38,199 nt of DNA from a virus. Positions 1-38,199 of this stretch are shown one piece after another. The position numbers and the translations under genes were made by a program. The notes below the pieces were generated by a model. It made no database searches, was not told where the DNA came from, and was given only the letters and a program-made list of their open reading frames with translations. The stretch lies in IMG/VR virus record IMGVR_UViG_3300045988_034846, positions 1 to 38,199 of that record. One strand, 5' to 3'. How positions within the stretch are numbered: the first letter of the stretch is position 1; the number at the start of each line of letters is the position of its first letter.

Positions 1-110
1 AAGTCCCACTGCCGGCACTATTTGCAAAACCCCGTAAATCCAAGATTTTCAGTAAAATCAAGGGTTTGCGGGGTTTTTCTTTACTTACAATCTTTCAAAA
101 AATTAAAGAA
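1..110 (+). repeat. Left copy of an exact 110-bp direct terminal repeat (att core, or overlap of a circularly assembled genome)
   Basis: Bases 1-110 are identical to 38090-38199. The repeat begins in a tRNA-like T-loop/acceptor 3' strand (AAGTCCCACTGCCGGCA) and continues through a hairpin terminator. Confidence 0.95.
26..78 (+). terminator. Rho-independent terminator of the target tRNA gene (inside the att repeat)
   Basis: AAAACCCCGTAAATCC (26-41) pairs with GGGTTTGCGGGGTTTT (62-77), including two G-U wobbles. A T-run follows. Confidence 0.6.
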
Positions 111-130
111 ATTAGGGTATTTTTAAGAAA

Positions 131-151
131 AATTTGCCCCGAATTTGCCCC
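131..151 (+). promoter_or_regulatory. Two tandem AATTTGCCCC motifs 11 bp apart (candidate integrase arm-type sites, P' side)
   Basis: AATTTGCCCC occurs at 131-140 and 142-151. The same motif pair, in the same orientation, occurs at 38015-38035 on the other side of the core. Confidence 0.5.
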
Positions 152-155
152 GCCC

Positions 156-1148
156 TTACTTTGAGATTTCAGCTATATATTGACTGGCAAATTCCATCAT
201 ATCTCTTTCTTTATCGGCTTGAGCATGACGGTATACTCTCTTCATGACATTGTCTGAGCTCCAACCACCGGCACGCATGATATAGCTGTCCGGTATGCCA
301 AGTGAGTGAGCCATCGAAGCGTAATAGTGACGCAGGTCATGGAATCTAAAGTGTGGCAAACCTATACGCTTCTGCAAGGCCGATAGATTATCCCACAGGT
401 TAGTTGGATATCCTGCATAGCCTTTGCCCTGAATGCGGAGTAGATCGGCCGTGTAATCGTCTATGTATATCTTCCGTGTAGACTCATCCGTCTTGGCAAA
501 ATTCTTTAGTACAAGTTTGTTATCCTTGTTCTTGACAATGGACTTGTTGATAGCCAGCATATTTCCCTCAAGATCATCGGCAGTCACAGCACATACTTCA
601 GACCGTCTCATGCCATATACTCCTAGACGCAGAGCTAATTCATACGATGTACCTTTGGAAGCTTCGAGTATCTTCTTGATGTCGTCATCGGTCGGCTCAT
701 ACGGCACATAGCGCTCGCCAAGCGGTAAAGTGGTAGTGAGCTTAAGGTCCGGGCGGTACATAGCCACGATGGGCGATATAAAACCGTGGTAATTCTTTAC
801 TGTTTTGGCTTTTCTCTTCAAGGCTATCCTGTTAATTTCTGCCTGCACATCAGCAGAGGACAAGTCTTTCATTGGAATATTCAAAAAATCTTCACTCATC
901 GAACGCACCATAGCATCATATGAGCGCACAGTGGACGGAGAAAGGACATTTTCTTTAATGGCTATATACTGCAAGGCACAGCTCTTAAAAGTTCCCTGTG
1001 CGGCGCTGGAAGGCTTTTCAGCATATATTTTAGAAAGCACCTCGTCCACTTCCCGCTTACTTGGGAAGTGGTCAAATATAATGCGGTGCATCTTTCCGTC
1101 AATCATCTTACGGACTCGGTAGCCACTATTTTTTTTCTCAACTTTCAT
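156..1148 (-). CDS. int: Tyrosine integrase
   Basis: 330 aa. Catalytic signature is visible: R in GMRRSEV, H-x-x-R in HDLRHYY, and Y in KRVYRHA. The gene directly abuts the att core, and an SD (AAAGGAGGA) precedes the ATG. Confidence 0.9.
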   Translation of the reverse strand: MKVEKKNSGYRVRKMIDGKMHRIIFDHFPSKREVDEVLSKIYAEKPSSAAQGTFKSCALQYIAIKENVLSPSTVRSYDAMVRSMSEDFLNIPMKDLSSADVQAEINRIALKRKAKTVKNYHGFISPIVAMYRPDLKLTTTLPLGERYVPYEPTDDDIKKILEASKGTSYELALRLGVYGMRRSEVCAVTADDLEGNMLAINKSIVKNKDNKLVLKNFAKTDESTRKIYIDDYTADLLRIQGKGYAGYPTNLWDNLSALQKRIGLPHFRFHDLRHYYASMAHSLGIPDSYIMRAGGWSSDNVMKRVYRHAQADKERDMMEFASQYIAEISK

Positions 1149-1302
1149 AATTGGTCCTCCTTTTGTTTTTATTCTCTGAAACGCATAAAAATTTGTGATA
1201 TAATATTAATGAGTTAAGAATTGAGTTTGACTCGTTCTCAACTCCTGTTTTAATCTTGAACTCCTTATCAAGTTAAAACCCTTTAGAAATCCTTTCTCAT
1301 AC

Positions 1303-1341
1303 AAAAAACGCACCGGCAGCCTCCTCTGTCAGTGCGTTTTT
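1303..1341. terminator. Bidirectional rho-independent terminator ending the repressor operon
   Basis: A-run, then ACGCAC(C)GGCAG...CTG(T)C(A)GTGCGT hairpin, then T-run. It lies 5 nt downstream of the 1346 stop on the minus strand. Confidence 0.6.
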
Positions 1342-1345
1342 CGTA

Positions 1346-1942
1346 TTACTTTGGACTATATATCCAATTGCCATAATCATCCTGTACTATATAGCCGTCT
1401 ACCGCATATTCAGAGCAGTCATCGTCAAGTACACCATATACAGCTTGAGTCGGATCACATCCCGGAAAACAAATACCGGTATCTCTATCACCAGTCTTGA
1501 TAGCGAAATAATTGTAATTTTGCTTGCTGACAAAATCACAGAATTTCTTGTAGTCTTCCTGAGATGTGCGCTCAAGTCGTGGCTTTGATATATCTATATA
1601 TCCGTATGTGCCGATGTTAGTACCGGATCCACTGAGAACTTCTCCGGTTTTTACTTCATAATCGAGTAATGAAGGCTTGCTGTCGTAAATGAAAGTTTTA
1701 ATCTTAACATATCCGAAGAAACCTCCTATTAACACTAAGACTATAAGAGCACCTATTAAGTTATAAAAGCCTTTGCTATGTTGCTTTTTGGGTTGAACAT
1801 ATTGTTGATAATTATATTGTTGCTGCGGATTTACAAAATCCTGTGTGTAATTTTGCTGATTGGCAGCAAAGAGCGAGGAACCACATCTGCCACAGAATGC
1901 ATAGCCCTGCGGTACCTCACTTCCGCATCTTGGACATTTCAT
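1346..1942 (-). CDS. Zinc-ribbon membrane protein; lysogeny-expressed accessory gene and candidate superinfection-exclusion factor
   Basis: 198 aa. It has an N-terminal CPRCG...CGRCG zinc ribbon, a Q/N/Y-rich linker, one TM helix (LIGALIVLVLIGGFFGYV) and a C-terminal domain of about 120 aa. SD is AAGGAGG. It is the last gene of the repressor operon. Confidence 0.6.
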   Translation of the reverse strand: MKCPRCGSEVPQGYAFCGRCGSSLFAANQQNYTQDFVNPQQQYNYQQYVQPKKQHSKGFYNLIGALIVLVLIGGFFGYVKIKTFIYDSKPSLLDYEVKTGEVLSGSGTNIGTYGYIDISKPRLERTSQEDYKKFCDFVSKQNYNYFAIKTGDRDTGICFPGCDPTQAVYGVLDDDCSEYAVDGYIVQDDYGNWIYSPK

Positions 1943-1954
1943 TGTTATACCTCC

Positions 1955-2164
1955 TTATAATCTTCTTAACACATACCACAATACGAGTACAAGCCCTATG
2001 ATAGCTGATACTATAACGCTTCTTGTAATTCCAAGTAACGCTAGAATGAAAAATACTAATGATGAGAGTGCACCCCAAATTATGAAGAATGTGGCAATTA
2101 ATGCAAGCCCAAATCCCACACATGAAAGAATAGTGGCCATAAATTCTACAATTGTTTTTTTCAT
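1955..2164 (-). CDS. Small hydrophobic membrane protein
   Basis: 69 aa, almost entirely hydrophobic with 2-3 TM segments. SD is TAGGAGG. It starts 9 nt downstream of the repressor stop. Confidence 0.6.
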   Translation of the reverse strand: MKKTIVEFMATILSCVGFGLALIATFFIIWGALSSLVFFILALLGITRSVIVSAIIGLVLVLWYVLRRL

Positions 2165-2173
2165 GCAATCCTC

Positions 2174-2794
2174 CTAGAAATTACGAATCAGTTGTATTAC
2201 TTTTCCTAATATTCTGACTGGCATTGTGTCTATCTCTGACTGGCTAAATCTCATTGGCTCGTAAGCCGGATTAGTTGGGATAAGTGCAAGGCCCTCAGCA
2301 TATCTTTGCAATCGCTTACAGGTGGCATCAGAGCCATTAACTAGGGCTATAACTAAATCCCCAGTATCAGCTTCATCAGTTTTTTGAACGACGACTGTAT
2401 CACCATCTCTTAACTCAGGTACCATACTGTCGCCTTTAATTAAGAGAGCGAATAGCTCACCTCTACGCTTGAGTGCAGGCGATACTTCAATACTGCCGAT
2501 TATTTCCTCAACAGCTTCTTTTCCGTAGCCTGCTGCCACACGGCCAAGAACTGGAATACTATAGGTTAAGTCCAACTGTGTAGGCTCTATTCCATCGAAC
2601 CCCAGCAATTCGCTTGGAGTCGTGCGCAGTGCTTTGGCAAACTCACGTATTTTTGATTCAGGAATATCGACAACGCCACGTTCTATTTTTGCAATAGAGG
2701 AGCGGTCTTTATATCCGGTAAGACTAGCTAAAGTGTCTTGAGACATTTCAAGAGCATTTCTACGCTCTTTAATATTCTTATAAAGTTCGAGCAT
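2174..2794 (-). CDS. CI-like repressor: XRE HTH plus LexA-type S24 autopeptidase domain
   Basis: 206 aa. It has an N-terminal HTH (MSQDTLASLTGYKDRSSIAKIERG), a LexA-type cleavage site (GRVAAG), the catalytic Ser in GDSM and the catalytic Lys in TCKRL. Confidence 0.9.
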   Translation of the reverse strand: MLELYKNIKERRNALEMSQDTLASLTGYKDRSSIAKIERGVVDIPESKIREFAKALRTTPSELLGFDGIEPTQLDLTYSIPVLGRVAAGYGKEAVEEIIGSIEVSPALKRRGELFALLIKGDSMVPELRDGDTVVVQKTDEADTGDLVIALVNGSDATCKRLQRYAEGLALIPTNPAYEPMRFSQSEIDTMPVRILGKVIQLIRNF

Positions 2795-2833
2795 GATATA
2801 TCCTCCTTCCTATAAATGTTGGTTTGTGCCTTC

Positions 2834-2862
2834 ATTATAACGCACTGTGTAAATTAATTCAA
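2834..2862 (-). promoter_or_regulatory. Candidate leftward (repressor) promoter
   Basis: On the minus strand: TTGAAT (2862-2857), 17 nt spacer, TATAAT (2839-2834). The -35 lies inside the inverted repeat TGTAAATT-N9-AATTTACA (2848-2872). Confidence 0.5.
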
Positions 2863-2880
2863 CAAATTTACAAAAAACTG

Positions 2881-2909
2881 TTGACACAAATTCACACTAG
2901 TGATATAGT
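2881..2909 (+). promoter_or_regulatory. Candidate rightward early promoter
   Basis: TTGACA (2881-2886), 17 nt spacer, TATAGT (2904-2909), with a TG at the extended -10 position. Confidence 0.65.
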
Positions 2910-2922
2910 GAATTTAGTTCAC
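2908..2922. promoter_or_regulatory. Operator-like palindrome O1 (GTGAATTTAGTTCAC)
   Basis: Near-perfect 15-bp palindrome overlapping the -10/+1 of the rightward promoter. It has the same half-sites as 3149-3163. Confidence 0.5.
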
Positions 2923-2944
2923 GGAAGGGAGGCATCAAAAAATA

Positions 2945-3157
2945 GTGGCAAACGTAGAACTGTTAAGACAGACAATGAAAGACTCCGGCATGACAGTATC
3001 GGCAATCGCTGAAAAATCAGGCATTTGCAGAGAGACACTCTACAACCGTATGAATAGCGGAGATTTTTACGCATCAGAGATTGTGTCACTTACTAGGGTT
3101 TTAGGACTTAGTAAGAAAGAGAGAGACGATATTTTTTTACCTAAGAAAGTGAATTAA
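2945..3157 (+). CDS. Cro-like HTH regulator
   Basis: 70 aa with a GTG start behind GGAAGGGAGG. HTH is MTVSAIAEKSGICRETLYNRM. It is divergent from the repressor. Confidence 0.7.
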   Translation: MANVELLRQTMKDSGMTVSAIAEKSGICRETLYNRMNSGDFYASEIVSLTRVLGLSKKERDDIFLPKKVN

Positions 3158-3163
3158 ATTCAC
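3149..3163. promoter_or_regulatory. Operator-like palindrome O2 (GTGAATTAAATTCAC)
   Basis: Perfect 7+1+7 palindrome spanning the stop codon of the cro-like gene. Confidence 0.45.
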
Positions 3164-3178
3164 ATAAGGAGAAAAGCA

Positions 3179-3427
3179 ATGCCAAGAGTCAGAGCATTAA
3201 CCTACCCGGCAAGGGTAGCGGACAGGAGAAAAGTCCTTGCCAAGAAGTGCAAGCTCCGGCTTGCTGAGTGTGGAGTCAAACAGAAAAAGATAGCCAAACA
3301 GCTTGGCATATCAGAGGCAGCAATGAGTACACAACTCAGTGGGAAGTTAAGCATCGAAACGCTCATAGCCATCGCGGATATGACGGACTGGACACCAGAG
3401 GAGCTAGGCAGGGCAATTAAAAACTAA
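3179..3427 (+). CDS. HTH DNA-binding protein
   Basis: 82 aa. HTH is KQKKIAKQLGISEAAMSTQLSG. SD is AAGGAG. Confidence 0.65.
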   Translation: MPRVRALTYPARVADRRKVLAKKCKLRLAECGVKQKKIAKQLGISEAAMSTQLSGKLSIETLIAIADMTDWTPEELGRAIKN

Positions 3428-3442
3428 ATATTGTGAATTATT

Positions 3443-3575
3443 CGAGCATTCAGTAGAGGGGCACAGTTTTACTCCTATATAAATTTTTCGATTCAGTTAT
3501 TGCGTGTAAGTGTATTTTGATTTTGTTACTTTTGGCATACCTCTTGTTGCTATGTGCCCCTCTACTGAGTGCTCG
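3443..3575. repeat. 23-bp inverted repeat enclosing an 87-bp AT-rich spacer
   Basis: CGAGCATTCAGTAGAGGGGCACA (3443-3465) is complementary to TGTGCCCCTCTACTGAGTGCTCG (3553-3575). The single mismatch is G-U compatible in RNA. Confidence 0.85.
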
Positions 3576-3590
3576 GGAAAGGAGAAAAGC

Positions 3591-3746
3591 ATGAGAAAGA
3601 AGATATACGAGACGCTCGGCTATGTCGGCCTTGCTGCAATTATGGTGGGAGCGTGCCTCATCCGGTACAGATACGGACAAGTACTCTTACCACTGGGACT
3701 GCTGCTTACTATTCCATGTCTTGTGACAGAACATGAGAATGATTAG
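3591..3746 (+). CDS. Small membrane protein
   Basis: 51 aa from the ATG behind AAGGAG. The track's longer 3510 start runs through the inverted repeat. There are two hydrophobic segments. Confidence 0.5.
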   Translation: MRKKIYETLGYVGLAAIMVGACLIRYRYGQVLLPLGLLLTIPCLVTEHEND

Positions 3747-3903
3747 TGGATGCAAGCCTGGCACAAGTGGACAGAAGTACCAGAGTGCTGGCGAATATCT
3801 CATGGAGACAGTAAAAAAGGCTAAGCCAAAAACCTGTAAGACTTTCGCTGAATTATTGGAAAATGAGAGCAAAAAAATAGAATCCTCGACCGACCAAAGC
3901 TAA
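3739..3903 (+). CDS. Hypothetical small protein (54 aa, below the ORF-track cutoff)
   Basis: Open frame MISGCKPGTSGQKYQSAGEYLMETVKKAKPKTCKTFAELLENESKKIESSTDQS. It fills an otherwise empty 220-nt gap and overlaps the upstream stop. No domain recognised. Confidence 0.35.
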   Translation: MISGCKPGTSGQKYQSAGEYLMETVKKAKPKTCKTFAELLENESKKIESSTDQS

Positions 3904-3968
3904 GGATTCTATAAAGGGAAAAATCAAATAGATTTTTTTAATTGTAACATGATTTTAGAGATTATTCA

Positions 3969-4163
3969 ATGGAGCTGATTATGATTTTAAGAAAATGCAG
4001 AAAATGCGGATGCGCTATAGATCCGGGAGAGGGCGTTAACGGAATATGCGAGGATTGTGTTAGGCAGTCGAAAATATTGAAGACCAGAGCCGGACAGCAT
4101 GAAGCCCTTGTTAAATGTACAGATTATAAGCAGATGAGCTTCAAAGATTTGGAAGCGAGCTAA
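3969..4163 (+). CDS. Small zinc-ribbon protein
   Basis: 64 aa with CRKCG...CEDC. The alternative ATG at 3981 has better SD spacing. Confidence 0.55.
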   Translation: MELIMILRKCRKCGCAIDPGEGVNGICEDCVRQSKILKTRAGQHEALVKCTDYKQMSFKDLEAS

Positions 4164-4179
4164 TCAGAAAGGAAAGAAA

Positions 4180-4452
4180 ATGACAAGAGAGGAAAGAATC
4201 AGGGAAACCCTTGAAAAGGTAATGAAGATTAACGAGGGCAGTTCAATGCATACACCATTTGTCCATTTGGAAGTGACCGGAGGATATGTTGATAGCATGA
4301 ACGTTACTATATTCCCAGACGGATGGCACGGAATAGGTGACACTAAGGCAGACATGTGCTTAGTTTATTTCGACGCATTCGACGAAAATGAATACATGAG
4401 AATACACGCAGAATTAGACAAGCTTATAGAAGAAAAGGAGAAAACATGTTAG
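4180..4452 (+). CDS. Hypothetical protein
   Basis: 90 aa. SD is AAAGGAAAG. It overlaps the next gene's start. Confidence 0.55.
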   Translation: MTREERIRETLEKVMKINEGSSMHTPFVHLEVTGGYVDSMNVTIFPDGWHGIGDTKADMCLVYFDAFDENEYMRIHAELDKLIEEKEKTC

Positions 4453-5309
4453 AAGTACAGATTAGCAGAAACAACGGAACTATAGATTTTAATTTCGAGG
4501 ACTTAAAGGACGCTCTTACAGCAGAGCTCGAGCTTTACAAGAACTTGGTCTTCACGGAAGACACAAAAGCAGATGCAAAGAAGACTGTAGCAGAGCTCAG
4601 AAAGCTCAAGAAGCAGATTAACGACAAGAGAATAGAGGTCAAAAAGCTCTACATGCAGCCATACACAGACTTCGAGGCAAAGGTTAAAGAGCTGGACAAG
4701 CTTATTAATGAACCAATCACTTACATCAGTGAGCAGATTGATGCATTCGAGCAGAAGCGCATCGAGGAAAAGATAGAGCTTATCAATGACATTTACCTTG
4801 AGCTTGTATCCGAAAGAGAAGATATAGCAGGATATGCAGAGCTCAACAGGGTATACGACAGCAAGTGGGAGAACACATCCACATCAAAGAAGACTATACA
4901 GGAAGCAATCACCAACTATCTTGATGGTGTAGCCAATGACATAGCAGCTATTAAGAGCATGGAATCAGAATACGAGACCAAAGCTCTTATGAGATATAAA
5001 GAGACCGGTGTACTGTCAGATGCACTTCTCACTATCAGACAGTGGGAAAAGCAGAAAGAGGAAATTCTCAAGGCTGAGGAAGAGAAGCAGAAACAGGAAG
5101 CTCTCAAGGCTGAGGAAGAGAAACAAGCAGAGGCCGAAGCTGATGAGATACTTGATGCACTGGAGCCTGTGGAGGAGTTCATAGAGCCAACCGAAAAGAA
5201 CGACATTATGAAGTTGGCAAGATACGAGGTCAAGGTTGATCCATTCCAGCAGACACAGCTTGAATGTTATATGCAGGAGTGTGGCATCCAGTACAGGAGG
5301 TTAGATTAA
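4446..5309 (+). CDS. DUF1351-like protein (recombination-module partner of ERF/RecT in Firmicutes phages)
   Basis: 287 aa. The N-terminal region and the position directly upstream of ERF are typical of DUF1351. It has an acidic coiled-coil repeat, KAEEEKQKQEALKAEEEKQ. Confidence 0.6.
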   Translation: MLEVQISRNNGTIDFNFEDLKDALTAELELYKNLVFTEDTKADAKKTVAELRKLKKQINDKRIEVKKLYMQPYTDFEAKVKELDKLINEPITYISEQIDAFEQKRIEEKIELINDIYLELVSEREDIAGYAELNRVYDSKWENTSTSKKTIQEAITNYLDGVANDIAAIKSMESEYETKALMRYKETGVLSDALLTIRQWEKQKEEILKAEEEKQKQEALKAEEEKQAEAEADEILDALEPVEEFIEPTEKNDIMKLARYEVKVDPFQQTQLECYMQECGIQYRRLD

Positions 5310-5968
5310 TGGCAGTGCACGAGAAACTAAAAGAAATACAGACGATGCTTAAGGCACCGAAAAATCTATACAACAAGTATGGTGGATTCAATTATCGAAA
5401 CGCCGAGGGAATATATGAGGCAGTTAAGCCTCTACTCGACAAGCTTGGCATGACACTGATAATCAGTGATTCGATTCAAGCTGTAGGCACAAAGAATTAT
5501 GTGAAAGCTACTGCATGCCTTACAGATTGCGAGACAGGCGAACAGCTCTCTTCCTGCGCACTTGCAAGAGAGGCAGAAACAAAAAAGGGGATGGATGACT
5601 CACAGATTACCGGTACCGCGTCAAGCTACGCGAGAAAGTATGCGCTTAACGGGCTCTTCCTCTTGGATGATACCAAAGACGAGGATTCGGATGAGTGCAG
5701 GAAGTATAAAGAGAATAAGAGCAAGGCTGAATCAGCAGAACCAACACAGCCAGCAGCTTTCAAACCTGCGACAGCCCTGCAGATTCATAAGATTAATGAA
5801 TACATCATGGCCTACGCGGGTATGTGTGAAGGTGCAAGTGAGGGCGACATATGGAACATATTGAAAAAGAAGTACGGCTTTGCCAAGCAGTCAGATATTT
5901 CAAAGGAGCTTGCTGAACGGATAACTAAGCAGGTTGAAGCTTGGTACAAAAAGAAGAAAGAGGCATAA
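5309..5968 (+). CDS. erf: ERF-family single-strand annealing protein
   Basis: 219 aa from the ATG overlapping the upstream TAA, with SD AGGAGG. ERF-like core is GGFNYRNAEGIYEAVKPLL...TGTASSYARKYALNGLFLLDD. Confidence 0.8.
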   Translation: MAVHEKLKEIQTMLKAPKNLYNKYGGFNYRNAEGIYEAVKPLLDKLGMTLIISDSIQAVGTKNYVKATACLTDCETGEQLSSCALAREAETKKGMDDSQITGTASSYARKYALNGLFLLDDTKDEDSDECRKYKENKSKAESAEPTQPAAFKPATALQIHKINEYIMAYAGMCEGASEGDIWNILKKKYGFAKQSDISKELAERITKQVEAWYKKKKEA

Positions 5969-6508
5969 ATGGAAGTGACAGGAAAAGCTGTCGGAGCATC
6001 TATCGACTTTGACAGCGGGCACTTGAGAGTGACCTTTGACATCAACGAGACAGAAAAAGCCAAGACAGAGTATGAGAAGATTAAGAGCTTTGACAAGCTC
6101 AAAATCAAGGCGGTCAGATATACACGGCGCCGGTCCCTTGACGCCAATGCCTACTTTCATGTGCTTGTTGGCAAGATAGCCGAAGCTCTGACAATCTCAA
6201 AGGCAAGAGCCAAAAACCTCATGATATGCAGATATGGACAGCCTCATGTGCTGCCAAGTGGTGAGCCTCTTATCTACAAGACCAACGCTCCTGAGAGTTA
6301 TATGTACGAGCTCGAGACAATGCACTGCATAGCTGTCAAGTATGACGACAATGCCATGTTCTACATGGTATACAGAGGCTCACATACCTACAGTACCGAT
6401 GAGATGTCAAAGCTCATCGACGGCACCGTAGCAGAAGCCAAGGAGCTCGGCATTGAGACTATCACACCGACAGAACTGAAAGAAATGAAAGAGAGGTGGG
6501 GAGTGTGA
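5969..6508 (+). CDS. NinB/Orf-like recombination mediator (tentative)
   Basis: 179 aa. It shares the lambda NinB-like motifs RRSLDANAYFHVLVGKI (compare RSLDQNRKLWACLGDV) and a C-terminal EMKERWG (compare EWKARWG), recalled from memory. It lies within the recombination module. Confidence 0.45.
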   Translation: MEVTGKAVGASIDFDSGHLRVTFDINETEKAKTEYEKIKSFDKLKIKAVRYTRRRSLDANAYFHVLVGKIAEALTISKARAKNLMICRYGQPHVLPSGEPLIYKTNAPESYMYELETMHCIAVKYDDNAMFYMVYRGSHTYSTDEMSKLIDGTVAEAKELGIETITPTELKEMKERWGV

Positions 6509-6783
6509 AGTCAATAATAGTAGAGCGTACCGACAGATGTGTGATATGTGGAAGCCCTTACGTGGAAATCCACCACGCTATACACGGCACGGCCAACCGG
6601 AAGATAGCCGACAAGTACGGCTTAACTATTCCATTGTGTCACGAGCACCACTTGGGCGCACTCGGACCACACCTCAACAGAACTGTTGACCTGACATACA
6701 TCAAAGCAGCTCAGAGAGCGTTTGAGTCAAAGGTCGGAACTAGAGAAGAATTTAGAAAGCTGTTCGGTAAGAGCTGGCTTTAA
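6496..6783 (+). CDS. Ref/DUF968-like HNH-motif nuclease
   Basis: 95 aa with CVICG...EIHHAIHGTANRKIADKYGLTIPLCHEHH. A GTG at 6505, overlapping the upstream TGA, is an alternative start. Confidence 0.55.
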   Translation: MGSVKSIIVERTDRCVICGSPYVEIHHAIHGTANRKIADKYGLTIPLCHEHHLGALGPHLNRTVDLTYIKAAQRAFESKVGTREEFRKLFGKSWL

Positions 6784-6864
6784 ATGGTTGAGACACCTTA
6801 AGAAACTGTTTGGAATTGCGGATTTTATATCACGAAAACATCAGCAATTGTAAGCCCATGTTAT

Positions 6865-6888
6865 CTCCGGTCTACCCTTTGACCGGAG
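6865..6888 (+). promoter_or_regulatory. 8-bp stem hairpin immediately upstream of the SD of orf 6901
   Basis: CTCCGGTC-N8-GACCGGAG. No T-run follows. It abuts GGGAAAGGAG. Confidence 0.35.
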
Positions 6889-6900
6889 GGAAAGGAGCGC

Positions 6901-7218
6901 ATGGATTTAGAGAGAATACCGGTCGGGCATCGGAATGCCATGAGCAGACCATCCAACCCGAACGATGATAGACGGCTCCGGGAGCAGATTGAGAAAGCCA
7001 ACAACAACGGTGATTGTATCATCAATGTTGGAGACGGCTACTACAGACCGGACCCGAACGACATAGAGGATGAAGTTGAGTTCAACGAGTATATGGCTAA
7101 GGAGCTTCATCGAGCGAGAGCGATTCAAAAGAAGAGGCTCTCAATGAAATTGACATACGAAAGGTGGCGAGAAGTTGGAGTACTTATTAATTATACCGGG
7201 CAAGCTGCCGAACCTTAA
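6901..7218 (+). CDS. Hypothetical protein
   Basis: 105 aa. SD is GAAAGGAG. No domain recognised. Confidence 0.55.
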   Translation: MDLERIPVGHRNAMSRPSNPNDDRRLREQIEKANNNGDCIINVGDGYYRPDPNDIEDEVEFNEYMAKELHRARAIQKKRLSMKLTYERWREVGVLINYTGQAAEP

Positions 7219-7552
7219 CGACTACATCAGTGCAGAGAGAGCCAATAAGTACAAGGGGGCTAAACTCAAGGGAGAGTCGGAGGACATCGTGACAAGATGC
7301 ATCCGGCAGCAGTTGAAGGGGGTACACATTACCAAGCCTGTGAGCATGACTTATGTTTGGCACGAGCCGAATAAGAGACGAGATCTTGACAACATATCAT
7401 CATTCGGGCGAAAGGTGATCCAGGATGCACTCGTCAATTCGGGAGTTCTTGAGAATGACGGTTGGCAGAACATTAGGGGGTTCAACGATGAGTTCAAAGT
7501 CTCAAAGGATGAACCAAGGATAGAAGTCCATATCTTCGAGGTGGAGCGATGA
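7175..7552 (+). CDS. rusA: RusA-family Holliday junction resolvase
   Basis: 125 aa with a TTG start. RusA-like core is KRRDLDNISSFGRKVIQDALVNSGVLENDGW. Confidence 0.8.
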   Translation: MEYLLIIPGKLPNLNDYISAERANKYKGAKLKGESEDIVTRCIRQQLKGVHITKPVSMTYVWHEPNKRRDLDNISSFGRKVIQDALVNSGVLENDGWQNIRGFNDEFKVSKDEPRIEVHIFEVER

Positions 7553-8247
7553 GAGAAAGTATAGTGTTCTATCGAAGTTTCTATGAGGCTATCAAAGAAC
7601 TACCTGCAGAAGAGTTTAGAAATGCAGTCATGGCAATAATGGAGTACGGACTCAACGATAGTGAGATTGATACATCCGGTGTAGCCAAAGCAATTCTGAT
7701 AATGGCAAAGCCTCAGATTGATAAGAATAACAAGCGCTACGAGAACGGCTTGAGAGGTGGAACTAAACCAAAGCAGAACCAAAACGGAACCAAAACAGAA
7801 CCAAGCCCAAACCAAACTGTAACCAAAGTCGAACCAACCCCGAACCAAAACGGAACCAAAACAGAACCAAAACGAACCAACCCCGAACCTAATGATAATG
7901 TAAATGATAATGATAATGTAAATGACATAAAAGAGAGTGTAGAGAAAAAGCCCCGCTTTTATCCACCCACCCTCGAAGAACTAAAAAAATATATAACTGA
8001 TAACAAGTACAACGTGGATCCTGAGCGATTCATTGATTATTACACAGCCAACGGCTGGACTGTTGGCAAGAATAGAATGAACGACTGGAAAGCAGCTGTT
8101 AGAAATTGGGACAGAAGCCAGAAATCTGACGGACGGATGAGGCAGGAATCGACCGCCAAAACCAAGTTTAGCAACTTCGAGCAGAGGTCTTATGACTACG
8201 CTGCACTTGAGTCAGCATTAGGAGGTACTAATGAGCAGACAGAGTAG
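7549..8247 (+). CDS. Putative replication initiator / replisome organizer
   Basis: 232 aa. The N-terminus (VFYRSFYEAIKELPAEEFRNAVMAIMEYGLN) and the C-terminal W-rich domain (YTANGWTVGKNRMNDWKAAVRNWDRS) resemble phage replication-organizer proteins. The central 11-aa repeats are encoded by the iteron array. Confidence 0.5.
   Translation: MRESIVFYRSFYEAIKELPAEEFRNAVMAIMEYGLNDSEIDTSGVAKAILIMAKPQIDKNNKRYENGLRGGTKPKQNQNGTKTEPSPNQTVTKVEPTPNQNGTKTEPKRTNPEPNDNVNDNDNVNDIKESVEKKPRFYPPTLEELKKYITDNKYNVDPERFIDYYTANGWTVGKNRMNDWKAAVRNWDRSQKSDGRMRQESTAKTKFSNFEQRSYDYAALESALGGTNEQTE
7766..7891 (+). repeat. Iteron array: 12 copies of (G)AACCAA at an 11-bp period
   Basis: AACCAA starts at 7766, 7777, 7788, 7799, 7810, 7821, 7832, 7843, 7854, 7865 and 7875, plus the variant AACCTA at 7886. 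Spacing is 11 bp apart from one 10-bp step. Confidence 0.9.
7891..7926 (+). repeat. AT-rich 18-bp tandem duplication next to the iterons (candidate DNA-unwinding element)
   Basis: AATGATAATGTAAATGAT followed by AATGATAATGTAAATGAC. Confidence 0.7.
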
Positions 8248-8479
8248 ACAAGGGCGCATGAATGCCCACTACTGGCAGAATGAGGTACAGAAAGCTCAGC
8301 TTGGCGACAACATAGCCAACCACATGGCGTATATCTTCATGGAGATTTTGTACGACAAGTTTGACCTGAGCTTCAGACAGCTCAAGAACTTTTACGACAG
8401 AGTGATTGAGCGTCGCAAGAAGTGGCAGAACGATGATGATCAGGAGCTGACATCAACCACGATGCTTGAATACTGCTAG
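8231..8479 (+). CDS. Hypothetical protein
   Basis: 82 aa. SD is GGAGGT. Confidence 0.55.
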   Translation: MSRQSRQGRMNAHYWQNEVQKAQLGDNIANHMAYIFMEILYDKFDLSFRQLKNFYDRVIERRKKWQNDDDQELTSTTMLEYC

Positions 8480-8506
8480 AAGAGAGACATCAAGGTTGTC
8501 GATTGG

Positions 8507-8824
8507 GTGAAGAAAATCCCAATGAGCCACAAGCTATATATGGCTGACCTTGGCAAGAATAGAGCAGTACTCGGAGCTGACCGAAACATAGAGTCGGCAC
8601 TTGTGGCTACGATGTTACTTACAATACCGGTACTCAAGCAGAGCTACAAGTTCAAGAACTCAGACATTCGCGAGTTCTTGAAATGGTGTGAGTATTTCAT
8701 CGACTCATATTGGAGAAAGCAGCCGTGCTGTAAAGACCATTATCTCAATGATGAGATGATACGTCAGCTCTTCATTGAGGAGGAACACTGGGACTTACTG
8801 AAAGGATGTGCAGTGTATGAGTGA
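8507..8824 (+). CDS. Hypothetical protein
   Basis: 105 aa with a GTG start (alternative ATG at 8522). Confidence 0.5.
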   Translation: MKKIPMSHKLYMADLGKNRAVLGADRNIESALVATMLLTIPVLKQSYKFKNSDIREFLKWCEYFIDSYWRKQPCCKDHYLNDEMIRQLFIEEEHWDLLKGCAVYE

Positions 8825-8984
8825 TAGAGATTACTGGGACAGCAGCAGTACCCAACGAGCACACTTAAAGAGCGCCAGAAACAGTGCGAGAGCTGATTAC
8901 TACTCCGATCCGAAACACCGGAGCGAGAAAGCGTACAAGCAATTCAAGCATAGCGTAGATTACGGGAAAGGAATTCAAAAATGA
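8817..8984 (+). CDS. Hypothetical small protein (55 aa, below the ORF-track cutoff)
   Basis: MSDRDYWDSSSTQRAHLKSARNSARADYYSDPKHRSEKAYKQFKHSVDYGKGIQK. The ATG overlaps the upstream gene's end by 8 nt. It fills the gap better than the antisense ORF 8865-9200. Confidence 0.4.
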   Translation: MSDRDYWDSSSTQRAHLKSARNSARADYYSDPKHRSEKAYKQFKHSVDYGKGIQK

Positions 8985-9015
8985 TATGGATTTATTGAAA
9001 GTGGGGTGATTCAGA

Positions 9016-9423
9016 GTGAACTTTACAAATGGTAATGCTGATAACATAGCAGAAGCGATACACGGACTTGACATTTTCACTAAAAATTGGTGCATGGACT
9101 GCAAACAGACAGAAGTTGAAAAAGATTTAATTTTTCGTTGCAAAGGCTGCGAATTTGAAATGAGTGGCGGAAGATGTTTAGTTAAAGTTTTTGCCAGCAA
9201 TCATAAGTGCAATTACCCATTAAAAAATTTCGGAAGTATGGGTGTTATCTCAAACACAGTCAGGGACACTCTTGTTGAGAACGGAATGCCAAAAGAAATG
9301 GCAGAGGAAAGGATAATCGACATAGTCAAGAAAGGATTTATGAGCGAGGAGGAAATGGCAAAAGTAATAGAGGAAAAAATCGCAAGTAATGCAAGTATAT
9401 TAGGAGGTGCAAGTAAAAAATGA
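9016..9423 (+). CDS. Cys-rich hypothetical protein
   Basis: 135 aa with a GTG start. It contains CMDC...CKGC...C...C motifs. Confidence 0.5.
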   Translation: MNFTNGNADNIAEAIHGLDIFTKNWCMDCKQTEVEKDLIFRCKGCEFEMSGGRCLVKVFASNHKCNYPLKNFGSMGVISNTVRDTLVENGMPKEMAEERIIDIVKKGFMSEEEMAKVIEEKIASNASILGGASKK

Positions 9424-9854
9424 TTGAGGTAAAGGATAACAAAGTAAATTTAGCCGGCTCTACTTACGACCTCATGCAAGAGTTCCAGGCAATTGTGCTA
9501 TGTATGAAAAAGCTGATAGAGGAAGACAACAGAACTGGCATGGAGCCTGGCTATTTCGTCCAAGGACTTGCCTCTCTGGCACTTGGACGAGACTTCTACG
9601 CATGGATGAGTTCAGATACACCGCCGGAGAATAACAAGCATGTGCTCTTATCGTTTGAGAACTTCTCATTCCCGCTTGTGGGAAGATACGAGGAGGACAG
9701 TCACGGTGGAGCTTACTATATCGGAGACGATACAAAAACCTGTGGTTCGGATGGCATGATAGTTAATGCATGGATGAATCTGCCAACGCCATACAGAGAC
9801 GAGGCTGCAGCAGGAGCAAAAGGAAATCATAGAGTGGATCATGACTATAGATGA
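9420..9854 (+). CDS. Hypothetical protein with a DUF551-like C-terminal domain
   Basis: 144 aa. The C-terminus (WMSSDTPPENNKHVLL...VNAWMNLPTPY) resembles DUF551. Confidence 0.5.
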   Translation: MIEVKDNKVNLAGSTYDLMQEFQAIVLCMKKLIEEDNRTGMEPGYFVQGLASLALGRDFYAWMSSDTPPENNKHVLLSFENFSFPLVGRYEEDSHGGAYYIGDDTKTCGSDGMIVNAWMNLPTPYRDEAAAGAKGNHRVDHDYR

Positions 9855-10011
9855 TACATTTATCCGTCAGATCATGCTGTATCGCCATGTAAGATGCTAT
9901 ACATGGCAGGAAGTTGCTGAGAGTATAGGACGTATAACACCTGAGAGCATACGGAAACAACATGATCGGTATTTAAAGAAAAATTGTGAGAGTGAAGAGG
10001 AGGATATATAG
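9841..10011 (+). CDS. Small sigma-70 region-4-like HTH protein; paralog of the C-terminus of orf 17041-17433 (below the track cutoff)
   Basis: 56 aa: MTIDDTFIRQIMLYRHVRCYTWQEVAESIGRITPESIRKQHDRYLKKN. This aligns with IEDSYIRQIMYMRHVKMYTWHKIGSELNVSPDAARMTHDRFLKEN. Confidence 0.55.
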   Translation: MTIDDTFIRQIMLYRHVRCYTWQEVAESIGRITPESIRKQHDRYLKKNCESEEEDI

Positions 10012-10019
10012 GGTAAACA

Positions 10020-11240
10020 ATGGAATCAGTACAGCAGAGAATGAAAAGACTGGGAACTCATGAAAAAATCGTAGCATTTGTGCAGAAACAAAATCAGAAC
10101 TATGCCTTTAAACGCAGATATGCGGTCACAAGAGTAAAAGAGTTTATAAGTGAGTGCGACAAGCGTGGACTTAATAATCATGTGTCTGTGGGAGGATTAG
10201 ACAGCATTATCCTGTATTTGTTTATAAATGAGGTATGTCATGAGGATGTGCCAGGAGTATCAGCATCAACGCTCGAAGACTCGAGTATACAGAGTGTTCA
10301 CAAGGCACTTGGAATTATAAATATCCCACCGTTGATGAGAGAGGACGGCAAACGCTGGACAAAACCGAGAGTTATACAGGAGTTTGGCTTTCCTGTCATA
10401 TCAAAGGAGATAGCCGGCAAGATAGAACTGCTCCAGAATCCAACAGAGAAAAATAAAACTGTGCGACATGCGATCATCACAGGCGAGACAGGAGAGTATG
10501 GAGGATGGCAGAAAAACTCTAAGATGCAGTTGACCAACCGATGGCTGAAGCTTTTCGGAGGATATGAGAACGAAAATGAGGGATGTCAGTATCAGAAGCC
10601 AGACTTTAAGGTATCAGCAAAATGCTGCTATTACCTCAAAGAAAAGAATTGTGATGACTGGGGCAAGGAACACCATAGTGTACCATTTCTCGGACTCATG
10701 GCATCAGAGGGTGGTCGCAGAGCAAAGAGCCTTATGATGAATGGATGTAACTATTTTGGTGCATCAACTATCAGATCAGCACCGTTTGCCATATTTAACA
10801 GGCAGGATATATTAACACTTGCATTGGAGATGGACGATTTGTGGAAGAGAGGTCTTAAAGATAAATATCACAAGAGGCTGATTGAAGAGGGCAGGATTAC
10901 AGATAAGTTTGAGATGCCTGATAGCATTATACCAAGTATATACGGAGTGATAGATAAAGCTCCTGACGGCACTTTAAGAACTACCAAAGCTCAAAGGACA
11001 GGATGCAGTATGTGTGGTTTCGGAATACACATGGAAAAAAGACCGCACAGGTTTGATCTGCTATACGAGAAGAACCCAAAAGAGTGGGATTATTTGATGT
11101 TCCACATGTGTAAAGACGAGAGCGGCAATGATTACGGGTGGGCTAAAGTGCTGGACTATATTGGTGTGGGCTGGGATCCATCCACTATAGGCGGTAACTG
11201 TAAGGGACAGATGTCGTTACCGCTGGATCAGATGAGGTGA
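10020..11240 (+). CDS. PAPS-reductase-like PP-loop ATP pyrophosphatase family protein
   Basis: 406 aa. It has a PP-loop-like VSVGGLDSIILY (SGGxDS type) and a C-terminal Cys cluster (RTGCSMCGFG). This protein type is commonly found next to DNA methylases in phages. Confidence 0.65.
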   Translation: MESVQQRMKRLGTHEKIVAFVQKQNQNYAFKRRYAVTRVKEFISECDKRGLNNHVSVGGLDSIILYLFINEVCHEDVPGVSASTLEDSSIQSVHKALGIINIPPLMREDGKRWTKPRVIQEFGFPVISKEIAGKIELLQNPTEKNKTVRHAIITGETGEYGGWQKNSKMQLTNRWLKLFGGYENENEGCQYQKPDFKVSAKCCYYLKEKNCDDWGKEHHSVPFLGLMASEGGRRAKSLMMNGCNYFGASTIRSAPFAIFNRQDILTLALEMDDLWKRGLKDKYHKRLIEEGRITDKFEMPDSIIPSIYGVIDKAPDGTLRTTKAQRTGCSMCGFGIHMEKRPHRFDLLYEKNPKEWDYLMFHMCKDESGNDYGWAKVLDYIGVGWDPSTIGGNCKGQMSLPLDQMR

Positions 11241-11248
11241 GATAAAAG

Positions 11249-12847
11249 ATGATATACGGAGAATTAGTAATTGACAACTTTGCTGGTGGGGGCGGTGCTT
11301 CCACCGGAATAGAGTTAGCAACAGGATATAGCGTAGATATAGCCATTAACCATGATCCTGAAGCTATTAAGATGCATAAAGCCAATCATCCGAATACGAA
11401 ACACTATTGTGAAAACGTGTGGGCGGTGGATCCTGTAAAGGCTTGTAAGGGACATCCGGTTGGTCTTGCCTGGTTTTCCCCGGACTGCAAACATTTTAGT
11501 AAGGCAAAGGGCGGTAAGCCAAAGGATAAGAATATTCGTGGTCTTGCCTGGGTAGCCTGTCGGTGGGCTGGGCTTGTCAGACCAAGGGTGATAATGTTGG
11601 AGAACGTGGAAGAATTTAAGACATGGGGGCCGCTAAACAGAGGACATCATCCGATCAAATCAAAGCAGGGTAAAACATTTAAAAAATTTGTACAGCAGCT
11701 TAATGATTTAGGGTATGAGGTACAGTTCAAAGAACTGGTAGCTGCTGATTACGGAGCACCGACTATGCGTAAGCGATTTTTTATGATCGCACGGTGCGAT
11801 GGTAATCCGATTATCTGGCCAGAGCCAACACATGCACCGGCAGATAGTGAGGAAGTAAAAGCAGGATTACTCAAGCCTTATGTTGGAGCTTACACACAGA
11901 TTGATTTCAGCCGCCCATGTCCGAGTATTTTTGATACGTCCGAGGAAATCAAAGAGAAATATGGAATCCGGGCAGTGAGACCGTTGGCGCAGAAAACAAT
12001 GGACAGGATAGCAAGAGGATTGAAAAAATTTGTATTGGATAATCCAGAGCCATTTATCATTCAATGCAATCATGGCGGTGAACGCAGACCGAATGATATA
12101 AGAGATCCGATGCCGACTATCACCGGAAAGCATGGATATGGGATTGTAGAACCATATATGGTGCAAATCGGACAGACTGGATTTACAAAAGACCGAAGCA
12201 AAGATGTTAGAGAGCCACTTACCACGATTGTAAGTAAAAATGAACATTGCCTTATCAGCCCTACACTGATTCAGTATCATTCCGAAACAGTGCAAGGAGA
12301 AGTCCGGGGACAGACCATAAAGGATCCGATCATGACCGTGGATGGTTCGAACCGGTATGGGCTGGTTGCATCGTTCTTGAGTAAATTCTATAAGAGTGGC
12401 ACAGGACAAGATTTGAGAGAACCATTACATACCATAACTACATCACCTGGACATTTCGGAGAGGTCAGAGCTTTTTTAATAAAATATTATGGCCAAGGCG
12501 TAGGACAGGATATTGAAGAACCTCTGGATACAGTAACATCGAGGGATAGATTTGGCTTGGTAACGATAAAGGGTGTAGATTACCAGATTGTAGATATTGG
12601 ACTTCGGATGCTGGAACCAAGGGAGTTATACGGATGTCAGGGATTCCCGGACGATTACATAATTGATCACGACTATACCGGAAAAACATATCCAAGGAGT
12701 GAGCAAGTAAGACGTTGTGGGAACGCTGTTTGTCCGCCGATACCGGCTGCCTTGGTCAGAGCAAATTTGCCGGAATTGTGCGTGGCAAAGCGAACACCGA
12801 ACATGAGAATAGAATCAGAGCAGACCGGGCAACTTCGGTTTGCCTAG
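11249..12847 (+). CDS. DNA (cytosine-5)-methyltransferase with an expanded, internally repeated variable region
   Basis: 532 aa. Motif I is DNFAGGGGAS, motif IV is FSPDCKHFS, motif VI is MLENV, then QGFPDDY and motif X is CGNAVCPP. Five (D/E)P(L/M)xT(I/V)-type modules lie between motifs VIII and IX. Confidence 0.85.
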   Translation: MIYGELVIDNFAGGGGASTGIELATGYSVDIAINHDPEAIKMHKANHPNTKHYCENVWAVDPVKACKGHPVGLAWFSPDCKHFSKAKGGKPKDKNIRGLAWVACRWAGLVRPRVIMLENVEEFKTWGPLNRGHHPIKSKQGKTFKKFVQQLNDLGYEVQFKELVAADYGAPTMRKRFFMIARCDGNPIIWPEPTHAPADSEEVKAGLLKPYVGAYTQIDFSRPCPSIFDTSEEIKEKYGIRAVRPLAQKTMDRIARGLKKFVLDNPEPFIIQCNHGGERRPNDIRDPMPTITGKHGYGIVEPYMVQIGQTGFTKDRSKDVREPLTTIVSKNEHCLISPTLIQYHSETVQGEVRGQTIKDPIMTVDGSNRYGLVASFLSKFYKSGTGQDLREPLHTITTSPGHFGEVRAFLIKYYGQGVGQDIEEPLDTVTSRDRFGLVTIKGVDYQIVDIGLRMLEPRELYGCQGFPDDYIIDHDYTGKTYPRSEQVRRCGNAVCPPIPAALVRANLPELCVAKRTPNMRIESEQTGQLRFA

Positions 12848-12918
12848 GCATTTTTAAATTTTAAAACTAAGTATAAAATCCAAGCGATCATTTTAAAGAT
12901 AGTTGGGAAGGAACAGTA

Positions 12919-13452
12919 ATGGAGAGATTAACGATTAATGAGATAATTGAGCACTGCGACAGAAAAACAGAGATGTACGAAAAAACTTGTGATGTTAAGC
13001 ATCTCGAAACAACAACTATGAATAATCCTATAAAGGAGTATTGGGAGCATAAACAAGTTGCTGAATATTTAAGAAAGCTCAAAGATTACGAGGACTTAGA
13101 GGAACAAGGCAGACTTATTAAATTGCCTTGCAAGGTGGGAGATACAGTTTATGTAGATAACACAATACTCCCAATAGAAGATATGGAGTGTTATGAGGAT
13201 ATTGATAATAAGATTCCATTATATTTTCCAGCACGAGTTGTTTCATTCCGCTTTGCAAAAAGGAATTGGATGAAGATTGCAGTTAGAGAAAAATGGTTAT
13301 ATGAATGGATAGACGAGGAGACCGGACCGGATAGCAATTACATAGAGTGTGAGAAAAATTTTACGATTTCGTTGTCTAACATTGGCAAAACAGTATTCCT
13401 CACAAAATCCGAAGCAGAAGCGAAACTGAAAGAATTGAGAGGTGGAGAATGA
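12919..13452 (+). CDS. Hypothetical protein
   Basis: 177 aa. SD is GGAAGGA. It ends ...KLKELRGGE. Confidence 0.55.
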   Translation: MERLTINEIIEHCDRKTEMYEKTCDVKHLETTTMNNPIKEYWEHKQVAEYLRKLKDYEDLEEQGRLIKLPCKVGDTVYVDNTILPIEDMECYEDIDNKIPLYFPARVVSFRFAKRNWMKIAVREKWLYEWIDEETGPDSNYIECEKNFTISLSNIGKTVFLTKSEAEAKLKELRGGE

Positions 13453-13721
13453 CAATTAGTGAGTTTTTCAAAGAGAAATATTCAGCAAGAAAAGATAAAG
13501 ACAACATGTATGGCGTTGGCATGAGTGATGCCGAATTCCGGCACTTCATCATTGAGTATTTGTTACCGGACGGCTGGTGTGTCTCAGACCCACTTGGGCA
13601 GTCACAAATCAACGAAATAGCTATCAACGAAATTCTAACTAAGTATTCCAAGAAGTTTAGACAGGAGCGCAAGAAATGTTTAAAAGAATTGAGAGGTGGA
13701 AAAGATGAAGAAAGAAGTTGA
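13449..13721 (+). CDS. Hypothetical protein
   Basis: 90 aa. The ATG overlaps the upstream TGA. It contains ...LKELRGGKDEE. Confidence 0.55.
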   Translation: MTISEFFKEKYSARKDKDNMYGVGMSDAEFRHFIIEYLLPDGWCVSDPLGQSQINEIAINEILTKYSKKFRQERKKCLKELRGGKDEERS

Positions 13722-13923
13722 CGGAGTAGTAGTCGAGGCAAAAAGCATTCTAACTGCGCTGAAAATTATCAAGACAGTGTGCGAGGACAATGAATGTCCG
13801 ACTTGCCCCTTTGGGAAGAATGATAATACAACCGGGAAAACACTTTGCATGATTAAATGCATGGCACCCAATGTATGGATTATTAATGACGAGACTGATG
13901 TTGTATGGAGGGCATTACGATGA
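13705..13923 (+). CDS. Small Cys-rich hypothetical protein
   Basis: 72 aa from the ATG at 13705 behind GAGAGGTGGA (the track starts at GTG 13696). It contains CEDNECPTCPFG. Confidence 0.5.
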   Translation: MKKEVDGVVVEAKSILTALKIIKTVCEDNECPTCPFGKNDNTTGKTLCMIKCMAPNVWIINDETDVVWRALR

Positions 13924-14315
13924 ACAATGCAAAAGAAGAAAGAGTAACCGACTTGTCTATTATCATGGAAATGATAGATAGTAAACCTTATTATAGCTTA
14001 CAGTACAGAAATGTTGGTGAGATTGGCTGCCACATTGGGTACAGCTCGTACAATTTAAAAACTGTACTGGAGTTCATTGATGAATATTTTGAGATAGTAG
14101 AAAGTGACAAACAGACAAATTCCGACAGGATAAGAAAAATGTCGGATAAAGAGTTGGCAGAGTTTTTAGATATTGTCGGAGAAGATGGCATTTCCTCACA
14201 AGTATGCGACATTCCGTGTGATTGTTGCTGTGAGAAAACAGAATGTTCTAAATGTTGGGAAGATTGGCTTCAATCAGAAGCGGAACAGTCTAGAAGAAAA
14301 GAGGATGAACAATGA
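13920..14315 (+). CDS. Hypothetical Cys-rich protein
   Basis: 131 aa from the ATG at 13920, which forms an ATGA overlap and has SD GGAGGG (the track starts at 13905). It has a C-terminal CDIPCDCCCEKTECSKC. Confidence 0.5.
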   Translation: MNNAKEERVTDLSIIMEMIDSKPYYSLQYRNVGEIGCHIGYSSYNLKTVLEFIDEYFEIVESDKQTNSDRIRKMSDKELAEFLDIVGEDGISSQVCDIPCDCCCEKTECSKCWEDWLQSEAEQSRRKEDEQ

Positions 14316-14542
14316 GTGAAGAATTAAGACCATGCCCGTTCTGTGGTGGGAAAGCAAAAGTAAAAGCAGCAAAGGAAGATCATATAGGGTTTACAGTATG
14401 GTGTGCATGTAACTGTGGTGCAAGGACAGGTGGGTTTTGTCCAGATATGAGCAAAGAGGATGACACGATAGAAAATATCGAGGAGTCTAAGAAAAGAGCT
14501 ATTAAAGCATGGAACAGGAGGGCGAGCAATGGGACTGATTGA
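14312..14542 (+). CDS. lar: Lar-family restriction alleviation protein
   Basis: 76 aa. It has RPCPFCGG...C.C.CG and the family-typical KRAIKAWNRRA. Confidence 0.7.
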   Translation: MSEELRPCPFCGGKAKVKAAKEDHIGFTVWCACNCGARTGGFCPDMSKEDDTIENIEESKKRAIKAWNRRASNGTD

Positions 14543-14801
14543 TGCAGATGTTCTGATGACTGATGTTAGAAACACAATAACAGAGAAATCAAGAGCGTTT
14601 GATTGGATAAACCTGATTAATCGCCAACCAACCGCCTATGATGTAGATAAAGTTGTGGAGCAGTTGAAATCCGAGTCTGCCAGATGGCAAGACAGTGGAG
14701 ATGCGTACAACGATGAAAAGGAAAAAGGCGTTGCGATTGGATTTCGGAAGGCAATCGAGATTGTGAAAGGCGGTGGTGTAGATGCGAAGACCGATTCCTA
14801 A
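14529..14801 (+). CDS. Hypothetical protein
   Basis: 90 aa. SD is AGGAGG. Confidence 0.55.
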   Translation: MGLIDADVLMTDVRNTITEKSRAFDWINLINRQPTAYDVDKVVEQLKSESARWQDSGDAYNDEKEKGVAIGFRKAIEIVKGGGVDAKTDS

Positions 14802-15165
14802 ATCTGTTAGAAAATTGGTGTACCAAAAATACAACGGTCATTGTGCTTACTGCGGTTGTGAAATACCAGAAAAGGGTTTCAATGTAGACCATTTGCATTG
14901 CCTTAGAAATTATGAGAACACAGAGGAATTTACCGGAATAGACGTACACGATATAAGCAATCTGATGCCGTCCTGCGGTTCATGCAATCGCTACAAGGCA
15001 ACGATGGACTTGAAGACGTTTAGGCAGCAGTTACAGAAGATTCCTGACCGGCTGAAAAGAGACGTGTGTACATACAATATAGCTTTACGATATGGCATGG
15101 TGCAGGAAAATAGGGAACCTATTAAGTTCTATTTTGAGAAAGTAGAGGAAGAGCATGGCAATTAA
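14782..15165 (+). CDS. HNH endonuclease
   Basis: 127 aa with CAYCGCEI...VDHLHCL...NLMPSCGSCNRYK. Confidence 0.75.
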   Translation: MRRPIPKSVRKLVYQKYNGHCAYCGCEIPEKGFNVDHLHCLRNYENTEEFTGIDVHDISNLMPSCGSCNRYKATMDLKTFRQQLQKIPDRLKRDVCTYNIALRYGMVQENREPIKFYFEKVEEEHGN

Positions 15166-24031: not shown

Positions 24032-24306
24032 GAAAAATAGTAATCTGTGGTGCCAAATGGTGTACACCATGCAAGCACGTACTCAGCACATTGAGAGTAC
24101 AGGTTGAGCAAGAGTGCCCCGGCACTACTGAATATATAGACCTGCAGGAAGAGCCGCAGGCGATTGACAGGTACAAAGTATATAAAATCCCGATGGTGAT
24201 ACTCGAAGAGGACGGAAAGCCTCTGAGGAGCTATGTCGGGACATATCCAAACCACCTTGAATTAGTCCGGTGGGTAAAAGGAGAGCTGAATGATAGAGAT
24301 TTATGA
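24028..24306 (+). CDS. Thioredoxin-fold protein (WCTPC active site)
   Basis: 92 aa. It has the active site AKWCTPCK and a cis-Pro region (YKIPMVILEEDGKPL..YVG). An ATGA overlap links it to the MuF gene. Confidence 0.75.
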   Translation: MRKIVICGAKWCTPCKHVLSTLRVQVEQECPGTTEYIDLQEEPQAIDRYKVYKIPMVILEEDGKPLRSYVGTYPNHLELVRWVKGELNDRDL

Positions 24307-24577
24307 GACATCGACAAGTCTGGCAGTAAACGGCCACGCCAATGCAGGAGTTAAGGGCGAGTCGGTACCGTGTGAAGCGGTAACTGCCATGATTAACATG
24401 TTTGTGATGGGCGTCGACCACTATCAGAACATTGAATATGAGCTTGAGAGCGGGCATTTTTACATCAATTTAAAGCAGATAGTATATGTCTGCGACCCGA
24501 TTCTTGAAGCGTTGAAATTAGGCTTGCAATCCGTAGCGGAAGCATATCCGGAATACATCAGCTACGAAAAAGCATAG
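24290..24577 (+). CDS. prp: Prp-like cysteine protease (ribosomal-processing protease family, DUF464 / peptidase C108)
   Basis: 95 aa. GHA (His16), then Cys28 in ESVPCEAVTAM with 12-residue His-Cys spacing, then SGHFYI and a C-terminal ...LQSVAEAYPEYISYE. These occur in the same order as in bacterial Prp/YsxB. Confidence 0.75.
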   Translation: MIEIYETSTSLAVNGHANAGVKGESVPCEAVTAMINMFVMGVDHYQNIEYELESGHFYINLKQIVYVCDPILEALKLGLQSVAEAYPEYISYEKA

Positions 24578-24578
24578 A

Positions 24579-24680
24579 AATGGCCAAGCATTGAAGCCAT
24601 AAAAAGCTATGGAATGACCAAGCGTTGAAGTCGTTAAAAGCCACGGAATATAAGTTAAGCATTGGAACTCTAAACTATGG
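24579..24680 (+). repeat. Three degenerate tandem 34-bp units in the prp-scaffold intergenic region
   Basis: AATGGCCAAGCATTGAAGCCATAAAAAGCTATGG / AATGACCAAGCGTTGAAGTCGTTAAAAGCCACGG (27/34 identical) / AATATAAGTTAAGCATTGGAACTCTAAACTATGG (more diverged). Confidence 0.7.
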
Positions 24681-24693
24681 AAGGAGAAACGAC

Positions 24694-25353
24694 ATGAAAA
24701 AGAAATTGAACTACTGGACACAGCTCTTCGAGGACGGCACAGACGATACCAAGGGAGCAGATAACAAGAACACAGACACTAAGAGCACTGACGGCTCTAA
24801 AGACAGCAAAGCGGGCGATGACTCCAAAGACAGCTCCAAGGGAGACGACAAAAAAGGAGAACCCGAAAAGAAGTACACCGATGAGGATGTTAATAGAATC
24901 GTTCAGGAAAGGCTCAAGAGAGAGCGTGAGAAGAATGACGAAGCCAAGAAGCTTGAGGGTATGTCAGCTCAGGAGCGTGCAGAGCATGAGAGAGACGCAC
25001 TCAAAAAGGAGCTTGACGAGCTCAAAAAGGCTGACGCACTCAACAAGATGGCACAGGAAGCCCGCAAGATGCTCTCGAATGAGAAAATCAATGTCTCTGA
25101 CGGCTTGGTTAATATGATGGTAACATCAGAGGCCAAGACCACTAAGGAGAATGTTGACAACTTTATCAAAATGTTCAAGGTAGCAGTACAGGACGCAGTT
25201 AAGGACAGCCTGAGAGGCAAAGCTCCGACAACCGGCGGAAGTTCAACTCTGACTCGTGCCGAACTCGATAAGAAACTGGCTGAGATTGCTAGTCCTGTAG
25301 AGAGGCAGCGATTGATAGCTCAACACATTGACCTATTTACGAAAGGAAAATAA
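24694..25353 (+). CDS. Scaffolding protein (DUF4355-like)
   Basis: 219 aa from the ATG behind GGAAGGAG (the track's 24625 start runs through the tandem repeats). It is acidic and coiled-coil rich, sits directly upstream of the capsid gene, and has an N-terminal ...TQLFE leader-like motif. Confidence 0.8.
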   Translation: MKKKLNYWTQLFEDGTDDTKGADNKNTDTKSTDGSKDSKAGDDSKDSSKGDDKKGEPEKKYTDEDVNRIVQERLKREREKNDEAKKLEGMSAQERAEHERDALKKELDELKKADALNKMAQEARKMLSNEKINVSDGLVNMMVTSEAKTTKENVDNFIKMFKVAVQDAVKDSLRGKAPTTGGSSTLTRAELDKKLAEIASPVERQRLIAQHIDLFTKGK

Positions 25354-25355
25354 TT

Positions 25356-26312
25356 ATGAACAAGAACAGAACTATTGCATACAGAAAGCAGCTCTTCGCA
25401 CCGGAGACCAACACCACAGTTGCAGCAGACCTTGAGCCGGTCATTTCGATTGACCACACCAACCGGTTGGTAGCAGGCCTCAAGACACTCTTAACAGTAC
25501 TCGGCATCGTAGACATGAAGCCGATGGCAGAGGGTACTACCGTCAAGATGTACAAGACCACACAGAAGAACACACCAGATCAGGTTGCTGAGGGCGAGGT
25601 AATCGGTCTTACAAAGGTAGAGAGAAAGCTCGTTAAGACTTTTGAACTCGTGCTTAAGAAGTTTAGAAAGTCTACCACAGCCGAAGCAATCCAGAAGGTC
25701 GGCAAGGATAAGGCAGTCAATGAGACCGATACAGTCTTCATGAGAAATATCCAGAAGGGTATCAAGGCTGACTTTTTTACATTTATCAAGGCAGGTACAG
25801 GCGTAGCCACAAACCTTGCAGAGAAGAAAGCTACAGCTTCAAACTCTATTCAGGGAGCTATTGCAGGAGTATGGGCTAAGCTCTCAGCTTACTTTGAGGA
25901 TATGGATGTAGAGCCTATCTACTTCCTTAATCCTCTTGATATCGCAACATACCTTGCCAACACAGCCATCACAGTGCAGACAGCTTTCGGTTTCCAGTAC
26001 GTGGAGAACTTCCTCGGACTCGGCACAGTAGTGCTCGATAATTCTGTAGAAATCGGCAAGGTAAAGGGTACAGTTAAGCAGAACCTTAACGCGGTGTATA
26101 TCCCAACATCCGGAGCAGTAGGCTCTACATTCGGTATGACATCTGACGAGACCGGCATGGTGGCTATGAAGCACTTCCTCGACGATAAGACTGCTGCCAT
26201 CAACACACTTGTGTTCGAGGGTGTGACTTTCTACGCTGAGGATGCATCAGGTATCTTTACAGCTCCGATTGCTGTAGAAGCAGCCACAGTTGCAGCATCT
26301 GATCAGAAATAG
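25356..26312 (+). CDS. Major capsid protein
   Basis: 318 aa. The call rests on position after the scaffold and on size. The N-terminus MNKNRTIAYRKQLFAPE carries an L27/Prp-type leader. Confidence 0.8.
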   Translation: MNKNRTIAYRKQLFAPETNTTVAADLEPVISIDHTNRLVAGLKTLLTVLGIVDMKPMAEGTTVKMYKTTQKNTPDQVAEGEVIGLTKVERKLVKTFELVLKKFRKSTTAEAIQKVGKDKAVNETDTVFMRNIQKGIKADFFTFIKAGTGVATNLAEKKATASNSIQGAIAGVWAKLSAYFEDMDVEPIYFLNPLDIATYLANTAITVQTAFGFQYVENFLGLGTVVLDNSVEIGKVKGTVKQNLNAVYIPTSGAVGSTFGMTSDETGMVAMKHFLDDKTAAINTLVFEGVTFYAEDASGIFTAPIAVEAATVAASDQK

Positions 26313-26322
26313 GAGGTAGCCG

Positions 26323-26658
26323 ATGATAGACAGAGTTAAGGAGAGAATCAAGAAAAGACTGTCTGATGAGGAAATCAATGATGATGTCATGGACGAAATC
26401 AACCAGATAGTCACTGACCGCTTGTGTCTGCGCCTTGGAGTATCTGAGGATGCTTTTCCGACTCTGTTTGAGTCAATCGTAGTTGATGCTTGTGTCAAAG
26501 CTTGGCGCAAGTGCTACTACGAGGGCGTATCTTCCGAGGGAGTCGGCAGTCTGTCCAACACGTTTATTGATGATGTGCTCGCAGAATACGCAAGCGAAAT
26601 TGACAGTTGGGTGAATGCCAACGAAAGCTCGAAGAAAAGGATGGTGCACTTCTTATGA
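26323..26658 (+). CDS. Head-tail connector (gp6-like / DNA-packaging protein family)
   Basis: 111 aa. The call rests on position, size and the N-terminal pattern. Confidence 0.55.
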   Translation: MIDRVKERIKKRLSDEEINDDVMDEINQIVTDRLCLRLGVSEDAFPTLFESIVVDACVKAWRKCYYEGVSSEGVGSLSNTFIDDVLAEYASEIDSWVNANESSKKRMVHFL

Positions 26659-26963
26659 TATGGACGAGATTAACCGTATACACCACAGTGGACGGGGCAG
26701 AGGACGAGCTTGGCAATCCCGTGAAGGATGTAGAGGAACTCTACAACGGCCGTGCGCGTATAAGCCCTTGGACAGATTCGAGCGTGCAGGCGAACGGCAG
26801 GGAAGTAACTAAGAATGAGATACAGTTCGCGGTCCCTTGTGACTATGAGAAGCTCAAGAACGCTAAAGTTCTTGAGAATAACTGTAAGGCATTTGACATC
26901 ACGGAAGTGACCGAACTAGCCCCACGCTGGACACTGATAACGGCCAAGAGGTACAACACATGA
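26655..26963 (+). CDS. Head closure / head-tail adaptor protein
   Basis: 102 aa from the ATG in an ATGA overlap (the track's 26607 start is too long). The call rests on synteny. Confidence 0.5.
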   Translation: MIWTRLTVYTTVDGAEDELGNPVKDVEELYNGRARISPWTDSSVQANGREVTKNEIQFAVPCDYEKLKNAKVLENNCKAFDITEVTELAPRWTLITAKRYNT

Positions 26964-27316
26964 GCATACAAGTAAAAGGCACAGAAAAGCTTGTAGAAGC
27001 CCTCTCTCAGATGTCGCAGGCGAGGTTCGATGCAGTATGTCAGGTCTCGGCATCAAATATATACAATCGTGGCAAGGCTGACGGAGGCACACCGGTAGAT
27101 ACAGGCGAGCTGAGGCAGTCATTAACAATCGGAACTATAGACCACGGCGCAGAAGTTGGATATACCAAGGACTACGCTCCACATGTCGAGTATGGCCACA
27201 GGACACGAGGCAGTGGGTATGTTGAGGGACAAAGATACCTTGAACGTAACGTGGAGAAAGAAAGACCTGAATTTAAGCAGCTACTAATTGACAACATAGA
27301 GAGGTTGGTGAAGTGA
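26960..27316 (+). CDS. HK97 gp10-like tail-connector protein
   Basis: 118 aa. TGELRQSL...GYTKDYAPHVEYG matches the gp10-family pattern. Confidence 0.65.
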   Translation: MSIQVKGTEKLVEALSQMSQARFDAVCQVSASNIYNRGKADGGTPVDTGELRQSLTIGTIDHGAEVGYTKDYAPHVEYGHRTRGSGYVEGQRYLERNVEKERPEFKQLLIDNIERLVK

Positions 27317-27726
27317 TGCTACAGCAATTCAGCATTATCGAGCTGATAAAGCAGATACAAAAGGCGGTGCTGTCCGGCACCGGTAAAAAATGCTACGACC
27401 ACGTAGAAAAGGGACAGGCTTCACCATTCTACTACGCAGAGTTGGTTCAGAGTAAGCCTGCTAATACCAAGACCATGTACGTGACAGAGTACACAGTCAA
27501 CATACATGTGGTGTCAGAGAGTGGCAAGACATCTGTCCCGCTCTTCAAGGAGATACAGGCACTCGAAGAGGCCATGACGGCCGACATTGATATACCAGAG
27601 CCTTACGAGCTTATTTATCAGATGTACAACGGCATACAGTCCACATACAAAGAAAAAGACACCAACGAGAAACATGCAGTCCTTAACTATACGTTCAAGG
27701 TCTGCTACGGCTATATGATGAAGTAA
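27313..27726 (+). CDS. Tail completion / tail terminator-like protein
   Basis: 137 aa. The call rests on synteny only. Confidence 0.4.
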   Translation: MMLQQFSIIELIKQIQKAVLSGTGKKCYDHVEKGQASPFYYAELVQSKPANTKTMYVTEYTVNIHVVSESGKTSVPLFKEIQALEEAMTADIDIPEPYELIYQMYNGIQSTYKEKDTNEKHAVLNYTFKVCYGYMMK

Positions 27727-27738
27727 AGGAGACACGAT

Positions 27739-28281
27739 ATGAAATACAACAAACAGTTATTCGGAAACGAAGCCGCCTCAGAGACAACAACAGGCTTTGA
27801 TAAGGGCGTTTACTGTGATTTTTCAGCGAATGCAGTTAAGGCACTCGCAGGCAAGGATATCTTACTTGCAGTATGGAACGCAGAAGGCACAGCTATCAGC
27901 GCTATCGCAGGCCAGCAGAGCCTTAAGCTCAATCGTTCAGCTGATTCTATCGAAGTAACAACCAAAGATACCGGAGACGGTTGGAAAGCATACATCGCAG
28001 GATCTAAGGAGTGGTCAATAGACACGGATGGTCTGTACATCAACACAGATGCATCAATGCAGGCACTCTCTACAGCTTTCGAGAATGGTGACCCGGTATG
28101 CATTAAAGTATACAACAAGAAGACCAAAAAGAGTATGTTTGGCGGTCTTGCAGTTATTACAGACTTCCCACTTGAGGCACCTTATGACGACTCAATGACT
28201 TACTCTATCTCACTCAAGGGACAGGGCAAGCTCGTGGATCTGAGCTCTAACCCTGTAACACCTGACACATTACCTGCATAG
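27739..28281 (+). CDS. Major tail protein (phi13 / Phage_tail_2-like)
   Basis: 180 aa. It has the pattern GKDILLAVWNAEG...IAGQQSLKLNRSADSIEVTTKD...WKAYIAGSKEWSIDTDGLY. The call also rests on position. Confidence 0.75.
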   Translation: MKYNKQLFGNEAASETTTGFDKGVYCDFSANAVKALAGKDILLAVWNAEGTAISAIAGQQSLKLNRSADSIEVTTKDTGDGWKAYIAGSKEWSIDTDGLYINTDASMQALSTAFENGDPVCIKVYNKKTKKSMFGGLAVITDFPLEAPYDDSMTYSISLKGQGKLVDLSSNPVTPDTLPA

Positions 28282-28284
28282 CAA

Positions 28285-28313
28285 GCAGGGGCTATATGTC
28301 CCTGCCTATTTTT
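28285..28313 (+). terminator. Hairpin / partial terminator after the major tail gene
   Basis: GCAGGG-N9-CCCTGC followed by CTATTTTT. Confidence 0.55.
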
Positions 28314-28331
28314 CAAAAAAGGAGAAAATAA

Positions 28332-28640
28332 ATGTTCGAAGTAAACGGAAAACAATATGATTTTGATTTTAACACAGAGAGGGTTTCAATGGTAGAGGCT
28401 GCTGCTAAGACAGCTATCATGGGCGAATACTCCAACACCAACGGCTTATTCTCGCTCAAGACTATGAATGTGATGTTTCAGCTTGCGGCAAAAGAGGTAG
28501 GCTCTGACAAATTCCTTGGACAGACAGAGGGTGCCAAGCTCTTTGAGGATGCACTCAAGGAGAGAGGCTATGCCACTATCGCAGTCGAGATTCAGTCAGC
28601 TCTAATGAGAGATACACCTTTTTTATTCCAAGCCAACTAG
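28332..28640 (+). CDS. Tail assembly chaperone (gpG-like)
   Basis: 102 aa. It lies between the major tail and tape measure genes and ends just after a slippery heptamer. Confidence 0.75.
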   Translation: MFEVNGKQYDFDFNTERVSMVEAAAKTAIMGEYSNTNGLFSLKTMNVMFQLAAKEVGSDKFLGQTEGAKLFEDALKERGYATIAVEIQSALMRDTPFLFQAN

Positions 28641-29041
28641 TCGCGAATGAGTATTTTGACGAGCCGAACGAAACTCCTGCAGAAAAAGAGCTGAGAAGGC
28701 CCTACCTGCAGGACATAGATTTTGCTTGGTTCGTTGTTAATTTCAATTATACGAAAGCCGATTATTTGGCTCTGACTCCACGCGAAAAAGCCTTCATATA
28801 CAAGGCTTACGAAACTAAGACAGTCAATCAATCAACGCTGCTACGAGACACAGTCCTGAACGCTATAAGCAACAGCAAGCGTAGACGAGGGGCGAGCGTG
28901 TTCAAGCTATGGAAAAAGCGAGCCAAGAAGGCTGACATATCCACAGTTCGAGACAACATGAAAGTCATAGCAGAGATTGAGAAGAACGAAGTAGGTTGGA
29001 TAGATAAGATATATGCAGCCAACGGATGGACAAGGAAGTAG
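28332..29041 (+). CDS. Tail assembly chaperone frameshift product (gpGT-like, -1 programmed frameshift)
   Basis: The slippery T_TTT_TTA lies at 28619-28625 in the G frame. The -1 frame is open from there to 29041, and the track ORF 28766-29041 is in that frame. Confidence 0.7.
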
Positions 29042-29048
29042 GTGAAAC

Positions 29049-31913
29049 ATGGCTGACTATACATTAAGCGTTGACGTCACGGCGAATGACCACGCGAGCG
29101 AGACGTTTAAGAAAATACAGGACAATGCAAAAAATTTTAAATCAACCGTAGAGAATGCCGGACAGTCCATGCAGAAGTTTGGCGAAAAGACGGAAACAGT
29201 CGGCAATAATCTCAACAAGTCAGTTACCGCACCTATAATTGGAGTTGGAACAGCCACAGCAAAGCTTGCCACAGACTTTGGAAGCTCAATGGCCAAGGTC
29301 AGCACTATCGCCGACACGACACAGGCACCTATCGGAGACCTGAAAGAGTCTATCCTTGAGCTCTCAGATGATACCGGCATGGCGGCAGACAACATAGCTG
29401 AGTCAGTATATCAGGCTATATCAGCCGGACAGTCAACAGGCGAGGCAGTCAACTTTGTTACAAATTCTACGAAACTTGCAAAAGGTGGCTTCACTGATGC
29501 AGCTACCTCAGTAGACACACTGACCACTATCCTTAACGCTTACGGCGATAAGGCGGGCGACGTAACAAGCGTATCTGATAAGCTTATCACGACTCAGAAA
29601 TTAGGAAAGACGACTGTTGACCAGTTGGGCGCTTCAATGGGTAAAATTATCCCAACAGCCAACATGTACGGAGTGAGCCTTGATAACATCACATCTTCTT
29701 ATGTTACCACTACTAAGAATGGTATCGCTACAGCAGAATCGACAACATACCTTAACAGTATGCTTAACGAGCTCGGAAAAGCGGGCACCGATGTATCTGA
29801 CATGCTGAAAGAGAAGACAGGCAAGTCATTCCAAGAGCTGATGGAATCCGGTATGTCATTAACTGATGTACTCAACATCATCCAAGAAGCTTGTACGGAA
29901 TCCGGCAAGTCAATCGGTGATGTGTTCAGTTCACAGGAGGCGGCAAAGGGCGCGGCTACACTTGTACAGCACGCGGACGACTTCAACAGCGCTATGCAGT
30001 CTATGGCTAATTCAGCAGGTGCCACCAACGAGGCATTCAATAAGATTGACAGCTCAAACGCGGAGAACTTTGCGAAAGCACTCAACCGCTTGAAAAATGC
30101 AGGCATACAGTTCGGAGAGGCAGTAGTACCGGTAGTAGTTCCAGTGTTCACGGAATTGGTAAGCGTAGTTACAGGCGCAGCCGATGCATTCAACAGCCTT
30201 CCTGAGCCAATGCAGGATATGATAGTTAAAGGCTTGGCTATAGCGGCAGCGGTAGGACCGGTAGTAACTGTATTCGGCAAAGTAACAGCAGTGGCAGGCA
30301 AGGTAACAAGCGGCTTCGGCTCAATCGCTGGCAAACTCGGAGGTCTTGGAAGTGCAGCATCATCAGCAAGTGCACCAGTATCAAGCGCGGGAGCGGCAAC
30401 AGGAAGCCTTGCAAAAAATGCACTCGGACTCATAGCGGCAGGAGCTGGCATCCTATTGGCTTCGGCAGGCTTGGCACTGCTTGCATACTCAGCGATTCAG
30501 TTGGCTCAGGCGGGTCCTACAGCAATCTTAACTATGGTTGGAATGGTAGCGGCAATCGCACTGCTTGCAGTAGGAGCAGCAGCATTGGCACCGGCACTCA
30601 CAGCCGGAGCAGCAGGACTCTTGGCATTCGGTGCGGCTATCCTCATGGTAGGCGCGGGAGTGGCACTGGCGTGTGCCGGTGTAGCTCTGCTATCCACTCA
30701 GTTACCGACTATATCAGAATACGGTCAGTCGGCAGCAGTCGGAATTATAGCCCTCGGTGTGGCTCTGATGTCATTCGCGAGTGGTGCCACTATGGCAGGT
30801 GCCGGAGCACTGATTCTTGGTGCTGGCTTATTGGTAGCGGGTGCCGGAGCACTCACAGCGGCAGCAGGAGTAACGTTACTGGCTGTCGGAGTGGTGGCAC
30901 TTGGTGCAGGCATAATAGTCGTAGCAGCAGGAGTTAATCTCTTGGCAGCAGGGCTTGTGGTATGCGGTGCAGGGCTCGTAGTTGTGTCCAATAATGCGGG
31001 CACAGCCACGGCGGGACTTGCAGCATTCACGCTTGCGGTAGCGGCAGCAATTATTCCAATCACGGCAGGAACAGTGGCAACGACTGCATTTACTGTCACG
31101 ATGGTGGAACTCGGTGCAAGCCTGACGGTATCAGCAGGAGGAGCCACACTACTTGCGGCGGCACTGCTTGCGGTATCGGCTGAGATGGTAGTTATATCAG
31201 CTACAGCCAATTCAGCAAGTAACGACCTAAAGAGCATGGTCAAATCAATTGACATTGTAGACACAGGCATCAACAACCTTAAAAAGGTGGCAAGCTCAGG
31301 ACTCAGGGCTATAGCTTCAGCATTCACGGCAGCAACCCCAAGTGTTACAGCTAAAGCTACCACAATGTCACTGAAAATGGCTGATTCAGTCCACAAGGGC
31401 TTCGCAAAGGTGCCGACTTACATCATGGTGACCATGACGATGGCAAACGCGGTCACTCTGGCTCAGTTCGTGGCAATCAATGCCACTGTATCAGGGCAGA
31501 TGAATCGAATGGTCGGAACTGTCAGAACATCACTTAACCAGATGAAGAGTGCCTTTGCTGGCACGAGGTTCAAGCTCAACACAAGCATGGCTTTACCACA
31601 TTTCAGCATGAGTGGCAATTTCAACGCTCAGACCAAGGCAGTGCCAAAGGTACACGTGTCTTGGTACGCAAAGGCTTATGACGAGGCTATGATGTTCAAC
31701 ACGCCTCAGGTAGTGCAGGCGAATGGCTTCGGTGACGGACCGGGCAATGAAGTGGTAAGTGGTGACAGACATCTTGTCGAGCTGTTCAAGGAAGCTCTTG
31801 GAAGCTATGGCGGTGGCGATACTATCATCCCGGTTTATGTCGGGCAGGAGAGAATAGACGAGCTTGTAGTTACTGCAAAACAGCGAAAAGACTTTAGATC
31901 GGGAGGTAGATAA
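29049..31913 (+). CDS. Tail tape measure protein
   Basis: 954 aa. It has a TP901-type core near the N-terminus (DTGMAADNIAESVYQAISAGQS) and a long Ala/Gly/Leu/Val-rich hydrophobic central region. Confidence 0.9.
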   Translation: MADYTLSVDVTANDHASETFKKIQDNAKNFKSTVENAGQSMQKFGEKTETVGNNLNKSVTAPIIGVGTATAKLATDFGSSMAKVSTIADTTQAPIGDLKESILELSDDTGMAADNIAESVYQAISAGQSTGEAVNFVTNSTKLAKGGFTDAATSVDTLTTILNAYGDKAGDVTSVSDKLITTQKLGKTTVDQLGASMGKIIPTANMYGVSLDNITSSYVTTTKNGIATAESTTYLNSMLNELGKAGTDVSDMLKEKTGKSFQELMESGMSLTDVLNIIQEACTESGKSIGDVFSSQEAAKGAATLVQHADDFNSAMQSMANSAGATNEAFNKIDSSNAENFAKALNRLKNAGIQFGEAVVPVVVPVFTELVSVVTGAADAFNSLPEPMQDMIVKGLAIAAAVGPVVTVFGKVTAVAGKVTSGFGSIAGKLGGLGSAASSASAPVSSAGAATGSLAKNALGLIAAGAGILLASAGLALLAYSAIQLAQAGPTAILTMVGMVAAIALLAVGAAALAPALTAGAAGLLAFGAAILMVGAGVALACAGVALLSTQLPTISEYGQSAAVGIIALGVALMSFASGATMAGAGALILGAGLLVAGAGALTAAAGVTLLAVGVVALGAGIIVVAAGVNLLAAGLVVCGAGLVVVSNNAGTATAGLAAFTLAVAAAIIPITAGTVATTAFTVTMVELGASLTVSAGGATLLAAALLAVSAEMVVISATANSASNDLKSMVKSIDIVDTGINNLKKVASSGLRAIASAFTAATPSVTAKATTMSLKMADSVHKGFAKVPTYIMVTMTMANAVTLAQFVAINATVSGQMNRMVGTVRTSLNQMKSAFAGTRFKLNTSMALPHFSMSGNFNAQTKAVPKVHVSWYAKAYDEAMMFNTPQVVQANGFGDGPGNEVVSGDRHLVELFKEALGSYGGGDTIIPVYVGQERIDELVVTAKQRKDFRSGGR

Positions 31914-32281
31914 TGTTAAAAGACTATCCAACGATTATTAATAATACACAGCTCTTTCAGCCAAATAAGTGGGAAGAGACAAGTGAAGTAGTAGAAGAGA
32001 CATATAAGACTGAGGCTGGCACAGACCAGGTCTCAGTCACACGCTATGACAAGCTCTCGGTAGATGCTCAGTATAGAGTTAATTCGGAATGGCTCAAGCA
32101 GTTTAAAATGTGGTCTAAGGTTGACTCACTTGATGCATCAATCTATGACGCTACGGCCAATGGCTATGTCAACAGGGTGATGAGGATGCGAAATTTCAAG
32201 GACTCACCGATTGAGTGGTCAGAGAGAATGGAAGACACTGACGGTATATGGGATGTAAGCTTCAGCTTGGAGGAATTTTAG
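31913..32281 (+). CDS. Small tail protein in the distal-tail (Dit) position
   Basis: 122 aa, immediately after the tape measure gene with an ATGTTA/TAATG overlap. It is shorter than typical Dit proteins. Confidence 0.35.
   Translation: MLKDYPTIINNTQLFQPNKWEETSEVVEETYKTEAGTDQVSVTRYDKLSVDAQYRVNSEWLKQFKMWSKVDSLDASIYDATANGYVNRVMRMRNFKDSPIEWSERMEDTDGIWDVSFSLEEF

Positions 32282-38199: not shown

What the first reader, a model, noticed from the sequence alone, without database searches (positions are those of the whole stretch)
7766..7926. Helical-phase iteron array (12 x AACCAA at an 11-bp period) plus an AT-rich tandem repeat inside the replication-organizer gene: candidate origin
Seen in sequence: AACCAA recurs at 7766, 7777, 7788 and on to 7875, with a variant at 7886, at a strict 11-bp period (one 10-bp step). 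An 18-bp AT-rich unit repeated twice follows immediately (7891-7926). Because 11 is not a multiple of 3, the motif cycles through all three reading frames, and the protein shows only a 33-bp (11-aa) periodicity (TKPKQNQNGTK/TEPSPNQTVTK/VEPTPNQNGTK). This argues that selection acts on the DNA, placing the sites on one face of the helix, rather than on the peptide. Established knowledge: many Firmicutes phages place ori iterons plus an unwinding element inside the replisome-organizer/initiator gene. Inference: this is the phage origin and the ORF product binds it.
Basis: partly seen in the sequence, partly recalled or inferred. Interest (0 to 1): 0.65.

Follow-up and report, generated by a model that had tools for sequence, protein, structure and literature searches.

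The report
Phage replication origin inside initiator gene
A strictly 11-base-spaced AACCAA repeat array followed by an easily melted AT-rich repeat, inside an uncharacterised (DUF6291) early gene of a 38-kb temperate gut phage, is most likely the phage's replication origin; this is the known "origin inside the initiator gene" design, in a protein family with no assigned function.

Summary
There are eleven exact AACCAA plus one AACCTA: ten steps of 11 bp and one of 10 bp (7766-7891). An exact 18-bp x2 AT-rich repeat follows (7890-7925). Both lie inside ORF 7549-8247.

The ORF is Pfam DUF6291, function unknown.

- Across 62 divergent relatives from several phyla, the stretch after the N-domain keeps AACC at exactly 11 bp (240 of 409 spacings), equally in all three codon phases.
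- Synonymous codons there are nearly fixed (AAC 92%, CAA 95%, ACC 70%, against 23-52% background).
- In close relatives the cores are conserved while spacers, and so the peptide, vary.
- The AT block is the second least stable 36 bp of the genome.
- The array encodes a disordered linker between a three-helix N-domain and a C-domain. That C-domain is also found fused to Phage_rep_org_N, HTH_36 and Lin1244_N.
- Relatives are often followed by DnaB or helicase-loader genes.
- Lactococcus phages Tuc2009 (gene annotated as containing the origin) and r1t carry AACC x4 at 11 bp in the same position.

Verdict: a new member of a known kind, moderately interesting. Binding and origin activity are untested. 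What reads the array is unresolved.

The parts
7549..8247 (+). Gene of the DUF6291-family protein (232 aa), the putative replisome organizer / origin-binding initiator
   Evidence: ORF. Pfam DUF6291, aa 4-73, E=3e-16. phrog_15768, function unknown. Architecture and context evidence.
7552..7743 (+). N-terminal three-helix domain (aa 2-65), ending in the conserved PQIDKNNKRYENG..GG stretch; the presumed DNA-binding head
   Evidence: AlphaFold2 pLDDT about 83, helices at aa 2-15, 20-36 and 45-65. Invariant residues P55, N60, N61, N66 and G70.
7755..7891 (+). Iteron array. One degenerate unit, then 11 x AACCAA and 1 x AACCTA, head to tail at 11 bp with one 10-bp step. Family consensus unit is rnAACCAAAnn. 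The coding strand is A/C-rich (63 A, 43 C, 15 G, 3 T).
   Evidence: for the window; for composition; for the family-wide nucleotide-level constraint.
7890..7925 (+). AT-rich tandem repeat (TAATGATAATGTAAATGA x2, i.e. AATGAT/AATGTA hexamers x6); candidate DNA-unwinding element
   Evidence: TRF, 100% identity. Second least stable 36-bp stretch of the 38-kb window, top 0.013% of positions. The same block lies 3' of the array in 45 of 53 relatives. Codons are fixed as AAT / GTA / GAT.
7747..7947 (+). Stretch encoding the predicted disordered linker (aa 67-133), which contains the array and the AT block
   Evidence: AlphaFold2 pLDDT 33-36 over aa 67-133.
7972..8121 (+). C-terminal helical domain (FxPPT...GW.VGKN.MKDWKAAVRNW), the presumed effector / recruitment domain. 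It has no Pfam model.
   Evidence: helices at aa 142-152, 158-167 and 180-191. 17,965 clusters at 50% identity match it. Its N-terminal partners elsewhere are DUF6291, HTH_36, Phage_rep_org_N and Lin1244_N.
2881..2909 (+). Promoter-like site (TTGACA-17-TATAGT, with TG) facing away from the CI-like repressor gene. It is the likely early promoter whose transcript runs through the array.
   Evidence: 11 of 12 consensus matches. Repressor at 2174-2794 (-). This is a consensus match only.

Best explanation
The 7755-7925 stretch is the replication origin of this 38,089-bp temperate phage, embedded in the part of the initiator gene that encodes the linker between its two domains. The proposed mechanism is inferred by analogy with lambda O, SPP1 gp38 and Tuc2009 Rep2009. 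Copies of an origin-binding protein, most likely the three-helix DUF6291 N-domain of the gene's own product, would occupy the twelve AACCAAA cores. Because the cores recur every 11 bp, the protomers would line up along one face of slightly underwound DNA and form a nucleoprotein filament. The stress would melt the adjoining (AATGAT/AATGTA)n tract. The C-terminal domain would then recruit a replicative helicase. In this phage that must be the host's, because no phage helicase, loader or primase gene was found. Shown here: the anatomy, the nucleotide-level conservation, the low duplex stability, the domain architecture and the gene neighbourhoods. Inferred: binding, melting, helicase recruitment and origin activity.
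For: 1. The array and AT repeat are real and non-random.

2. The constraint is on the nucleotides. Data are from 62 clusters (<=70% identity in the N-domain) from Lachnospiraceae, Oscillospiraceae, Bacteroidota, Campylobacterota phage, Erysipelotrichaceae and others.
- N in NQ is AAC 96/104 (background 52%).
- Q is CAA 99/104 (background 48%).
- T in TK is ACC 87/124 (background 23%).
- The preceding base is A in 112/123.
- In the AT block, N is AAT 238/266, V is GTA 107/121 and D is GAT 85/88 (all).

3. Successive AACC are exactly 11 bp apart in 240 of 409 cases. They fall in the three codon phases 136/167/165 times. The unit consensus is rnAACCAAAnn.

4. Among 13 close relatives, core columns vary in 6/72 and spacer columns in 26/54 (Fisher p=7e-7). 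Copy number changes by 33 bp (L013), and by 11 bp with a resulting frameshift (L016).

5. The AT block is the second least stable 36 bp of the genome. In 45/53 relatives the least stable 30 bp of the gene lies -10 to +60 bp 3' of the array.

6. The array encodes a disordered linker between two folded domains.

7. Replication context:
- Among the 88 ORFs lying one or two genes downstream in the sampled relatives, 6 hit DnaB_C, 3 IstB/DnaC-like, 2 G39P loader and 2 SSB.
- A Bacteroides prophage has its DUF6291 gene overlapping dnaB.
- The C-domain is shared with Phage_rep_org_N, HTH_36 and Lin1244_N proteins.
- Relatives carry Phg_2220_C, as r1t ORF11 does.
- Structural neighbours in BFVD include proteins named 'replisome organizer' and 'replication initiator'.

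8. Tuc2009 Rep, annotated 'contains origin of replication', has AACCAA/AACCAT at 7438, 7449, 7460 and 7471. r1t ORF11 has GGAACC at 7212, 7223, 7234 and 7245, followed directly by an AT-rich tandem repeat. The literature states that Rep2009 and TP901-1 ORF13 bind direct repeats within their own genes and that these serve as the origin (PMC8965321). The same is reported for SPP1 gp38/oriL with an AT-rich unwinding element (PMC6316719) and for lambda O (PMC7466680).

10. It is the only such array in the genome, and the DUF6291 protein is the only candidate initiator.
Against: - There is no experimental or read-depth evidence for this phage.
- GC skew follows transcription direction and says nothing about the origin.
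- The DUF6291 N-domain has no detectable relationship to any solved DNA-binding fold or to the r1t/Tuc2009 N-domain (hhalign probability 0.07%). Yet the same array follows both, and also occurs in non-coding DNA. The protein that reads the array may therefore not be this ORF's product.
- Two crude tests of co-variation between the N-domain motif and the array were not significant (p=0.57; p=0.06).
- The window itself has no helicase or loader gene next to the ORF.
- I could not read the primary Tuc2009 and r1t papers. Which repeats were shown to be functional there is therefore not verified.
- Other DUF6291 subfamilies carry different linker repeats.
Confidence: 0.72

Rival explanations
1. The array is a DNA-level element with a different job. 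Candidates are an autoregulatory operator or roadblock for the early transcript, a centromere-like site (plasmid R1 parC also uses 11-bp direct repeats; recalled from memory), or a conserved boundary sequence that promotes recombinational shuffling of N- and C-terminal modules between phages.
For: The nucleotide-level constraint fits any DNA-binding function. The same array is flanked by at least two unrelated N-domains and several unrelated C-domains, as expected of a recombination joint. The early transcript must cross the array.
Against: No partition genes were found in the genome. An operator or a recombination joint does not explain the tightly coupled low-stability AT block, or the match to the Tuc2009 gene annotated as containing the origin. 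Module shuffling is better seen as a consequence of a shared origin sequence than as its function.
Confidence: 0.12
2. It is only a low-complexity disordered protein linker rich in N, Q, T, K, E and P. The DNA periodicity would be a leftover of past slippage with no present function.
For: The stretch is predicted to be disordered. Its length varies among relatives. Polar, disorder-promoting residues have A/C-rich codons.
Against: Synonymous codons are fixed far beyond background in 62 divergent lineages. The period is exactly 11 nt, not a multiple of 3, in all three phases. The peptide varies while the cores do not. The same array occurs in non-coding DNA.
Confidence: 0.04
3. It acts in the mRNA, for example as an unstructured CA-rich tract or a protein-binding site that tunes translation or stability of the initiator message.
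For: The element is always transcribed and always in the same orientation relative to the gene, so DNA-level and RNA-level selection cannot be separated by orientation. The coding strand is strongly A/C-rich.
Against: No Rfam family matches. Arrays of the same core and period occur between genes and next to primase-helicase genes. The Tuc2009 and lambda precedents are DNA origins. An 11-nt period has a natural meaning for duplex DNA and none known for mRNA.
Confidence: 0.05
4. It is a contingency locus. Gain or loss of single 11-bp units would shift the reading frame and switch the full-length initiator on and off.
For: L016 lacks exactly one unit and its ORF stops 38 aa after the N-domain. 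Many database proteins of the r1t-type family end inside the repeat stretch.
Against: The units are imperfect (74% match), which disfavours frequent slippage. Almost all relatives are in frame. The truncations may be assembly errors. Switching does not explain the coupled AT block.
Confidence: 0.03

Closest known systems
Lactococcus phage Tuc2009 Rep2009 (orf16) with its intragenic origin, and the homologous r1t ORF11
   Same: The origin-type repeats lie inside the initiator gene, between an N-terminal domain and a C-terminal domain. The core (AACCAA / GGAACC) and the strict 11-bp period are the same (Tuc2009 at 7438/7449/7460/7471; r1t at 7212/7223/7234/7245). A second tandem-repeat block follows directly. 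The gene sits in the early module, near recombination genes and a RusA-type resolvase. Some DUF6291 relatives share r1t's Phg_2220_C C-domain.
   Different: The N-domain is not detectably homologous (hhalign probability 0.07%). There are 4 units there against 12 here. The second block in Tuc2009 is a GGATAG/GGTTAG repeat, and in r1t GATAAGAATAGATTA, rather than AATGAT/AATGTA. The window's C-domain is neither Rep_Org_C nor Phg_2220_C.
Bacillus phage SPP1 gp38 (replisome organizer) and oriL
   Same: gp38 binds direct repeats located within gene 38, next to an AT-rich DNA-unwinding element. It works with a loader (gp39) and a DnaB-type helicase (gp40) (PMC6316719). G39P-type loader and DnaB genes follow DUF6291 genes in some relatives.
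   Different: SPP1 has a second origin (oriR); this window has only one array. This phage encodes no loader or helicase. I made no sequence comparison with SPP1.
Phage lambda O protein and ori-lambda
   Same: Iterons plus an AT-rich tract lie in the middle of the initiator gene. Changes in iteron number change the length of the protein linker: 2 iterons correspond to 13 aa in Stx phages (PMC7466680), and 3 units correspond to 11 aa here.
   Different: Lambda has four to six iterons of about 19 bp with internal symmetry, not twelve contiguous 11-bp direct repeats. The proteins are unrelated and the host phylum is different.
Pfam DUF6291 (PF19808)
   Same: The N-domain matches at E=3e-16, above the curated cut-off. 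RefSeq names relatives 'DUF6291 domain-containing protein'.
   Different: The family carries no functional annotation, and no paper in the searched library mentions it. The link to an origin is made here.

Membership tests
Intragenic iteron-plus-unwinding-element origins of phage initiator genes (functional class: lambda O, SPP1 gp38, Tuc2009 Rep2009) | Array of direct repeats inside the initiator's own gene, in the inter-domain region | tested here: met
   Twelve units at 7755-7891 lie inside ORF 7549-8247. They fall in the predicted disordered linker, aa 67-133.
Intragenic iteron-plus-unwinding-element origins of phage initiator genes (functional class: lambda O, SPP1 gp38, Tuc2009 Rep2009) | AT-rich, easily melted tract directly beside the repeats | tested here: met
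   7890-7925 is the second least stable 36 bp of the 38-kb window. The same arrangement is seen in 45 of 53 relatives.
Intragenic iteron-plus-unwinding-element origins of phage initiator genes (functional class: lambda O, SPP1 gp38, Tuc2009 Rep2009) | Repeats are constrained as DNA, not as peptide | tested here: met
   Fixed synonymous codons. An 11-nt period in all three codon phases. Cores conserved while spacers vary.
Intragenic iteron-plus-unwinding-element origins of phage initiator genes (functional class: lambda O, SPP1 gp38, Tuc2009 Rep2009) | Gene lies in a replication module next to a helicase or helicase loader | tested here: inconclusive
   In this window the neighbours are Erf, NinB, RusA and small unknown ORFs, with no helicase or loader. 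Among 88 downstream ORFs of relatives, 6 hit DnaB_C, 3 IstB-like and 2 G39P. dnaB overlaps the DUF6291 gene in L246.
Intragenic iteron-plus-unwinding-element origins of phage initiator genes (functional class: lambda O, SPP1 gp38, Tuc2009 Rep2009) | The initiator binds the repeats specifically | not testable with these tools
   Needs EMSA or footprinting. The N-domain has no match to a solved DNA-binding fold.
Intragenic iteron-plus-unwinding-element origins of phage initiator genes (functional class: lambda O, SPP1 gp38, Tuc2009 Rep2009) | The fragment supports initiator-dependent replication or gives phage-encoded resistance | not testable with these tools
   An experiment is required.
r1t / Tuc2009-type replisome organizer proteins | Homologous N-terminal origin-binding domain | tested here: not met
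   hhalign of 62 DUF6291 N-domains against 15 r1t/Tuc2009-type N-domains: probability 0.07%, E=0.69.
r1t / Tuc2009-type replisome organizer proteins | C-terminal Rep_Org_C (PF06926) or Phg_2220_C (PF09524) domain | tested here: not met
   The window's C-terminal 99 aa have no Pfam hit. Relatives L001 and L100 combine DUF6291 with Phg_2220_C.
r1t / Tuc2009-type replisome organizer proteins | AACC-core repeats at an 11-bp period in the linker-coding DNA | tested here: met
   Seen in the window, in Tuc2009 and r1t, and in 5 of 15 clusters of that family.
Pfam DUF6291 (PF19808) | Match to the family profile above the curated cut-off | tested here: met
   59.8 bits against a cut-off of 27.2, aa 4-73.
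ParR/parC-type centromere with 11-bp direct repeats (plasmid R1; recalled from memory) | Adjacent partition genes (ParM/ParA-type NTPase plus adaptor) | tested here: not met
   No such gene appears among the annotated ORFs of the window. The element is an integrase-bearing temperate phage.

The most novel reading that the evidence does not exclude
The AACCAAA/11-bp array plus AT-rich block may be a portable origin cassette that does not depend on one cognate initiator domain. It follows DUF6291, the non-homologous r1t/Tuc2009 N-domain and other winged-helix-like N-domains. It also stands alone next to primase-helicase genes, in phages of several bacterial phyla. It may therefore be read through its geometry (phased A-tracts, a filament that imposes 11 bp per turn and underwinds the DNA) or by a common, possibly host, factor, rather than by sequence-specific iteron recognition as in lambda.
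Probability: 0.2. Interest if true: 0.7.

Novelty: new member of a known kind. Interest (0 to 1): 0.45.

Why it matters
If confirmed, it gives a function (origin-binding replisome organizer) to DUF6291, and indirectly to a very large C-terminal domain family that has no model (17,965 clusters at 50% identity). It also gives a simple sequence rule for locating origins in thousands of uncultivated gut and environmental phages: AACCAAA every 11 bp, followed by an (AATGTA/AATGAT)n or (AAAGAN)n block. Such origins are useful for marker-frequency analysis, for building shuttle or phagemid vectors, and for phage-encoded-resistance decoys. The same array occurs with unrelated initiator domains, which raises a testable question about how phased 11-bp arrays trigger melting.

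Tried and rejected
- GC and AT skew over the window only track transcription direction, so they are not informative for the origin.
- Rfam found no RNA family in 7000-8600.
- PDB searches by sequence and by fold found nothing significant for the protein.
- DnaA boxes are not enriched (12 found, 9.6 expected). The one at 7959-7967 sits on conserved FYPPT codons and is probably chance.
- There are no inverted repeats in or beside the array.
- The plasmid collection gave one hit, which is a Bacteroides prophage contig labelled as a plasmid. It is therefore no evidence for an autonomous replicon.
- The word-indexed homologue search, run with the r1t N-domain and the window's C-domain as short queries, returned few, mostly truncated, proteins and was of little use.
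- Tests of whether the N-domain subtype co-varies with the iteron type were not significant: a peptide regex on 60 representatives (p=0.57) and a DNA-level test on 62 clusters (p=0.06).
- A search for a general 7- or 11-aa, or 10-11-bp, phasing rule in other DUF6291 subfamilies was inconclusive. The 6-bp period of the second block dominates (for peptide lags; for DNA autocorrelation on L247-L326).
- The primary papers on Tuc2009 and r1t (PMC91272, PMC136552) are not held.
- Host identification failed. The nearest relatives in named genomes (about 50% identity) are in Lachnospiraceae, including Enterocloster and [Clostridium] asparagiforme.

Full report
**What is in the sequence**

AACCAA occurs at 7766, 7777, 7788, 7799, 7810, 7821, 7832, 7843, 7854, 7865 and 7875. 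AACCTA follows at 7886. That makes ten steps of 11 bp and one of 10 bp. A degenerate unit precedes the array at about 7755.

These are 11 of the 27 AACCAA matches in the whole window, where about 20 are expected by chance over 38 kb and both strands. Tandem Repeats Finder gives the same 74% match for period 11 and for period 33. The codon-compatible 33-bp register is therefore no better conserved than the 11-bp one.

TAATGATAATGTAAATGA x2, at 100% identity, follows at 7890-7925. The only correction is that no database calls the ORF a replication organizer.

**The gene and the genome**

The ORF matches Pfam DUF6291 (aa 4-73, E=3e-16) and phrog_15768, function unknown. It has no NCBIfam hit. RefSeq names relatives only "DUF6291 domain-containing protein". 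No paper in the searched library mentions the family.

Positions 1-110 equal 38090-38199, so the sequence is a circular genome of 38,089 bp. Its genes are:
- an integrase (156-1148, minus strand) and a CI-like repressor (2174-2794, minus strand);
- a strong promoter-like site at 2881-2909 facing rightward;
- an early operon with DUF1351, Erf, NinB, an HNH-like protein, RusA and the DUF6291 gene;
- then a PAPS-reductase-like gene, a DNA methyltransferase, regulators, terminase, portal and so on.

No helicase, loader, primase or polymerase gene was found. The DUF6291 protein is therefore the only candidate initiator. The array is the only one of its kind in the genome.

**Structure of the protein**

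AlphaFold2 gives a three-helix N-domain (aa 2-65, pLDDT about 83). A disordered stretch follows (aa 67-133, pLDDT about 34) that corresponds to the array and the AT block. A small helical C-domain completes the protein (aa 142-191).

There is no significant match to solved structures. In the viral predicted-structure library the neighbours are DUF6291 proteins. A few proteins named Lin1244-like, "replication initiator" or "replisome organizer" also appear. TM-scores are low because of the flexible linker.

**Is the constraint on DNA or on peptide?**

A blastn search hit the repeat stretch itself in Riemerella (Bacteroidota) and Nitratiruptor (Campylobacterota) phages. In both, a DUF6291 domain is followed by AACC-type repeats and AATGTAAATGATAAT repeats, and then by a different C-terminal domain.

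I then collected 160 loci from viral contigs and from genomes of many phyla. I reduced all 163 sequences in hand, including the window, to 62 clusters at 70% identity in the N-domain.

- **Synonymous codons in the post-domain stretch are almost fixed**. AAC is used for N in NQ 96/104 times (background 52%). CAA is used for Q 99/104 times (48%). ACC is used for T in TK 87/124 times (23%), and the preceding base is A in 112/123. In the AT block, AAT is used 238/266 times, GTA 107/121 and GAT 85/88.
- **The spacing is exact.** Successive AACC are 11 bp apart in 240 of 409 cases, and most of the rest are splits or doublings of 11. AACC falls in the three codon phases 136, 167 and 165 times. Forty-nine of 62 clusters have an array.
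- **The unit consensus is rnAACCAAAnn** in every phase.
- **Cores are conserved while spacers vary.** Among 13 close relatives the core columns vary in 6 of 72 and the spacer columns in 26 of 54 (p=7e-7). The peptide is therefore free to change while the cores are not. One relative lacks 33 bp. Another lacks one 11-bp unit and is frameshifted.

This excludes a purely peptide-level linker.

**The AT block**

It is the second least stable 36-bp stretch of the 38-kb genome, in the top 0.013% of positions. In 45 of 53 clusters with an array, the least stable 30 bp of the gene lies -10 to +60 bp 3' of the last core (median +14). The block is usually (AATGTA/AATGAT)n. In other clusters it is an A-rich (AAAGAN)n block, including in loci with 50-62% G+C.

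**Replication context**

- Among the 88 ORFs lying one or two genes downstream in the sampled relatives, 6 hit DnaB_C, 3 IstB/DnaC-like, 2 the SPP1 G39P loader and 2 SSB.
- In a Bacteroides prophage the DUF6291 gene overlaps dnaB.
- The window's C-domain has no Pfam model but matches 17,965 clusters at 50% identity. Among the best 149, the N-terminal partners are DUF6291 (65), HTH_36 (11; the N-domain type of the TP901-1 replication protein), Phage_rep_org_N (8) and Lin1244_N (5).

DUF6291 thus occupies the slot of known origin-binding domains in a modular replisome-organizer architecture.

**Link to characterised origins**

The Tuc2009 replication gene is annotated "contains origin of replication". 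It has AACCAA/AACCAT at 7438, 7449, 7460 and 7471, exactly 11 bp apart, followed by a GGATAG/GGTTAG repeat block. r1t ORF11 has GGAACC at 7212, 7223, 7234 and 7245, followed directly by an AT-rich tandem repeat, and it ends in Phg_2220_C. Some DUF6291 proteins end in the same domain.

The literature supports the class:
- Rep2009 and TP901-1 ORF13 bind direct repeats within their own genes, and these serve as the origin (PMC8965321).
- SPP1 gp38 binds repeats of oriL inside gene 38, next to an AT-rich unwinding element (PMC6316719).
- The lambda origin, with iterons and an AT-rich tract, lies in the middle of gene O, and iteron number changes the protein's length (PMC7466680).

I could not read the primary Tuc2009 and r1t papers.

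**What remains unclear**

The DUF6291 N-domain and the r1t/Tuc2009 N-domain show no detectable homology (hhalign probability 0.07%), yet both precede the same array.

Of these:
- 62 arrays lie just after a DUF6291 domain (median 5 aa);
- 13 lie after the r1t/Tuc2009-type domain;
- a few lie after other N-domains;
- 40 lie in short ORFs or intergenic DNA, and 13 of those abut a Toprim+AAA_25 primase-helicase gene.

Other DUF6291 subfamilies have different linker repeats. Two tests of co-variation between N-domain and iteron were not significant. The association of the array with replication genes is therefore strong. The identity of the protein that reads it is not established.

**Verdict**

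This is most likely the phage origin, built on the known plan of iterons plus unwinding element inside the initiator gene. The gene family is unannotated, and the iteron core and period match those in Tuc2009 and r1t.

It is a new member of a known kind. Its practical value lies in annotation and origin prediction. One open question is how a phased 11-bp array shared by unrelated initiators works. Origin activity, binding and melting are inferred, not shown.

Noticed in passing
window 1-110 and 38090-38199: An exact 110-nt terminal direct repeat. The window is a circular (or terminally redundant) assembly with a unit genome of 38,089 bp.
   Followed up: partly
window 129-151 and 38013-38035: AAAATTTGCCCC(G/A)AATTTGCCCC repeats lie 205 bp apart across the circle junction, next to the integrase gene (156-1148, minus strand). 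They are candidate attP arm-type integrase binding sites.
   Followed up: no
window 5046-5117: A 36-bp tandem repeat (89% identity) inside the DUF1351 gene, encoding EKQK.EE.LKAEE twice. It looks like a peptide-level coiled-coil repeat.
   Followed up: no
window 7959-7967: TTATCCACC, a DnaA-box consensus with one mismatch, lies 33 bp 3' of the AT block. Such boxes are not enriched in the window (12 found, 9.6 expected), and this one lies on the conserved F-Y-P-P-T codons, so it is probably chance.
   Followed up: partly
L016 about 4290-4300 (close relative); proteins P0121-P0163: L016 lacks exactly one 11-bp unit, and its ORF stops 38 aa after the N-domain. Many database proteins of the r1t-type family (115-175 aa) also end inside the repeat stretch. 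These arrays seem prone to single-unit slippage or to assembly errors.
   Followed up: partly
window 7948-8244 (C-terminal domain): The domain FxPPT..GW.VGKN.MKDWKAAVRNW has no Pfam, NCBIfam or PDB match, yet it matches 17,965 clusters at 50% identity. It is combined with at least four different N-terminal domains. It is a very common unmodelled phage replication module.
   Followed up: partly
L334 2557-2596 and similar loci (L336, L348, L362, L370, L371, L374, L400, L403, L404, L413, L421, L427): Intergenic AACCAAACC(A/T)A arrays at 11 bp, preceded by a GGTTTGGGTTGGTTG...CAAACCAAACCAACC hairpin, abut the end of a Toprim+AAA_25 primase-helicase gene. They are possibly origins of an unrelated phage group.
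   Followed up: partly
L344 9993-10090: The array unit AACCAAAATGA puts TGA in every reading frame. It is still followed by an AATGTAAATG block and an FEEFWKKY-type C-domain. This suggests a phage that reads TGA as a sense codon.
   Followed up: no
L416, L430, L436, L359, L378, L386-L388, L431: Non-coding AACCAAA arrays are flanked by conserved sequences (ttccaccgacaccgccatttcaataacc... and ...accttcacgcgcgcgcgtgggaatatc), downstream of a small conserved basic protein (MAKGKKTGGRQKG...) with no Pfam hit.
   Followed up: no
window 7743-7761, 13428-13446, 13682-13700: TTGAGAGGTGGA recurs three times (family D5). The two distal copies look like ribosome-binding sites before genes. The copy at 7743 lies inside the ORF just before the array, where it encodes the conserved G-L-R-G-G.
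   Followed up: no

Follow-up and report, generated by a model that had tools for sequence, protein, structure and literature searches.

The 38,199-nt window, the whole stretch of DNA analysed here, is the genome of a temperate siphophage (44.7% G+C), a gut prophage that carries its own protease of the Prp family. The 95-aa ORF in its head-gene module was confirmed, and its product is a member of the Prp family of cysteine proteases. Family, fold, catalytic dyad, purifying selection, synteny and the co-occurrence of the protease with leader-bearing late proteins were all observed. Probably, this ORF is an active, phage-specific Prp that removes the leaders from late proteins, a role predicted from the comparisons presented below.

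Organization of the phage genome and head-gene module

The genome encodes an integrase, an S24 repressor, an ERF recombinase, a C5 methylase and a GH25 lysin (Table 1). Using Pfam and PHROG profiles, all ORFs from the portal gene to the capsid gene were assigned; in gene order, the products are an SPP1-type portal, a MuF-like minor head protein, a thioredoxin-like protein, Prp, a DUF4355 scaffold and the major capsid protein. Connector genes lie between the genes for the major capsid protein and the tail tube. The start codon of prp is an ATG with an AAAGGAG ribosome-binding site 7 nt upstream, and the 3' end of the thioredoxin-like gene overlaps the start of prp by 17 nt; the TIGR01068 match to this upstream gene falls under the NCBIfam cut-off. 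The true start of the scaffold gene is an internal ATG at position 24694, which is preceded by a GGAAGGAG ribosome-binding site.

No protease domain of the S78, U9, U35, S49 or S14 (HK97/T4/ClpP) types was detected by Pfam or PHROG in any portal-to-capsid ORF, in agreement with the original prediction, according to which no HK97- or ClpP-type prohead protease is encoded in this interval. Apart from Prp, the ORFs scanned contain a single peptidase domain, that of the S24 repressor. The MuF protein, which matches PHROG 595 ('head maturation protease'), was considered as a second protease and rejected, given that this label reflects the MuF domain.

We infer that the host is Lachnospiraceae-like because the portal protein of Dorea phage DO134P1 is 64% identical to that of this phage and a homologue of its DUF4417 protein is labelled as coming from Roseburia. 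A scan of genome contigs yielded no genome with this prophage, and the L27 of the host was thus not recovered.

Table 1. Positions in the window of the phage genes and predicted leaders discussed in the text; arrows mark predicted cuts.
Feature	Position	Strand	Matches and remarks
Integrase	156-1148	-	
S24 repressor	2174-2794		
DUF4417 gene, upstream of the GGRG genes	18141-18776	+	Pfam DUF4417 195 bits
GGRG protein 1	18766-19314	+	182 aa, net charge +15; MRYRAQIF↓GGRGGGSGRGGGG (GGRGGG after predicted cut)
GGRG protein 2	19317-19628	+	103 aa; MNLQFF↓GGRGGGSGRG
GGRG protein 3	19637-20044	+	135 aa, net charge +13; MRMNLQYH↓GGRGGGSSRGGG (GGRGGG after predicted cut)
terS	20062-20508		
terL	end at 21739		
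SPP1-type portal protein	21739-23133	+	Pfam SPP1_portal 416 bits
MuF-like minor head protein	23045-24031	+	Pfam Phage_Mu_F 40.5 bits, PHROG 115
Thioredoxin-like gene (WCTPC)	24028-24306	+	Pfam Thioredoxin 33.3 bits
prp, 95-aa Prp-family cysteine protease	24290-24577	+	PF04327, PHROG 4478, AF2, Foldseek
Scaffolding protein (DUF4355)	24694-25353	+	Pfam DUF4355 85 bits, PHROG 172
Scaffold predicted leader	24694-24729		MKKKLNYWTQLF↓EDG; predicted cut F12↓E13; leader kept in relatives
Major capsid protein	25356-26312	+	PHROG 544
Capsid predicted leader	25356-25397		MNKNRTIAYRKQLF↓APE; predicted cut F14↓A15
Tail tube protein	27739-28281	+	Pfam Phage_tail_2 111 bits, PHROG 1407
Tail tube predicted leader	27739-27762		MKYNKQLF↓GNE; predicted cut F8↓G9
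GH25 lysin	36998-38014		

Structure and conservation of the phage Prp

Residues 7–90 of the ORF match the Pfam family PF04327 (Peptidase_Prp) with a score of 46.2 bits (GA 27, E 5.3e-12), and the ORF also matches PHROG 4478 ('peptidase', E 1.6e-11). The best sequence matches in the PDB are S. aureus Prp (4PEO/7KLD, 7JVS), S. mutans SMU.848 and the S. pneumoniae protein 2IDL. The GHA motif (residues 15–17) and Cys28 align without gaps with GHA and Cys34 of S. aureus Prp (4PEO/7KLD), and the SGHF motif aligns with GGHF of the same enzyme. The AF2 model, built from 121 homologues (pLDDT 90.6), shows the order strand-strand-helix-strand-strand-helix-strand. Its top 14 Foldseek matches in the PDB are all Prp structures, the next match having an E of 0.026, and the best is the substrate-bound S. 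aureus enzyme (7jvs_B; TM 0.86, rmsd 2.2 Å). Identity to the solved Prp structures is about 18–23%; the Pfam, PHROG and Foldseek scores exclude chance similarity.

The ORF had been quoted in the original prediction with exactly this sequence at 24290–24577. The dyad proposed there, His16 and Cys28 at a 12-residue spacing, is borne out by the ungapped alignment to H22 and C34 of the S. aureus enzyme, and the placement of SGHF at the position of GGHF holds in the alignment to PDB Prp sequences. The HMM search and the AlphaFold superposition that it had proposed have been run, with a Pfam match above the gathering cut-off and a close structural match to S. aureus Prp as the outcomes.

Four residues of the phage protein, G15, H16, G23 and C28, are invariant among the 121 homologues (24- and 121-sequence alignments). 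They correspond to G21, H22, G29 and C34 of S. aureus Prp, each of which is needed for activity (PMC9405229), and include both hinge glycines that flank the flexible loop (G15 and G23). Among the 20 prp alleles found in IMG/VR, there are 41 synonymous and 17 nonsynonymous codon variants (pN/pS about 0.12), and residues 9–41 are invariant save for N18H. The low pN/pS and the near-invariance of this segment indicate that the phage Prp evolves under purifying selection.

Two other positions that matter in the S. aureus enzyme are changed. The equivalent of Asp31, a position that keeps Asp in at least 90% of family members, is Ser25 in the phage protein (GESVPC versus the consensus GxDIVC), and this serine is fixed in 20/20 alleles. 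The equivalent of Ser38 is Thr32, a conservative change shared with the proteins P0002, P0003 and P0015. In S. aureus Prp, Asp31 stabilises the flexible loop and caps helix 1, and both the D31A and the S38A (helix 1) variants are inactive (PMC9405229). These changes would suit a Prp-fold protein of reduced catalytic power that binds the leaders to chaperone or time assembly and does not cut them, and the phage 80alpha offers a parallel in that the scaffold leader is needed for assembly, whereas its cleavage is not (PMC5744158). We consider such a non-cutting protein highly improbable, because neither the dyad residues His16 and Cys28 nor the two hinge glycines vary and because leaderless homologues of the late proteins start near the predicted cuts (see below). 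Serine is, furthermore, a good helix N-cap residue. Judging from the alignments, the change from Asp31 to Ser25 is a real departure from known Prp, although serine can cap a helix.

Relationship to ribosomal Prp

Among 1.84 billion representative proteins, the nearest relative of the phage Prp outside its own cluster is only 36% identical. Against nine NCBIfam equivalog models of ribosomal Prp, the phage protein reaches 16–26 bits, where the cut-offs are 122–225. In addition, the gene sits between the MuF/thioredoxin genes and the scaffold gene and not between rplU (L21) and rpmA (L27), the host arrangement, exemplified by Facklamia lactis. That the gene is a ribosomal Prp captured from a host was rejected on the equivalog scores and the gene context. 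Thus, as far as can be judged from sequence, the phage enzyme is a divergent Prp subfamily and not a copy of the host enzyme.

Sequence searches with the ORF alone had a short reach: tblastn against cultured phages gave one weak match, and a word-indexed protein search returned only the cluster of the ORF itself. Distant relatives were reached by an exhaustive HMMER search and then with a profile of these distant homologues, which gave 2090 proteins, each containing PF04327. Among the representative matches, long proteins with repeats (for example, P0004) were discarded as false positives caused by the repeats.

One Prp homologue is located among nucleotide-metabolism genes, not head genes, of a 50-kb phage contig. 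This location would fit a phage Prp that mainly acts on host pre-L27, letting ribosome maturation continue during infection or providing the lysogen with a second copy of this essential enzyme, with the leaders on phage proteins being incidental. A precedent exists in S. pneumoniae TIGR4, where an alternative L27 protease borne by a mobile element rescues a prp deletion (bioRxiv 10.64898/2026.08.10.744006). For the phage analysed here, we find a function of this kind quite unlikely: prp is part of the late head operon and overlaps the gene in front of it, its presence goes together with that of leader tags on structural proteins, and its scores on the ribosomal equivalog models are far under the cut-offs.

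L27-type leaders on late proteins

Inspection of the N-termini encoded by all genes revealed that six late proteins of the phage start with an L27-type leader ending in Q-hydrophobic-F, one of them with His at P1. The carriers are the scaffold, the major capsid protein, the tail tube protein and three small GGRG proteins (Table 1). The P3 Gln, which is critical in the S. aureus Prp–substrate structure (PMC9405229), is present in 6/6 leaders. For comparison, the L27 leaders of S. aureus and Facklamia are MLKLNLQFF↓ASKK and MLKLNLQLF↓ATKK, respectively, the 80alpha scaffold leader is ..FNLQFF↓ADQS, and the L27 leader of E. rectale is MLNMNLQFF↓AHKK (PMC9405229). The leader of GGRG protein 2 is identical to the end of the Lachnospiraceae L27 leader. 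Cleavage of GGRG protein 3 is less certain because of the His at P1; a 73% identical relative of this protein, in the locus L036, begins with MVMNLQYF↓GGRGG.

The His at P1 and the Glu-Asp that follows the predicted cut in the scaffold are unusual compared with known Prp substrates. Across the phage substrates, the residue after the predicted cut is A, G, E, D, T, S or V, whereas it is A or S in the L27 proteins compared; judging from the S. aureus structure, residues at the post-cut positions are limited in size (PMC9405229).

The frequency of the leaders was assessed with a relaxed motif, Q-[hydrophobic]-[F/H]-small inside the first 22 residues, the definition of which is partly post hoc. 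At the rate of 2.9e-4 per residue found in the six-frame translation, about 0.33 N-terminal motifs are expected in 61 genes, and six were observed (Poisson P 1.4e-6, with the same post hoc element in the motif). Because the motif was partly set after the data had been seen, the comparative evidence carries more weight.

Co-occurrence of Prp and leaders in related phages

Two homologues retrieved with the profile, 25–28% identical to the phage Prp, are encoded in loci with the gene order terS, terL, SPP1 portal, MuF, small ORF, Prp, DUF4355 scaffold and capsid. The leaders are DLQLF↓AD, DIQLF↓AE and MINLQIF↓AE in the first of these loci and FLQMF↓TE, DLQMF↓TA and MINLQLF↓GN in the second. A phage in an Eubacteriales MAG has terL, portal-MuF, Prp, scaffold (FLQLF↓AD) and capsid (DLQLF↓AD) genes. 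The layout, together with leaders on scaffold, capsid and tube, is thus kept in relatives whose Prp is only 25–28% identical to that of the phage analysed here, cultured phages among them. The cultured phages include Enterococcus phage phiFL3A (Prp gp45; scaffold LNLQFF↓AE, capsid MNLQIF↓AA, tail DLQLL↓AG), Brochothrix phage BL3 (gp6; MNLQLF↓AE, MNLQKF↓AA and MDLQKF↓AG, in the same order), Acutalibacter phage Fontainebleau (NLQLF↓DD, NLQLF↓DT and DLQLF↓DE) and Dorea phage DO134P1, in which prp is unannotated (ANLQLF↓AE, GLQVF↓TA and GLQVF↓SE).

A portal-based sweep of IMG/VR identified 80 loci, 64 of them with Prp (50 distinct sequences). The 16 loci lacking Prp all end before the scaffold gene, and Prp is kept in 64/64 contigs that extend to the scaffold. 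In these 64 contigs, a leader is found on 62/63 scaffolds, 61/62 capsid proteins and 52/56 tail tube proteins.

The streptococcal phages T12, Javan271, Javan149 and P738 have neither Prp nor the leader. Their portals are about 50–52% identical to that of the phage analysed here, and their DUF4355 scaffold, capsid and tube proteins are homologous. In Javan271, Javan149 and P738, the leaderless capsid homologues start no more than a few residues from the predicted cut, and the leaderless tail tube homologues begin about 10 residues past it. Starts so near the predicted cut sites favour the removal of the leader, which appears to be a removable add-on to proteins that related phages make without it.

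Brochothrix phage BtpYZU01 has a scaffold leader (KLNVQYF↓AE) and no Prp in the fetched locus; by analogy with 80alpha, it probably relies on the host Prp. This case bears on whether the leaders are removed by the essential Prp that the host presumably has, the phage copy being redundant, a booster of late capacity or a means to broaden the host range. The capsid and scaffold proteins of 80alpha are processed by host Prp alone (PMC5744158), the leader MNLQFF of GGRG protein 2 matches the Lachnospiraceae L27 leader, and L036 encodes a leader-GGRG protein without a leader-tagged head module, all of which would fit processing by the host. We nevertheless judge it unlikely that the leaders are removed by the host enzyme in this way. 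Purifying selection acts on the phage prp, every contig reaching the scaffold gene retains it, and the Prp-less relatives that share the head module are leaderless. The E, G, D and T found after the predicted cuts, unlike the A or S of L27, also speak against the host enzyme as the processing protease.

A thioredoxin-like CxxC gene is located directly upstream of prp in 18/80 loci, 17 of these Prp-bearing, and such thioredoxin-prp neighbours span five divergent lineages. The adjacency suggests a link to the thiol enzyme encoded by prp.

Proposed role of the phage Prp

We propose that the phage Prp is produced along with the late morphogenesis proteins and that its target is a short leader at the N-terminus whose last residues are Gln-hydrophobic-Phe, the same motif that host Prp removes from L27; the cut would fall after the Phe. 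Its predicted substrates are the six leader carriers, namely, scaffold, major capsid protein, tail tube protein and the three small basic GGRG proteins. That the enzyme is catalytic and where exactly it cuts are predictions, as is any reason why the phage has a private enzyme. Two such reasons are plausible. One is the capacity to process very abundant late substrates. The other is independence from the specificity of host Prp, which is plausible because the post-cut residues vary, compared with the A/S of L27, and a size limit applies in the S. aureus enzyme.

The original prediction held that the phage brings its own L27-type leader peptidase for capsid maturation. Family, fold, dyad, position and leaders all agree with an own leader peptidase; its scope was drawn too narrowly, as the predicted substrates go beyond the capsid to the tail tube and the three GGRG proteins. 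Host Prp cleaves the capsid and scaffold proteins of 80alpha at this motif, which is also present on a phi13 tail protein, and cleavage of the 80alpha capsid protein is dispensable (PMC5744158). Hence, leader processing may not be essential in the phage analysed here either.

Comparison with known proteases

The phage protein shares with bacterial Prp (YsxB; MEROPS C108, PF04327) the fold, the His/Cys dyad, the hinge glycines and a similar size, and the recognition motif of the bacterial enzyme, (N)LQ-hydrophobic-F with a cut after the Phe, is predicted to be alike for the phage enzyme. It differs in being encoded in a phage head module and in having predicted substrates with E or G after the cut. 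The position of the catalytic His, 16 instead of 22, results from a shorter N-terminal hairpin in the 95-aa protein.

Close parallels are the head-module peptidases of PHROG 4478, those of phiFL3A (gp45), BL3 (gp6), Fontainebleau, Oenococcus phiS11/phiS13 and Lactococcus TP712/PLgT-1. They belong to the same family, with prp beside the portal/MuF genes and before the scaffold and with leaders on scaffold, capsid and tail tube; however, they are only 25–35% identical to the phage Prp, and the present lineage adds the upstream thioredoxin-like gene and the three leader-tagged GGRG proteins.

The capsid-processing cysteine protease of phage Cp-1 is the only other member of MEROPS clan CR, to which Prp belongs (PMC9405229), and the structural matches to the model of the phage Prp include SOCP, a phage protein that is Cp-1-like. 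Similarly to the role proposed here, the Cp-1 protease removes an N-terminal extension from a capsid protein. In contrast, it belongs to another family of the clan, is found in podoviruses and removes about 40 residues, compared with the predicted 6–14 here, and no L27-like motif has been reported for it. HK97 gp4 and T4 gp21 are likewise phage head-module proteases that trim capsid, scaffold and internal proteins, a role predicted to be alike here, but they are serine proteases of an unrelated fold that become enclosed in the prohead and remove larger segments. Rrp (SP_1145) of S. pneumoniae TIGR4, which is horizontally carried and acts on the L27 leader, is a low-specificity Ntn-hydrolase/Anbu-like enzyme, not a Prp homologue, and is unlinked to phage structural genes.

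Phage Prp in databases and the literature

RefSeq labels phiFL3A gp45, BL3 gp6 and the Oenococcus phage genes 'peptidase', and BFVD names homologues 'YsxB-like protein' or 'Cysteine protease'. Phage Prp genes are thus already catalogued in databases and, apparently, unstudied. A literature search (with Wall et al. 2015 and 2017 outside its scope) found no paper on a phage-encoded Prp, its link to leader-tagged structural proteins or NLQFFGG. A 2026 preprint by the group behind the discovery of Prp describes mobile-element rescue of L27 cleavage, leaves phage Prp unmentioned and still calls the purpose of the leader unclear (bioRxiv 10.64898/2026.08.10.744006).

Prp is an essential, Firmicutes-specific antibiotic target under study, and its link to phages has hitherto been one case, the cleavage of 80alpha proteins by host Prp (PMC5744158). 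A clade of gut and lactic-acid-bacteria phages is now seen to carry its own divergent Prp along with leader-tagged scaffold, capsid and tail tube proteins. Given the sister phages with neither Prp nor leader, this clade allows the purpose of the leader and of its removal to be studied by comparing existing phages, and cultured members are at hand (phiFL3A, BL3, Fontainebleau and DO134P1). Prophage Prp copies might complement host Prp, as the mobile-element protease of TIGR4 does.

GGRG proteins and the N-terminal module

The NLQ[F/Y]F-GGRG pattern occurs in at least 119 IMG/VR contigs, at the extreme N-terminus in all matches listed. It is borne by at least 74 distinct proteins with at least 14 unrelated C-terminal families, one of which has a HEMGH zincin motif. 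A DUF4417 gene is immediately upstream, often overlapping, in 85 of the 118 NLQFFGGRG loci among the matches listed, and terS or terL is found downstream of NLQFFGGRG genes. Searches of Pfam, PHROG and NCBIfam assign none of GGRG proteins 1–3 to a family. Eight further proteins, which represent other GGRG families, likewise lack a significant Pfam match; their PHROG matches are 9479 (unknown function), 7153 ('zinc-finger protease') and two marginal ones on a single protein. The AF2 model of the DUF4417 protein (pLDDT 86) has no sequence or fold match in the PDB.

It is conceivable, and somewhat doubtful, that the L27-type leader is a portable, removable tag on many unrelated late proteins, that the phage Prp is dedicated to taking it off, and that the GGRG clients, with a mature end that always reads GGRG(G/A/S)S.G, may be packaged or injected effectors. 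An analogy for such a private tag-and-trim system is the T4 capsid-targeting sequence with gp21. The internal proteins of T4 are small, basic and polymorphic and share only a short cleavable N-terminal sequence that is cut by the maturation protease. The GGRG proteins are similarly small, basic and polymorphic, with a common short N-terminal leader; they differ from the T4 proteins in that the sequences are unrelated, packaging is only putative for the GGRG proteins and leaderless variants exist. Were the tag to be portable in this sense, a prophage Prp could back up the host Prp and blunt Prp-targeted antibiotics.

The removable NLQFF↓GGRG N-terminal module may be a new by-product of this analysis, a separate lead to an uncharacterised and widespread class of phage proteins. 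Homologues that start directly with M-GGRG are encoded by DO134P1, S. pyogenes phage A25, Javan377 and an IMG/VR phage. These leaderless starts support a cut exactly after the Phe, and they argue that the leader is not the sole functional element. Since homologues reach the same end without a leader, the mature GGRG end itself seems to be the selected feature, generated either by leader removal or by Met excision. In the case of S. pyogenes phage A25, the annotated start of the GGRG homologue is probably 9 codons late.

A conserved N-terminal module on unrelated small proteins

Small, often basic proteins in the window and in the IMG/VR loci L038-L155 share a conserved module at the N-terminus, (M..)NLQ[F/Y]F↓GGRG(G/A/S)S.G (the arrow marks the predicted Prp cut). 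The module is joined to at least 14 unrelated C-terminal families, and the viral contigs that carry it number at least 119. No family in Pfam or NCBIfam covers these proteins, and a literature search found no publication with the motif. In one IMG/VR locus (L041), a 232-aa protein with the NLQFF↓GGRG tag contains HEMGH, a zinc-metallopeptidase motif, and has a weak match to PHROG 7153, 'zinc-finger protease'. The tag can thus sit on putative enzymatic cargo.

Homologues of the GGRG proteins that lack the leader begin at M-GGRG, so that their mature N-terminus is identical to the one that predicted Prp cleavage would leave. They are found in four phages, including Streptococcus pyogenes phage A25, where the annotated start of gp23 appears to lie 9 codons too far downstream. 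In the third GGRG protein of the window, the predicted P1 residue is His, not Phe (NLQYH↓GG), and a relative 73% identical to it has NLQYF. Judged from this substitution, the third protein may be cleaved poorly or not at all.

Among the matches listed, a DUF4417 gene lies directly upstream of the GGRG gene or genes, which are followed by terS, in 85 of 118 loci; cultured phages of Streptococcus, Dorea and Roseburia share this order. Comparison of the DUF4417 AlphaFold model (pLDDT 86) with the PDB gave no significant match.

Prp genes and their surroundings

In Dorea phage DO134P1, a Prp gene missing from the annotation lies between genes 00011 and 00010, and the leader is present on this phage's scaffold, capsid and tail proteins. 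In L020, a 50-kb phage contig, the Prp homologue is outside any head module, and its position between ribonucleotide reductase and dUTPase genes hints at another use of the enzyme.

In the window, a thioredoxin-like gene (WCTPC) overlaps the start of prp by 17 nt. Among the 64 related loci with Prp, 17 have a thioredoxin-like CxxC gene upstream of prp, at a distance of 0-375 nt, and these 17 include five divergent lineages. The scaffold start is separated from prp by a gap of 116 nt, in which a ~34-nt repeat (AAAAAGC.T.G.AATG.CCAAGC.TTGAAG.C.T) occurs in tandem, in two to three copies. Farther downstream, the tail tube and tape measure genes are separated by two small ORFs that look like the usual tail-chaperone pair.

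Coordinates of the features described
Feature	Sequence	Position
DUF4417 gene before GGRG gene(s)	window	18141-18776
	phage A25 (L242)	gp22-gp23
	Dorea phage (L157)	genes 00019-00018
Three tandem GGRG-module genes	window	18766-20044
NLQYH↓GG	window	19637-19660
Leaderless GGRG homologues	IMG/VR phage L036	8404
	Dorea phage (L157)	5698-6093
	Javan377 (L243)	2507-2911
	phage A25 (L242)	about 2501
Thioredoxin-like gene	window	24028-24306
Tandem repeats	window	24567-24674
Prp gene	Dorea phage (L157)	about 11590-11874 (GenBank OP172779.1 7427-7711)
Prp homologue	L020	8001-8300
Small ORFs	window	28332-28640, 28766-29041 (together 28332-29041)
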